DNA of 64,000 nucleotides from Candidatus Latescibacterota bacterium (GCA_965204745.1 OZ242010.1:5376001-5440000); one strand, 5' to 3'. Numbered from the stretch's first letter, positions 1-64,000 are shown. Numbers and translations: made by a program. The notes: generated by a model from the sequence alone, not told the origin.

Positions 1-40
1 GCCAGAAGCGACCCCAGTGATGCAATCCGCCGATGCATGA
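1..40 (+). repeat. 40-bp direct repeat identical to 576-615 (3' end of an upstream gene or paralog)
   Basis: GCCAGAAGCG...CGATGCATGA at 1-40 equals 576-615 and ends in the same TGA; the repeat may extend left of the window. Confidence 0.9.
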
Positions 41-105
41 TGGTCGTGTGAACACCGCTAAAACGCGCTTACAATGGCCCTGCGGTCACTTCAAAGGAGG
101 AAGTC

Positions 106-615
106 ATGACAACGAGACTTTTGGTCGTATTCGTTTTGGTATTGTTTTCAGGTGTTGCTTTTGGTGCTTCACCTAATCCGAGTGTTGAAGAAAGATTGGC
201 GATACTTGAAACGACAATGAAACTTCAATTTGATGCCTTGAGCAAACAGATTGAAGCCAATCGCCAGTCCACACTCAAGTTGATAGAAGTCAGCAATGAA
301 GCAACGAACAAGCGGATCGATGCCAGCAATGAAGCAACGAACAAGCGGATTGATGCCTTGAGCAAGCAGATCGAAGCGAATCATCAATCCACACTCAAGT
401 TGATTGAAGTCACCAATGAAGCAACGAACAAGCGGATCGATACCTTGAATAATTGGGGGATTGCGCTATTCGCGGGTGTCTTGGCGTGGACTGGGGTTTT
501 CATAACCCATGCGTTGGGGTTTTGGGGCGTTTCTAAACGCGACAACGCTGTGACAACGCCAACAGACGCCGATAGGCCAGAAGCGACCCCAGTGATGCAA
601 TCCGCCGATGCATGA
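106..615 (+). CDS. Membrane-anchored coiled-coil repeat protein
   Basis: SD AAAGGAGG; N-terminal signal peptide; 11-aa (SNEATNKRIDA) and 40-aa internal repeats; C-terminal hydrophobic helix. Confidence 0.8.
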   Translation: MTTRLLVVFVLVLFSGVAFGASPNPSVEERLAILETTMKLQFDALSKQIEANRQSTLKLIEVSNEATNKRIDASNEATNKRIDALSKQIEANHQSTLKLIEVTNEATNKRIDTLNNWGIALFAGVLAWTGVFITHALGFWGVSKRDNAVTTPTDADRPEATPVMQSADA

Positions 616-625
616 GGGTTACGCC

Positions 626-1882
626 ATGTTTTTGCGATCAACCAAAATTCTCGTCGCACTCTTGATCTTCGCACTCCCATCCACATGGGCTGCTAACACC
701 AAAGATCTCCTCGACGCAGATCGCTTGGGCAAGCACCTCAAAGCCACGGGCGAACAAAAAGCACACATCGCCACGCATATCGCCGCGCTTCGCAACATCG
801 TAACCGCGTACCAAACCGAACGCGCCCGCCGAACCAACGAAGCCCTGTTGTGGCAGGGGCACATCCCCAAGCTCAAAGACCTGAAAAGCCTCCGCAACAG
901 TGCCAATGACAGTGCTAGTGCCGTGTTTGACGTGCTCAAGACCGCGCTCGACAACGAGCAAATTGAACGCTTGGACAAACTCATCGGCAAAGGCGATGTC
1001 TTTGCCATTCCCATCGCCTATCATCCCTATCATCACGTCCAGAACTCCCCGCTTTTTCCCGAGTTTTCGGGCGAGAAAACCGCGTACAAACTCACCTTGC
1101 CCTCGGCCCCCGATCCGGCCAACACATGGACGTATGCCCAGTTGCTCAAAATTTGGACCGTGCGGAACTTCATGCCCGCGGTGCGCCCCATCGACGACTT
1201 GCAACACGCGCCGAGCATTGCCGCGCATCCGGATCTGCAAACCCGCGAAGTATCGGTTTCGGACCGGTATCGCCTCGTGCGCTCTCCGTTGCTCATTTCA
1301 GCCACCCTGTACGCGCCGGATTTGATGCGTTCGGAATTTGACATGTTGCAAACCCATCACAGCGCAGACGGCATTTCCACCCGGTCCTGGGACGACTACG
1401 CCGCGCAAAACCGCCTCGACAGCGATATTCAAATCCGCTTAAAATTCAACACCATTTACGACAAAGCGTACCTCGACCTCAACCGCTGGACCATCTATCT
1501 GCAAGACAGCGAAGAAATCGGGTATGAGCCCAACAAAATTGAGGAACGGGCATTTTATCCGCTCGAGGCACTCAAAGTTTCCGTGCCGGGCAGGGAAATC
1601 GAAGTCACCGATGTCTTTGGCACGTACATCTCGCCCACTTATACGCCCGGGGAAAAAGCGCGCTATTTCGCAGAACCGCCCACGCAGATGACCTACTTGG
1701 GCAACGAGAAATTGCTCGTCCTGTATTTCCCGGCGCGAACCGTCATGAAAACCCCGGTGGTTTCACACGAGACCGAGTACCTCAAACTCATCGTCCAGTC
1801 CCACGAAACCGATTTCGGGCGCAGTGAACTCGTGTGGGCGTTCAAAAAACCCAAATCAAAAACGCGCCCGCCCAAGGATTAA
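626..1882 (+). CDS. Exported hypothetical protein
   Basis: Long ORF (track start 608); signal-peptide-like MFLRSTKILVALLIFALPSTWA; 4 bp from the next gene. Confidence 0.75.
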   Translation: MFLRSTKILVALLIFALPSTWAANTKDLLDADRLGKHLKATGEQKAHIATHIAALRNIVTAYQTERARRTNEALLWQGHIPKLKDLKSLRNSANDSASAVFDVLKTALDNEQIERLDKLIGKGDVFAIPIAYHPYHHVQNSPLFPEFSGEKTAYKLTLPSAPDPANTWTYAQLLKIWTVRNFMPAVRPIDDLQHAPSIAAHPDLQTREVSVSDRYRLVRSPLLISATLYAPDLMRSEFDMLQTHHSADGISTRSWDDYAAQNRLDSDIQIRLKFNTIYDKAYLDLNRWTIYLQDSEEIGYEPNKIEERAFYPLEALKVSVPGREIEVTDVFGTYISPTYTPGEKARYFAEPPTQMTYLGNEKLLVLYFPARTVMKTPVVSHETEYLKLIVQSHETDFGRSELVWAFKKPKSKTRPPKD

Positions 1883-1886
1883 CACC

Positions 1887-3794
1887 ATGCGTTACCCATT
1901 CATGCTTTTGCTCGCCTTGCTCCTCGCGGGTTGCGTGAGCGCGCAACAACCGCAAATTGCCCTGCGTGCGGTCCCCTCGCCCAAAACATCGCCCGATCCC
2001 CACGCGGTCACGCACTTCTTGCGCGCGCGATTCGCCGAGTCCACAGGGCAGCGCGATGTGGCGATTCGGGAATTGAAAGCCGCCGTGCACTACGACTCGA
2101 CCTCGGCTACGCTCTACGGCGCGCTCGCGCGCAATCTCAACGCGGTTCGGCGATTTCGGGACGCGCTCGACCCCGCTCGCCGCGCAGTTCGCCTGGATCC
2201 GAAAAACGTGCAAAACCGCTGGCTGTACTATCGCGCCCTCAGCCGCGGCGTGCGAGACACCGCCGCGGCTATCGGCCAGTTAAACGCCATAGCACGCCTC
2301 GCGCCCGCAGACCTCACGGCCCATCATCACCTGCTCCAAATTTACAGCGCGCGCGGGCAACGCGCCCAGGCCATCGCCGTGCTCGACAGCATCGTCGCCA
2401 GCGCGGATCGCGATGCGCGCACAAAGCTCTTTGTTGCCGAGAACTACCACCGCCAGCACGCCTTTGACAAAGCAGCACACCTCTACGCCGAACTCCTCAC
2501 AACCGAACCGCTCAACGCGGACCTCCATTTTAAGCTGGGCATCACGAATCTCGCTCGGGCAGATACCCTGACCGCCGAGCAGAGTTTCCGACACATTCTC
2601 ACGGGGCAGGATTACGCCGTCACCAAACAAACCGTTCCGGTTTGGGTGCAACTGGTACACATCTACAGCCGCGAAAACCACCTCAATCGCCTCCTCGCGG
2701 AACCCCCAAGAGATGCGCGTTTGATCAATCGGCTAGGCCAAGTGCTCATCCGCATGACCAGAGGGCGGCACGAGCACGCCGAGAAAATGCGCTTTGCCAG
2801 CATGGCCGAGCGCGTCTTGGATCACCAGTTGCAAAGCGACCCCGAAAACCAGACCTTGCTGGGCGCGAAAGCCCGCTTTCTCCTCGATGCCAACCGAACC
2901 GCAGACGCGCGCAAAACCTATCGCCTCGCCAACTTGCAGGGGGAAAAAACCGAATACCACTTGGGCATCGCCCATTCGTATCGCCTCGAGGAAAACTGGG
3001 CGAGCGCGCAACAAATTTTGGAAAAACTCTATCGGGACGCACAGCCCAAAGACGAGCACTACGATCAGATCGCGTTTGACCTGGCCCGCGTTCATCTGCG
3101 CCAAAACCAAATCGCCCCCGCACGCGCTGTCTATCGGCAAGCCCTTGACGCCAAGCCCGAACACGCGGGTTTTCGCTACGAGCTCGCACGCACCCACCTC
3201 TTCGACCGCAACTGGGAAAACGCCATTCCCCTGCTCGAGCCCCTGGTCGACGACACCGAAGACAACCCCGCATTTCTCGAGGCCGTGCTTTTTGATCTGG
3301 CGCGCAGTCTGGAAAGATCTGGGCACTACGAGCGCGCGGTTGAAATTTTCCAACGCCTCTTGGTGCTCAACGAGGAGCACGCAGAGGCCAGCAACTACTT
3401 GGGCTACATGCTCGCCGAGCGCGGTGAACGCCTCGCCGAAGCCAAAAAACTGATTGAACGCGCCCTGAAAATCGACCCGGAAAACGGCGCGTACCTCGAC
3501 AGCCTCGGCTGGGTGTATTACCAACTCGAGCAGTACGGCGATGCCGCGCGCTGGCTCGACCGCGCCCTCGCCGTCGAAGAAGAAGCCCTGCGCCGCGCCG
3601 ATCCCAATTCCCCCACAGTGGCGGGACTGCGCGAAAACCTCGCGGTCATTTATGAACACGCGGGCGACGCGGCAAAAAAATTAGGCGACCTCGCCCGTGC
3701 AAGCCGCCACTATGAACGCGCCTTGGAATTTGATCCCGACAACCAAACCCTGCGGGAAAAATTCAAAAACCTCGCCAAAGACGGTTCACCATGA
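1887..3794 (+). CDS. TPR-repeat lipoprotein
   Basis: Lipobox LLAGC; many TPR motifs including NYLGY and AYLDSLGWVYY. Confidence 0.9.
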   Translation: MRYPFMLLLALLLAGCVSAQQPQIALRAVPSPKTSPDPHAVTHFLRARFAESTGQRDVAIRELKAAVHYDSTSATLYGALARNLNAVRRFRDALDPARRAVRLDPKNVQNRWLYYRALSRGVRDTAAAIGQLNAIARLAPADLTAHHHLLQIYSARGQRAQAIAVLDSIVASADRDARTKLFVAENYHRQHAFDKAAHLYAELLTTEPLNADLHFKLGITNLARADTLTAEQSFRHILTGQDYAVTKQTVPVWVQLVHIYSRENHLNRLLAEPPRDARLINRLGQVLIRMTRGRHEHAEKMRFASMAERVLDHQLQSDPENQTLLGAKARFLLDANRTADARKTYRLANLQGEKTEYHLGIAHSYRLEENWASAQQILEKLYRDAQPKDEHYDQIAFDLARVHLRQNQIAPARAVYRQALDAKPEHAGFRYELARTHLFDRNWENAIPLLEPLVDDTEDNPAFLEAVLFDLARSLERSGHYERAVEIFQRLLVLNEEHAEASNYLGYMLAERGERLAEAKKLIERALKIDPENGAYLDSLGWVYYQLEQYGDAARWLDRALAVEEEALRRADPNSPTVAGLRENLAVIYEHAGDAAKKLGDLARASRHYERALEFDPDNQTLREKFKNLAKDGSP

Positions 3795-4618
3795 ATTTGA
3801 TCACCACCATGAACGACGCCCTTTGCTGCTCTCCTTTGGGATCGCGGCAAAGGGCTTTTTTGTATTGCGCGGTCTTGTTCGCACTCGGCGGCTGCATAAC
3901 CCATCGCCCCGCGTTGCCCACCCTGCCGCCAGTCGCGTCTGCAACCGAATATCTGCGCCTCGTCGCAGCGCGCTACGACAGCTTGCGCGATCACGAAGTC
4001 CGCGCCACCGTCGATCTCACCATCGACGGGGTGCGAGAGCGCAGGGCACGCGCCCTTGTGCGCCACCGCCTGCCTTCCGATTTCAAGCTAGTGGTCGGCG
4101 GCTTCGGATACGTGGTCATGGCCGCCCGCGCCCAGGCCGATACGCTCTACGTTCACTTGCCTCGGCAGAATCATTACCTCGTCGGCCAGCCCGAAGCCGT
4201 GCTCCACGCGCTCACCGGCGTCGATCTGTCGCATTACGCGGTTGACCGCGCCATTCTGGGTCTGCCCAATTTTTCGCCTTTAGACATTGCCCGGGCCACG
4301 CGCTTTGACCCCGGGCGGGAACACATCTTCCTCGAATTTCACGCCCCCCGCTATTTGCACCGCCTTTGGATAGAAGCCCGCACCGGTCTTCTGCGCGAGG
4401 AAAAGGTCTATGACGTCGATGGACGCCTCGTATCCGCCCGCCGCCTGTCTGATTACCGCATGGAAAACGGCTTTGCCCTGCCGCGACACATCGAAATCCA
4501 GCAAGGCCGAGATGTCATTCTCATCCAAGTCGAATCGCGCGCCATCAACGCTGGCCTCTCCGACAAAGACTTCGCCCTCCCCATACCCAAAGACGCCACC
4601 CGCCATGAGATACGTTAG
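3791..4618 (+). CDS. DUF4292 / LolA-LolB-like lipoprotein
   Basis: Lipobox-like LGGC; C-terminal SDYR..GFALPRHIEI..IN.GLSD..F.L.IP; ATGA overlap with the TPR gene. Confidence 0.7.
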   Translation: MNLITTMNDALCCSPLGSRQRAFLYCAVLFALGGCITHRPALPTLPPVASATEYLRLVAARYDSLRDHEVRATVDLTIDGVRERRARALVRHRLPSDFKLVVGGFGYVVMAARAQADTLYVHLPRQNHYLVGQPEAVLHALTGVDLSHYAVDRAILGLPNFSPLDIARATRFDPGREHIFLEFHAPRYLHRLWIEARTGLLREEKVYDVDGRLVSARRLSDYRMENGFALPRHIEIQQGRDVILIQVESRAINAGLSDKDFALPIPKDATRHEIR

Positions 4619-4623
4619 CCTCA

Positions 4624-4682
4624 AGTTGTCAGTTGTCAGTTGTCAGTTGTCAGTTGTCAGTGGTCAGTAGTCAGTAGTCAGT
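4624..4682. repeat. Heptamer tandem repeat (AGTTGTC/AGTAGTC)n
   Basis: About 8 degenerate 7-bp units immediately after the stop codon, between convergent genes. Confidence 0.9.
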
Positions 4683-4813
4683 CCCCGCACCGCCCTTCCG
4701 CAAGTGAGACGTAAGATAAGCCCCACACCAAGCCTCAAGCGGTCAGTGGAGTCCCTCACCCCCCATCATCCGTAGGGCAGTGGCTACTGAATTAAAGCGC
4801 AGGCCCGCGCCAA

Positions 4814-7405
4814 TTATTCCTCGCGCAATGTGTTCTGGCTGATGGTGGGGCCGAAGAATAGGGCATTGGCAAAGAGCTTTTGCGTGCCGTACCAATAGGC
4901 GCGGAAATTGGGGTTATCCAACATGAGAATGACGCGCCCATCGCCTTGCTTGTCCACGCGCACCGATGCGGATTCGGCGATATAATCGCGGTTTTGATCC
5001 GATATATAACCCGCGAGCAAGGGCTGTCGGGCGTATTGCAATGGCGTGGCGTAGGGGCTTGTTGCGGGTTGGAGGAAAAGCGTGCCGCGCCGAAAGACCG
5101 GCAGGCTGTTTTTCCCATACCCATACGCGAGGGGATGCGTGCGGTCGAGTTGCACCCGGAAAATTGCCCCGCCGATGAGTCGCGCCCCGCGATCCCCTGC
5201 CGCGTCGAGATAGGCTTTGCGTTCCCTGCGAAAGTCTCGGTCTTGCGCGATGAATTGGGCACGGGCGAGTTCGTGGCTGATGGCCCAGCGAACCGCGCCG
5301 TTTAGGGCGACGAGCGTATTCCCCCGCCGCACCCACTGTTTCAGGGTTTCAACACCCGTGGAGTCCAAGTTCGAATAAGAGCCACCTGCTGCGATGATCA
5401 CATTGTACCGGTCGAGGTCCATATCGCGCACCTGCCCGGCATCGACGAGGCTGACGGTCATATCGTAGCGTTGGTCCAAGAGATGCCACACTTCCCCGGC
5501 GGTGTACGCATTCGCGCCATTGCCAATTAAAAGGGCGACTTGCGGCATTTTGAGCGGGACAAAGCCAGGGCTGCCCAGATCGATGCCGCTGTTGACCCGC
5601 CCGGTGGAAACGGCGAATACGTCGAGTGCGTCTTCGCGGGCAATGGTCTGCATGAGGGTGCGGATCGCATGGGGATCGGTTTGTTGAATGCCCACCGGGA
5701 TGAGAATGCTGCCGTAGTCAAACAAGCGCGCATCGCCCGCAGCTGCCCCGGAAGGCGCCATGCGAAACTGCCGCGAAGCCACTTTGGCCCGCACGCCGGC
5801 TTTTTGCAGGCGATACAGCGCGCGGGGCGCGTAATACCCACGCCATTCAAACAGGTAGGCATACGGCATGGGCGCGTCAGACAGGCGTCCTGCGGGAAAT
5901 GTGCTGGCGGGCAACAAGCCGCCGATAAATTCCTGAGATGAGGACTTGAGTTCGGCCGTGGGCATGTTAAATGCCAACGGCAATGTCCAAGCTGAAACAT
6001 CGTAAAACGAGCTGTCCGAAAAATTCATCCGGCGTTCAAACATGCCGGTGAGCAACCGGTATTGCGGTTGCGCGGTCGGGATGATATAGGCCGAGCCGGG
6101 CGCGAATGTCTGATTGCCCACGCGAATGGGCCGCGCGAGGTCGTAGATCCGGATGCGATGCCGCTGGATCAGGTCGAGAAAATGATGCGTGCGCGCAGGG
6201 TCTTGCGGGTCCCCAAAAACATAAGCTTTGACCTCGGCGCGCTGCGCTTCTCGCTGCGCGGAAAGATAGAAGTCGCGCTGATGCGACAGCAATGCCACGC
6301 GCAGTTCCCGTGCGGCGCGGAGGGTCGAAAGGGAGGTCCTGACGTGATTGCGGATGGCAAAGGGAAACGAGAGTTGCCCGTGAGCGCTGTCCTGCACAAA
6401 GCCGCGCGCGCTGGCCTGTTCCAACAACATGCCCACGCCGCCATTGAGATCCGGATAGGTCGATCCCTTGCCGATGTAAAAATCGTCGAAGGACTCCCGC
6501 GTAAAATAAAGGCTGCCGATTTGGTTGAGCGCGTCGGCGTGGCGTTGGGCGATCTCCGCCGTGAGTCGATAGGTGCGCGCCGGGGTGAGCGGGTTGTTGC
6601 GCGAGGGAATGCCCGGAGAAAAAAAGAACGTGGACTGCGTGTTCATCTCGTGGTGATCCGCGAGCACATTGGGTTTCCAGGCGTGGTAGATCTCGATCCG
6701 CCCCCGGCTTTCGGGTTGTTGCAACCCCAGCCAGTCGCGGTTGAGATCAAACCAATAGTGGTTGGTGCGGCCGCTCGGCCAGACTTCGCGGTGCTCTCGG
6801 TGTTGGGGATCCGCAACGAGGTGTTTGCCGCGGTGGGTATTGGCCCAGTGTGCAAACCGGCTGAAGCCATCCGGGTTCAACACCGGGTCGAGCAAGACGA
6901 TGGCATTGGCGAGGAGGCTGTCGATGGCAGCCCCTTGGGCCGCGGCCAAGTGATAGGCCACCACGGGCGCGGCATTGCCACCGCTGGCTTCGTTCCCGTG
7001 GATGCTGTATCCCATATACGCGACCACGGGCATGGCGTCGATGTCGAGCGCGGGCGATTGATCTGGATCCGCGAGTTGCTGGTGTTGCGTCTGTATCGCG
7101 GCGAGGTTCTGGTGGTTTTCCGGCGACGTGATGGTGAGCACAACCAAGGGCCGTTTCTGATGCGTTTGCGCGTATTCCGCGATGGCAACGCGCTTTGAGT
7201 GCCGCGCCAAGGCGTGCATGTAGCTCACGATGAGATCGTGCCTGAGATGCCAGTCCCCAATTTGAAATCCAAAAAATGCTTCGGGTGTGGGAATCCCGGG
7301 ATCATAAGTCACCTCGTCAGGCAAGTAATAGGCGAGATCAACGCGAGCAGCAACCGGGAGACTCAGGCCGATCCAAGCGATGAGGACGACAGATAAGCGC
7401 GTCAT
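4814..7405 (-). CDS. M14 zinc carboxypeptidase family protein
   Basis: SIHGNE, NPDG, DLNRD and DHHEM motifs; signal peptide from MTRLSVV. Confidence 0.9.
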   Translation of the reverse strand: MTRLSVVLIAWIGLSLPVAARVDLAYYLPDEVTYDPGIPTPEAFFGFQIGDWHLRHDLIVSYMHALARHSKRVAIAEYAQTHQKRPLVVLTITSPENHQNLAAIQTQHQQLADPDQSPALDIDAMPVVAYMGYSIHGNEASGGNAAPVVAYHLAAAQGAAIDSLLANAIVLLDPVLNPDGFSRFAHWANTHRGKHLVADPQHREHREVWPSGRTNHYWFDLNRDWLGLQQPESRGRIEIYHAWKPNVLADHHEMNTQSTFFFSPGIPSRNNPLTPARTYRLTAEIAQRHADALNQIGSLYFTRESFDDFYIGKGSTYPDLNGGVGMLLEQASARGFVQDSAHGQLSFPFAIRNHVRTSLSTLRAARELRVALLSHQRDFYLSAQREAQRAEVKAYVFGDPQDPARTHHFLDLIQRHRIRIYDLARPIRVGNQTFAPGSAYIIPTAQPQYRLLTGMFERRMNFSDSSFYDVSAWTLPLAFNMPTAELKSSSQEFIGGLLPASTFPAGRLSDAPMPYAYLFEWRGYYAPRALYRLQKAGVRAKVASRQFRMAPSGAAAGDARLFDYGSILIPVGIQQTDPHAIRTLMQTIAREDALDVFAVSTGRVNSGIDLGSPGFVPLKMPQVALLIGNGANAYTAGEVWHLLDQRYDMTVSLVDAGQVRDMDLDRYNVIIAAGGSYSNLDSTGVETLKQWVRRGNTLVALNGAVRWAISHELARAQFIAQDRDFRRERKAYLDAAGDRGARLIGGAIFRVQLDRTHPLAYGYGKNSLPVFRRGTLFLQPATSPYATPLQYARQPLLAGYISDQNRDYIAESASVRVDKQGDGRVILMLDNPNFRAYWYGTQKLFANALFFGPTISQNTLREE

Positions 7406-7769
7406 GTGAGTTCCTCGTTGTGTCGTGAGCGGGCATGTCACCCCGCGTGCCCAGAAGGTTTGCAGGACTAACAATGAAACAACTATCCCAAAAAGTCAAA
7501 TGGGAACAGCGACAGATCAAAAAATAATAAATTGCATCAAATGCAAACTTTTCTATTTTTTTGAAATATTTTGTTATCCCCTGCATCTGCGTTGTGTAAC
7601 CTAATAGCCAAAGCGTTTTTTGCGACTTCTGCTTTTACACCGCTTGTGGCTAAGGCTTTGGCTTACAACCACAGGCGATTTTTTTTGTTTCTGGGAACGA
7701 CGCTCAAAGGCACTCTTGGCGCAAAGACAAGAGATGAACGGTTAGAGCGAAAAACCAGAGGGACTCGTA

Positions 7770-9242
7770 ATGGGAAAGGAGAATGCCGTGAAAGAAGAAC
7801 GCATGAAAATCCTCGAAATGCTTCAAGATGGGAAAATCACCGCAGAAGAGGCGATGAAATTGCTCGAAGCCCTCGGGGATGCCGCAGAAGAGCCGCAACG
7901 CCAAACCCGGCGGCGTCAACGCCAGCGCAATCGCCAAGGGGGCGCGGGCATTCAGGAAGAAGTGCAAGAGCGCGTTCAGGAGGCGCGAGAAACCCTGCGC
8001 GCATCGATGCCCAAGGTCAAAAACGCCGTGCGCGAGGCCATGCCCGACGTGGGCAACATCATCCAAGAGGCGATGCAAACCGCATCCGATGCCTTTTCGG
8101 AATGGACGGAAAAGAGCGATAGGCAACCCCCAAAAAAAGCGGTTCGCCAACTCGTCGAAACGATTCAGGCCTCTGATCGCCTGTCTATCGCCACGCCAAA
8201 AGGCCACGTCGCGTCCGAGATTTGGGATCGCGACGAGGTGCAAGTCGAGGCGACCATCTCGGTTTGGGGCACGGAGGAACCCGCTGTGAACGCCTTTGCC
8301 GAGCAAATTGATATTCACATCCAACGCGAATCCGGCAAGGTGCAAATCCGCCCCCGCGTGCCCAAACGGGAACGAGACGACCCCGTGCGATCCGTGCGTA
8401 TTGACTTCGAGTTGCGCCATCCCAAAAAAGTCGATCTCGCTGTGCGGGCCGCGCACGGAAATATCACCCTGCCCGAAATTGATGGCGCGGCAACCCTGAA
8501 CAATCACCGCGGCAAAACGATCTTTGAAGGCGCGTCTGGCAATGTGCGGATCAAACAGCACCGCGGCGACATCGCGGTTCAACGGGCCGGGGGCGATTTG
8601 TCCCTTGACGCGCACCGCAGCGAGATGCGCGTCGGCACCGCAACCGGTTCAGTGACCGTACACGCGCATCACGGCGCGCTCGCCATCGATCATGTCGGCG
8701 GCGAGTTTCTCGCGGAAAACAGGCGCGGTTCGATCAAAGCGGACCGGGTCGACGGCCGTGCGGTTGTGAAAAACAGACGCGGCGACATCGCGCTTCGCAA
8801 TGTGGGAAGCGAGGTTGCCGTGGAAAACGGGCGCGGCGCAACGCACCTCGAAAATATCGCAGGGCCGATCAGCCTGCGCGTGGATCGCGGGGACATCGCA
8901 ATTGAAAATCCCGAAGCCGGTGTGGCGATCCAAAGTCGCGGCGGGCGCGTTGCCGTGCGGGCACACAAACCCATCGATGGCGATTATGCGATCCAAAACA
9001 ACCAGGGCGCCATTGAACTCGCCATCCCCGAGGGGTCGGCGGTCGATGTTCACGGTTATGTCGGGCGCGGGCAGATCAAAACCGACCTGCCCCTGTCCGT
9101 GACCGATACCTCGCGCACCTCACAGGTCGTCTCGGGCCGCCTCAATGGCGGCGGGTCCAAAATTGCCCTTGAGCTCAATCAGGGCAATCTGATCTTGCGT
9201 TCAGATGAAGGGATTGAGAGAGGAGACGAGGCGAAAAGGTAA
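7770..9242 (+). CDS. DUF4097 beta-strand repeat protein with SHOCT-like N-terminus (LiaX/YvlB-like)
   Basis: EERMKILEMLQDGKITAEEAMKLLEAL followed by repeated RGDI/HGAL beta motifs; ends G.LNGGG..I.L....G.L. Confidence 0.85.
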   Translation: MGKENAVKEERMKILEMLQDGKITAEEAMKLLEALGDAAEEPQRQTRRRQRQRNRQGGAGIQEEVQERVQEARETLRASMPKVKNAVREAMPDVGNIIQEAMQTASDAFSEWTEKSDRQPPKKAVRQLVETIQASDRLSIATPKGHVASEIWDRDEVQVEATISVWGTEEPAVNAFAEQIDIHIQRESGKVQIRPRVPKRERDDPVRSVRIDFELRHPKKVDLAVRAAHGNITLPEIDGAATLNNHRGKTIFEGASGNVRIKQHRGDIAVQRAGGDLSLDAHRSEMRVGTATGSVTVHAHHGALAIDHVGGEFLAENRRGSIKADRVDGRAVVKNRRGDIALRNVGSEVAVENGRGATHLENIAGPISLRVDRGDIAIENPEAGVAIQSRGGRVAVRAHKPIDGDYAIQNNQGAIELAIPEGSAVDVHGYVGRGQIKTDLPLSVTDTSRTSQVVSGRLNGGGSKIALELNQGNLILRSDEGIERGDEAKR

Positions 9243-9441
9243 CGCAATCACGGATAACCACCGATAAAACAAAGCCACCCCCTATTTTCCGAGAAGGAGA
9301 ATAGGGGGTGATTTCGTCGGTCTGTGGCTCGTCTCTGCCCACCTCCGCCGCCCGTGCGGCCTCGCCGCCCATCCGTGTCTGAATCGCAGATTAAACGGAT
9401 TAGGGGATTGCGCGGATTACCACCCACCGCCCTACCGCAAA

Positions 9442-9672
9442 ACCTATCCCCCCGGCCCCCTTTCCTACGAGGAAAGGGGGAGCGCATGGCTTTCTTGAAG
9501 GGTTGTATCCAGGGCTGTTTTGATGGCTTTGAGCGAATGGATCACGCCATGAAAATCCAAAAACCCTTACACACAATCCCTCGCAAAACCTCTCGCCATT
9601 CCCCCTTCCTCGCAGGCACAGGCGTAGCCTACAACGAAGCGAAGCGAGTAACGGGGCCAGGGGGTAGGTCCC
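9442..9672 (-). mobile_element. MITE/REP-doublet-like element, family A (copy 1)
   Basis: Inverted ends ACCTATCCCCCCGGCCCC...GGGGCCAGGGGGTAGGTCCC; reverse-complement match to 37951-38137 and 31446-31669. Confidence 0.8.
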
Positions 9673-9721
9673 CCTCGCACGCCTTCTCGCTTGACCACCG
9701 ATCCCATCGTCATTTTACCGC

Positions 9722-9750
9722 TTGACAAACAATAGCGTAATTTTTAATTT
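9722..9750 (+). promoter_or_regulatory. Putative sigma70 promoter for the leader ORF and giant gene
   Basis: TTGACA at 9722-9727, 17-bp spacer, TAATTT at 9745-9750. Confidence 0.55.
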
Positions 9751-9834
9751 TTCACCCATTCACCATTGCGATTTTGAGCGCGAAGGAAAAGCCGCGCCCG
9801 GTCTGCGCGACAGCTTTTGCAAAGGAGGCTCCAG

Positions 9835-10023
9835 ATGATTACCGCCATTTTCAGCCGCTGTTTGAACCTCATTTGGTCCTATGTTTCCACCGTGAAAACT
9901 GACGTTCATATCGCCCATTCTCGTCTTGGTGTGTGCTTCTATTTTATTGCGAAACAGTCCGTTAGGCTGATCAGTACAGCCCCCCCCCCCCCCCCCCCCC
10001 CCTCGAGAAGAGAGTCAAAATGA
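9835..10023 (+). CDS. 62-aa leader ORF containing a poly-C tract, coupled to the giant gene
   Basis: Strong SD AAAGGAGG at 9821-9828; ATG at 9835; TGA overlaps the giant gene ATG (ATGA 10020-10023). Confidence 0.6.
   Translation: MITAIFSRCLNLIWSYVSTVKTDVHIAHSRLGVCFYFIAKQSVRLISTAPPPPPPPSRRESK
9980..10002 (+). repeat. C23 homopolymer, candidate phase-variation tract
   Basis: 23 consecutive C ending 17 nt before the ATG of the giant gene. Confidence 0.9.
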
Positions 10024-13000
10024 CATCCCGCTACGCTCATTTGTTAGCTATGGTCGCGCTGGTCGTGCTGATGGCATCGGGGCCGGCTTTTGCCCAAACC
10101 GACTACGACACGGACAACGACAACCTGATTGACGTCACCTCCTTGGCGCAACTCAATGCCATTCGCTGGGATCTCAATGGCGATGGTGCCATAGACGCAA
10201 GTGCCTCGACCAGCGATACGACCGCCTACAACGCCGCCTTTCCCAACGCCATGTCGGGCATGGGTTGCGCCGCTACCTGCACCGGCTACGAACTGATGAA
10301 CAACCTCAACTTTGACGAGAACAGCGACAACGAAATCACCTCAGCAGACGCCACCTACTGGAACAATGGCGCAGGCTGGGCGCCCATCGGCAACAGCGAG
10401 ACGAAATACACCGGCAACTTCCACGGCAACGACAATACCATCTCCAACCTGTTTATCGACCGCTCTGCCGCCAACGACATCGGGCTGTTCGGCTTTGCCG
10501 AGGGCGGCACGATTCGCAATTTGAGTCTGGTGAACGCCGATGTGACCGGCTCTAGTTATACCGCAGTCCTTGTTGGCCAAGGCACCAGGCTCCAGCTCAT
10601 GCACATCCGCGTTACCGGACAGGTCAGCGGGCTCAGCAATGGCGGTGGCTTGGTGGGCAGTCTGACGCACGGTAGCTCGACCATTACCGCCTGCGGTGCC
10701 GAGGTGGACGTCACTGGGCGCGGTAGCAGAACCTACTCTGATATAAGCTTCGGCGGTCTGGTAGGTGGCAACTCCGGCACGATAACCGCTAGCTATGCCA
10801 CCGGCGCAGTCAGCAACGACAATGTTTACGTCGGCGGTCTGGTGGGCTTTCACGGCTCAAGTGCTGTCATACGCGCCAGCTATGCCACCGGCGCCGTTAG
10901 AGGCCAAACCTTATTCGGCGGCCTGGTCGGTATTGCTTTTGGGGGCGCGATAACCGCTAGCTATGCCACCGGCGCCGTCAAGGGCACCGGCGCCGTCTCT
11001 TATATCGGCGGTCTGGTGGGCTTCAACAGTTCTACATCAATTACCTACAGCTACTACGATAGTACCACCACCGGACAAAAAGACACCGGACGCGGCGCCC
11101 CTCAGACCACCGCCGGTCTCCAAAACCCCACGGATTATACCGGCATCTACGCCAACTGGAACCTGAACCTGGACGGGCAAACGGGCAACGACAATCCGTG
11201 GAGCTTTGGCACGACGAGTCAGTATCCGGTCTTGAAGTATGCCGGCATGGACACCGCCGCGCAATTTAACGCGCAACGGGTGGGCAAGCCGACGGGTGTG
11301 ATGGTGGCGGGGAAGACGGACACGCTGACCGTGACTTGGGGGTTAGTACGCAATGCAACCGGGTATAAGGTGCGGTGGAAATCAGGGATTCTGACTTACC
11401 CCACCTCTGATCTGGCGGCCGCCACGCGCGGGCAAGCCACTATCGGTAGCGTGCTCACCACGACCTACGATATTTCTGGGCTGACCACAGGGACGACCTA
11501 CACGGTTCAAGTCATCGCCACCCGCCTCAATGCAACCGACAGTGACCCTTCGGACGCAGTCATGGTGACGCCGGCGACCACCAAGCCCACCAATGTGCGC
11601 GTGACGCCTGCGCCGGTCCAACTCATTGTGGATTGGACCAAGGCAACCGGCGCGACGGGGTACAAGGTGCAGTGGAAGTCCGGTGGACAGACCTACAACA
11701 CCTCTTCTCGCCAGGCGATGGTCTCTGGGGTGAACACCACGACCTACACGATAGAGGGCCTGACTTTTGGCACGACCTACACTGTGCGCGTCACTGCTAC
11801 CCTGGCAGGTGGGACCGATAGTGATCCCTCGGACGAGGTCGTGGGCACGCCCCTTAGAGGGCTGGACATGCCGACGGGTGTGATCGTGATGCCCAAAGTG
11901 GACACCTTGGACGTGCGCTGGACTGCGGTGAGCACTGCGACGGGGTACAAGGTGCAGTGGAAACTCCACAGGCGGACCTACGATGTTTCGCGTCAGGTGG
12001 TCGTCACGGGGACGCGCTACGCGATCCCCAACTTGATCGCCGGGGCGTCCTATCTCGTGCGTATCATTGCCACCAAGGCCGGTCTGCCCGAGAGTGCTCC
12101 CTCAACCGAGGTGCCCGGCGTTCCCTTGCTACGTAGCCCAATGGGTGTGATGGTGACAGCGGATATGGACACGCTGACCGTGACTTGGAACGCCGTGGAC
12201 AATGCAACCGGGTATAAGGTGCAGTGGAAATCAGGGAATCTGACTTATCCCACCGCCGATGTGGAGACCACCGCCTTGCGCGGGCAAGCTACAATCGCAG
12301 GCGGGAACACCACGACCCACAAAATTTCTGGGTTGACCGCAGGGACGACCTACACGATTCGCGTCATCGCCACGCACACCAATGTAGCCGATAGCGCTCC
12401 CTCTGTCGAGGTGCCCGGCGTTCCTTTGCTGGGCAAGCCGACTGTGATGGTGGCGGCGAAGATGGACACGCTGACCGTGACTTGGAACGCCGTGGACGAT
12501 GCAACCGGGTATAAGGTGCAGTGGAAATCAGGGAATCTGACTTACCCCACCGCCGATCTGGATTCCGCCACGCGCGGGCAAGCCACCATCGCAGGCGGGA
12601 ACACCACGACCCACAAAATCTCCGGTGTGACCGTCGGGACGCTCTACGCGGTTCGCGTCATCGCCACGAGCACCAATACCAATATCGCCGACAGCACGCC
12701 TTCGGAGGAAGTCATGGTGATGCCGGCGACAAACAGGCCCACCAATGTGCGCGTGACGCCGGGGACGACCCAACTCCTTGTGCGTTGGACCGAGGCAACC
12801 GGCGCGACGGGATACAAGGTGCAGTGGAAGTCCGGGCAACAGGCATACGACCCCTCTTCTCGACAGGCGCAGGTCTCTGGGGTGAGCACCACGACCTACA
12901 CGATAGAGAACCTGACGGTTAGCACGACCTACACGGTGCGCGTCATCGCTATCCTGTCAGGTGGGGTCGATAGCACGCCCTCGGACGAGGTCATGGGCAC

Positions 13001-16000
13001 GCCCCCGGGGATCGATTACGACAGGGATGGCGATGGCCTCATCGACATTACGACGCTGGCACAACTCAATGCCATCCGCTACGACATGGATGGCAACGGC
13101 GACGCTACCCACGCCGTTTATGCCGCCGCTTTTCCCAACCGCGATACCACCAGTAGCATCCGGATGGGTTGCCCTTCCGGGACCTGCACCGGCTACGAAC
13201 TGCTCAACAACCTCGACTTTTCAGGAGGTCAATGGACCAGCGGCGCGGGTTGGCTCCCTATTGGAGTGTGGGGGCGTAATTCGTGGGAGACTTACACTGG
13301 CACGTTCAAGGGCAATAACAAGACCATCTCCAACCTGTACATCAACCGTGGTGACGATATTGATGTTGGGCTGTTTGGTCATGTCAGCGGCAACATTTCC
13401 GGTCTGGGGCTGAAAAATGTCGATGTAAGAGGCACCGACAATGTGGGTGGGTTGGTCGGTGAACAGGAGGGTGGTCGCATACTGAGTTGTTTTGTCACGG
13501 GTCGCGTTGAGGGTTGGAGTACCGCCATTAGAACTACGGGCGGTTTGGTGGGTCGTTCAGGAGCTAACACCGTCATCGCGGCCAGCTATGCCAATGCTGA
13601 GGTCATCATGGATCTGGATGAAACTAATGCTTATGCCGGCGGTTTGGTGGGCTTCAAATCAAATAGTTCTGAGATAATAGCGTCCTACGCCATCGGGCCG
13701 GTGACTGGTAGAAATGCAGGCGGTCTGATTGGGCATGGTGGTGCTGCTACTTCTTTTAGTTTGGCTAGCTATTCCACAGGGACAGTCACTGGGGGAGGCT
13801 ACATAGGCGGATTTGTGGGGAGGTTAGGGGCGGGATCGTATAGCTATTGGGATACGGAAAGTAGCGATCTCTTATCCAGTGCTGGCGGCACGGGCCAGAC
13901 CACCAGCGCGTTGCAGTCGGAAACGGACTACGACGGCATCTACGCCAGTTGGGATGTGGATGTCGATGGCAGGGTTGGCAATGACGATCCGTGGACCTTT
14001 GGCGCGGCGGATCAGTATCCGGTGTTGAAATATGCCGGCATGGATACCACCGCACAATTTGCAATGCAACCGCCGGGCATTCCGACAAGTGTGACCGTGA
14101 CGGTGCAAGCGGCCACTTTGGATGTGCGTTGGCGTGCGGCGAGTTATGCGACGGGGTACAAGGTGCAGTGGAAATCCGGCATGCAAAGCTACGACGCCTC
14201 GCGTGAGGGGATCGTCACGGGGACGCGCTACAATATCCCTAACTTGGCGGTTGGGACGACCTACACAGTGCGTGTCATTGCCACCAAGACCGGTGCCCGC
14301 GATGGCCGGCCCTCAGCAGAGCAGACCGGCGTTATCTCCGTGCTGGGCAGTCCGACTGTGATGGTGGCGGCGAAGTTGGACACGTTGACCGTGACTTGGA
14401 ATGTGGTGACCAGCGCAACCGGCTACAAGGTGCAGTGGAAATCGGGGTCAGAGACTTATCCCAATGCCGATCTGGCGTCCGCCTTGCGCGGGCAAGCCAC
14501 CATCGTAGGCGGGAGCACCACGACCTACAAAATCCCCAATGTGACCAGAGGGACAGCCTACACGGTGCGCGTCATCGCCACGCGTACCAATGTAGCCGAC
14601 AGTGCCCCCTCGGAGGAAGTAACCGGCGTTCCCGGGCTGGAACGCCCGACGGGTGTGGATGTGAGTGCGACGGTGGACACGCTGACCGTGACTTGGAATG
14701 TGGTGGACGATGCAACCGGGTATAAGGTGCAGTGGAAATCGGGGTCAGAGACTTATCCCAATGCCGATCTGGTGTCCGCCTTGCGCGGGCAAGCCACCCT
14801 CGTAGGCGGGAGCACCACGACCTACAAAATCCCCAATGTGACCACAGGGACGACCTACACGGTTCGCGTCATCGCCACGCGTACCAATGTAGCCGACAGT
14901 GCCCCCTCGGAGGAAGTAACCGTGCTGGTTAGCCCGACGGGTGTGATGGTGCGTGCGACGGTGGACACGCTGACCGTGACTTGGAATGCGGTGGACGATG
15001 CCACCGGGTATAAGGTGCAGTGGAAATCCGGGTCAGAGACTTATCCCAACGCCGATTCTCAGGCCGCCACGCACGGGCAAGCTACCATCTCTGACGGGGG
15101 CACCACGACCTACGATATTTCTGGGCTGACCGCAGGGACGACCTACACGGTTCGGATCATCGCCACGAGTACCAATAGCAATGTAGCCGACAGTGCCCCC
15201 TCGGCAGAGCAGACCGGCGTTCCCGTGCTGGGTAGCCCGGCTGTGATGGTGGCGGCGAAGGCGGACACGCTGACCGTGATGTGGAATGCGGTGGACGATG
15301 CCACCGGGTATAAGGTGCAGTGGAAGTCCGGGTCAGAGACTTATCCCAACGCCGATCTGGCGTTGGCCACGCACGGGCAAGCCACAATCGCTGGCGGGGG
15401 CACCACGACCTACAAAATTTCTGGGCTGACCGCAGGGACGACCTACACGATTCGCGTCATCGCCACGCGTACCAATGTAGCCGACAGTGCCCCCTCGGCA
15501 GAGCAGACCGGCGTTCCCGTGCTGGGTAGCCCGGCTGTGATGGTGCGTGCGAAGTTGGACACACTGACCGTGACTTGGAATGTGGTGACCAACGCAACCG
15601 GGTATAAGGTGCAGTGGAAATCCGGGTCAGAGATTTATCCCACCTCCGATGAGCAGTCCGCCACGCGCGGGCAAGCCACTATCGTAGGCGGGCGCACCAC
15701 GACCTACAAAATTTCTGGGCTGACCAGAGGGACGACCTACACGGTTCGCGTCATCGCCACGCGTACCAATGTAGCCGACAGTGCCCCCTCGGCAGAGCAG
15801 ACCGGCGTTCCCGTGCTGGGTAGCCCGGCTGTGATGGTGGCGGCGAAGGTGGACACGCTGACCGTGACTTGGAATGCGGTGGACGATGCCACCGGGTATA
15901 AGGTGCAGTGGAAATCCGGGTCAGAGATTTATCCCACTTCCGATGAGCAGTCCGCCACGCGCGGGCAAGCCACTATCGCTGGCGGGAGCACCACGACCTA

Positions 16001-19000
16001 CAAAATCTCCAATGTGACCACAGGGACAGCCTACACGGTGCGCGTCATCGCCACGCGTACCAATGTAGCCGACAGTGCCCCCTCGGAGGAAGTAACCGTG
16101 CTGGTTAGCCCGACGGGTGTGATGGTGGCGGCGAAGGTGGACACGCTGACCGTGACTTGGAATGCGGTGGACGATGCCACCGGGTATAAGGTGCAGTGGA
16201 AATCAGGGGCAGCGACTTATCCCAACACCGATTCTCAGGCCGCCACGCACGGGCAAGCTACCATCTCTGACGGGGGCACCACGACCTACGATATTTCTGG
16301 GCTGACCGCAGGGACGACCTACACGGTTCGGATCATCGCCACGAGTACCAATAGCAATGTAGCCGACAGTGCCCCCTCGGCAGAGCAGACCGGCGTTCCC
16401 GTGCTGGGTAGCCCGGCTGTGATGGTGGCGGCGAAGGTGGACACGCTGACCGTGACGTGGAATGTGGTGGACGATGCCACCGGGTATAAGGTGCAGTGGA
16501 AATCAGGGTCAGCGACTTATCCCACCGCCGATCTGGCGTTGGCCACGCGCGGGCAAGCCACAATCGCTGGCGGGGGCACCACGACCTACAAAATTTCTGG
16601 GCTGACCACAGGGACGACTTACACGATTCGCGTCATCGCCACGCGTACCAATGTAGCCGACAGTGCCCCCTCGGATGAAGTCATGGTGACCTTGGCGACA
16701 AACAAACCCACCAATGTGAATGTGCGCGTGACGCCGGGGATAGCCCAACTCATCGTGCGTTGGACCGAGGCAACCGGCGCGACGGGATACAAGGTGCAGT
16801 GGAAGTCCGGTGGACAAAGCTACAACACTTCTTCCCGCCAGGAGACGGTCTCTGGAGGCAGCACCACGACCTACACGATAGAAAACCTGACTTTTGGCAC
16901 GCCCTACACGGTGCGCGTCACTGCTACCCTGACAGGTGGGATGGATAGCACCCCCTCGGACGAGGTCGTGGGCACGCCCCAAGCGATCAATTACGACAGC
17001 GATGGCGATGGCCTCATCGCCATTGAGACGCTGGCGCAACTGCATGCCATCCGCTGGGATCTCAACGGCGATGGTGCTGTGGACGCAAGTGCCACGTCCA
17101 GCGATACGACCGCCTACAATGCCGCCTTTCCCGGCCGCGACACCACCAGCAACGTCCGGATGGGTTGCCCGTCCGGGACCTGCACCGGCTACGAACTGCT
17201 CAACAACCTAAATTTCGACACCGACGGGAGCGGGAGCGTAACCTCTGACGACACCTACCCCAACTGGGTGCCCATCGGCAACTACTCGGCAACGTTCAAA
17301 GGCAACAACAAGACCATCTCCAATCTGCACATCAACCGTGGCGGTTGGTATCATGTTGGGCTGTTTAGCCAGGTCGGCGGCAACATTTCCGGTCTGGGGT
17401 TGAAAAGTGTCAATGTAAGAGGCGGGCATCAAGTGGGTGGGCTGGTCGGTAATCAGTGGGGTGGTCGCATCCTGGGCTGTTATGTCACGGGTCGCGTTGA
17501 GGGTACTGGTAGCTATGTGGGCGGTTTGGTGGGTCATTCAACCGGCAATAATACCGTCATCGCGGTCAGCTATACCAATGCTGTGGTCTCCGGAGGGCGG
17601 CTTCAAGAAGGGGTCGGCGGTTTAGTGGGCATACTATATACTACGGTGATAGCGTCCTACGCCATCGGGCCGGTGACTGGAAATAGCAGGGTAGGCGGTT
17701 TGGTGGGGAGATTGGCCATTACTTCTGGTCATTCTCCTCTGGTTGGTTCGGTTAGTACCAGCTATGCCACGGGGACAGTCACTAGGCTCAACCAATTCTC
17801 CAGCAATCTAGGCGGATTGATCGGGTCTAAACGACATAATTTAGTGTCCCATAGTTACTGGGATAGGGAAAGTAGCGGTTTCTCAACTAGTGCTGGCGGC
17901 ACGGGCAAGACCACCAGCGAGTTGCAGTCGCAAACGTCATACAACGACATCTACGCCAGTTGGAATGTGAATGTCGATGGTAGCCCTGGCAATGACAACC
18001 CGTGGACCTTTGGCGCGGCGGATCAGTATCCGGTCTTGAAATATGCCGGCATGGACACCACCGCGCAATTTGCAATGCAAGCACCGGGCATTCCGACAAG
18101 TGTGACCGTGACGGTGCAAGCGGACACCTTGGACGTGCGTTGGCGTGCGGCGAGTTATGCGACGGGGTACAAGGTGCAGTGGAAAGCCGGCGGGCAGAAC
18201 TACGCCGTCTCGCGTCAGGCCATCACCACGGATACGCGCTACAAGATCGCCAACTTGCTCGCCGGGACGACCTACACAGTGCGTGTCATTGCCACCAAGA
18301 CCGGTGCCCGCGATGGCCGGCCCTCGGCAGAGCAGACCGGCGTTCCCGTGCTGGGCAGTCCGACTGTGATGGTGGCGGCGAAGGCGGATACGCTGACCGT
18401 GACATGGAATGCGGTGACCAACGCAACAGGGTATAAGGTGCAATGGAAATCCGGGGCAGAGACTTATCCCGCCGCCGATGAGGAGTCCGCCACGCACGGG
18501 CAAGCCACCATCGCTGGCGGGCGCACCACGACCTACGATATTTCTGGGCTGACCGCAGGGACGGCCTACGCGATTCGCGTCATCGCCACGCGTACCAATG
18601 TAGCCGACAGTGCCCCCTCGGCAGAGCAGACCGGCGTTCCCGTGCTGGATAGCCCGACGGGTGTGGATGTGAGTGCGACGGTGGACACGCTGACCGTGAC
18701 TTGGAATGTGGTGGACGATGCCACCGGGTATAAGGTGCAGTGGAAATCCGGGTCAGAGACTTATCCCAACGCCGATTCTCAGTCCGCCACGCGCGGGCAA
18801 GCCACAATCTCTGGCGGGGGCACCACGACCCACAAAATTTCTGGGCTGACCACAGGGACGACCTACACGGTTCAAGTCATCGCCACGCACACCACAACGG
18901 CCGGCAACAGTGCCCCTTCGGCCGCAGTCATGGTGACCTCGGCGACAACCAAGCCCACCAATGTGCGCGTGACGCCGGGGCCGCTCCGATTCATTGTGGC

Positions 19001-22000
19001 TTGGACCGAGGCAACCGGCGCGACGGGCTACAAGGTGCAGTGGAAGTCCGGTGGACAAAGCTATAACACGGCGACTCGTCAGGTGGTGGTCTCTATGAAC
19101 ACCAGGACCGCCACGATTGTGAACCTGACGATTGGCACGATCTACACGGTGCGCGTCACTGCTACCCTGGCAGGTGGGATCGATAGTGATCCCTCGGACG
19201 AGGTCATGGTCACGATCCAAGGGATCAATTACGACAGCGATGGCGATGGCCTCATCGCCATTGAGACGCTGGCGCAACTGCATGCCATCCGCTGGGATCT
19301 CAACGGCGATGGTGCCATAGACGCAAGTGCCTCGACCAGCGATACGACCGCCTACAACGCCGCCTTTCCCAACCGAGACACCACCAGCAATGTCCGGATG
19401 GGTTGCCCTTCCGGAACCTGCACCGGCTACGAACTGCTCAACAACCTCGACTTTGACGAGAATGGCGACGACGAAATCACCTCAGCAGACGCCACCTACT
19501 GGAACAACGGCGACGGCTGGCTACCCATCGGCACAGACGCCGCCAAATACACCGGCGATTTCAAGGGCAACGGCTACACTATCGACAACCTGACCATCAA
19601 CCGACCCTCCGTCGGTGAAGTGGGATTATTCGGCAACGCCGACACCGCCTCCCGCATCGAGTCCGTCGGCATAACCAACGCCAGTGTTGCGGGAGGCGAA
19701 TATGCCGGCGCTCTGGTCGGTGCCCTGCGCGGCATAGTCGTCGCCTGCTACTCCACCGGCAACGTTTCGGCGACGACTAGGGTCGCCGGTGGACTGGTCG
19801 GATGGACGCCCAACGCTATTACCTCAAGCTACTCCACCGCATCCGTCAGCGGCCCTGAGCATGTCGGCGGACTGCTGGGATCAAGCCAAGGCGGCTCCGT
19901 AACGAACTCCTACTCCACCGGCACGGTTACCGGCACCGGCAGTTCTCCACTCATCGGCGGGTTGATAGGCTCCGGCACGGGTGGCACCGCAAGCTACTGG
20001 GACACCCAAACCAGCGGCTGTACATCCGGCGGTAGCAACGGTTGCACAACCAGCGCCGGTGGTGGCGGCGTTACCGGCCAGACGACCAGCGCGCTCCAAT
20101 CCCCCACCGGCTACACCCTCATCTTCTCCACTTGGAACGCCAACCTCGACGGACAAGCCGGCAACGACGATCCTTGGGCCTTTGGCAAGACAGATCAATA
20201 TCCCGTGTTGAAATATGCCGGCATGGACACCACCGTGCAGTATAACTTGCAACCGCCGGGCATTCCGACAAGTGTGACCGTGACGCCACAAAGGGACACC
20301 TTGGACGTGCGTTGGACTGCGGCGAGTTATGCGACGGGGTACAAGGTGCAGTGGAAATCCGGCATGCAAAGCTACGACACCTCACGTCAGGGGACCGTCA
20401 CGGGGACGCGCTACAAGATCTCCAACTTGATCGGCGGGACGACCTACACAGTGCGGGTCATTGCCACCAAGACCGGTGCGCCCGATGGCACACCCTCGGC
20501 AGAGCAGACCGGCGTTTCCGTGCTGGGCAGTCCGACTGTGATGGTGGCGGCGAAGGTGGACACGCTGACCGTGACGTGGAATGCGGTGTCCAACGCAACA
20601 GGGTATAAGGTGCAGTGGAAATCCGGGTCAGAGACTTATCCCGCCGCCGATGAGGAGTCCGCCACGCACGGGCAAGCCACTATCGCTGACGGGAGGGCCA
20701 CGACCTACGATATTTCTGGGCTGACCGCAGGGATGGCCTACACGGTGCGCGTCATCGCCACGAGTACCAATAGCAATGTAGCCGACAGTGCCCCCTCGGC
20801 AGAGCAGACCGGCGTTCCCCTGCTGGGCAGTCCGACTGTGATGGTGGCGGCGACGGTGGACACGCTGACCGTGACTTGGAATGTGGTGGACGATGCCACC
20901 GGGTATAAGGTGCAGTGGAAATCCGGGTCAGAGACTTATCCCAACGCCGATCTGGCGGCCGCCACGCACGGGCAAGCCACTATCGCTGGCGGGGGCACCA
21001 CGACCTACGATATTTCTGGGCTGACCGCAGGGACGACCTACGCGATTCGCGTCATCGCCACGCGTACCAATGTAGCCGACAGTGCCCCTTCGGACGCAGT
21101 CATGGTGACCTTGGCGACAAACAAACCCACCAATGTGCGCGTGACGCCGGGGCCGGTCCAACTCATTGTGCGTTGGAGCGAGGCGACCGGCGCGACGGGC
21201 TACAAGGTGCAGTGGAAGTCCGGTGTACAAAGCTATAACACGACGACTCGTCAGGTGGTGGTTTCTATGAACACCAGGACCGCCACGATTGTGAACCTGA
21301 CTTTTGGCACGCCCTACACGGTGCGCGTCCTTGCCACCCTATCAGGTGGGGGCGATAGCGAACCCTCGGACGAGGTCATGGGCACGCCCCAAGGGATCGA
21401 TTACGACAGCGATGGCGATGGCCTCATCAATATTGAGACGCTGGCGCAACTGCATGCCATCCGCTGGGATCTCAACGGCGATGGGATCGTCGCCGATAGT
21501 GATGCCGCGAACTACAACGCTGCCTTTCCCAGCCGAGATACCACCAGCAATGTCCGGATGGGTTGCCCTTCTGGGACCTGCACAGGCTACGAACTGATCA
21601 CGAACCTCAACTTTGACCAGAACAACGACGGCGAAATCACCTCAGCAGACGCCACCTACTGGAATGCCAACGCGGGTTGGCAACCCATCGGGACTTATAC
21701 CGGTACGTTCAAGGGCAATAACAAGACGATCTCCAATCTGTACATCAACCGTGGCGGTCAAAATGATGTTGGGCTGTTCGTGGATCTCACGGGCACTGTT
21801 TCCGGTCTTGGGCTCCGCAATGTGGATGTCAGAGGCAACCTCGCCGTGGGAGGACTTACCGGAAATCAGGCCGGGGGTGCCATCACGGGTTGTTATGTCA
21901 CCGGTCGCGTTCGGGGGTCTGGCAGTTTCGGCTTGGGCGGTCTGGTGGGGCATTCTCATACCGGTGCCAACCGCCGCATCAGTGCCAGCTATTCTGCTGC

Positions 22001-25000
22001 GGCTGTGACGGCCGTAGGGAGTGGGGCCAATTTCTGGGTCGGTGGTCTGGTGGGGTGGCAGAACGGCGGGACGATTATCGCGTCCTATGCGACGGGCGCG
22101 GTCACGGTTACTGGGAACGGCACGAAAGGCGGGTTGGTGGGGCGCCTCGAGAGCAGCGGTGAAGTGACGGCCAGCTATGCGACGGGTCAGGTCACGGGTG
22201 ACGGCACGAAAGGCGGGTTGGTGGGTAGCACGGCTGGCACAGTGACCAATAGCTACTGGGACAGCGACCGGAGCGGCATTGCCGGGGGCAAGAGCACCAG
22301 CGATCTCCAGAGCCAGACCACCTACGGTGCCACCAGCAACGACACCTACTACGACTGGAACCTAAATGTGGACGGCGATACCAGCACGGGCGACGCAGTG
22401 GGCAAAGACGATCCGTGGACCTTTGGCGCGACAGATCAGTATCCGGTCTTGAAGTATGCCGGCATGGACACCACCGCACAATTTAAGCTGCAACCCTCGG
22501 TAGTGATGTTGACCCTGATGCCCTCGACGATCTCGGAAAACAGTGGTGTTTCGACGGTGACGGCGACGCTGGTACACCCGTCGATCTCGGCGACGACGAT
22601 CACGGTGCGCCCGGTGGCTGGTGCCTACACGGTGGGTTCGGATTCGACGATCACCATCGCGGCCGAGAGCACGACGAACGCGTCGGACACGGTGGTGATC
22701 ACGGCCGTGGATAACACCCGAGACGAGCCTGCGCGCGACGTGCCCGTGTCCGGTGTGGCACGCAACGCCCAAGGCGCAGGCAGGGTGATCGAGGCGACAT
22801 TGACGCTGACGGACGACGACTCTGCGCCCACAGCGACGTTGGCGGCGTCACCGTTGTCGATTTCGGAGAACCTCGGTGTTTCGACGATCACGGCGACGCT
22901 ATCGCGTCCATCGAGCTCGGCAACGACGATCACAGTGCGCCCGGTGGCTGATGCTTATACCGTGGGGACGGATTCGACGATCACCATCGCGGCAGGGGAC
23001 ACGACAAACGCGTCGGACACGGTGGCGATCACGGCCGTGGACAACGCCCAAGACGCGCTTGATCGCAACGCGACCGTGTCCGGTGTGTCGCGCAACGCCC
23101 ATGGCGCGGGCAGTGTGACCGGGGTGACTTTGACGCTGACGGACGATGACGATGCGCCGGACGTGACGATGGTTGTGACGCCTGCGTCGATTTCAGAGAA
23201 CGGCGCGATTTCGACGGTGACCGCGACCCTGTCTCACACGTCGAGCGATCCGACAACGATCACGGTTTCCGTGCCTACATCATCCGACTACACATTGAGC
23301 ACGGCGGACACGCTGATCGTCGCGGCGGGGCAAACGATGAGCGCGGGCACCGTGACGATCACGACGGTGGACAACAGCATATCTTCGGGGAACAAGACGG
23401 TGACCGTGTCGAGTACGGTGGGCAACAGCGTGGGCACGGGATCGGTCACTGTTGCGACGCTGACGATTAGCGATGACGAAGTGGCGCAGGTGACGTTGGT
23501 TTTATCTCCGGCGTCGATTGCGGAGACGGGCGCGGTTTCAACAGTAACGGCGACGCTAGATCGCGCCGCAACCGCGGCGACGACGATCACGGTTTCAGCG
23601 GAGGCTGTGCCTCCTGCGGTTGCGAATGACTTCACGCTATCGACCACGACCACGCTGACTATCGCGGCGGGTGTGACGACGAGCACGGGCGCCGTGACGA
23701 TCACATCGGTGAACGACACGACCGATGCGCCGGACAAGGGCGTGACCGTGTCTGCAACGGTGGCAGGTGGCGATGGCGCGTCGCTATCGTCTGCCGTGAC
23801 ATTGACGATCACAGACGATGAGGCCGCGCCGACGGTGACGCTGTCGCTGTCACCCGCGTCGATTTCGGAGGCGAGCGGTGTTTCGACGATCACGGCAACC
23901 CTGTCGCATCGGTCAAGCGCGGCAATGACGATCACAGTGCGCCCGGTGGCGGATGCCTACACGGTGGGGTCGGATTCGACGATCACCATCGCGGCCGGGA
24001 GCACGGCGAACGCGTCGGACACCGTGGTCATTACAGCGGTGAACAACACCCAAGACGAGCCTGATCGCAACGAGACCGTGTCCGTTGTGGCACGCAACGC
24101 CCATAGCACGGGCAGTGTGACCGAGGCGACCTTGACGCTGGAGGACGATGACGCCGCGCCGGACGTGATGTTGGCGCTGTCGCCCGCGTCCATCTCGGAG
24201 GACGGCGGTGTCTCGACGGTGACGGCGACGCTGACACACCCATCGAGTGAGGCGACGACGATCACGGTGCGTCCGGTGGCGGATGCCTACACGGTGGGGA
24301 TGGATTCGACGATCGCCATCGCGGCCGGGGATACGACGAACGCGGCGGACACGGTGGCACTCACCGCCGTGGACAACGACATAGACGCGGCAGACAACGC
24401 CGCGATGGTGCAGGCCGCTGTGGAGAACGACCACGGCGAGGGCAACGTGCAGGCTGTGACGCTGACGATCACCGATGACGACGAGGCGGCGATTGAGGTG
24501 TCGGCGGTGACCTCGACGATCGTCAGGCTCCGCACGACAGAGGCGGGCAGGGCAGCGACCTTCACGGTCACGCTCGCCACCGAACCAACCGGGGACGTGG
24601 CACTCTCGGTGGTCAGTTCAAACACGGATGAAGGCACTGTATCGCCCTCGGTGCTGACCTTCACGCCATCAGACTGGAACACGGCACAAACCGTGACCGT
24701 GACCGGGCAGGACGATGCCCCTGCCAATTCCGTCGATGGCAACCAGAACTATACGGTCACCCTTTCGGTGAACCAGACGGACACGCAGGACGACAACTAT
24801 GACGCGCTTTCCAATATCAGCGTGTACATGGTCAACCTCGATAACGATTTCGGCTTGGACATCAGCGCGGTGACCGGGCAGGCGACAGAGGCCGGCGCCT
24901 CGGCGACCTTCACGGTGGCCCTGCTGACGCAACCCACGGCGGCGGTGACGATTTCGGTGACGAGCCAAGACCCGAGCGAGGGGCGGGTTGAGCCTGCGGT

Positions 25001-27446
25001 ACTGACCTTCACGACGTCAGGCTGGAACACGGCACAAACCGTGACCGTGACCGGGCAGGACGACACCATCGACGACGGGGACATCCCCTGGACGGTGCGA
25101 CTCGCCCTGTCAAGCGACGATACCGGCTACAACACCCTTGCAGACGACGTTCAAGTGACGACGACCGACGATGAAGATGCGCCGACCGTGACGTTGGTGC
25201 TGATGCCCTCGTCCATCTCGGAAAACGCCGAGGTTTCCACGGTGAGCGCGACCCTGTCGCATCCATCGAGCGCGATCACGACGATCACGGTCTCTGCTAC
25301 GCCTGTGTCCCCTGCAACTGCGGACGACTTCACGCTATCGAATGCAGACACGCTGATCATCGCGGCGACTGCTACGACGAGCACGGGCACCGTGACGATC
25401 ACATCGGTGAACGATACGACCGATGCGCCGGCCAAGCGTGTGACCGTGTCCGGTGTGGCGAACAACGACCAAGGCGCAGGCAGTGTGACCGACGAGACTT
25501 TGGTGCTAACGGACGACGACGAGGCACCGACCGTGACATTGGTGCTGTCGCCCTCGTCCATCTTGGAAAACGGCGGTGTTTCGACGATCACGGCAACCCT
25601 GTCGCATGCGTCGAGCGCGGCAATGACGATCACGGTGCGCCCGGTGGCGGGTGCTTATACCGTGGGGTCGGATTCGACGATCATCATCGCGGCCGGGAGT
25701 ACGGCGAACGCGACGGATACCGTGGTCATTACAGCGGTGAACAACACCCAAGACGCGCCTGATCGCAGCGAGACCGTGTCCGTTGTGGCACGCAACGCCC
25801 ATAGCACGGGCAGTGTGACCGAGGCGACCTTGACGCTGGAGGACGATGACGCCGCGCCGGATGTGACGTTGGCACTGTCGCCCGCGTCCATCTCGGAGGC
25901 CGGCGGCGTGAGCACGGTGAGCGCGACGCTGACACACCCATCGAGTGAGGCGACGACGATCACGGTGCGCCCGGTGGCGGATGCCTACACGGTGGGGTCG
26001 GATTCGACGATCACCATCGCGGCCGGGGATACGACGAACGCGACGGACACGGTGGCACTCACCGCCGTGGACAACGACATAGACGCATCAGACAACGCCG
26101 CGATGGTGCAGGCCGCTGTGGAGAACGACCACGGCGAGGGCAACGTGCAGGCTGCGACGCTGACGATCACCGATGACGACGAGGCGGCGATTGAGGTGTC
26201 GCCGATGACCTCGACGATCGTCAGGCTTGAGACGACAGAGGCGGGCAGGGCAGAGACCTTCACGGTCACGCTCGCCACCGAGCCGACGGGGGACGTGGCA
26301 CTCTCGGTGGTCAGTTCAAACACGGATGAAGGCACTGTATCGCCCTCGGTGCTGACCTTCATGCCATCAGACTGGAACACGGCGCAAACCGTGACCGTGA
26401 CCGGGCAGGACGATGCCCCCACCAATTCGGTCGATGGCAACCAGAACTATACGGTCACCCTTTCGGTGAACCAGACGGATACGCAGGACGCCAACTATGA
26501 CGCGCTTTCCAATATCAGCGTGTACATGGTCAACCTCGATAACGATTCCGGCCTGGACATAAGCGCGGTAACCGGGCAGGCGACAGAGGCAGGCGGCTCG
26601 GCGACCTTCACGGTGGCCCTGCTTTCGCAACCCTCGGCGGCGGTGACGGTTTCGGTGACGAGCCAAGACCCGAGCGAGGGGCGGGTTGAGCCTGCGGTGC
26701 TGACCTTCACGACGTCAGGCTGGAACACGGCACAAACCGTGACCGTGACCGGGCAAGACGATACCATCGACGACGGGGACATCCCCTGGACGGTGCGACT
26801 CGCCCTATCAAGCGACGATACCGGCTACAACACCCTTGCAGACGACGTTCAAGTGACGACGACCGACGATGAAGATGCGCCGACCGTGACGTTGGTGCTG
26901 ATGCCCTCGTCCATCTCGGAAAACGGCGAGGTTTCCACGATCACGGCGACCCTGTCGCATCCATCGAGCGCGATCACGACGATCACGGTCTCTGCTACGC
27001 CTGTGTCCCCTGCGACTGCGAGCGACTTCACGCTATCGAGTGCAGACACCCTGATCATCGCGGTGACGACCACAACGAGCACGGGCACCGTGACGATCAC
27101 CGCAGAGGACAACAACGACCAGGCAGACGAGAAGACGGTCACGGTGTCTGCAACCGCAAACAACGCCCAAGGCATCACCGCACCCTCGGATGTGACCCTG
27201 ACCATTACCGATGACGAAACACCGAGTGCCAACTTGGATGTGGATGGCAATGGCGAGGTGAGGCTGTTCTCGGATATAATCCTGATCATTCGATACGTCC
27301 TCTTCTTCCGGGAAGAGGCCCTCGTCAGAGGGAACGTCATCGAGCCAGATGCCACGCGCAAGACCCCGCAAACCATTACCCCCTACCTCGACACGTTGGT
27401 CGGTCAGAACATTCTCGATGTGGATGGCGATGGCGATGTGAGGTGA
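10020..27446 (+). CDS. Giant surface/adhesin-like protein (5 GLUG-like modules, about 24 fibronectin type III repeats, Calx-beta/Ig-like repeats, dockerin-like tail)
   Basis: 5808-aa ORF; signal peptide ending AFA; GGLVG motifs; W..V..ATGYKVQWK..Y.VRV.A Fn3 motifs; LTITDDD/ISENG repeats; DVDGNG tail. Confidence 0.92.
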   Translation: MTSRYAHLLAMVALVVLMASGPAFAQTDYDTDNDNLIDVTSLAQLNAIRWDLNGDGAIDASASTSDTTAYNAAFPNAMSGMGCAATCTGYELMNNLNFDENSDNEITSADATYWNNGAGWAPIGNSETKYTGNFHGNDNTISNLFIDRSAANDIGLFGFAEGGTIRNLSLVNADVTGSSYTAVLVGQGTRLQLMHIRVTGQVSGLSNGGGLVGSLTHGSSTITACGAEVDVTGRGSRTYSDISFGGLVGGNSGTITASYATGAVSNDNVYVGGLVGFHGSSAVIRASYATGAVRGQTLFGGLVGIAFGGAITASYATGAVKGTGAVSYIGGLVGFNSSTSITYSYYDSTTTGQKDTGRGAPQTTAGLQNPTDYTGIYANWNLNLDGQTGNDNPWSFGTTSQYPVLKYAGMDTAAQFNAQRVGKPTGVMVAGKTDTLTVTWGLVRNATGYKVRWKSGILTYPTSDLAAATRGQATIGSVLTTTYDISGLTTGTTYTVQVIATRLNATDSDPSDAVMVTPATTKPTNVRVTPAPVQLIVDWTKATGATGYKVQWKSGGQTYNTSSRQAMVSGVNTTTYTIEGLTFGTTYTVRVTATLAGGTDSDPSDEVVGTPLRGLDMPTGVIVMPKVDTLDVRWTAVSTATGYKVQWKLHRRTYDVSRQVVVTGTRYAIPNLIAGASYLVRIIATKAGLPESAPSTEVPGVPLLRSPMGVMVTADMDTLTVTWNAVDNATGYKVQWKSGNLTYPTADVETTALRGQATIAGGNTTTHKISGLTAGTTYTIRVIATHTNVADSAPSVEVPGVPLLGKPTVMVAAKMDTLTVTWNAVDDATGYKVQWKSGNLTYPTADLDSATRGQATIAGGNTTTHKISGVTVGTLYAVRVIATSTNTNIADSTPSEEVMVMPATNRPTNVRVTPGTTQLLVRWTEATGATGYKVQWKSGQQAYDPSSRQAQVSGVSTTTYTIENLTVSTTYTVRVIAILSGGVDSTPSDEVMGTPPGIDYDRDGDGLIDITTLAQLNAIRYDMDGNGDATHAVYAAAFPNRDTTSSIRMGCPSGTCTGYELLNNLDFSGGQWTSGAGWLPIGVWGRNSWETYTGTFKGNNKTISNLYINRGDDIDVGLFGHVSGNISGLGLKNVDVRGTDNVGGLVGEQEGGRILSCFVTGRVEGWSTAIRTTGGLVGRSGANTVIAASYANAEVIMDLDETNAYAGGLVGFKSNSSEIIASYAIGPVTGRNAGGLIGHGGAATSFSLASYSTGTVTGGGYIGGFVGRLGAGSYSYWDTESSDLLSSAGGTGQTTSALQSETDYDGIYASWDVDVDGRVGNDDPWTFGAADQYPVLKYAGMDTTAQFAMQPPGIPTSVTVTVQAATLDVRWRAASYATGYKVQWKSGMQSYDASREGIVTGTRYNIPNLAVGTTYTVRVIATKTGARDGRPSAEQTGVISVLGSPTVMVAAKLDTLTVTWNVVTSATGYKVQWKSGSETYPNADLASALRGQATIVGGSTTTYKIPNVTRGTAYTVRVIATRTNVADSAPSEEVTGVPGLERPTGVDVSATVDTLTVTWNVVDDATGYKVQWKSGSETYPNADLVSALRGQATLVGGSTTTYKIPNVTTGTTYTVRVIATRTNVADSAPSEEVTVLVSPTGVMVRATVDTLTVTWNAVDDATGYKVQWKSGSETYPNADSQAATHGQATISDGGTTTYDISGLTAGTTYTVRIIATSTNSNVADSAPSAEQTGVPVLGSPAVMVAAKADTLTVMWNAVDDATGYKVQWKSGSETYPNADLALATHGQATIAGGGTTTYKISGLTAGTTYTIRVIATRTNVADSAPSAEQTGVPVLGSPAVMVRAKLDTLTVTWNVVTNATGYKVQWKSGSEIYPTSDEQSATRGQATIVGGRTTTYKISGLTRGTTYTVRVIATRTNVADSAPSAEQTGVPVLGSPAVMVAAKVDTLTVTWNAVDDATGYKVQWKSGSEIYPTSDEQSATRGQATIAGGSTTTYKISNVTTGTAYTVRVIATRTNVADSAPSEEVTVLVSPTGVMVAAKVDTLTVTWNAVDDATGYKVQWKSGAATYPNTDSQAATHGQATISDGGTTTYDISGLTAGTTYTVRIIATSTNSNVADSAPSAEQTGVPVLGSPAVMVAAKVDTLTVTWNVVDDATGYKVQWKSGSATYPTADLALATRGQATIAGGGTTTYKISGLTTGTTYTIRVIATRTNVADSAPSDEVMVTLATNKPTNVNVRVTPGIAQLIVRWTEATGATGYKVQWKSGGQSYNTSSRQETVSGGSTTTYTIENLTFGTPYTVRVTATLTGGMDSTPSDEVVGTPQAINYDSDGDGLIAIETLAQLHAIRWDLNGDGAVDASATSSDTTAYNAAFPGRDTTSNVRMGCPSGTCTGYELLNNLNFDTDGSGSVTSDDTYPNWVPIGNYSATFKGNNKTISNLHINRGGWYHVGLFSQVGGNISGLGLKSVNVRGGHQVGGLVGNQWGGRILGCYVTGRVEGTGSYVGGLVGHSTGNNTVIAVSYTNAVVSGGRLQEGVGGLVGILYTTVIASYAIGPVTGNSRVGGLVGRLAITSGHSPLVGSVSTSYATGTVTRLNQFSSNLGGLIGSKRHNLVSHSYWDRESSGFSTSAGGTGKTTSELQSQTSYNDIYASWNVNVDGSPGNDNPWTFGAADQYPVLKYAGMDTTAQFAMQAPGIPTSVTVTVQADTLDVRWRAASYATGYKVQWKAGGQNYAVSRQAITTDTRYKIANLLAGTTYTVRVIATKTGARDGRPSAEQTGVPVLGSPTVMVAAKADTLTVTWNAVTNATGYKVQWKSGAETYPAADEESATHGQATIAGGRTTTYDISGLTAGTAYAIRVIATRTNVADSAPSAEQTGVPVLDSPTGVDVSATVDTLTVTWNVVDDATGYKVQWKSGSETYPNADSQSATRGQATISGGGTTTHKISGLTTGTTYTVQVIATHTTTAGNSAPSAAVMVTSATTKPTNVRVTPGPLRFIVAWTEATGATGYKVQWKSGGQSYNTATRQVVVSMNTRTATIVNLTIGTIYTVRVTATLAGGIDSDPSDEVMVTIQGINYDSDGDGLIAIETLAQLHAIRWDLNGDGAIDASASTSDTTAYNAAFPNRDTTSNVRMGCPSGTCTGYELLNNLDFDENGDDEITSADATYWNNGDGWLPIGTDAAKYTGDFKGNGYTIDNLTINRPSVGEVGLFGNADTASRIESVGITNASVAGGEYAGALVGALRGIVVACYSTGNVSATTRVAGGLVGWTPNAITSSYSTASVSGPEHVGGLLGSSQGGSVTNSYSTGTVTGTGSSPLIGGLIGSGTGGTASYWDTQTSGCTSGGSNGCTTSAGGGGVTGQTTSALQSPTGYTLIFSTWNANLDGQAGNDDPWAFGKTDQYPVLKYAGMDTTVQYNLQPPGIPTSVTVTPQRDTLDVRWTAASYATGYKVQWKSGMQSYDTSRQGTVTGTRYKISNLIGGTTYTVRVIATKTGAPDGTPSAEQTGVSVLGSPTVMVAAKVDTLTVTWNAVSNATGYKVQWKSGSETYPAADEESATHGQATIADGRATTYDISGLTAGMAYTVRVIATSTNSNVADSAPSAEQTGVPLLGSPTVMVAATVDTLTVTWNVVDDATGYKVQWKSGSETYPNADLAAATHGQATIAGGGTTTYDISGLTAGTTYAIRVIATRTNVADSAPSDAVMVTLATNKPTNVRVTPGPVQLIVRWSEATGATGYKVQWKSGVQSYNTTTRQVVVSMNTRTATIVNLTFGTPYTVRVLATLSGGGDSEPSDEVMGTPQGIDYDSDGDGLINIETLAQLHAIRWDLNGDGIVADSDAANYNAAFPSRDTTSNVRMGCPSGTCTGYELITNLNFDQNNDGEITSADATYWNANAGWQPIGTYTGTFKGNNKTISNLYINRGGQNDVGLFVDLTGTVSGLGLRNVDVRGNLAVGGLTGNQAGGAITGCYVTGRVRGSGSFGLGGLVGHSHTGANRRISASYSAAAVTAVGSGANFWVGGLVGWQNGGTIIASYATGAVTVTGNGTKGGLVGRLESSGEVTASYATGQVTGDGTKGGLVGSTAGTVTNSYWDSDRSGIAGGKSTSDLQSQTTYGATSNDTYYDWNLNVDGDTSTGDAVGKDDPWTFGATDQYPVLKYAGMDTTAQFKLQPSVVMLTLMPSTISENSGVSTVTATLVHPSISATTITVRPVAGAYTVGSDSTITIAAESTTNASDTVVITAVDNTRDEPARDVPVSGVARNAQGAGRVIEATLTLTDDDSAPTATLAASPLSISENLGVSTITATLSRPSSSATTITVRPVADAYTVGTDSTITIAAGDTTNASDTVAITAVDNAQDALDRNATVSGVSRNAHGAGSVTGVTLTLTDDDDAPDVTMVVTPASISENGAISTVTATLSHTSSDPTTITVSVPTSSDYTLSTADTLIVAAGQTMSAGTVTITTVDNSISSGNKTVTVSSTVGNSVGTGSVTVATLTISDDEVAQVTLVLSPASIAETGAVSTVTATLDRAATAATTITVSAEAVPPAVANDFTLSTTTTLTIAAGVTTSTGAVTITSVNDTTDAPDKGVTVSATVAGGDGASLSSAVTLTITDDEAAPTVTLSLSPASISEASGVSTITATLSHRSSAAMTITVRPVADAYTVGSDSTITIAAGSTANASDTVVITAVNNTQDEPDRNETVSVVARNAHSTGSVTEATLTLEDDDAAPDVMLALSPASISEDGGVSTVTATLTHPSSEATTITVRPVADAYTVGMDSTIAIAAGDTTNAADTVALTAVDNDIDAADNAAMVQAAVENDHGEGNVQAVTLTITDDDEAAIEVSAVTSTIVRLRTTEAGRAATFTVTLATEPTGDVALSVVSSNTDEGTVSPSVLTFTPSDWNTAQTVTVTGQDDAPANSVDGNQNYTVTLSVNQTDTQDDNYDALSNISVYMVNLDNDFGLDISAVTGQATEAGASATFTVALLTQPTAAVTISVTSQDPSEGRVEPAVLTFTTSGWNTAQTVTVTGQDDTIDDGDIPWTVRLALSSDDTGYNTLADDVQVTTTDDEDAPTVTLVLMPSSISENAEVSTVSATLSHPSSAITTITVSATPVSPATADDFTLSNADTLIIAATATTSTGTVTITSVNDTTDAPAKRVTVSGVANNDQGAGSVTDETLVLTDDDEAPTVTLVLSPSSILENGGVSTITATLSHASSAAMTITVRPVAGAYTVGSDSTIIIAAGSTANATDTVVITAVNNTQDAPDRSETVSVVARNAHSTGSVTEATLTLEDDDAAPDVTLALSPASISEAGGVSTVSATLTHPSSEATTITVRPVADAYTVGSDSTITIAAGDTTNATDTVALTAVDNDIDASDNAAMVQAAVENDHGEGNVQAATLTITDDDEAAIEVSPMTSTIVRLETTEAGRAETFTVTLATEPTGDVALSVVSSNTDEGTVSPSVLTFMPSDWNTAQTVTVTGQDDAPTNSVDGNQNYTVTLSVNQTDTQDANYDALSNISVYMVNLDNDSGLDISAVTGQATEAGGSATFTVALLSQPSAAVTVSVTSQDPSEGRVEPAVLTFTTSGWNTAQTVTVTGQDDTIDDGDIPWTVRLALSSDDTGYNTLADDVQVTTTDDEDAPTVTLVLMPSSISENGEVSTITATLSHPSSAITTITVSATPVSPATASDFTLSSADTLIIAVTTTTSTGTVTITAEDNNDQADEKTVTVSATANNAQGITAPSDVTLTITDDETPSANLDVDGNGEVRLFSDIILIIRYVLFFREEALVRGNVIEPDATRKTPQTITPYLDTLVGQNILDVDGDGDVR
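23810..27160 (+). repeat. Intragenic tandem duplication with 1698-bp (566-aa) period
   Basis: Near-identical blocks; antisense ORF pairs offset by exactly 1698 (23957/25655, 24287/25985, 24797/26495, 25151/26849); boundaries approximate. Confidence 0.9.
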
Positions 27447-27607
27447 GACTGTTCTCGGATATAATCCTGATCATTCGATACGTCCTCTTCTTCCGGAACG
27501 AGGCCCTCGTCAGAGGGAACGTCATCGAGCAAAATGCTACGCGCACGACCGCTCAAGAAATTGAACCCTACATCCGAAGCCTCTATCCCGACTCCCACTT
27601 CCAATGA
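27438..27607 (+). pseudogene. Out-of-frame second dockerin-like repeat of the giant protein
   Basis: GTGAG duplicated (27438-27447) creates TGA; the shifted frame continues LFSDIILIIRYVLFFRNEALVRGNVIEQNATR...HFQ* and matches the preceding repeat. Confidence 0.85.
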
Positions 27608-27616
27608 AAGCCTGTT

Positions 27617-27784
27617 CTCTGACCGCCACAGATGAAGATGGCGATGAGAACACCCTGAGTTTCTTCCTCACCATCAGCGCGAATCTGATGCCATCCTTTG
27701 CCGATGCGAGTGTGGAATACGCGGAAGCAAGAGATCGAATCCCTGATCCTACCGCAAGCGAGCCGTGGCGATGAACCGCTGACC
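27617..27784 (+). pseudogene. Remnant of a putative Ig-domain (He_PIG-like) repeat
   Basis: Reads LTATDEDGDENTLSFFLTISANLMPSFADASV, then after a frame change RKQEIESLILPQASRGDEPLT; no start codon or RBS. Confidence 0.55.
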
Positions 27785-27853
27785 CCCGAGTTGATTTTGT
27801 TTTTTGGCGATGAGAGGGGTAGCAAACCAGAGAAAGCCGAGTTAGCGACTGTC

Positions 27854-27957
27854 CCAGTTGCTCAAAGCGAGAGCCTATCCTGCGATAGGGCTTGATTTTT
27901 TCGATAAACCGCCCCATCCCATCTCGTTGCATGGCTCGTAAATGTCAACACAGCCTA
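27854..27957 (-). mobile_element. IS5-family-derived miniature remnant (family B, copy 1)
   Basis: End TAGGCTGTGTTGACATTTA followed by RFIEKIKPYRRIGSRFEQL, resembling an IS5-family transposase C-terminal motif; also at 31330 and 60590. Confidence 0.65.
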
Positions 27958-28015
27958 AAAATCAAATTGGTATGCCAACTGCCAACTTGTTTTCCCGATC
28001 ACCGAGAACTTACTC

Positions 28016-28816
28016 ATGCCCCAAATTTTAACCCTGACAACGGATTTCGGCCTTTCTGATGGGTATGTCGCCGCGATGAAGGGCGTGGTGCTCACCTGTT
28101 TGCCCGATGCTCAAATCGTGGATATTACGCATCGAGTGCCGGCGCAGGATATTGTTGCGGGTGCGTTTGCCATGCGCTGTGCATGCGGATTTTTTCCCGC
28201 GGGCACGGTACACGTCGGCGTGATTGACCCCGGCGTGGGTAGCGACCGCAGGGGCATTGTCGTTGAAACCGAGCACTTCGTGTATGTGGGGCCGGACAAT
28301 GGCCTGTTTTCATGGGTTTACGCACGAGAACCCGTGCGGCGGATTGTGGCGATTGAAAATGCGGCGTTGATGCGTCCGCAGGTCAGTTCGACATTTCACG
28401 GTCGCGATGTGTTCGCGCTGGTGGGGGCGCGTTTGCTCACGGGCGTGCCCTGTGGCGAGGTGGGACCGGAAATTGACGATCCGGTCACATGCGATTTGTG
28501 GCGCGTTGAAGAAGAGATAGACGCACTCATTGGGCAAGTGGTCAGTGTGGATCATTTTGGCAATGCCATCTCGATGATCTCCCGGGCGCGTATCGACGAA
28601 AAATTTCCCGATGGGAATTTCGAGATCGCCGTGGGCAAGACCGGTTTTGATCGGATAGACCAAACGTATGCCAGTGTCGCAGAAGGGCGCGCACTCGCGC
28701 TTTACGGTAGCTTGGACACGTTGGAAATCGCGATTCGCGGAGGCAGTGCAAGCCGCATGCTCGGCATCAAACGCGGGGATGAGATTCGAGTTCAGGGGAG
28801 GCGCGAGAGGCGATGA
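28016..28816 (+). CDS. SAM hydroxide adenosyltransferase / chlorinase-fluorinase family (DUF62)
   Basis: TLTTDFG, VIDPGVG, GPDNG, STFHGRDVF and VDHFGN motifs. Confidence 0.92.
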   Translation: MPQILTLTTDFGLSDGYVAAMKGVVLTCLPDAQIVDITHRVPAQDIVAGAFAMRCACGFFPAGTVHVGVIDPGVGSDRRGIVVETEHFVYVGPDNGLFSWVYAREPVRRIVAIENAALMRPQVSSTFHGRDVFALVGARLLTGVPCGEVGPEIDDPVTCDLWRVEEEIDALIGQVVSVDHFGNAISMISRARIDEKFPDGNFEIAVGKTGFDRIDQTYASVAEGRALALYGSLDTLEIAIRGGSASRMLGIKRGDEIRVQGRRERR

Positions 28817-28822
28817 GCCACA

Positions 28823-28998
28823 ATGGGAGCCACAAAAGGCACAAAAACACGAGCGGGATACAACTGGCGACAACCCGTTCAAAGGCGAGATGGGAGCCAC
28901 AAAAGGCACAAAAACACAAAAGGCGAGCGGGATACAACTGGCAACAGCCAGTTCAAAGGCGAGCGGGGTACAACTGGCAACAGCCAGTTCAAAGGCGA
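28823..28998. repeat. Composite repeat cluster: AGCCACAAAAGGCACAAAAACAC x2 plus three GAGCGGG(A/G)TACAACTG..GTTC micro-elements
   Basis: Read directly; 36-bp period for the last two units. Confidence 0.85.
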
Positions 28999-29123
28999 TC
29001 CAAACAAATGTAGGATGCCTCCGTGTTCGCCCAATATATACAAGAGGGGAGAGGGGTGGCCTTCTCACGTCTTGCCTCTCACCTCTCACTTCTCACCTTT
29101 GACGGTGGGTTGCCTTTCGCCTT

Positions 29124-30092
29124 TCATCTGCGTTCATCTGTGTCCATCCGTGGTCGCGCTTGTCTTTTTGAAACCTGCAGTTGCAATTTTTGAATGCGCC
29201 CATTGCCCGAATCCAGAACGAATAATCTGCCTGCGCGCCCGAGGGCGACGCCGCGAGGAGTTTGAAATGACATTGGGCCATGTCCCGGGTCGGGGCCGCC
29301 CAAGAAGCCTGCGACGCGGCCCGAATGCAGGTCAAAGACCACGATGCGATGGTGGCCCGTATCCGCGACGATAAGCGTGCGTTGCGGGCCAATGCAAAGG
29401 GCCGAGGGCTGCAATAAAATATCGTCGCCCATTGCGTTTTGAAAATTGCCGAACCGGTCGAACACCGCAATCCGATCATTTTCGCTGTCGCAGACATAAA
29501 CCGCATCGCGCCCCTCTGTGGCAATGCCCAAAGGCCGCCGCAGATTGCCCGCGCCGTATCCGAACCCGCCAAAACTGCGGTCAACGCGGCTATACGTGTC
29601 GATTTGCACGAGTTGATCCGCGTCTATGTCGCTTACCAAAATTTCGTCTGCATCTGTCACGGCAATGCCGCCGAGTGTGCCCAAATCCACAGACGCATCC
29701 ACGTCCGGGCCGCCGATGACAGCCAAGAGGCGCAGGTTGAAATTGAACACCTTAATGCGGCGGTTTCGGCTATCTGCCACGTAGATTTCCAAGCCCTTGC
29801 CCGCGGTGATCCCACTGGGCTTGTCGAATTGTCCATCTGCCCAGCCCGGCGCGCCAACAGCCCTCAAAAACGTGCCATTAGGAGACAATTTTTGGATGCG
29901 GTCATTCCCGGTATCGGCCACAAACAGATTGCCGGACATGTCGAGGGTCAAGCCTTCGGGGTCGAGAAATTGCCCATCGCCACCGCCTATTTCGCCAAAA
30001 ACAGCCTCAAAGCGAAAATCGACCTGCACCTCTGCGCCCACCGTTCCAACCCGCATCAGCGCGAAGATGAGCAGAAAAAAAATAGGTCTCAT
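29124..30092 (-). CDS. Exported NHL-repeat (beta-propeller) protein
   Basis: Repeated F..P.G....G.L.VAD.GN.RIQ motifs; signal peptide MRPIFFLLIF. Confidence 0.9.
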   Translation of the reverse strand: MRPIFFLLIFALMRVGTVGAEVQVDFRFEAVFGEIGGGDGQFLDPEGLTLDMSGNLFVADTGNDRIQKLSPNGTFLRAVGAPGWADGQFDKPSGITAGKGLEIYVADSRNRRIKVFNFNLRLLAVIGGPDVDASVDLGTLGGIAVTDADEILVSDIDADQLVQIDTYSRVDRSFGGFGYGAGNLRRPLGIATEGRDAVYVCDSENDRIAVFDRFGNFQNAMGDDILLQPSALCIGPQRTLIVADTGHHRIVVFDLHSGRVAGFLGGPDPGHGPMSFQTPRGVALGRAGRLFVLDSGNGRIQKLQLQVSKRQARPRMDTDERR

Positions 30093-30556
30093 AAAATTTA
30101 TCCCAAAAATAGTGGTCAGGCCCCGCCGAAAACGAAACGACGAAACGGGGTACAACTTCGCGGCAGTTCATCGCAGGGCCAAGCCCCCGTGCCCCTGCGC
30201 CAAATCGAGGGGGGTTCCCCACATCTATCGTTTTTTGGCGGGATATCGGATCGCCTGTTCTTTGGGCGAATGACAAAGGGGATGTCGTGTTCATTAACCC
30301 CTTAAACCATTCTTGCCCCATAAATTCAATGCGCTTGCATGACGGGGTACAGTTGCGTAACTTGATCAGCCATAGACCTGTGCTTTCTGAAAAGGAGTGA
30401 GGGTTTTTGCGGGCAACTAATCTAACTCTTTTTTGTCTTTTGCACAGGGCTTTTATTTTTTTGTAGCATGGCCTTGGCACTTCTTGCCAGCGCGATCCTC
30501 GTCCTGCTCGTCGCATTTGGAACGATGAGCATCCAAGCAAAAGAAAAGGAGAGAAC

Positions 30557-31231
30557 ATGATCCAACTCAAAAACATCGAGAAATACTACGAAAGCGGCGT
30601 GGTCAAAACCTTTGTGTTGCGGCGGATTGAACTGGAAATCCGCGAGGGAGAATTTGTGTCGGTCATGGGCCCTTCGGGCGCGGGCAAGTCAACCCTGTTG
30701 CACATCTTGGGCATGCTGGACACCGCGTCCAACGGAACGTACTATTTTTACGGTCGTGCGGTTCACGAATTAGATGAACGCGCCTTGACCGAATTGCACC
30801 GCGACCACATTGGCTTTGTGTTTCAAAGCTACCACCTGATCGACGAATTGACCGTGTCGGAAAATTTGGAAACGCCGCTGTTGTATCAAAAAGTCAAGGG
30901 CGCCGAGCGCAAAGGTCGAATCGCCGAAATGCTGGACCGCTTCAACATCGTCGCGAAAAAAGACCTGTTTCCCAGCCAATTATCCGGCGGGCAACAACAA
31001 CTGGTCGGCATCGCACGCGCCTTGATTATGCAACCGAAATTGATCTTGGCCGATGAGCCAACCGGCAACCTCAACTCGACAGAAGGCGAGCGGATCATGG
31101 CGCAGTTCAAGCAACTGAACGCCGAGGGCATAACTATCGTCCAATGCACGCACTCGGAAAAAAACGCCGCGTACGGCGACCGCATCGTATCCCTGTCCGA
31201 CGGCTGGATAGACAGCGATGAACGCCTATAA
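30557..31231 (+). CDS. ABC transporter ATP-binding protein (LolD/MacB-type)
   Basis: GPSGAGKST, LSGGQ and LADEPTGNL motifs; SD AAAGGAG. Confidence 0.95.
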   Translation: MIQLKNIEKYYESGVVKTFVLRRIELEIREGEFVSVMGPSGAGKSTLLHILGMLDTASNGTYYFYGRAVHELDERALTELHRDHIGFVFQSYHLIDELTVSENLETPLLYQKVKGAERKGRIAEMLDRFNIVAKKDLFPSQLSGGQQQLVGIARALIMQPKLILADEPTGNLNSTEGERIMAQFKQLNAEGITIVQCTHSEKNAAYGDRIVSLSDGWIDSDERL

Positions 31232-31283
31232 TCCACGCCATCAATTCGCACAAAAAAATCCCCACCGAAAAAGTGGGGAATCA

Positions 31284-31719
31284 CGCCTCGCCTTTGGGCC
31301 GGGTCGAGGCGGGACAACTGACCACTGACTAGGTTCTGTTGACATTTAGGAGCAAAGCAACTGGCTTGAGCGGTTTATCGAGAAAATCAAGCCCTATCGC
31401 AGAATATGCTCTCGGTTTGAGAAACTGGAATAGTCGCTCCTTATCGGGACCTACCCCCCTGGCCCCCCTTCCTACAAGGAAGGGGGGGAACTGTGAGCGG
31501 TTTTGCGAGGGGATTGATGAGGGATATTTAATCGCTTTATGCCCTCGCAAAACGCCATCAGAGCAACCAGAGCGAGAAGCCATCAAAGGAACTTTACTCC
31601 CCTTTCCTCGTAGGCACAGGCGTAGCCTACAATGAGCGAAGCGAATAACGGGGCCGGGGGATAGGTCCCCTCGCGCCTCGCCTTTGGGCCGGGTCGAGGC
31701 GGGGCAACTGACAACTGAC
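31284..31719. mobile_element. Composite of a family B remnant (31330-31428) and a family A element (31446-31669), flanked by 46-bp direct repeats
   Basis: CGCCTCGCCTTTGGGCCGGGTCGAGGCGGG(A/G)CAACTGAC(C/A)ACTGAC at 31284-31329 and 31674-31719. Confidence 0.75.
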
Positions 31720-31720
31720 A

Positions 31721-31838
31721 ACTGCCTCTCACACCCCTTTTGTGTCTTCTGTGCTTTTTGTGGCTATTCCCACTGCCTCTCACACCCTTTTGTGTCTTCT
31801 GTGCTTTTTGTGGCTATCCCCACTGCCTCTCACACCCC
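31721..31838. repeat. About 50-bp tandem repeat (2.3 copies)
   Basis: ACTGCCTCTCACACCCCTTTTGTGTCTTCTGTGCTTTTTGTGGCTAT; the reverse complement resembles the AGCCACAAAAGGCACA motif at 28.8 kb. Confidence 0.85.
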
Positions 31839-33548
31839 CCGCGACATAGACAGCCCTTCTTGCTCGCGCCACAAAAACAGCACATGGCGCGACTTCCGCA
31901 AATAGCGTTCGTAATGCTTGTTAAAATCCCGCCGCCTGCCATTGGGCGTCTTGCCATTGGGCCGCGCATTGCATTTGCCCCGCGCCTGCGTGATGCTCCG
32001 GCTGCCATTTTGCACGGCTATCGTCATCACGCGGTGCGTTTCATGCTCCGGCGTCGTCACTTGCATCGACCAGATCGACGTCCGCCCATTTTTGCAGTTG
32101 TTCGCGTACGAGCCGACGCAGTGGTGCATCTTCCGGCCTTCGTCGGACAATTCCTTGGCTGTCACCAACTCGGTAATGGTCCAGCGATCCCTTGCGTTTC
32201 CATACCCGTCCGTTTCCGTCCAATCCAGCGCGTTGAATCCCGAAGGCGCCCACACCTTTGCGGGCAAGCGATTCTGCCGCGCCAACTGCCGGTGCCACAT
32301 CTCGACCTGCCGCAACAACTTGACCATGCTGCGGCCCTTAATCGAAAAATTCGGTTGCTCTGGGGGCAACCGCACGATTTCGCCATTGACCACTTCCTCT
32401 CGCGGTGCGTACTTCTGATTGTGAATATAATCCACAATCGGGCCGACCTCGTCCGGGTCGAGCATGGGATTGTTCACAAAAAAATGCACCACCTTGCACC
32501 AGAAAGACTCGCGATCAAAAGACGCCCCCAAGCGCGTGTTGTTCACAGCACGCACCAAGGGATCTTCCCCGCCAAGCCCGAGAATTTGCCCGCGCCGAAA
32601 CGCCTCGTAAATCGCGTAATCAGCAGGCGACTGCAAAAACAAATGGGCCATCTTCTTCGTCAGGGTCAGCGGAATATCGGCCTTGCGGATATTGCCCCCA
32701 GTGCCCACATGGACAAACCATCCCTGTTGCTGTCGCGCCTCAGCTTCCCCGCTGAGAAACCACGCGATGTCCATAAACCCGGGCACCTCGTATTTCGCCA
32801 ACAAATGTCGCGCCAAGGCCGCAAATTGCTTGCGCGCATTGTGCGACTCGGGCCGCCACGCAATCGGATCGCGCAACCAATGCTCGTGCCAGCGCGCCAG
32901 TTCGCCCAAGGCTTCGATATGCGTATTGCCATCTTGCGGCCCCAAGCGCGCCATCGCGGGTTTGACGTCAAAGAACCGCCCGTGTTTTTCCACATGCAAC
33001 AATAAGTGCAACAAGGCGCGCCGACCCTTGCGATCCCTGCCCATCCGATCAAACGCGCGCTGAATTTTTTGCAAATGCGGGCGATTCAACGCCCCTTCCG
33101 GCAACGTGCCGTCACAGATCGCCCGAATCGTCTCTTGGGGCCGCCGCGTGTGATTTTTCATTTTCGCCAACACGGCATCGCTCTTCAGGCGTTCGGCCAA
33201 ATCGCGTTCTTTTTTGCGTTGCGCCGCGCTTTTATGCGTGCCCGCGCTCAACCCATGCGCGTTGCACCACGCCGCGTAATCCGCGACCGTTTTCAACCCC
33301 AACTCTCGGATGTGTTGCAAGAGTTCCCGCTCGGTCAATTCCGCATCTATGGCCCGCTCGGCAATCGTCCGCTCGCGCCGCCGCGCTTGCCATCCCTTGT
33401 TCAACGCCCGATTCAACCCGTGATCCCGGCACCACGTTTGATATTGCGCCACCCCCGTCAACCCGAGCGACCGAATATGCGCGGTCAAATCCGCATTTGC
33501 CTTGCCCGCGGCGCCTCGATGCCGTCTCTTTTTGCGCTTTGTCGCCAT
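31830..33548 (-). CDS. PcfJ-like domain protein
   Basis: C-terminal L..EG..M.HCVGSY...SIWS....ITQARG..N motif. Confidence 0.8.
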   Translation of the reverse strand: MATKRKKRRHRGAAGKANADLTAHIRSLGLTGVAQYQTWCRDHGLNRALNKGWQARRRERTIAERAIDAELTERELLQHIRELGLKTVADYAAWCNAHGLSAGTHKSAAQRKKERDLAERLKSDAVLAKMKNHTRRPQETIRAICDGTLPEGALNRPHLQKIQRAFDRMGRDRKGRRALLHLLLHVEKHGRFFDVKPAMARLGPQDGNTHIEALGELARWHEHWLRDPIAWRPESHNARKQFAALARHLLAKYEVPGFMDIAWFLSGEAEARQQQGWFVHVGTGGNIRKADIPLTLTKKMAHLFLQSPADYAIYEAFRRGQILGLGGEDPLVRAVNNTRLGASFDRESFWCKVVHFFVNNPMLDPDEVGPIVDYIHNQKYAPREEVVNGEIVRLPPEQPNFSIKGRSMVKLLRQVEMWHRQLARQNRLPAKVWAPSGFNALDWTETDGYGNARDRWTITELVTAKELSDEGRKMHHCVGSYANNCKNGRTSIWSMQVTTPEHETHRVMTIAVQNGSRSITQARGKCNARPNGKTPNGRRRDFNKHYERYLRKSRHVLFLWREQEGLSMSRGV

Positions 33549-33694
33549 GAAATCCCCCTGCGCTTGTCGAGTCTATTTTACACTTGTTGGGATGCACCAG
33601 ACGGCAAAAATGCGAATGGACAAAAAAATCAGTAGTCAGTGGTCAGTGGTCAGTAGTCAGTCCGCCCCGCAACCCCAAACCCGTACAAACAGCT

Positions 33695-35254
33695 TCAGTG
33701 GGAATAGTCAGGCAAAGAAATCTCGATCAGCGTTGGGCCATCCGCTTGCAATGCCTGTTCGAGCGCGTCGCCAAATTCTCGCGCACACGTCACGCGCACC
33801 CCCGCCATGCCAAAACTCTGTGCGAACATCACAAAATCCGGATTCGCCAGTTGCACCGCAATATGCCGCCCCCCGCATTCTCGGTCCTGTGCGCGTTTGA
33901 TTGCGGTGTACGCATTGTCATTGCACAAAATAATGGGCAGGGACACGCCTTGTTGCACCGCGGTTGAAAGTTCTGTTGCCGTGTACATAAACCCGCCGTC
34001 GCCGCACAGGGACACCACCTGCTTGTGTGGACACGCGATCTTCGCGCCCACGGCCGCGGGCATGGAAAATCCCAGCGTCCCAAAAACCGTTGGCGACAGA
34101 AATGTGCGCGGGTGATATACCGGAAAAATCCTGCGCGCCTGATAGCTGATCATCGTCATGTCATTTACGACCACCGCATCCCGGTCCAGCACGTCCCGCA
34201 AGATGCCCAACAATTCGGGAAAAGGGCCATGAGTCCCGGAATCGGACGCCGCGTCCTCACGCGGCACGGGCAGACGCCACGCGGTTTGCACCCCCTCCAA
34301 CCGTGCGTGCAATGCCTGCAACCCCGCGCCTGCATCGCCGATCAGCGCGACATCCGGCGCAAATGACCGCCCGATCACAGCCGGATCGATATCCAGGTGA
34401 ATGAGTTTTTCCAGCGCGCCTTTCCACAGTTGCCCAAATCGAAACCCCAAGCGCGTGCCCACCGCGATCACCACATCGGCCTCCTTCAAACACTGCGTCA
34501 TCGCCACATCGCGCACCAGCGCGGGATGATCCGCGGGGATCGCGCCCTGTCCATTGACCGTAATCCCCACGGGCATGCCGAGGTTCTCCGCCAGCGCGAC
34601 CACCTCAGCACTCGCATTTTGCGCGCCACCGCCAGCGATCAGCATGGGTTTGCGCGCCGATTGAATCAGCGCGGCGGCGGCATCGAGCGCGGACGCATCG
34701 GGCACTTGCGGCGGGCGATGCGCGGGTTCGGCAATCTCGACCTCTGCCTCTGCCGCGAACACATCGAGTGGGACTTCCAGAATATAGGGGCGCGGTCGCC
34801 CGTACTTCATCGCCTCGAATCCCTCCGCCAAGGCTTTGGGGATCTCCGCCACGCAGGACACGCGCCGCCCCTGCCCGGTCACGGAAAACAACGTGCCAAA
34901 TTGGTCGCGCATATCGTGCAATACCCCGGCATCTGTCCCGTTTGTCTCATCGGTTGGGCCGCTGCATATCAGCAACACGGGCGACGATTCCGCCCGTGCC
35001 TCGCCGATAGGGGTCAGCGCGTTCACCGCGGCCGGCCCGGTCGTGGTCAACGCCACGCCCACGCGCCCAGAGGCCCGCGCATACCCATCGGCCATAAAAC
35101 CCGCGCCTTGCTCGTGTCGCGTGGTCACATGGCGAATGCGCGGATGACCGTACAGTGCATCGTAAAGTGCGAGGGTGTGAACTCCCGGAATGCCAAACAC
35201 CACATCCACGCCCCATGCATCCAGCGTCTCAACCACAGCTCGACCGCCAGTCAT
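33695..35254 (-). CDS. Thiamine pyrophosphate-dependent enzyme (acetolactate synthase-like / decarboxylase)
   Basis: FGIPG, RHEQGAGFMADGYAR and GDGG...N TPP-binding motifs. Confidence 0.92.
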   Translation of the reverse strand: MTGGRAVVETLDAWGVDVVFGIPGVHTLALYDALYGHPRIRHVTTRHEQGAGFMADGYARASGRVGVALTTTGPAAVNALTPIGEARAESSPVLLICSGPTDETNGTDAGVLHDMRDQFGTLFSVTGQGRRVSCVAEIPKALAEGFEAMKYGRPRPYILEVPLDVFAAEAEVEIAEPAHRPPQVPDASALDAAAALIQSARKPMLIAGGGAQNASAEVVALAENLGMPVGITVNGQGAIPADHPALVRDVAMTQCLKEADVVIAVGTRLGFRFGQLWKGALEKLIHLDIDPAVIGRSFAPDVALIGDAGAGLQALHARLEGVQTAWRLPVPREDAASDSGTHGPFPELLGILRDVLDRDAVVVNDMTMISYQARRIFPVYHPRTFLSPTVFGTLGFSMPAAVGAKIACPHKQVVSLCGDGGFMYTATELSTAVQQGVSLPIILCNDNAYTAIKRAQDRECGGRHIAVQLANPDFVMFAQSFGMAGVRVTCAREFGDALEQALQADGPTLIEISLPDYSH

Positions 35255-35429
35255 AACGCCATCCTTTCGCTCCAGTTTGTGAAAAGTCAATATACATCCA
35301 AAAATGCCGGACATCAGATCCATTTTTACGGCCTTGCCAATCCTCTGGCAACGCGCTATTTTAATATTCGTCAAACAAAAAACTCGAAGCGAGACTCATC
35401 GGTCGGTTCAGCCTAAAAAGGTCGGTTCT

Positions 35430-37931
35430 ATGCCCCGCAAGCGTCGAAGTAAAAAGACCGGTTCCCGCAAGCGCGACAATAAAAACGCCAACCCAATGCC
35501 CCCAAAGCGTCCGTTTCCCACCTTGTGGTTGCTACTCTTCTTGAGCTGTTTAGCGATCTGCATGCAGTACGTCACGATGACAAAATTCTCGGTCTTACCA
35601 CCTGCTGGCACCTTCGTCACCCTGTCTGCCTTTGTACAGGTCATTGAACAAAAGATCGCATTTGAGAAGATCGACATCGCGTTGCTCGTCCTATTCCTCG
35701 CGACCTGTGCATTGCTCTTGTGGAAAGAGAGGCGCGGGCAGGTGCTCACCGATTTTCTAAAGGACTTATTCGCCAGCGAGCGCAAACCCGTGTACCTGCT
35801 CTTGGGCTGTTCGCTGATATGCGTCCGTTTTTACTTTGCCCCCGGCGCAATGCACTGGGGCGCAGACGCCTCTCACCACATCGCCCAATCCTATCTCGCG
35901 GCCAGAACCATCGCGGACGGTCAGTGGCCCATCTATACGTTCTTCATGGGCAATGGATCGCCCTACCTGCAAAATTACGGCTTTGCCTTCTTTTGTCTCG
36001 TTGGCTTTGTCGAGCTCATTTGTCGGGATTTATTTTTTTCACTGAAATTGGTCATGGCGGGCACACACATCATTTCCGGCATCGGCATGTACTTCTTTGT
36101 CGGCAACCTGTGTCAATCGCGTCGCGCCGGGTTTATCGCGGGGCTGGGCTATGTGCTTTGTTTTTGGCACACGCAACAGGTGCTCATCATGGGCCGCTTG
36201 CCCCTGTCCCTGTTTTACGCCCTCCTGCCTTGGCCCTTCTATGCTGTCGAAAGCATGATCCGCTCGCCCTACAAGATGCGCGCGGCTTTGATAGGAGGCG
36301 CGTCTCTCGCCCTCCTGAATTTCACGCACCCGGGCTACGGTACGTATGCGATGCTATTTTGGGGATGCTACTGTATCGGCCGCTTGTGGTCATTATGGGG
36401 CCGTGCAGACCTTGGGGCACTCCTCCGCGCAGGGGTGTTGTGCATGGGCTTGGGCGTCTTTTTCAGTGCGTACATGAACGCGGGAATGTATTTCGAGCTC
36501 GAGCACACCGAGATGGCCGACTTTCGCCTCGGCTTAAAAGGCGTAGCAGACGAGGGAATGTCAGGCGTTCCCGACCCCACTTGGCGACACTTGCTCGGCT
36601 GGTCAAACTACCGCTTTTGGCTACTTCCGCCCGAGCCTTACCACTGGTACGGCGGGTATTTGGGCCTGTCTTTGTGCGCGTTGGCCTTGGCCGGGATCGC
36701 GCTTTTCCGGCGCGACAAGCCGCGGCACTTCGCGCCCGGTTGGCTGTGTCTCGCGCTGGTCGTGCTGATCGTCTTCGCTTACCGGTTGCCGCCCTTCAAC
36801 ATGCTATCCCTCATCCAAGCCTCAAACGCCGCGCGCTACTTGCTCTTTCTCGCGTTCTTTCTCGCCCTATCTGCGGGCATTGGCACGCGCCTGCTCTTGC
36901 GACACCGTCCTTGGAGGCTCTCGCGCAATCGCTGTTTTACCCTCCTCTTGCTCCTCTTGTTGATCGATCTCTTCCCCACCACCTTCTTGCATGCTTATAT
37001 ACGGCCCCGCGACCGATCTTCGGATACATTTACGAATATTTGGAAGGCGTCCGCACCCTTCACAGCGCGGGGCGAATTGCCCAATTACCGCGTGCAGTGG
37101 GTTGACAAAGACAACTTCTCTTACTACCGCATGGCATCCCCGCTTTTTATGAGCGAGACCCCGATATCCGAGGCATTCCACCCCGCGGAACTCCGCACCC
37201 GCGGCGCATTTGTCGCTCCCTTCCTCCACTTCGCACGCGATCAGGCCCCCGCTTTAACCGCAGAGCCCAACCGACTTTTCACCGACAAACTGCTGACCGC
37301 GGGTTTGTACCTGCTCAATACGCGCTACGTGGTCTTGTCCTCTAAAAACACGGGATTTGAGCTTTCCCTACCCCACAGTCCGATCACTGTCTCCTCGCGC
37401 TTGGTCGGCTATGACGCCGAGGCCGCCGCCGAGCGTGCGGGACAAATCCGCGCAGACCTGCAAGTTGACAGCCTGCGCGCGCGTTCCATTTCGCAAGTCA
37501 GGTGGCTCATTGAGCAGATGGGGGTTCGTTTTCAGGACAATTCCTGCGAACGCATTTTCGTTCGAGACCATGAAGGGAGCGACCTACAAACAACGCCCAC
37601 GGCGCAGGTCGTCTCTCACGTCGTCGGCCACAAAGAAGTCAAAATGAAGGTGTCGGTCTCCGAAAATTGCTATGCGCGGTTGTCTTACGCGTACTTCCCC
37701 TATCTACACATCACTGTAGATGGAACGCCCGTGCAACCCCTGGAAACAGCGGGTCACTTCATCGCATTGCCCCTTGACGCGGGCGAACGCGATATTGTAA
37801 TCCAAGCGCGGCTTTCCCCGTTGCGGAAAAACCTGCTCTATCTCAAGTTGATCCTACTATCAATCGCTCTGGGCCTGGTCTTCATAGAACACAAGCGCGT
37901 CAACTCCCCTAACCCCGTTACTGATCACTGA
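35430..37931 (+). CDS. Polytopic membrane protein, GT-C-like (YfhO / PTPS-related membrane family)
   Basis: Many TM helices; WGADASHH, G.PYLQNY and YGGYLG motifs; C-terminal SYAYFP...VDG soluble domain. Confidence 0.7.
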   Translation: MPRKRRSKKTGSRKRDNKNANPMPPKRPFPTLWLLLFLSCLAICMQYVTMTKFSVLPPAGTFVTLSAFVQVIEQKIAFEKIDIALLVLFLATCALLLWKERRGQVLTDFLKDLFASERKPVYLLLGCSLICVRFYFAPGAMHWGADASHHIAQSYLAARTIADGQWPIYTFFMGNGSPYLQNYGFAFFCLVGFVELICRDLFFSLKLVMAGTHIISGIGMYFFVGNLCQSRRAGFIAGLGYVLCFWHTQQVLIMGRLPLSLFYALLPWPFYAVESMIRSPYKMRAALIGGASLALLNFTHPGYGTYAMLFWGCYCIGRLWSLWGRADLGALLRAGVLCMGLGVFFSAYMNAGMYFELEHTEMADFRLGLKGVADEGMSGVPDPTWRHLLGWSNYRFWLLPPEPYHWYGGYLGLSLCALALAGIALFRRDKPRHFAPGWLCLALVVLIVFAYRLPPFNMLSLIQASNAARYLLFLAFFLALSAGIGTRLLLRHRPWRLSRNRCFTLLLLLLLIDLFPTTFLHAYIRPRDRSSDTFTNIWKASAPFTARGELPNYRVQWVDKDNFSYYRMASPLFMSETPISEAFHPAELRTRGAFVAPFLHFARDQAPALTAEPNRLFTDKLLTAGLYLLNTRYVVLSSKNTGFELSLPHSPITVSSRLVGYDAEAAAERAGQIRADLQVDSLRARSISQVRWLIEQMGVRFQDNSCERIFVRDHEGSDLQTTPTAQVVSHVVGHKEVKMKVSVSENCYARLSYAYFPYLHITVDGTPVQPLETAGHFIALPLDAGERDIVIQARLSPLRKNLLYLKLILLSIALGLVFIEHKRVNSPNPVTDH

Positions 37932-37950
37932 CCGGTAACCACTACTTATT

Positions 37951-38137
37951 GGGACCTACCCCCCTGGCCCCCCTTCCTGTGAGGAAGGGGGGAATGGCGA
38001 GAGGTTGTGCGAGGGGTTTGGGTTTCCAGGGCGTGATCTATTCGCTCAAAGCCATCAGAACAGCCAGGGAGACAAACCTTCAAAAAGCCATGCGCTCCCC
38101 CTTTCCTTGTAGGAAAGGGGGCCGGGGGGATAGGTCC
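37951..38137 (+). mobile_element. MITE/REP-doublet-like element, family A (copy without micro-insert)
   Basis: GGGACCTACCCCCCTGGCCCC...GGGGCCGGGGGGATAGGTCC with terminal hairpins. Confidence 0.8.
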
Positions 38138-38262
38138 TACGAGGAGGGGGAAGAACATCTCTCGTTGCGGAGAGGAGCCGAATGACTCGTCCATGTCTTT
38201 GGGCGATTGGTCTCGGCTTGCTTCCTACTCGCTTTCTACTCTTAATTCGCATCGGTAGAGAC

Positions 38263-39354
38263 ATGATAAACACCATCGTCATAGGCGGGGGGCAGGCGGG
38301 CGTTGTGCTGAGTTATTTTTTGCAACAACGCGGCGTTGAGCACCTCGTCTTGGAACGCGACCGGGCGTTTTCGGCATGGCACAAGTGCTGGGACAACTTT
38401 CGCCTAAACACCGCCAATTGGATGAACGCCTTGCCCGGCATGCGAGAACCGTTCGCGCCGCACAAGGCGTGGTACGACACGGCCACGCGAGACGAAGTGC
38501 TCAACTATTTCAGCGCGTACCTCCAAATGGTCGATCCGCCCATCAAAGAAGGTGCGACCGTGCTACGAGTCGTCGAAGGCAAAGAAAACTGGCATGTGCA
38601 TACGGATACCGAAATCTATCAAACGATCAATGTCGCCGTATGTACCGGGCACGCGGCCCAACCCTCTGTGCCGGAGGTGGCCCATCAACTGCCGCGCTCA
38701 ACTCCGCAACTGCATTCAGCGGCCTATCGCAACCCCGCGCAGATCAAAACCGCGAATGTGCTGATCGTGGGCAGCGGGAGTAGCGGGGTTCAAATTTGTC
38801 AAGACCTCGCGCAATCGGGTCAATTTGACCATCTCGCGTTCGCGCTCAGCGGCAACATGGTCATCCCGTGGTCCATTTTGGGCATTCCCATCGGCGTGTT
38901 TTCGCGCTTGCTCCCGGCATTTGAAATCCAGCGACAATCGTGGCTCGGTCGGCGCATTGCACGCCAATGGCACGGCGGCGAGCCTGCGATGGCGCCGTCC
39001 CCGCGATGGCTTTCAAAACGCTACGGCGTGCAGCGAGTTGGTCGCGTCACGGCCGTTGCCGAGCGCGGCATCGCCTGCGCCGATGGCGAGATCGTCAGTT
39101 TAGAAGATCGAACCGTCTTGTGGTGTACGGGTTTTAGGTCCGATTACAAATTCATTCGGCCGCGCCATCCCAAATCCGCATTTGACGAAAATGGGCCCAT
39201 TCACAACCGCGGCGTTGGCGTGCCCGGCCTGTTTTTCGTCGGCTTGAAGTTTCAGCACAGGGTCGGCTCTCACTTGTTGCACGGCGTTGGCCGAGACGCG
39301 GAATACGTCGCCTGCAAAATTGCGGAAAGGAAAACCGCATGTCTCCATCCATGA
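38263..39354 (+). CDS. Flavin-containing monooxygenase / CzcO-like oxidoreductase
   Basis: GGGQAG, QLHSAAYRNP, GSGSSG and WCTGF motifs. Confidence 0.88.
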   Translation: MINTIVIGGGQAGVVLSYFLQQRGVEHLVLERDRAFSAWHKCWDNFRLNTANWMNALPGMREPFAPHKAWYDTATRDEVLNYFSAYLQMVDPPIKEGATVLRVVEGKENWHVHTDTEIYQTINVAVCTGHAAQPSVPEVAHQLPRSTPQLHSAAYRNPAQIKTANVLIVGSGSSGVQICQDLAQSGQFDHLAFALSGNMVIPWSILGIPIGVFSRLLPAFEIQRQSWLGRRIARQWHGGEPAMAPSPRWLSKRYGVQRVGRVTAVAERGIACADGEIVSLEDRTVLWCTGFRSDYKFIRPRHPKSAFDENGPIHNRGVGVPGLFFVGLKFQHRVGSHLLHGVGRDAEYVACKIAERKTACLHP

Positions 39355-40400
39355 AGCGCGCGCCGTTGCGCGTCGGCCTGATAGGTTGCGGCGGCATCGT
39401 CCAAAAATCGCATCTGCCCGGCCTGCTCGAAATTCCCGATCTCGTAACCGTCTCGGCCATTGCCGATCCCATACCCGAAAACAGAAACCGCGTTGGCACA
39501 GCCGCAGACATTCCCTTGGCCCAACGCTACGAAGACCATCGCCACATGCTCGACCGCGCCAAACTCGACGCCGCGATCATCGCCACCCCGCATCACTTGC
39601 ACGCCGAACACGTCCTCCACGCGGCACATGCAGGCGTTGCCATCATCTCGGAAAAACCCATGGCAACCTCGCTTGAAGAAGCCGATCAGATTCTCGACAC
39701 GGTGAAAAAATGCGGCGCACCCTACGGCATCGTCCACAATTTTCTTTCCATGCCCGGCACGGTGGAAGCACTCCGAATCTTGCGCGGGGAAAACGCGGGC
39801 ACGCCCCAAACCGGACGCGCCCTTTCCCTGTTTGGCAAAACAGAAGATCAGGCGGACCCCAACGCGGTTTGGCGCGCATCCAAAGCAGCCGGTGGCGGTT
39901 GCCTCAGCGACAGCGCCTATCACGAAATCTATTTGATCGAAGCCATGATCGGTTCGCCCGTGCGCTATGTCGAAGCCCGCGTGCAAACCAAATTTTTCGC
40001 CTTTGATGTCGATGACGTGGCCTTCCTCCTCTTTGAACACGAAAATGGCGCCATCTCCACAGTCGCCACTTCTTGGGGCATGCCCATCGGCCGAGACGGC
40101 AACCTGTGCGAAGTCTATACCCGCACGCACGCCATCCGCATCGTCAGCCGCGGGCGCGAACTCTTTTGCATGGACAAATCCAATCGCAGATGGGAATCCG
40201 TCCCCCTCGGCCATGGCCTTGACGACGCGGCCCTGGCCCGCGCAGGACATGCCAACTATTTCGCCGCCACCTTCAAAGCACTCGCCAACGGCAACCCACC
40301 GCCGATCACCTGCGAACACGCCCGCCACAACCTCGCCATCATCCACGCCGCACACCGAGCGACCACCTCGCGCCGAGCAGTCGATGTGAAAGCCCTTTAG
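39339..40400 (+). CDS. Gfo/Idh/MocA oxidoreductase
   Basis: GLIGCGGI, IATP..H, EKP and GGG.L.D...H motifs. Confidence 0.92.
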   Translation: MSPSMKRAPLRVGLIGCGGIVQKSHLPGLLEIPDLVTVSAIADPIPENRNRVGTAADIPLAQRYEDHRHMLDRAKLDAAIIATPHHLHAEHVLHAAHAGVAIISEKPMATSLEEADQILDTVKKCGAPYGIVHNFLSMPGTVEALRILRGENAGTPQTGRALSLFGKTEDQADPNAVWRASKAAGGGCLSDSAYHEIYLIEAMIGSPVRYVEARVQTKFFAFDVDDVAFLLFEHENGAISTVATSWGMPIGRDGNLCEVYTRTHAIRIVSRGRELFCMDKSNRRWESVPLGHGLDDAALARAGHANYFAATFKALANGNPPPITCEHARHNLAIIHAAHRATTSRRAVDVKAL

Positions 40401-40593
40401 AACACGCGCAAGCGACGTTCGCAGATTCGTACATTGCATGTCGCGTACAACAGGTATCCATTCATCGACGGTAGAAAAAACAAAATATCCTTGATTAGAT
40501 AGAAGTATTGTATATTTTCATAACTGATCGCGGCTATCGCCAAAACCGATGAACAACCGCCACGCAAACCCATAACTCGAAAGGAACAGCGCT

Positions 40594-42006
40594 ATGGCAG
40601 ACAAACCCGTTTTGTTGACCGACGCCCAGATGCAGCAATTCATTCGGGAGGGGTATTTGATGCTCCATCCGGATTTTCCAGAGGGATTTCACGCGAAAGT
40701 CTATAAGCGCATCGACGAATCCTTTGGCAAGTCCGGTGGCAAAAACCCGGGCAACAACCTCCTCCCGGCCGTGCCAGAATTGCAAGACGTGTGGGATCAT
40801 CCCGTCGTTCACGGCGCGTTTTCCAGCATCCTCGGCCCGGATTACTATTTGCACCTGCACCGCCACGTTCACGAAAGTCGTCCGGGCAGTGCGGCGCGCG
40901 GCATGCACAAAGACAGCTTGCACAACAGCCGGTTCTGCGCGGATCACAATCGCCGCCATCACCACTGCCGCTGGATGATGGCGATGTATTATCCGCAGGA
41001 TACGCCCGACGAGATGGGCCCCACCAGCGTGATTCCAAAATCGCAATACATCACGGCCCGCGAACAGGACGGCGAGCATCTCTTCTCGTCCGGGCCAGCG
41101 GGCACGGTTGTGCTGATTCACTACGACATCTTGCACAAAAAAGAAGCCAACAACACGGACATCACGCGCCACATGGTCAAATTTCTGTTCACGCGCATGA
41201 CCGAACCCACCGAACCCACTTGGGATCACACAGATGAAACCTGGGTCGCGTCCGATGATCCGCAAGACCCTATCTGGCAGGCCATGTGGCACTGGCACTT
41301 GGGCAAAGCACCTAAACGCCTGGCAACCGGCGCGTCTGTCGAAACCCTGGCCGGCCGCCTTTCCCATGCGGACGAAGCCCTCGCGCTCAATGCGTCCTAC
41401 ACCTTGGGGTCGCGGGGCGAACGCGCCATACCCGCCTTGATCGACGCGCTCGCGGACGCGGAAAACGCGGATCGGCCCCGCAACGCGGGATATGGACTCG
41501 CCGCAGTTGGCGAACGCGCCGTCCCCGCATTGCTCAAACTCAGCCGCGATCCAAATCCCCAAATCCGCGCGCGCGCTGTCGATGTGCTCGGTGACTTGGG
41601 CTGGCGTGCCAAAATAGGTACGCCCGACCTCATCGCGCTGTTGCGAGACCCCGATGAAGACGTGCGCGCCCGCGTTGCCGAATCCCTGGGCACAGTGAGC
41701 CAAAACACTGCGGATGCCGTGCGCCCACTCGCGGCTATCCTGTCCACAGATGAGAGCGACTTCGTGCGCCGCAACGCGGCCCTCTCCCTCGCTCGCCTCG
41801 GCCCCCATGCCCAACCGGCCATTCCCGAATTGGCAGACGCCATGCGCGACAGCAACCACTACGTGCGCGGATTTGCCGTCCACGCCCTCTATCGCATTGG
41901 CACGGCCGAAGCACTCGGGGCCGCCCTGCAACGCCTGCAAACCCTGCGCTGGGACAGCGAACCCAGGGGTCAGGTGCAAAGACCCACCCCCATCAAGGCG
42001 GCGTAA
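40594..42006 (+). CDS. PhyH-like Fe/2OG dioxygenase fused to HEAT repeats
   Basis: F.REGY, HKD, GPT.VIP.S and HYDILH in the N-terminal half; VRARVAESLG-type HEAT repeats in the C-terminal half. Confidence 0.85.
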   Translation: MADKPVLLTDAQMQQFIREGYLMLHPDFPEGFHAKVYKRIDESFGKSGGKNPGNNLLPAVPELQDVWDHPVVHGAFSSILGPDYYLHLHRHVHESRPGSAARGMHKDSLHNSRFCADHNRRHHHCRWMMAMYYPQDTPDEMGPTSVIPKSQYITAREQDGEHLFSSGPAGTVVLIHYDILHKKEANNTDITRHMVKFLFTRMTEPTEPTWDHTDETWVASDDPQDPIWQAMWHWHLGKAPKRLATGASVETLAGRLSHADEALALNASYTLGSRGERAIPALIDALADAENADRPRNAGYGLAAVGERAVPALLKLSRDPNPQIRARAVDVLGDLGWRAKIGTPDLIALLRDPDEDVRARVAESLGTVSQNTADAVRPLAAILSTDESDFVRRNAALSLARLGPHAQPAIPELADAMRDSNHYVRGFAVHALYRIGTAEALGAALQRLQTLRWDSEPRGQVQRPTPIKAA

Positions 42007-42053
42007 CTGACTTGGATCTCCGTGCCCCAACACACTGTTTCCGGACTGGTATC

Positions 42054-43568
42054 ATGATCTTTCAATACATCCGACTTATGCTGATCGCCTGCATCTTTTT
42101 GTCGTGCGCCGCACAGACGCCTACGACAAAAATCGATACAAAAATTTATGTGGTACAACCGGGGGATTCGCTGACGAAAATCGCCGATCAGTTTTCCATG
42201 AGCGTGATCGAACTCAAGCAACTCAATGGCCTTACGTCGAATCGCATTCACCCCGGCCAACGCCTCCGAGTGCGCGCTTCTTCTACGCAACGACCACAGG
42301 CGCGCCCACCTTCTGCCCAGATAAAAAATATAGAATACGTGGTGCAACCGGGGGATTCGCTGACGAAAATCGCCGATCAGTTTGACATGCACGTTGACGA
42401 ACTCAAGCGACTCAATGGCCTTACGTCGAATCTCATTCGCCCCGGCCAACGCCTCCGCGTGCGCGACCTGTCTCCTGGCCGCTCATCTTCTGGGCGAGAA
42501 AATCGCGTTCAACCTTCTTTTGGCGAAATGGAATATGTGGTAAAACCGGGGGATTCGCTTTCTAAAATCGCCACGCGGTTTGCCATTGATTTGGCGGCAC
42601 TCAAACGCGCCAATGGCCTCAGATCGGATCGCATTTATGTGGGGCAAAAGTTAAAGATCCGGACGCAGGCAAAAGAAATCGCGGCGCCCAATGGCCCGTA
42701 TTATTTTTTTCAGCCCAAAGCGACCGTGCAACGAAGCCGGAATTATCGGGAAGAACCGAAAACAAAGCCGATTGAAGATTATCGAAATGCCCACAATTTG
42801 CTACGCGGTTTCAATGCGGGGATCGATTTGCAAATGCGCCGAGAGGGGCGTAAATCACAGCCGTTAAAAGGATGGCGCGTTGTGCTTGACCCGGGGCACG
42901 GAGGGCGCGATCCGGGCGCGATTGTTTCCAATGAAGATGGCAACAACAACCCGGTATATGTGGTTGAGGACGAATATGTGTACGATATTGGATTGCGGCT
43001 GTACCAAAAGCTGAGACTCGCCGGTGCCGCGGTGGAAATGACGGTGGTCAGTCCGAATCATCTCATTCGAGACAATGATCCTGCCGCGAAGACGTTCGTA
43101 CACGAGCAAAATGAGGTCTATAACGATGAAGCCTACAATAGACGGAACAGTTTTTCAGTGCGCCCGGGGCTTAGCAACATCACGCAACGGGTCAAAATAG
43201 CCAACCGGTTTTTCCAGGGCGCAAGACCGGGACAGACCCTGTTTTTATCGCTCCATGCAGACAACAGCCCCGGTCGCCTCAAAGGGCCTATGGTTATTTA
43301 TTGGGGGCGGCAGGGCAGAATCGATTCGCGGTCTCGAGCTTTTGCACGGGTTCTACAAAAAGCACTCGAGCGGTCGGGTGTACGCTCGCAAATTGGGGCG
43401 CGCAATCTGGCGGTGTTGCGGAACAATTCGGCGCACGCAGAAGTTCTGGTGGAAGTACGCAATGTACACGACACCGGCGAAGCCTATGCCTTGCGCTTCC
43501 ACGACAAGCGCGAGGAGGATGTAGATCGCATTTTCCAGGGGATACTCAATTACGCAAAGCAACGGTAA
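42054..43568 (+). CDS. LysM x3 plus N-acetylmuramoyl-L-alanine amidase (Amidase_3) lipoprotein
   Basis: Lipobox FLSC; three YVV.PGDSL.KIA LysM repeats; LDPGHGGRDPGA, SLHAD and VLVE motifs. Confidence 0.92.
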   Translation: MIFQYIRLMLIACIFLSCAAQTPTTKIDTKIYVVQPGDSLTKIADQFSMSVIELKQLNGLTSNRIHPGQRLRVRASSTQRPQARPPSAQIKNIEYVVQPGDSLTKIADQFDMHVDELKRLNGLTSNLIRPGQRLRVRDLSPGRSSSGRENRVQPSFGEMEYVVKPGDSLSKIATRFAIDLAALKRANGLRSDRIYVGQKLKIRTQAKEIAAPNGPYYFFQPKATVQRSRNYREEPKTKPIEDYRNAHNLLRGFNAGIDLQMRREGRKSQPLKGWRVVLDPGHGGRDPGAIVSNEDGNNNPVYVVEDEYVYDIGLRLYQKLRLAGAAVEMTVVSPNHLIRDNDPAAKTFVHEQNEVYNDEAYNRRNSFSVRPGLSNITQRVKIANRFFQGARPGQTLFLSLHADNSPGRLKGPMVIYWGRQGRIDSRSRAFARVLQKALERSGVRSQIGARNLAVLRNNSAHAEVLVEVRNVHDTGEAYALRFHDKREEDVDRIFQGILNYAKQR

Positions 43569-43807
43569 GGTGAGACGGGAGAGGTAAGAGGTAAGATGGG
43601 ATTTTAGCCATGAGCGGGGTACAACTGGCGATAGATAGTTCAAAGGCACAAAGCATATAGGGGTGCGGCTACTGGATTAAAATGTGCGAAAAAAAATAAT
43701 AGCCCGAGTTCCTTGCGAACCCGGGCTTGTGCTTTATGTCGCGTCTAAAAAAAAAATAGAGAAGTATGTCTCCCGTGTAGGCTATGTCTGTGCGGGTAGG
43801 GGACGGG

Positions 43808-45385
43808 TTACATCCCCCACACCTCGATCTCCACTCCGCTGTCCAATGCTCGGCGATCTCGAAATATCTTGTCCCGCCAACGCCGATCCTCGCGGCGGTC
43901 AAAGATCACCAAGTGCCCCGCCTCTGCATCGCAGCGATCCATGTACTCGAAGGTCTGTTCCAGGCCCTCAGCGATGGTCCGTTCCAAAGTCTTGCGGAGC
44001 ACTTTGCACTCGATGACGAATTTGCGCTCTCGCTCGGCCTGGGGCCAGACGATGAGCAAATCAGTACGCAGACGGCCCAAGCCATACTCGCGCTCGATGC
44101 GCCCGCCGCTGTTCATGATCCTTTGCAAAAACGCCTGCAACAGCAACTGGGGGCCGGCCTCTTGATACGCGAATCGCTTGACCCAATGCTCGGAGTGTTC
44201 GCGGAAGAAGGTTTGGAACGCGGTCAGCAATTTGACCACATCCAAACTGCCATCAGCGTTGACGTACCAGACCGTTTCCTGATTGAACTCCTCTTGTACC
44301 ACCCATGTCAATTCGCGGGGAACGACTTCTGCGTAGATCGGGTTGGCGATGCGGATCGGACGATCTCGCGTCACGAGCCCGAGATCCTGTACATACTCCA
44401 AATCGCGATCCGTAAAATGGCGTTCCTCGCCACCGCTCAACAGCGGTTCAACCACGCGTTGCACCCGCTTCTCTTTGAGTTTATCGGTCAACTGGTCGAG
44501 ATGTGTTTCGCGGCGCAAGATGAGTTGTTCTTGCGCTCCGCGGATGTCGTCCTCGGTGATCGGATCGATCCGCGCCTCTGTGGCTTCATCCTTGAAGCAG
44601 GTCTCGTAAGCCAGCGCGTTGACCAGCCATGGTTGCCCCTGTGTTTGTGTCCAGATCAATTCCATCGCCTCGGGCGTGAATACCTGACCCGTCTCCTCGG
44701 TGTGTTGCACGAGCAAGGCCCGCACCTCGTCTTGCGAAAAATCGCCCAAGCGCAACGATTGCGCCTTGATGTTAAATGCACTGCCCCCGGTAATGACCGC
44801 ATTTTCTGTGGTGGATTGGATGCGATAATCGCGCACGTCGCGCACCCCGCATAAGACGACGCTCTGCGGAAACCCCTTTGGGCGTAGGTCATAGCCGGCG
44901 CGCAACTGCCGCAACACCGCCAGCAACGAGTCGCCGATCAGCGAATCGATCTCGTCGATGAGCAACACCAAGGGCTTCGGATCAGCTTTTGCCCAGCGTG
45001 TCAATGTTGCATACAGCGCAGCACCCGGCCCGGTTTCGGCGAGAATGCCGGGCCAAACCTCGTGCAAAAATTCGTCGTCTAATATCAAACTGGCCCGAAT
45101 TGCCAATGTCGCCAGAATGGTGCGCGTCACTTGTTCCACATCTTCGCGCATCGCCTGTCCGCTTTCGACATTGACGTACACGCAGCGGTAGCCATCCTCT
45201 TGGTTGAGCAAATCGCACAGGGCCAGTAGCGCAGACGTCTTGCCCGTTTGCCGGGGGGCGTGCAATACAAAATAGCGTTTGTCCCGGATGATTCGGCGCA
45301 CCTCGGCGAGATTTAGCCGTTCCAAGGGCGGGATGCAGTAGTGGTCTTCAGCCACGACCGGGCCGGTGGTGTTGAAGAAGCGCAT
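43808..45385 (-). CDS. AAA-like ATPase with C-terminal PD-(D/E)XK-type nuclease domain
   Basis: FFNTTGP, Walker A APRQTGKT, Walker B LIDEID; C-terminal RE...GR.DL....IECK...Q...Y. Confidence 0.85.
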   Translation of the reverse strand: MRFFNTTGPVVAEDHYCIPPLERLNLAEVRRIIRDKRYFVLHAPRQTGKTSALLALCDLLNQEDGYRCVYVNVESGQAMREDVEQVTRTILATLAIRASLILDDEFLHEVWPGILAETGPGAALYATLTRWAKADPKPLVLLIDEIDSLIGDSLLAVLRQLRAGYDLRPKGFPQSVVLCGVRDVRDYRIQSTTENAVITGGSAFNIKAQSLRLGDFSQDEVRALLVQHTEETGQVFTPEAMELIWTQTQGQPWLVNALAYETCFKDEATEARIDPITEDDIRGAQEQLILRRETHLDQLTDKLKEKRVQRVVEPLLSGGEERHFTDRDLEYVQDLGLVTRDRPIRIANPIYAEVVPRELTWVVQEEFNQETVWYVNADGSLDVVKLLTAFQTFFREHSEHWVKRFAYQEAGPQLLLQAFLQRIMNSGGRIEREYGLGRLRTDLLIVWPQAERERKFVIECKVLRKTLERTIAEGLEQTFEYMDRCDAEAGHLVIFDRREDRRWRDKIFRDRRALDSGVEIEVWGM

Positions 45386-45398
45386 GGCGAGCGTCTCC

Positions 45399-46517
45399 TC
45401 ATTTTAGATTCTCGGGATTGAGTCCCTGCAGGTCTTCGGCGATGAAACGGCCGTCTTTGCGAATGCACGCGTCGTCGAAGTGGATTTCCCCGCCGCCGTA
45501 TTCCGGGGTTTGGATGAAGACCATATCCCAATGTACGGAGGATCGGTTGCCGTTGTCCGCGTCGTCTTGATAGGCGTTGCCGGGCGTGAAGTGGAATGAT
45601 CCCGCTATTTTTTCGTCGAAGAGAATGTCGAGCATGGGCGAGGTGATATAGGGGTTGAAGCCAATGGCAAATTCCCCGATGTAGCGCGCGCCTTCATCCG
45701 TGTTGAGAATCGCGTTGAGTTTGGCGGTGTCGCTCGCGGTCGCGTCTGTGATTTTGCCATCCCGAAAGGTCAACCGAATATCCGAAAACGGCGTGCCGTG
45801 ATAAATGGTGGGCACGTTGAACCGGATATGCCCATTGACAGAGGTTTTGACCGGGGCCGTGAAACACTCGCCGTCGGGAATGTTGCGCGAGCCAGTGCAG
45901 GTTCGCACCCCGATATCTTTGATGCTAAACGACAAGTCCGTATCTACCCCCATGATATGCACGCGGTCCGTTTGTTCCATGCGCTTTTTTAAGGGCGCGA
46001 CGGCCTGGGCCATTTTGCCGTAGTCGAGCGTACACACGTCAAAATAAAAATCCTCAAAGGCTTCGGTGCTTTGCCGCGCCTGTTGCGCCATCGAAGGCGT
46101 GGGCCATCGCAACACCACCCATTTGGTTTTCGGCACGCGGATGGCAAAATGCACTGGGTTGAGCCAGTGCTTTTCGTACACATCCATTGCCGCGCTGGAG
46201 ACATCCGAGAGTTCTGCGATGTTGCGACTGCCGCGCAACCCAATATAGACATGGGCGCGTTGCATGCGGTGGGCTTCATACGCGCCTATTTTTCGCATGG
46301 TGGTGACATCGCCTGCGCGGATGAGTTCGCGTTGGATGCGGGTGTTCTTGATGGACACCTGCGGGATGCCGCCCACATCGCGCACTTTGCGAATCAGCGC
46401 GATGAGCATATCTTCGGGCATGTCGTAGCCTTCGATGAGCACGGTTTCACCCGGTTGCACCTGCGTGGAATGATGAATCAAGACGTCGGCGAGTTTTTCC
46501 AATCGGGGGTCTTGCAT
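45399..46517 (-). CDS. M29 family aminopeptidase (AmpS/PepS-like)
   Basis: NIPDGECFTAP, GEFAIG, LFDEK and SSVHWD motifs. Confidence 0.92.
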   Translation of the reverse strand: MQDPRLEKLADVLIHHSTQVQPGETVLIEGYDMPEDMLIALIRKVRDVGGIPQVSIKNTRIQRELIRAGDVTTMRKIGAYEAHRMQRAHVYIGLRGSRNIAELSDVSSAAMDVYEKHWLNPVHFAIRVPKTKWVVLRWPTPSMAQQARQSTEAFEDFYFDVCTLDYGKMAQAVAPLKKRMEQTDRVHIMGVDTDLSFSIKDIGVRTCTGSRNIPDGECFTAPVKTSVNGHIRFNVPTIYHGTPFSDIRLTFRDGKITDATASDTAKLNAILNTDEGARYIGEFAIGFNPYITSPMLDILFDEKIAGSFHFTPGNAYQDDADNGNRSSVHWDMVFIQTPEYGGGEIHFDDACIRKDGRFIAEDLQGLNPENLK

Positions 46518-46952
46518 GGGGTCTCCTTTGCGACTATTGTTGGCGGTTAAAAAAAATAACACATGATAGACTTGCAAGCCATTCTTTTGTCACCCCACCT
46601 CCGGCCCCTCCCCGAGACGGAGAGAGGAGAAGTGATTCCCCATTCCTCTTATACTAAATTGATTTTCTGTTGACCTCATGCGATATGCTACCAGTCTGTG
46701 ATCCCCTTGATGTAGGGAAATTTTGTGGTTATTGACGCGCATAATCACGTTTGTTATCGCGATTTGAATTGGGCATGGACACGGTATTTGCCGCCGAGTG
46801 AGCATATCGCACGCAACTATCGCGTGGTTAATCCGGCCGATGCGTTGCGCTTGGTCCCTTTGGAAAGTCCGTGACATCGGGCAGTGTCACGGTTATTTTT
46901 AGATAGACTTTGACAGCCGTTCACATCAACCCCAAAACGAAAGGAGATCGCG

Positions 46953-47222
46953 ATGAGTGCAGAATTGATTGGCATTTTGACGGTGGGCGTTGCGATCATC
47001 GCCGTCGTTGCGGTGTTGTTTCAACGCCTTGACAGTCGCATTGACCTTTTGGAATCGCGGCTTGAAAAGCGTCTCGACCGGTTGGAAACGGGCATGGTGG
47101 ATATACGCGAACGGCTGGTGCGCGGTGAAACCAAAGTCGATAGCCTCGAGCGATGGGCATTCCAGGGCATGCCCGAACCCCTGACTATACCACCCGCATC
47201 GCAGGCGGCGAAATCCTCTTAA
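46953..47222 (+). CDS. Small membrane-anchored coiled-coil protein
   Basis: SD AAAGGAG; N-terminal TM helix followed by RLD.RID.LE heptads. Confidence 0.75.
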   Translation: MSAELIGILTVGVAIIAVVAVLFQRLDSRIDLLESRLEKRLDRLETGMVDIRERLVRGETKVDSLERWAFQGMPEPLTIPPASQAAKSS

Positions 47223-47257
47223 AAAATATCCGGTCTGATCGATGAGGAGGTCATGAA

Positions 47258-48037
47258 ATGGCACTGTCCGACCACATGCACTGGTCGTTTCAATACGACG
47301 GGAGAAGCCAGAGGCCGCATTTTTGCAACCAGTTGATGGGTGTTTTGCGTCGGGCGGAGCGAGCGCGGGGTGGCGATAGGTACGCGATTTTGCCGAATTA
47401 CTGGAAGGGGTACAACCGCGCAACCGCGATGGCGAATGGGGTCGATCTGGCAATCGGCGAGGTCGCGATCAACAGAAGGCGCGAGGTGTCGGGGAACTGG
47501 CGTTACGACGTTCGGGTTTTGAATGCGACGAGTGGTGAAAATTTGCACTTTGACTTTTGTTGCGCGGACGATGACGTTCGCACCTTGTCGGACACCTGGC
47601 GCGTGCGGGCGATCAATGGCGCGGGGGACGGCTATCGCACGTTCACCTGCGAGGGGCACATGACGGATCGACGAGAGGTCGCGCTCGTGGTCAATGGCGT
47701 CACATTGCCCGTCGGGCGTTTTGAGCTGTCGCAAGCCGTGACGTGTAACTGGGCGTTGTTCGACGCAATCCCCCATCTGGCCCATCGCCTAAAAGCGTTA
47801 GGCGAGCGGGTATCTCTGGGGATTTTAGAAGATTTGGAAAAAGTGCGCGCGCCCGCATCTATCGGCTTTTTGGAAGACTGGGTTATGCCACTTGACGACA
47901 GCGCGTTGGAACTCTCTGGTTTTTTCGTCTATGGCGCGGGCATGTTGCCATCGTATTGGTGGGTTGATCAGCAGGAGCGAGTGGTGATCGCCTCCACGAC
48001 ATTCCAAACCTTTGTGCTAGAAGGAGGCGCGGCATGA
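47258..48037 (+). CDS. Hypothetical protein coupled to the sulfatase
   Basis: 259-aa ORF; GAGGAG upstream; ATGA overlap with the sulfatase start. Confidence 0.7.
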   Translation: MALSDHMHWSFQYDGRSQRPHFCNQLMGVLRRAERARGGDRYAILPNYWKGYNRATAMANGVDLAIGEVAINRRREVSGNWRYDVRVLNATSGENLHFDFCCADDDVRTLSDTWRVRAINGAGDGYRTFTCEGHMTDRREVALVVNGVTLPVGRFELSQAVTCNWALFDAIPHLAHRLKALGERVSLGILEDLEKVRAPASIGFLEDWVMPLDDSALELSGFFVYGAGMLPSYWWVDQQERVVIASTTFQTFVLEGGAA

Positions 48038-49488
48038 GCGACCGCCCGAATATCCTGTTTATCAACACGGACCAACACACGTGGAATGCGATATCGGCGT
48101 ATGGCAACGCGCATGTGCAAACGCCCAATATCGACCGCCTGCACGCCAATGGCATTTCGTTTATGCGCTCTTATTGCAGCGACCCGGTCTGCGCGCCTGC
48201 GCGGGCGAGTTGGATGACGGGCCGTTTTACGTCGGAAGCGGGCACGCCGTTCAACGGGGGCTATTTGCACGACGATTTGCCGGATTTGGGACGAATTTTG
48301 AAAGCCGGCGGGTATCGGGCGATTCACTGCGGCAAATGGCATGTGGATGGTCGAGATGTACACAGCAGTTTTGACGTGCTGTATTTCGGTCAACGCCCCA
48401 TTGGCGCGGGCGGCGGCGAATATTACGATGCGGCGATGACGCACGCCGTGGTGGATTTTTTGACCGGTTGCAAAGATGCCGGCCCGTTTTACCTGCAAGT
48501 CGGGTACGTCAATCCCCACGACATTTGCGAGTATGGGCACAATTTTGAAACCAAAGAGATGCCCGACGCCATCCGCAGGGGGATGCTCAATGAAGCGGAG
48601 TTGCCGCCCCTGCCCGAGAATTTTGAGTACGATGAACGCGAGACGGTTTTGCACCGGGTGTGCAGGCGCGTGGATGAGTGCTTGATCCACTGGCCCATTT
48701 TGCGCGCGACGAGAACGTGGGCCGAGCACCAATGGCGAACCTTTATTTGGCATCACCACCGGTTTGTGGAAAAGGTGGATGGCGAGATCGGCTTGATTTT
48801 GGCAGCGCTCGAACAAAGTGGGCACGCCGATGATACGCTGATCATTTTCAGTGTGGACCACGGCGAAGCCTTTGGGCAACACCAGATGTTCCAAAAATTT
48901 TCCCTGTACGAAGCGAGTATCCGCGTGCCGTTTATCGTAGCCACGCTCGGGCGCGGGTTGGATGTTCCAAAGGGGGTGTTCGATCAAACGCATTTTGTGT
49001 CCGGGGTCGATCTGTTGCCCACGGTTTGCGACTATGCCGGGATCGATCCGCCCGTGCATGTGCGGGGGATGAGCACGCGCCCCCTCGTTGAAGGCCGAGA
49101 GGTGGCGTGGCGCGATTTTGCCTTTGTCGAGAGCAATTACTGGGGCCGCGCCCTGATTTTTGATCGGCATAAATACGTTTGTGAGTATATTCCCCAGGGA
49201 AATGAAAACGACCTGTTGCCGCCTGGCCCGGATCCCTATCGCATCGGCCTTGAGCAACTGTTCGATTTGCAGGCAGACCCGGCCGAGACGCGCAATCTCG
49301 CTTATGAGGCGGGCAACCGCGCACTGCTGATGCACTGTCGCCAAACCATGCTGAATTTTGAATCCGGATTGGAACGGCGGCGCATTACCCATGCGCGGCC
49401 CGCGCAGCGAATCGGCGAATGGGCACAGCGGCTTCGGGCGCACTGGGATGCACATCCCGAGTTGAACGCGATGCGGATTCGGGGGTGA
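48034..49488 (+). CDS. Cys-type sulfatase
   Basis: PNILFI.TDQ, CAPAR (CxPxR), GKWH, DHGE and LFDL..DP.E..NL motifs. Confidence 0.93.
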   Translation: MSDRPNILFINTDQHTWNAISAYGNAHVQTPNIDRLHANGISFMRSYCSDPVCAPARASWMTGRFTSEAGTPFNGGYLHDDLPDLGRILKAGGYRAIHCGKWHVDGRDVHSSFDVLYFGQRPIGAGGGEYYDAAMTHAVVDFLTGCKDAGPFYLQVGYVNPHDICEYGHNFETKEMPDAIRRGMLNEAELPPLPENFEYDERETVLHRVCRRVDECLIHWPILRATRTWAEHQWRTFIWHHHRFVEKVDGEIGLILAALEQSGHADDTLIIFSVDHGEAFGQHQMFQKFSLYEASIRVPFIVATLGRGLDVPKGVFDQTHFVSGVDLLPTVCDYAGIDPPVHVRGMSTRPLVEGREVAWRDFAFVESNYWGRALIFDRHKYVCEYIPQGNENDLLPPGPDPYRIGLEQLFDLQADPAETRNLAYEAGNRALLMHCRQTMLNFESGLERRRITHARPAQRIGEWAQRLRAHWDAHPELNAMRIRG

Positions 49489-49592
49489 GAGGGAAAACGG
49501 AGCAACCTTATACCAAATTGATTTTATATTTTCCGCATCCTGCTTCACATCAAAAATGAATGAGGAATAGACGGTCCGTAGGGATCATGCGG

Positions 49593-49877
49593 TGCTGATT
49601 TAATGCGTTTGGTCCTACAGCCTCGGTTGTTGCTTTCGATGCCTTCGGCGACCTACTTTTTTTCAACAGCAAAAAAAAGTAGGCGAGCGGGGTACAACTG
49701 CCCCAGCAGTTCAAAAATGCCGCTCTCAAACGCCGAGGGGCTTGCACAGCGCAAAGCGCTTTTGTAATCGCACGACATGCGCCAGCCTGCAAGGTGGGTT
49801 GCCAGATGGATGTTGGTTGCGAAACGGCCTTGCGCGCTGTGCGTGATGGCTTTAGCTGATGGGCTTTTGCGATGGCA
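49593..49877. repeat. Dispersed structured repeat, family C (copy 1, carrying a micro-insert)
   Basis: Co-linear with 60239-60496; hairpin CCTACTTTTTTT-CAACAGC-AAAAAAAAGTAGG. Confidence 0.85.
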
Positions 49878-50001
49878 GGGGTGCCATGGCTTCGCTGAAT
49901 GACTGTGGAACCTCAAGAGGATCATGGACTCGGAGCAGATCGCATCACATCAAGACAACAGCAACTCAATTCGGTATTATTCTTTATGAAAGGACGACGC
50001 A

Positions 50002-51555
50002 ATGGACGCACCAGACTACACGTCACTCGTGCCGCACTACGCGTTTCCAACCGCGCTGGCGAAACAGCGCGAGGCACTTGCGACCAATCCGTTGTTGCAG
50101 CGGATGAAGGACGCGCGGAAGGGATATGCGGGCGATCCGCACAGGCCCATCTATCACTACGTGAATCCCGAACACACGCTCAACGACCCCAATGGGCTTT
50201 GTTTTTGGCAGGGCCGATGGCATTTGTTTTATCAGGCGTATCCCCCCGAAGACCCGCGCCAGCACTGGGGCCATGCGATCAGCGATGATTTGATCCACTG
50301 GGAGGATTTGCCCTACGCGATTTATCCGAATCCGGAGCGATGCTGTTTTTCGGGGGCAACGCTCGTGGAAGAAGACCGCGTGATCGCCATGTACCACGGC
50401 ACAGAAGTCGGCAATATGGTGGCGGTGTCACATGATCCCCTGTTGTTGAACTGGGAGAAAGTGACCGGACGCGCCGTGATACCGATGAAGAATCCGGATG
50501 GCTCTGCGCCGCCCTATCGGGTATTTGATCCGTGTATCTGGAAAAAGGGCGCGTTTTATTATTCGCTTTCCGGTGGCACATTGCCAGGACCGGGCGGCAA
50601 GCGCACGCGGGCAAATTTTTTGCTCCGCTCGCCGGATTTGGCAACTTGGACGTATTTGCATCCGTTTGTGGAAGACGACCGCTTTACGCTGGTGGGCGAC
50701 GATGGCGCGTGTCCCTATTTCTGGCCCATTGGCGACCGCCACATCTTGCTTTTTTATAGCCACATGAGCGGCGGGCAATATCTGCTCGGGGATTACGATA
50801 CCGCCCGCGACAAGTTCGTCGTGACCGCGCATGACAAATGCAATTTCGGCCCCTCCGGCCCCTGCGGGGTCCACGCGCCTTCGGCAACGCCCGACAGCGA
50901 GGGCAATATCATCGCGATTTTCAACATGAACCCGGGAAAGCCGACAAAGAATTGGAATCAGATTATGACGTTGCCCCGCAAGTTGACGCTGGTGGGCGAA
51001 GAGGAGTTGCGGGTCGAGCCGGCAGGAGATGTGGCGTCGCTGAGGCGCGATCACCGTGAGGTGGCGGGGATGACGCTTGCGGCCAATCAGGAGGTGGTGC
51101 TCGACGGTATTCGGGGCAATGCCATGGAGATCGAAGCGGAGATCGATCCCAAAAACGCGCCGATGGTCGAGATGAATGTGTTGCGGTCGCCAAACGCGGA
51201 AGAGGTGACGCGCATCCTGTTTTTCAAGGATCGCGGGTTTAGAAATCGGGCGTTGAACACGCAGAAGAGTTTGATCACCATCGACTCGTCTCGTTCTTCC
51301 ATTTTGCCCGACGTGCGGACGCGCGCGCCCGAGACCGGGTCGGTTTCTATCGCGCCGGATGAGACCCTGAAGTTGCGCGTGTTCGTGGATAAGAGCGTGG
51401 TGGAGGTGTTCGTCAATGGCAAACAATGCGTGGCCTTGCGCGTGTATCCCGGGCGTGAAGATAGCGTTGGCGTTTCCCTGCGGTCACAAGGCCAAGACAG
51501 CGAACTCATTTCGCTCGATGCGTGGCAGATGGAAGATATTTATGCGGGTCAGTAG
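50002..51555 (+). CDS. Glycoside hydrolase family 32 protein
   Basis: LNDPNG, WHLFYQ, HWGHA.S.DL..W, FSG and FDP motifs; C-terminal D.SVVEVF.N. Confidence 0.92.
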   Translation: MDAPDYTSLVPHYAFPTALAKQREALATNPLLQRMKDARKGYAGDPHRPIYHYVNPEHTLNDPNGLCFWQGRWHLFYQAYPPEDPRQHWGHAISDDLIHWEDLPYAIYPNPERCCFSGATLVEEDRVIAMYHGTEVGNMVAVSHDPLLLNWEKVTGRAVIPMKNPDGSAPPYRVFDPCIWKKGAFYYSLSGGTLPGPGGKRTRANFLLRSPDLATWTYLHPFVEDDRFTLVGDDGACPYFWPIGDRHILLFYSHMSGGQYLLGDYDTARDKFVVTAHDKCNFGPSGPCGVHAPSATPDSEGNIIAIFNMNPGKPTKNWNQIMTLPRKLTLVGEEELRVEPAGDVASLRRDHREVAGMTLAANQEVVLDGIRGNAMEIEAEIDPKNAPMVEMNVLRSPNAEEVTRILFFKDRGFRNRALNTQKSLITIDSSRSSILPDVRTRAPETGSVSIAPDETLKLRVFVDKSVVEVFVNGKQCVALRVYPGREDSVGVSLRSQGQDSELISLDAWQMEDIYAGQ

Positions 51556-51659
51556 TCAGTCCCCGCGCCCAACCCCCTTCGGTGAGACGGGAGAGGTGAG
51601 ACGGGAGAGGTGAAGCAACCCCGCCACCGCCCAAGTGGTCAGCGAAATGAGTGGGTAAG

Positions 51660-52207
51660 TGTCTGAATCGCGGATTAAACGGATTACGCGGATGAACGCG
51701 GATTGGGTTGGCAGGTAGGGCGGAGGGTGCAGATGGCATAGACGCCGTAAGTGGGGTAAAGGAAGGACGCGGATTGGGTTGGCAGGTAGGGCGGAGGGTG
51801 CAGATGGCATAGACGCCGTAAGTGGGGTAAAGGAAGGACGCGGATTGGGGAGCGCAGATAGGGCGGAGGGTGCAGATGATACAGACGCCGCAAGTGGGCA
51901 TGGTCTCTGTGTGCCTCGAGGCTTTACAGTTTGGGGGTGGCCTTGGCCTTGCAATCGCCACACAAAGGCGGTCAATCCCAAAGCGATGAGCAAGCGCAAG
52001 TGGGCAGAGGAAGCGGATGAAAAGCGAAAGGCACGGCTTTCAGCCCTCGTCAATCCGGTGGAAGCCGCTTTTGTTTTTTTGTCCAAAGATAAGCGGAGGA
52101 CATAGCGGGTGCGAAGGTCGTAGGTGGTGCGAAGGACGCAGTAGGTGCGGGGTTGGTGCGGGGTAATCCGTGCAATCCCCAAATCCGCGTAATCCGCGAT
52201 TCAGACA
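51660..52207. repeat. Family D palindromic element (TGTCTGAATCGCGGATT...AATCCGCGATTCAGACA) with internal 71-bp tandem repeat
   Basis: 17-bp perfect inverted ends; 71-bp units at 51696, 51767 and 51838. Confidence 0.88.
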
Positions 52208-52219
52208 AATGGACCATCC

Positions 52220-55200
52220 ATGAATAACAACATCAGAGAACAAATTGAGCATGCCTTGGGCGCGCTGGCGGATGGGGATTTTGTGGTGGGGGCGCGAGAC
52301 ATGCTCGCGGTGCTCGGTTATGAGAGCACGCGCACCTTAGACATCTCGGGCAAGGTGAATGAGTTTATTGCTCAATTCCCCGCGCCAAACGAGAACACGC
52401 AGACCGAGCAAGTGTTCCGCGAGAACGCCCGATCCATTCGGATTCTCTTTCAGGTGACGGATACTGAAATCGCAACGGTGCAAAGGACCGCTAGCTTTGA
52501 CCGCGGCAATGCGCGGAGTTTCTTGTTCGCCGCCGTCGAACTAAACGGCAAAACCTATTCGCGTGGGCAATACGCCCAATTCACCCGCGAGATCAACAAG
52601 CGGATCAACATGCCGACGGTGGTGCTGTTCAAGGCCGCAACCGATCTGCTGACCCTATCCTTTGTTCACCGCCGCGAACACAAGCGCGATTCCAACCGCG
52701 ATGTGCTCGGTCATGTGTCGCTGATCCGAGAGATCGATCCCATCAAGCCGCATCGCGCTCACTTAGATATTTTGTCCGATTTGTCGCTACCGCAACGCTT
52801 GCAATGGATGAACGCCCATGACAAGCCGCACAATTTTGATGGCCTGTTAGCCGCTTGGCTCAACGCGCTGGATACCGAGGTGCTGAACAGGCGATTTTAC
52901 GGGGATTTGTTCGGCTGGTTTGAACGCGCCATCCGCGAGGCCACCTTCCCGTCTCGTCAGAAGCGGACGTTGCCACCGGAAGAACATATCATCCGCTTGA
53001 TCACTCGGTTGATGTTCGTTTGGTTCATCAAGGAGAAAAGGCTGATCGCAGAGGATCTGTTCATCGAGGAGCGAATCGCCAGGTTGCTGAAAAACTATGA
53101 CCGCGACGCGGGCGATTCGTATTATCGCGCTGTGTTGCAAAATCTGTTTTTCGCCACCCTGAACACCGAGCGCGACAGACGCGGTTTTAGCGCGGGGAGC
53201 AACGCCACGCACCGAGATTTCTCCCGCTATCGGTACGAGAACGAGATCGCTACTCCCGACCAGTTGCTCGCCCTGTTCGATCAAACGCCGTTCATCAATG
53301 GCGGCCTGTTCGATTGCCTCGACAGCGAGGAGGCCACCCGCGCTGGCGGCTATCGCATCGACTGTTTCACCGACACCCCCGGTCAACGTCGCGACTATTC
53401 TATCCCCAATCGCCTGTTCTTCGACGACGATGGGCTGATTCCCCTGTTCAACCGCTACAAGTTCACGGTGGAGGAGAACACGCCTGTCGAGCAAGAAGTC
53501 GCGCTTGACCCCGAGCTTCTCGGCAAGGTGTTTGAGAATCTCCTCGCCGCGTACAATCCAGAGACACGCGACACCGCCCGCAAGCAGACCGGCTCGTACT
53601 ACACGCCGCGCCCTGTGGTGGATTACATGGTGGATGAGGCATTGGTCGCGGCATTGGCGCAGGCGTGTTCGCCAAGCGATAGCGACACAGATTTTTGGCA
53701 AGATCGATTGCGCTATTTGCTGGACTACGAGGATGCGTTCAACGACGCCCATGAACTGTTTGAGGAAGGGGAAACCGCGGGCATTGTGCGGGCGATTTCC
53801 GAGATTAAAGTGCTCGATCCTGCGGTCGGTTCGGGCGCGTTTCCAATGGGCATGTTGCACAAGATGGCGATGGCCTTGCGTCGTCTTGATCCAGACAACC
53901 AACGCTGGGCCACCTTGCAAAAAGAACGCGCCCGCACAAAGGCAGACGCGGCGTTTGATACGAAAAATCAGCGAGAACGCGATGCCGAGTTGCTGGCGAT
54001 CAGCGACACGTTTGAGCGGTATTCGGGCGACTTTGGGCGCAAGTTGTATCTGATTCAAAACAGCATTTTCGGCGTGGATATTCAGCCTATCGCCACGCAG
54101 ATCGCCAAGCTGCGATTTTTCATCTCCCTCGCCATCGAGCAAGAGCCGGACGAGACCGCGGACAACTTCGGCATCAAGCCCTTGCCCAATTTGGAAACGC
54201 GCTTTATCGCCGCGGATACGCTGATGCAACTCAAGGCCGCAGATCAACTGGACTTGTTCCGCCAACAGATTGATGCCCTAAAAACAAAACTGACGGAGAA
54301 CCGCGAGCGACATTTTCACGCGACCACGCGACGCAAAAAACTCGCATGCAGAGATGCGGACAACCAGTTGCGCCGCGCATTGGCAGACGAACTCAACGCT
54401 GCCGGCCTTCCCGAAGATGATGCGAAGAAAATCACGCATTGGGATCCCTACGACCAAAACGCCAAAGCCGACTGGTTCGACCCCGAGTATATGTTCGGCA
54501 TCGCAGACGGGTTCGACATCGTGATCGGCAATCCGCCGTACATCCAGTTGCAGAAAAACAGAGGGGAATTGCGCCGCCGTTACCAAACCGCTGATTTTGA
54601 AACCTTTGCCGCCACCGGCGACATCTACCAACTGTTCTACGAGAAAGGTTGCCAACTGCTTATGCCACAGCACGGCCTGATCGCTTATATCACGTCCAAC
54701 AGTTGGCTGAAGGCGCAATACGGCAAATCCACGCGCCGCTATTTCGCCGAGCAACACACGCCCCTGCAATTAGTGGAAATGGGCAAGGATGTTTTTGAAA
54801 ACGCCATCGTTGACACCAACATTCTGATAGCGCGCAGCGGCAAAAACGATGCGATCTGCAAGGCGGTGGACATAGATCGCCTTCCCGATAAAGCCTTCCC
54901 GCCGGCCGAAAACCTTTGGGGACAGTTGCGTCCGCGAAAGGACAGGCCATGGAGCGCGATGTCGGTCATAGAGCAGTCGATTATGGACGAGATGGAGGCG
55001 ATTGAAACGCCGTTGAAAGAGTGGGATGTGGTTATCAACTATGGGATCAAGACTGGCTACAACAACGCCTTCATTATCGACGATGAGACCAAAGAGGAGT
55101 TGGTTGCCGCAGATCCGAAATCCGCCGAGATTATCAAGCCCGTGTTGCGTGGCAGGGACATTCAGCGATGGCGAGCGGAGTGGGCGGGCTTGTGGCTGGT

Positions 55201-56116
55201 TGATACACACAACGGATATGACGATGTTTCCGCCATCAACATTGAGGACTACCCAACCATCAAAAACCATCTGGACGAATTCTATCCTCAACTGGAAAAG
55301 CGGCAGGACAAAGGCAAGACGCCGTACAATCTACGCAACTGCGCTTATCACGAGGATTTTCAAAAAGAAAAGCTGTTCTGGATGGACCTGACAGAGCAAG
55401 GAAGATTTGCGTATGATGCGGGGGAAATGTTTTGCGTGAATACGGCTTTTATGATGTCTGGGCAAGCAATCAAGTATCTGTGTGCGATTCTTAACTCTCG
55501 GCTGATCACTTGGTTTATGCGGAATACGGCACTCAATTCTGGTATGGGCGTGCCCCGATGGATTCGCAGTTCGGTTGAAACCATCCCCATTCCCAAGATC
55601 ACCGCTGATAGGGACGCCCTCATCTCGACCATCGTCGATTATATCCTTTACCTCAAGAAGCAACCCTCTACGGATGGCAAAAATTTAGCGTATGCCCGCG
55701 ACTACCTAATGGTCAAGTATTTTGAGCGAATAATCGACGGACTGGTTTATGAACTCTACCTGAGTGATGAACTGCATCGCGCTGGCAAGTACTTCTTCAA
55801 GCCGTTGCAGGACGAGCAGTTGCCCTCTATTGAGGAAATCACCGGCGATAAAATGTCTGCACTCCGCGCCATCTTTGAGCAGTTGTTTGACAGAAAACAT
55901 CCCGTGCGGAAAAACCTTTTCTTTTTGAATAGTTTGGAAATCATCCGCATCATTGAGGGGAAAGAGGAACTGAAAATCCAACGTCGGCCAGAACGCGACC
56001 CCCTACTGGCATTAGCAGGCACATTGACTTGTGATGTCACAGATATCGGCGAGAGACACGACGAATATATCGGGCAAGCGTTGCAAAAAGAAATGCGAGG
56101 CGTTGATAATGAATGA
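52220..56116 (+). CDS. Eco57I/TaqI-type adenine methyltransferase (Type IIG-like RM protein) with antitoxin-like C-terminal extension
   Basis: GSYYTP, LDPAVGSGAF, IGNPPY, GIKTG.N.AF and YNLRNCAY motifs; about 50 extra residues after IRIIEGK. Confidence 0.9.
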   Translation: MNNNIREQIEHALGALADGDFVVGARDMLAVLGYESTRTLDISGKVNEFIAQFPAPNENTQTEQVFRENARSIRILFQVTDTEIATVQRTASFDRGNARSFLFAAVELNGKTYSRGQYAQFTREINKRINMPTVVLFKAATDLLTLSFVHRREHKRDSNRDVLGHVSLIREIDPIKPHRAHLDILSDLSLPQRLQWMNAHDKPHNFDGLLAAWLNALDTEVLNRRFYGDLFGWFERAIREATFPSRQKRTLPPEEHIIRLITRLMFVWFIKEKRLIAEDLFIEERIARLLKNYDRDAGDSYYRAVLQNLFFATLNTERDRRGFSAGSNATHRDFSRYRYENEIATPDQLLALFDQTPFINGGLFDCLDSEEATRAGGYRIDCFTDTPGQRRDYSIPNRLFFDDDGLIPLFNRYKFTVEENTPVEQEVALDPELLGKVFENLLAAYNPETRDTARKQTGSYYTPRPVVDYMVDEALVAALAQACSPSDSDTDFWQDRLRYLLDYEDAFNDAHELFEEGETAGIVRAISEIKVLDPAVGSGAFPMGMLHKMAMALRRLDPDNQRWATLQKERARTKADAAFDTKNQRERDAELLAISDTFERYSGDFGRKLYLIQNSIFGVDIQPIATQIAKLRFFISLAIEQEPDETADNFGIKPLPNLETRFIAADTLMQLKAADQLDLFRQQIDALKTKLTENRERHFHATTRRKKLACRDADNQLRRALADELNAAGLPEDDAKKITHWDPYDQNAKADWFDPEYMFGIADGFDIVIGNPPYIQLQKNRGELRRRYQTADFETFAATGDIYQLFYEKGCQLLMPQHGLIAYITSNSWLKAQYGKSTRRYFAEQHTPLQLVEMGKDVFENAIVDTNILIARSGKNDAICKAVDIDRLPDKAFPPAENLWGQLRPRKDRPWSAMSVIEQSIMDEMEAIETPLKEWDVVINYGIKTGYNNAFIIDDETKEELVAADPKSAEIIKPVLRGRDIQRWRAEWAGLWLVDTHNGYDDVSAINIEDYPTIKNHLDEFYPQLEKRQDKGKTPYNLRNCAYHEDFQKEKLFWMDLTEQGRFAYDAGEMFCVNTAFMMSGQAIKYLCAILNSRLITWFMRNTALNSGMGVPRWIRSSVETIPIPKITADRDALISTIVDYILYLKKQPSTDGKNLAYARDYLMVKYFERIIDGLVYELYLSDELHRAGKYFFKPLQDEQLPSIEEITGDKMSALRAIFEQLFDRKHPVRKNLFFLNSLEIIRIIEGKEELKIQRRPERDPLLALAGTLTCDVTDIGERHDEYIGQALQKEMRGVDNE

Positions 56117-56524
56117 GGTATTCGTAGATACGTCGGGATGGGCTAGCTTTTTTGTCGTACTGAACCTCATCATGCGAAAGCCATCGAGTTGATGACGCAG
56201 TGGCAACAACAAAACGGGCGCGTGGTCACGACAAACTACATCTTGAGTGAATTAGCCGCCCTCTTTACGAGTCCCTTACGTGTACCAAGGTCGACAATTC
56301 TGGATTGTATTCAGACCATCTGCTCACGGCCTTGGGTCGAAGTTGTCCACATTGACCTGTCCTTAGACGAGGCGGCATGGAAGTTATTCGGAGACCGATT
56401 GGATAAAGAATGGAGCCTCGTGGATTGTGCGAGTTTTGTCGTGATGCAACAGCACGGCTTGACCGACGCCTTGACGGCGGATCACCACTTTGAACAAGCT
56501 GGCTTTGTCCGCCTGCTAAAATAA
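56109..56524 (+). pseudogene. PIN-domain (VapC-like) toxin with a 1-nt frameshift near codon 15-16
   Basis: ATG 56109 gives MNEVFVDTSGWASFF; the shifted frame continues RTEPHHAKA...TTNYILSE...SLVDC.SF..M...LT.DHHFEQAGF. Confidence 0.85.
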
Positions 56525-56595
56525 TTCATCCATGAAGTCGCTCCCTACTCAACCCCAGCGCAAGAAGCCTACAACACCGCCGCCTATCCAACCCC

Positions 56596-57414
56596 TAAAT
56601 CCTGCAAATCCTGATCCAGACAAATGACGCAGAGATCGCGGATTGAGGAAGCGCAGGTGGGGCGGAGGGCGCGGGTAACTGTCTGAATCGCGGATTAAAC
56701 GGATTACGCGGATGAACGCGGATTGGGTTGGCAGGTAGGGCAGAGGGCGCAGATGACACAGACGCCGCAAGTAGGGCAGAGGATGTGGATTGGGGAAGCG
56801 CAGGTAGGACAAAGGTCGCAGGTGGTGCGAAGGACATAGCGGGGGCAGGGGGTAGCGGGGTAATCCGTGAAATCCCCAAATCCGCGTAATCCGCGATTCA
56901 GACAAATGACGCAGAGATCGCGAATTGAGGAAGCGCAGGTGGGGCGGAGGGCGCGGGTAACTGTCTGAATCGCGGATTAAACAGATTACGCGGATGAACG
57001 CGGATTGGGTTGGCAGATAGGACAGAGGATATAGCAGACACAGACGCCGCAAGTAGGGCAGAGGACGCGGATTGGGAAAGCGCAGGTAGGACGAAGAATG
57101 CAGAGGGCATGAAGGACATAGCGGATGCGGGGAGTGATGGGTAATCCGCGTAATCTCCTAATCCGCGAAAATCCGTGATTCAGACAAGGGGTGGACGCAG
57201 ATTGGACAGTGCAGGTGGCACGAAAGACACAGCGGGGGCAGGGGGGAGCGGGGTAATCTGTGAAATCCCCAAATCCGCGAAAATCCGCGATTCAGACAAG
57301 GGGCAGAGGACGCGGATTGGACAGTGCAGGTGGTACGAAGGACACAGTGGTTGTGAAGGGCGGCGGGTTTTAATCCGCGTAACCCCCAAATCCGCGTAAT
57401 CCGCGATTCAGACA
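56596..57414. repeat. Tandem array of family D elements (two 282-bp units plus two ~115-bp half units)
   Basis: CAGACAAATGACGC at 56617 and 56899; repeated ends AATCCG(C/T)GATTCAGACA. Confidence 0.9.
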
Positions 57415-57440
57415 ATAGGTTTTTTATATCGGAGGTCAGA

Positions 57441-58223
57441 ATGACATTGAACGAGCGACAGAAGCGATTTTTTTACGAACAGGGTTATCTCAAGGTCGCG
57501 GGCGCGGTGCCGCGCGTGATGGTGGATGCGGCGCGGCAGGCGATCAACGCCGAAATCGGCAAGGGGAATGCCAATCCGTTTGCCGAAATCAACACCGCGC
57601 CGGTCATTGCGGATTTGTTCAATGAAACGCCCGTGTTTTCCCTGCTCGAATCCGCATTGGGAACGGGCAATTTGCAACGTTGTCGAGCGGGCGGCATTAA
57701 GCTCAATTTTCCGCGTCCCCCCGGCAGTTCGGCAGATGTATTGACGCGAGAAATTGGATGGGGCAGAAGTGGTGGGCATCTCGATGGGATCAAGGCCGTG
57801 GGCGACCGGTTGCGCGGGTTGCGCGATGATGGGACGTATAACCGCAATTTTACGTCGTTTGCCGTGGTGTATTTGGACGATGTGCCGGTGCCCAATGGTG
57901 GCAATTTTACCGTGTGGCCCAAGTCGCATCACTTTTTTGAAGATTATTTTCGGGAACACGGGCATCGCGTTTTGGACGATCACATGCCCCATGTCACCTT
58001 GCCCGAAGGCCCGGTCTTCGTGACTGCCGAGGCAGGAGATGTGATTTTTGCCCATCACGCAATGGTGCATACGGGCGGCCCCAACACCTCGCCCAATATC
58101 CGGTACGCGGTGATTTTCAGGGCGAAACACGCGCGGATCGACGACATTGGATTCGACGCGTTCACGGATATATGGCGCGAGTGGGATGGGGTGCGCGAAG
58201 CCGCGGGCATTGGGAAAAGATAA
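57441..58223 (+). CDS. PhyH-like Fe/2OG dioxygenase
   Basis: FYEQGY, HLD, GNFTVWP.SH, GDV...H...VH and IR.AV motifs; SD GGAGG. Confidence 0.85.
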   Translation: MTLNERQKRFFYEQGYLKVAGAVPRVMVDAARQAINAEIGKGNANPFAEINTAPVIADLFNETPVFSLLESALGTGNLQRCRAGGIKLNFPRPPGSSADVLTREIGWGRSGGHLDGIKAVGDRLRGLRDDGTYNRNFTSFAVVYLDDVPVPNGGNFTVWPKSHHFFEDYFREHGHRVLDDHMPHVTLPEGPVFVTAEAGDVIFAHHAMVHTGGPNTSPNIRYAVIFRAKHARIDDIGFDAFTDIWREWDGVREAAGIGKR

Positions 58224-58226
58224 ACG

Positions 58227-58763
58227 ATGCCGCGAAAGATAAGGGCGTTAATCCGACAACTCGAAAAGGCTCAATTCATCAATCGGGGTGGTAAAGGTAG
58301 CCATAGAAATTGCGAAACATCCAAAAGGGTGAAAGTCTTGTCGTTAATTTGTTGGTCATTGTTGATTGTTTGGTGTATGTTTTGTGTCGTATTTGTTCTT
58401 TGAAAAGTGAATCGGGATAGGCCGTTGCTGATAAAGACATGTCTGCGACAGCGACAACCAAGCGGCAGACCTAAAATCTCCTATCAGCGTAAAATCCACA
58501 GGAAGAATAGGAAATAATAGACTATTCACTTGCGCGGCTAGCTTGACCGAGCAAGTAAAAAACGGACGTGGAGGTGCTGTAAGACGGACAAGAGGTTGTA
58601 TGTGCTTGGACGCTGACCCGATGAAGCGTCAATTTCAGTTGGTCAACAATGATCAACAAGAAAGGAGCGGATGCGCGTCACAATTTCTGGCAAACTCGGT
58701 GATGATGCGAAACCCTACCAAGAAAAGGAAGTCAAAAGGAAAATTGAGGAGTCTCAACGATGA
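58227..58763 (+). pseudogene. hicA: HicA toxin split by a ~341-nt insertion
   Basis: MPRKIRALIRQLEKAQFINRGGKGSHRN... (58227-58329) plus MRVTISGKLGDDAKPYQEKEVKRKIEESQR* (58671-58763), overlapping the hicB start. Confidence 0.85.
58330..58670 (+). ncRNA. Candidate structured RNA / non-coding mobile insert
   Basis: 17-bp closing inverted repeat (58349-58365 / 58643-58659) and several internal stems; no long ORF; ends in AAAGGAG-CGG-ATG. Confidence 0.55.
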
Positions 58764-58996
58764 CTGAAAGTGCCCAGTACATCAAAATTGTCGAATGGTC
58801 GGACGAAGACCGATGTTTTATTGGGTATTGTCCGGGCATTATCGGTCCGTGTTGCCACGGGGACAATGAAATCGAAGTCTATCGGGCACTGTGCCAGATT
58901 GTCGATGAGTGGTTGGAAATCGCCCGCCGAGAAAACAAGGCATTGCCGCCCCCAACGATTGGCAGAAACGTCGCCAAATTGTTAATGCCAGCCTAA
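58760..58996 (+). CDS. hicB: HicB-family antitoxin
   Basis: Y..IVEWSDED..FIG..P......HG.....V...L......W........LP.P pattern; directly downstream of hicA. Confidence 0.85.
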   Translation: MTESAQYIKIVEWSDEDRCFIGYCPGIIGPCCHGDNEIEVYRALCQIVDEWLEIARRENKALPPPTIGRNVAKLLMPA

Positions 58997-59086
58997 CCCA
59001 AAAGCCGTAGCGATTGATGGCGCGAGTGGGATGGGGTGCGCGAAGCCGTGGGCATTAATTGTGAACCCTACCAAAAGGAGATCAGC

Positions 59087-59974
59087 ATGAAATCGGCGTC
59101 TGAATTTGATCGGGAACTGCTCGACCTTTACGACGAGTATGTGCATGGGCAAACGGATCGGCGGGGCTTTTTGAATCGCGCTGCGAAATTTGCCGTTGGC
59201 GGTGCGACAGCGGCTTCCATTCTGGACAGCTTGAAACCCAATTACGCGCTCGCCCAGCAAATCGCCACAGATGACGAGCGCATCAATGCGGACCATCGAG
59301 CCTATCCATCGCCAGACGGACACGACGAGACGCGCGGGTATCTCGTCGCGCCGGCGGGAACCGAGGGCAAAGTGCCCGGGGTGGTCGTTCTGCACGAAAA
59401 TCGGGGCTTGAATCCCTATATCGAGGATGTCGCGCGCCGCGTGGCCGTGGCCGGTTTTTTGGCCTTTGCCCCGGACGCGCTGGCGCCTTTGGGCGGATAC
59501 CCCGGCACGGATGACGAAGGGCGGCTCATGCAGCGGCAAGTGGATCGCGACAAGATGATGGCAGATTTTATCGCGGCTGCGCGTTTTGTGCATTCGCACC
59601 CCAAATGCACGGGCAAAGTCGGGGTGGTGGGGTTCTGCTTTGGCGGCGGCATGTCCAACGCGCTCGCGGTGAGCATCCCGGATATTATTGCCGCTGCCGT
59701 GCCCTTTTACGGGCGGCAACCCGCGGCTGAAGACGTGCCGAAAATCAAAGCCGCGTTGCTCATTCACTACGCGGAATTGGACAGGCGCATCAACCGGGGG
59801 TGGCCCGCGTACGAAGCCGCCCTCAAAGAAGCGGGCGTGACTTATACGGCGCACATTTACGAAGGCGTCAACCACGGGTTTCACAACGACACGACGCCGC
59901 GCTATGACGAGGCCGCTGCAAAATTGGCGTGGCAACGCACGATTGACTTTTTCAACGCGACATTGCGGGAGTAG
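59087..59974 (+). CDS. Dienelactone hydrolase family protein (YghX-like)
   Basis: [18 protein letters not shown] and HGFHND motifs; SD AAAGGAG. Confidence 0.92.
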
Positions 59975-59991
59975 TGGATCTGAAAATCCGC

Positions 59992-60020
59992 TTGACAATC
60001 GCTTTGGATTCACATAGCTT
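59992..60020 (+). promoter_or_regulatory. Putative tRNA promoter
   Basis: TTGACA-17 bp-TAGCTT upstream of the tRNA. Confidence 0.6.
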
Positions 60021-60046
60021 GTCCGCCACAAATACAGCGCGAGGGT

Positions 60047-60123
60047 GGGCGATTAGCTCAGGTGGTTAGAGTGCTTGCTTGACATGCAAGAGGTCACTGG
60101 TTCAAGTCCAGTATCGCCCACCA
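60047..60123 (+). tRNA. tRNA-Val(GAC)
   Basis: Acceptor stem GGGCGAT/ATCGCCC, anticodon arm CTTGC-TTGACAT-GCAAG, T-loop TTCAAGT, encoded CCA. Confidence 0.97.
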
Positions 60124-60133
60124 TTAAAACGAC

Positions 60134-60172
60134 AAAATGGGTTACGCTACTCAGCGTGACCCATTTTTTTTT
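60134..60172 (+). terminator. Intrinsic terminator after the tRNA
   Basis: ATGGGTTACGCT-ACTC-AGCGTGACCCAT hairpin followed by a T run. Confidence 0.85.
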
Positions 60173-60238
60173 GGTCGTGTTGACATTTTATTTTTTTCAC
60201 GTTACGCACAGATTAGCAAGATTAGCAAATGTGTTGCT

Positions 60239-60496
60239 TGCTCATTTAAGGCGTTTGGTCCTACAGCCTCGTTGGTTGCCTCCGATGCCTTCGGCGACCT
60301 ACTTTTTTTCAACAGCAAAAAAAAGTAGGCAAAAAATGCCGCTCTCAAACGCCGAGAGGCTTGCACAGCGCAAATCGCTTTTGTAATAGGACGATATGCG
60401 CCAGCCTGCAAAGTGGGTTGCGAGATGGACGTTGGTTGCGAGACGGACTTGCGCGCTGTGCCTGATGGCTTTAGCTGATGGGCTTTTGCGATGGCA
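60239..60496. repeat. Family C repeat (copy 2, empty site)
   Basis: Co-linear with 49593-49877 but lacks the 28-nt insert. Confidence 0.85.
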
Positions 60497-60589
60497 TTTG
60501 TTGTGATGCCTTATTTGAACTGCGGAACGTCCGTGAATACGATGAGCGTGGTAGCAAAAGCGAGAGTGCTGAAGGAGCGACTGTCCGAA

Positions 60590-60676
60590 TTTCTCAAACC
60601 GAGAGCATATTCTGCGATAGGGCTAATTTTTTTCATAAACCGCCCCATCTAGTTGCATTGCTCGTAAATGTCAACA
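60590..60676 (-). mobile_element. IS5-family-derived remnant (family B, copy 3)
   Basis: Matches 27854-27957 and the reverse complement of 31330-31428. Confidence 0.65.
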
Positions 60677-60778
60677 TACCCCCCTACACACGGCTCGCCT
60701 TTGAATTGGCTGTTGTACCCCGCTCGTGGCTAATCGCCTCGTGTGGCTCACTTCAGGTTGGGTGGTTGGGTGGGGACT

Positions 60779-60981
60779 GACTACTGACTACTGACTACTG
60801 ACTACTGACTACTGACTACTGACTACTGACTACTGACTACTGACTACTGACTACTGACTACTGACTACTGACTACTGACTACTGACTACTGACTACTGAC
60901 TACTGACTACTGACTACTGACTACTGACTACTGACTACTGACTACTGACTACTGACTACTGACTACTGACTACTGACTACT
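60779..60981. repeat. (GACTACT)29 perfect heptamer array
   Basis: 29 exact 7-bp units counted directly. Confidence 0.97.
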
Positions 60982-61041
60982 GACTCTCCCGTATCGCCTT
61001 TCACCTCTTGCCTTTCACCTCTTGCGTCTCCCGTCTTACCC

Positions 61042-62988
61042 TCATTCTATCGCAAAGTGAATGTCGTCTGCCCATGGATCGACTCGCGTGAGGCGGGCGG
61101 TTATGTGGTCGCCGGGGCGAAGGGGCGAGGGTGGGCGGGCGTCAACTTGCAGGGCCAAGGTGAGGATTTCGATTCGGGCGCGTTGTTCCCGAACATCCAA
61201 AACGAGTGCGTCGAATGTCTGGCCTTTGTGTTGCGCGAGGTGGTGATAGACCCAGTAGCGTTCGCGGCGGCGTTCCAAGCGGCTGATCAGGCGCAACCGT
61301 TCTTCGATTTCGGGCCGCAACGCGGTCAGTGCATCAAACGAATAGGGCGGGGCCTCGTCGTTGAGAATCGCCACGAGTTGCCGCTGTGAGACCAGATCGA
61401 CAAATCGCCGCAGGGGGGAAGTGACCTGGCAATAGGGTTCGACGCCCAATCCCCCGTGAAGGCCCGGCTCTAATGACATGGCCGCAGCGCGCATGCGCGT
61501 CAAGACCCGATAGCGGTGCAACAACTCGTTGTGCGTGGGTTCTAAATCGGAGAGGTCGGGCATGTCTTGGATGCGAAAAATCGCCGGGGCATTTTGATCG
61601 ACACACAATTTTGCGGCTTCGACATTGGCCTTGACCATCAACTCGCTGACCAGCACATCGGCCCGGGAATCGCGCGGTTTGACCGCGATATCCACCCTGC
61701 CATCGGCCGAGACCTGCACGCGGCGGGTGACTTGATCCACGGCGATGGCACCTGCTTCTACGCGCTGGATCAAAAGCGATTCTGCCGCGTGGAACAGGGC
61801 GGACAACATCGCGTGCCGCGGATGCGTCTCATCGTCGAGAATCGCATCCACATCCTCGTAACTCAATTTCTCGCAACACCGGATCGCGGACAGTGCCCAA
61901 GTCGGCGTTGTCGCGACGCCATCGCGCCCCACATCCCACAACAAACTGACGGTCAACCGAGTTTCACGCGGCAACAGACTGCCCAGATTTTCCGAGAGAT
62001 CGGGCGGCAGCATGGGAAAAGTCGCCTCGGGCAAGTACAGACTGGCCCCGCGGCTTTGGGCGGCTTCATCCAAGGCGGACCGCACCGGGATCAGCGCGGC
62101 AACGTCGGTAATATGCACCCCCACTTGAACCCCGCCATCTTCCCGAAATTGAATGGACACCGCGTCATCCATGTCGGTCGTGGATGCGTGGTCGATAGTC
62201 ACGGCGTCCAAAAACGTGAGGTCTTCGCGGTTTTCAAAAAGCGATTCGAGTTGTAGCGCGCCCGCTTCTTTGAGCACCACATCGGGGAAATCGAGATCGA
62301 AGTCCTCGCGCATCAGCTCGACAAAGGCGTGCTCGTCCCACAGACCTTCGGCGACGACGCGCAGGTATGCCCGCCGCGCAGAAATGGATTCGCCGGCCAT
62401 GCGTTCAAGCCAAGGCGCGTACCGGCTTCGTCCGCCGTACAGTGCCACGTCTTTTAACCGATCCATCCAGTCGGCATCCCCTTGCCCAGAACCGTTCAGC
62501 CACGCCAAAAACCGCTCGCGCTCGGCCTCTCGCGCTTTGGCGAGGGCGGCCATTTTCAGCCTGCGATCCACCTCTACCCGATTCGCAGCGTGAAACTTGC
62601 ACCCCGCGGCATCAAAATAAACACTTGTTTCCAAAGCGATTAAAAATGCCGACATTTGTTCGGGCGCGGGCGCGTGGGCGCAATACAATTCGGCCAATTC
62701 GCGCAAGTGCCAACCCTCGTCTTCTCCTACGATGAGTTCCCACAGTTCGCGGAGATCCATAGCCGCGCTGGCCCTTTCTGCGCGCTTGAACCACGCCTTG
62801 CCGGCGGATTTGTCCCGTCCGACGCGCCCTGTTGGTTGCAGGATGTTGTCGAGAGGCACATTGAGGGATGTTTTCGCAGAGACCGCAAATCTGGCTCTGG
62901 TATGCGAAATGTTGACACACACCCCCGCCAGCAACCGATTGCGGTAGCGAAACAAGACGATTTCGTTTTCTGTGGGTCGCGCATTCAT
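61042..62988 (-). CDS. RNB-domain exoribonuclease (RNase II/R family)
   Basis: TID...TTDMDDA, SLYLP, ELM..AN and H.GLG...Y...TSPLRR..DL motifs. Confidence 0.92.
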   Translation of the reverse strand: MNARPTENEIVLFRYRNRLLAGVCVNISHTRARFAVSAKTSLNVPLDNILQPTGRVGRDKSAGKAWFKRAERASAAMDLRELWELIVGEDEGWHLRELAELYCAHAPAPEQMSAFLIALETSVYFDAAGCKFHAANRVEVDRRLKMAALAKAREAERERFLAWLNGSGQGDADWMDRLKDVALYGGRSRYAPWLERMAGESISARRAYLRVVAEGLWDEHAFVELMREDFDLDFPDVVLKEAGALQLESLFENREDLTFLDAVTIDHASTTDMDDAVSIQFREDGGVQVGVHITDVAALIPVRSALDEAAQSRGASLYLPEATFPMLPPDLSENLGSLLPRETRLTVSLLWDVGRDGVATTPTWALSAIRCCEKLSYEDVDAILDDETHPRHAMLSALFHAAESLLIQRVEAGAIAVDQVTRRVQVSADGRVDIAVKPRDSRADVLVSELMVKANVEAAKLCVDQNAPAIFRIQDMPDLSDLEPTHNELLHRYRVLTRMRAAAMSLEPGLHGGLGVEPYCQVTSPLRRFVDLVSQRQLVAILNDEAPPYSFDALTALRPEIEERLRLISRLERRRERYWVYHHLAQHKGQTFDALVLDVREQRARIEILTLALQVDARPPSPLRPGDHITARLTRVDPWADDIHFAIE

Positions 62989-63051
62989 AAATACTCCACA
63001 AAACAAAACAGCAGACGAATGCCATCCGCCTGCCGCCGTGTCGAGACACCT

Positions 63052-63489
63052 CTAAAGGGTGGCTAACAACGCCTCTGGATGCGTGCGGGCATTGACATTG
63101 GCGTGTACTTGTGCGATCACGCCATCGGGTGCAATGACGTAGGTCATGCGTTTGGCCGCGCGGTCAGATGTCGATTGGCACGCGCCATAAGTTAGACAGA
63201 TTTCGCGTTTTGTGTCGCACAACAACGGGTAGCCAAAATTCTGTGCGGTTGCGAACTTGGCATTGGCAACACTATCGTCTGTGCTCACGCCCAAGAGTTG
63301 CACATTCTTGGCCGCATAGTCTTGGATTCGCGCCTGGAATCCCTGGCCTTCAGCCGTTCAGCCACCCGTGCTCGCCCTCGGATAAAACCAGAGCACGACG
63401 GTCTTGCCGCGATAATCGCTGAGCCTCACCTCATTGCCTGCGTGATCTTTGACCAAAAAATCAGGCGCGACATCACCAACAGCGAGCAT
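63052..63489 (-). CDS. bcp: Selenocysteine-containing peroxiredoxin (BCP/PrxQ family), 145 aa
   Basis: ATG 63489 with SD GAGGAGG; reads MLAVGDVAPDF...WFYPRASTGG-UGA-TAEG...LLGVSTD; the UGA (63358-63360) sits at the peroxidatic Cys position. Confidence 0.88.
63324..63342 (-). promoter_or_regulatory. Candidate bacterial SECIS hairpin
   Basis: GGATTC-CAGGCGC-GAATCC starting 15 nt 3' of the in-frame UGA. Confidence 0.6.
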
Positions 63490-63824
63490 AGTTCCTCCTC
63501 AAAAAAATGAACGTCTTTGCAAACGCAACCAATATAGGCAAATGGGGTATGGAAAACCAGAGGGAAATAAGCGGTTGGCGATCAGCCCTCCCCGCACCAC
63601 CCGGCCAAATGCGACTTGTTTTTTGACCGCTTGTTTCGCTAACCGCTGAAACAAGCCTTTACACCTGCTCTATTTTGTGTATCTTGGGATTGACACTGAC
63701 CACTTGAGGATGAACTGAGACTGACCAACCCTCTTACCTCTCCCGTCTCACGTCTCACCGAAGGGCGGTTGGGCGGGGCGGTGAGGCGGGATTCGTCTAT
63801 TCGCACTTTTTCCGAGGATAACCC

Positions 63825-64000
63825 ATGTTAATCATCGACAGCCATTTGGACCTCGCCTTTTGCGCCATTCAGGTCAACCGCGACCTCACGCAACCCGCGG
63901 CAACCGTGCGGGTTCACGATTCAGACGCGACCACGCGCAGTTTTGGGTCGTGTACGACCACGTTTCCCGAGTTGCACAAAGGCCATGTGGGGATTGTGTT
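63825..64000 (+). CDS. Membrane dipeptidase (M19) family protein, 5' part (runs off the window)
   Basis: MLIIDSHLDLA...NRDLT...TTFPEL..GHVGIV; open to the window end. Confidence 0.75.
   Translation, partial: MLIIDSHLDLAFCAIQVNRDLTQPAATVRVHDSDATTRSFGSCTTTFPELHKGHVGIV

Follow-up and report, generated by a model that had tools for sequence, protein, structure and literature searches.

The window analysed in this study is a 64,000-nucleotide stretch of the genome of a Candidatus Latescibacterota bacterium (GCA_965204745.1 OZ242010.1:5376001-5440000). Within it, and all in the same orientation, lie a PhyH-like gene, a HicA toxin gene in two parts and a hicB-like antitoxin gene, with a 341-nt insert between the two parts of hicA (Table 1). 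The insertion splits the N-terminal 36 codons of the toxin from its C-terminal 30 codons. The initial annotation of this DNA had recognised halves of hicA on both sides of the insert, and we confirm this assignment, though the 5' half matches the HicA_toxin profile weakly (14.5 bits, E 0.038, below the cut-off) and the 3' half alone gave no HicA_toxin match in the profile search. The uninterrupted 64-aa orthologue in genome G010 matches over the whole domain (PF07927, 41.3 bits, cut-off 27). The hicB-like gene is intact (UPF0150-like, E 0.01, below the cut-off) and has orthologues in G009, G010, G016 and G018; hicA is missing from the corresponding place in G016 and G018 and is internally deleted in G009, so that the toxin gene is decaying independently in several relatives. 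A 41-nt direct repeat (58172-58212 and 59017-59057), corresponding to the end of the PhyH-like gene, brackets the whole hicA-hicB cassette, so that the cassette looks like an insertion into the 3' end of that gene. Just upstream of the PhyH-like gene there are also intergenic tandem arrays (56606-57415) of two periods, 282 and about 112-115 nt, present in 2.1 and 2.4 copies with 81-86% matches.

Table 1. Features of the interrupted hicA locus, numbered from the first letter of the window
Feature	Position	Strand	Remarks
PhyH-like gene	ends 58223	+	upstream neighbour of hicA
hicA, 5' part	58227..58329	+	extra A in run 58315-58317
Probable mini IS607-family element, protein-less	58330..58670	+	341 nt; one of three ~98% identical genomic copies
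Left end	58330..58394	+	TTGTTGG / TTGTTGA repeats, inverted copies of right-end motifs
Middle RNA domain	58395..58534	+	nested stems GCTGATA/TATCAGC and GTCTGC/GCAGAC; protein-less members only
Predicted omegaRNA scaffold core	58535..58634	+	homologous to last ~130 nt of resident tnpB genes
Right end	58635..58670	+	GTCAACAA / ATCAACAA motifs; terminus GGAGCGG; right GG core 58669-58670
Predicted omegaRNA guide segment (inferred)	58671..58690	+	equals target sequence adjoining GGG in empty allele
hicA, 3' part	58671..58763	+	30-codon ORF; start is hicA's own internal Met codon
hicB-like antitoxin gene	58760..58996	+	intact

Empty hicA alleles, which the initial annotation had proposed to look for, were found twice. 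The intact G010 orthologue, whose sequence around the site is ...GSHRNYEHPKGMRV..., reads across it as ...GSHRNYEHPKGMRVTISG..., and a natural empty allele is present in the public sequencing run X5, where a 533-nt contig connects 58316 to 58669 with 10 letters between them and represents hicA without the element and without one A. Both the G010 alignment and the X5 contig have a single GGG and then ATG at this place, from which we conclude that the insertion is 341 nt long (58330-58670), lies after GGG and ends in GG, with no target duplication apart from the shared GG. The hicA 5' part ends in GGG (58327-58329), which encodes the Gly of the HPKG motif and doubles as the G-rich, TAM-like left flank and GG core of the insertion site. 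The left flank is ...AAAAGGG and the right end ...GAGCGG; GG is found at both junctions, as annotated, and the insert end AAAGGAGCGG is immediately followed by ATG.

The same comparison separates two lesions that had been taken together. Removal of 342 nt (58329-58670) had been put forward as restoring one 64-aa frame, with the reservation that an extra A might be present. The frame does return, because the two lesions sum to 342 (341 + 1), while the insert itself is 341 nt and the suspected A, one surplus A in 58315-58317 by comparison with G010 and X5, is separate from it. Contigs of runs X1 (depth 31.4 of 83.4) and X10 (5.9 of 5.9) have a 1-nt deletion at 58315 relative to the window, and since they carry the insertion and lack the extra A, the insertion came first and the frameshift later. 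The element starts with TGA, which in alleles lacking the extra A is an in-frame stop right after the hicA Gly codon. On the 5' side of hicA, 11 nt (58305-58315) are 91% complementary to 58678-58688 in the 3' part, just outside the element, which is probably due to chance.

The architecture described initially for the insert is largely reproduced. The 17-nt inverted repeat is present at 58349-58365 and 58643-58659 (94% complementary) and is subterminal, beginning 20 nt inside the left end and stopping 11 nt before the element ends on the right. The stems AAGTGAAT/ATTCACTT, GCTGATA/TATCAGC and GTCTGC/GCAGAC and the hairpin ACTTGC/GCAAGT are all found in the sequence; the GACGCT/AGCGTC hairpin is also there, in competition with a longer-range pairing between AGCGTC and an upstream GACGT that is preferred by RNAalifold. 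The predicted fold of the insert RNA has an energy of -112.1 kcal/mol, as against -96.2 +/- 5.6 for shuffled sequences (z -2.84). No protein-coding ORF was found in or beside the copies of the element, and a promoter and terminator scan of 58200-58800 found nothing.

A search of the same genome with 58329-58670 gave 14 matches, so that the other copies on which the initial annotation had made its reading depend do exist. Three are full-length, namely the window copy, L002 and L003 (98-100% in the search, 340-341 nt, pairwise identity 97.9-98.2%), and two of these young copies, L002 and L003, are intergenic. Three further matches (L004-L006), covering query positions 52-306/307 at 81-87%, belong to older protein-less relatives of 485-487 nt, and two others (L007 and L008) are shorter, 5'-truncated members of this older group. 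Four matches of 74-75 nt (L009-L012) fall at the 3' ends of tnpB genes. The remaining two are a 26-nt match to a CRISPR spacer (L013) and a 36-nt match to another mini family's left end (L014). The 342-nt query had no match in 60 other genomes, ranging from the same genus to the same class, and conserved patterns of the element gave 0 matches in genome_contigs and 0 in JGI metagenome contigs (two patterns).

Natural samples add to this picture. Of 18 listed public runs, 11, from four studies and in several cases labelled sponge metagenome, contain at least a fifth of the sampled words of the stretch. In run X2, contigs pass from the right end of the element into other sequence, which points to further insertion sites in natural populations. 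The CRISPR array of the genome (C1:1458657-1472744, partly in L013) has 194 repeats of 37 nt and 193 spacers, one of which (L013 1500-1535) matches the last 26 nt of the right end exactly. The next 9 nt of this spacer are a flank absent from the whole genome, which suggests that the spacer was acquired from a young-subfamily copy at another site, perhaps on invading DNA. For the other spacers, no match elsewhere in the genome is longer than 18 nt.

The four short matches lead to the origin of the 3' part of the insert. The ORFs of L009-L012, of ~409 aa, are TnpB by their Pfam domains (OrfB_IS605, Cas12f1-like_TNB and HTH_OrfB_IS605), and L009, whose protein was the one compared with NCBIfam, reaches 264 bits on guided_TnpB (cut-off 100). 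All four resident tnpB genes give a tblastn match over their full length in one stretch, and D182, E275 and D357, at the catalytic D, E and D columns, are invariant in an alignment of 19 sequences. Relatives of the L009 TnpB at 72-97% identity occur in ENA assemblies only. Positions 58535-58670 of the insert align with the last ~130 nt of these four genes and with the DNA onward to their right ends, and the plus frame of the insert retains a decayed TnpB C-terminus (ORF 58543-58767). The GAGCGG terminus is found in 12/12 family members, beyond which the flanks diverge completely, the right flanks being different in all 12 copies. What had been read as the insert's own RBS (AAAGGAG) is this conserved right-end terminus, present whatever the downstream sequence and not specific to the hicA site, and we do not read it as a means of producing the second half of the toxin. 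The ATG that follows it belongs to hicA, since an internal Met codon is present in the uninterrupted G010 gene.

This 3' module is also conserved in structure. Among the 12 genomic members, RNAalifold predicts 23 pairs, of which 7 show compensatory changes; one such case is the hairpin CAAG...CTTG, which reads CACG...CGTG in the tnpB copies and CTGAC...GTCAG in L006. A covariance model of the module (R2; match threshold E up to 0.01) matches 17 of 80 distant tnpB loci; each hit lies on the strand of tnpB and overlaps the end of the tnpB match. Over these 17 loci, 16/23 pairs are compensatory and 89.6% of cells are paired, as against 70.1% in shuffles (0/500 reach it), in an alignment fitted to the R2 structure, which favours pairing; in a slid-partner control on the same loci 26-46% of cells are paired. 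A search by eye for a pseudoknot between the loop of the first scaffold hairpin and the GGAGCGG terminus gave no pairing consistent across members.

The position of 58535-58670, its conservation and its variable downstream flank are as expected of a TnpB omegaRNA scaffold: it overlaps the tnpB 3' end, reaches the right end and has a structure supported by covariation. In published TnpB biology the guide lies directly 3' of the right end, as described in the available part of the work on the IS607-family CboIStron (10.1101/2023.11.20.567912), and by analogy we infer that the guide would be the about 16-20 nt from 58671. The last ~10 nt apart, the 36 nt that separate the scaffold core from the guide are unlike their counterparts in the tnpB-bearing elements, so that recognition by TnpB could be impaired.

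The middle RNA domain, of about 130-140 nt, has a different distribution. Among seven copies, 11 of its 25 predicted pairs are compensatory, and a covariance model of the domain (R1) finds in the genome the eight known copies and one weak extra match; the four tnpB elements and 31 other loci gave no match. A global alignment with the tnpB coding region gave weak similarity only, which we judged uninformative. The middle domain is without counterpart in known omegaRNAs or in the resident tnpB-bearing relatives. Covariation, which the initial annotation had named as a check on its reading, supports several stems in both RNA modules, and these compensatory changes argue for selection on structure after the loss of the protein genes. 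The weak R1 match (C1:483165-483277, minus strand, L121, 37 bits, E 6.5e-4) lies in another small element which shares the hairpin, T-run, TTGTTCTTTGACAAG layout, has a different downstream RNA, and is bracketed by GC-rich palindromic repeats.

We then consider which transposase family the ends belong to. No Y1 (HUH) transposase was found in this genome by a search that gave matches in control genomes. There are six serine-recombinase genes (L015-L020), each followed by tnpB and three of the six without internal stops; the one recombinase scanned scores 169.8 bits on the NCBIfam equivalog transpos_IS607 (cut-off 110). These loci form a family that we call IS607-A, with six copies of ~1.8 kb, 81-86% identical, in which the serine-recombinase gene is overlapped by a TnpB-like gene of ~520-550 aa (guided_TnpB 100.6 bits, cut-off 100). 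No serine recombinase was found in this genome beside L009-L012 or any other member of the lineage that would supply the omegaRNA. In other species, relatives of the L009 TnpB are found at 45-49% identity in several MAGs and at 30-40% in many other taxa, and at their loci the ORF ending at the tnpB start is a Resolvase in 24/25 cases, many with a MerR HTH; the 25 are all those among the 80 loci returned in which a plus-strand ORF, 174-268 aa long, runs up to the start of tnpB. Among the ten closest loci, all five tested have a Resolvase upstream of tnpB.

The junctions point to the same family. All 10 members with an intact left end lie directly after GGG, with a purine before it, and all 12 members end in GG at the right junction. 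In IS607-A the left junctions are AGG in 6/6 copies and the right junctions ...CAGG in 4/6, L015 having ...CAGA and L018 ...CTGA. For an IS607-family element, the available part of the CboIStron report (10.1101/2023.11.20.567912) gives a strict GG core dinucleotide with a TGGG target/TAM, scarless excision via a double-stranded circle, inverted motifs of 6-7 bp in either end, and overlap of the omegaRNA with the right end. The GG/GGG junctions of the insert agree with this GG core and G-rich TAM and so fit the IS607 rule: there is a GG core on both sides, a scarless empty site and no target duplication. Short inverted motifs are also present, TTGTTGG / TTGTTGA on the left and GTCAACAA / ATCAACAA on the right.

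Taken together, we put at about 85% the probability that the insert is a non-autonomous, protein-less mini derivative of an IS607 transposon (TnpA_S + TnpB) which retains both ends and an omegaRNA scaffold and has an extra RNA domain. Of the interpretations offered by the initial annotation, that of a mobile element holds in so far as the insert is non-autonomous, RNA-encoding, multi-copy and polymorphic; its affinity to IS110 does not hold, the homologues being tnpB 3' ends. By analogy with studied elements, a resident IS607 TnpA_S would move the element in trans, by way of a double-stranded circle and a GG crossover, recognising the short inverted motifs of the TTGTTGA/TCAACAA type that each end contains. 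The element may be transcribed in the direction of hicA, either by read-through from hicA or from a putative internal promoter. The RNA would be trimmed to the scaffold with some 16-20 nt of adjacent hicA sequence and loaded onto TnpB supplied by the four tnpB-only elements (L009-L012). The TnpB-RNA complex would then cut copies of the site that lack the element, at RGGG followed by a match to the guide (the sequence from 58671), and recombination involving a sister chromosome that has kept the element would copy it back. Cutting of empty alleles by TnpB with recombinational restoration is described for IS605 and IS607 in the available parts of two reports (PMC10055086; 10.1101/2023.11.20.567912).

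How the young copies acquired their ends is a further question within the IS607 reading. The older protein-less relatives are 77-90% identical to each other and differ from the young copies mainly at the ends; between a young copy and L004, segment identity is 97% in the scaffold core and 82% in the middle module. The left end of the young copies has no counterpart in the older protein-less lineage and matches that of the second mini family at 86% identity over 36 nt. Their right end shares with those of IS607-A the motif TCAACA(A)GAAAGG, of which the genome has 12 occurrences, in the 3 young copies, in 8 right ends of the IS607-A type and in 1 CRISPR spacer. The second protein-less mini family, of about 400 nt, is represented at C1:1109987 (plus strand; L014 about 1490-1882) and C1:2785620 (minus strand); it has a left end like that of the hicA insert and the right end of the resident IS607 copies (...GGTCAACAGAAAAGGAACAGG), lies after GG-rich flanks, and has two more right ends of its type at C1:756110 and C1:3120969.

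On these comparisons of sequence, we hypothesize that the young subfamily consists of recognition ends of the IS607-A type joined to the guide-RNA module of the other lineage. The similarity of the ends to the resident IS607 copies is confined to short motifs and stretches of about 20-36 nt, and because it is so limited, mobilisation in trans by the IS607-A enzyme has the standing of a hypothesis. It is conceivable, and we propose it tentatively as the less probable course, that the young copies are natural hybrids exploiting elements of two unrelated lineages, with the middle domain as a new accessory module for making, stabilising or switching guide RNA independently of tnpB mRNA. In such a hybrid the closing stem of the middle domain would compete with the first scaffold hairpin, allowing switching.

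Other readings of the insert have to be weighed against that of a mini IS607 derivative. The one that survives best, which we nevertheless consider unlikely, is that a tnpB insertion sequence has left it behind as a dead relic of deletion, that is, repeated and immobile DNA whose RNA has no present function. The element encodes neither transposase nor TnpB, some of its older relatives are 5'-truncated, and the family is absent from the 60 related genomes searched, all of which would suit a relic. Against this, the three ~98% identical copies occupy sites with no relation to one another, natural samples are polymorphic for the insertion (and include the X2 contigs that leave the right end into other sequence), both RNA modules have compensatory base changes, and the genome holds three stop-free serine-recombinase frames and four full-length tnpB genes (tblastn).

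Far less probable is a mini IStron-like or other self-splicing intron that would leave the hicA mRNA, an option of the initial annotation that did not stand. Within the IS607 family, IStrons are known in which splice sites and transposon ends coincide (10.1101/2023.11.20.567912, available part), and the element does lie in sense orientation inside a gene. However, comparison with Rfam, the group I intron included, gave no family at the element up to an E of 10, nor on related copies (seven loci) at E up to 0.1, and the scan of 57900-59100 gave three chance-level snoRNA / lncRNA matches, far below gathering scores. The 5' exon would end in G, where that of group I introns usually ends in U, and the other two of the three copies are intergenic. 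Furthermore, splicing would not restore hicA, because of the frameshift caused by the extra A.

A bridge-RNA module of the IS110 type without its recombinase, or a cis-regulatory switch gating toxin translation through the RBS-like end, would accord with a structured, ORF-less insert that has AAAGGAG just before an ATG, and we give both very little credence: the homologues are tnpB 3' ends and not IS110 left ends, no ORF lies in or beside the copies, a search for matches between element and flanking target gave one shared 7-mer versus 1.29 expected from shuffled sequence, the RBS-like terminus is common to all 12 members, the ATG is the internal Met of hicA, and a toxin-gating role is made unlikely by the unrelated sites, the polymorphic insertion and the second lesion in hicA.

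Compared with known systems, the mini IS607 derivative shares features with several and coincides with none of the following. With IS607-family transposons (e.g. CboIStron / IS607), as the available part of 10.1101/2023.11.20.567912 describes them, it has in common GG at both junctions, a GGG-ending motif 5' of the left end, short inverted end motifs, the lack of a target duplication, and an RNA running from the tnpB 3' end to the right end. Unlike them, it is without tnpA, tnpB and group I intron, is 341 nt long and has an extra RNA domain, and in contrast to the published TGGG, the base before GGG is a purine in 10/10 sites here. The same report describes, in the part available, a laboratory 'mini-IS' in which about 40 bp of the left end and 60 bp of the right end sufficed for excision by CboTnpA_S. 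Ends and mobilisation in trans are the common ground, and this minimum is compatible with the 65-nt and 36-nt ends plus adjoining scaffold seen here, whereas the hicA insert is natural and would be chimeric between two resident lineages.

Protein-less, PATE-like derivatives of IS200/IS605 'often encode omegaRNAs', with TnpB needed in trans, according to the available part of PMC10055086. They likewise encode no proteins, keep ends and a guide-RNA scaffold and borrow transposase and nuclease in trans, but they are mobilised in single-stranded form by a hairpin-recognising Y1 (HUH) transposase, while in the present genome there is no Y1 and the junctions follow the GG rule of serine recombinases. 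Classical bacterial MITEs are also short, non-coding and multi-copy, with inverted sequence at the ends, and interrupt genes; the hicA insert differs from them in having no target-site duplication, a subterminal repeat and a conserved, functional-looking RNA interior rather than filler. In titles and abstract openings, a partial coverage of the literature that is not proof of absence, we found no description of natural protein-less IS607 derivatives with an omegaRNA.

In conclusion, this locus documents the step-wise decay of a hicA toxin gene next to a retained hicB, and the insert within it would be a natural IS607-type mini element which has lost both proteins and has kept the guide-RNA scaffold, the scaffold being apparently still under selection. 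The joining of IS607-A-type ends could, as a hypothesis, explain the recent spread of the young subfamily. If the hybrid ends and the extra domain are as proposed, transposase sites, nuclease guides and RNA accessories would be shuffled between lineages, an illustration of modularity in these elements. The element would also represent a compact natural scaffold variant for trials with its TnpB.
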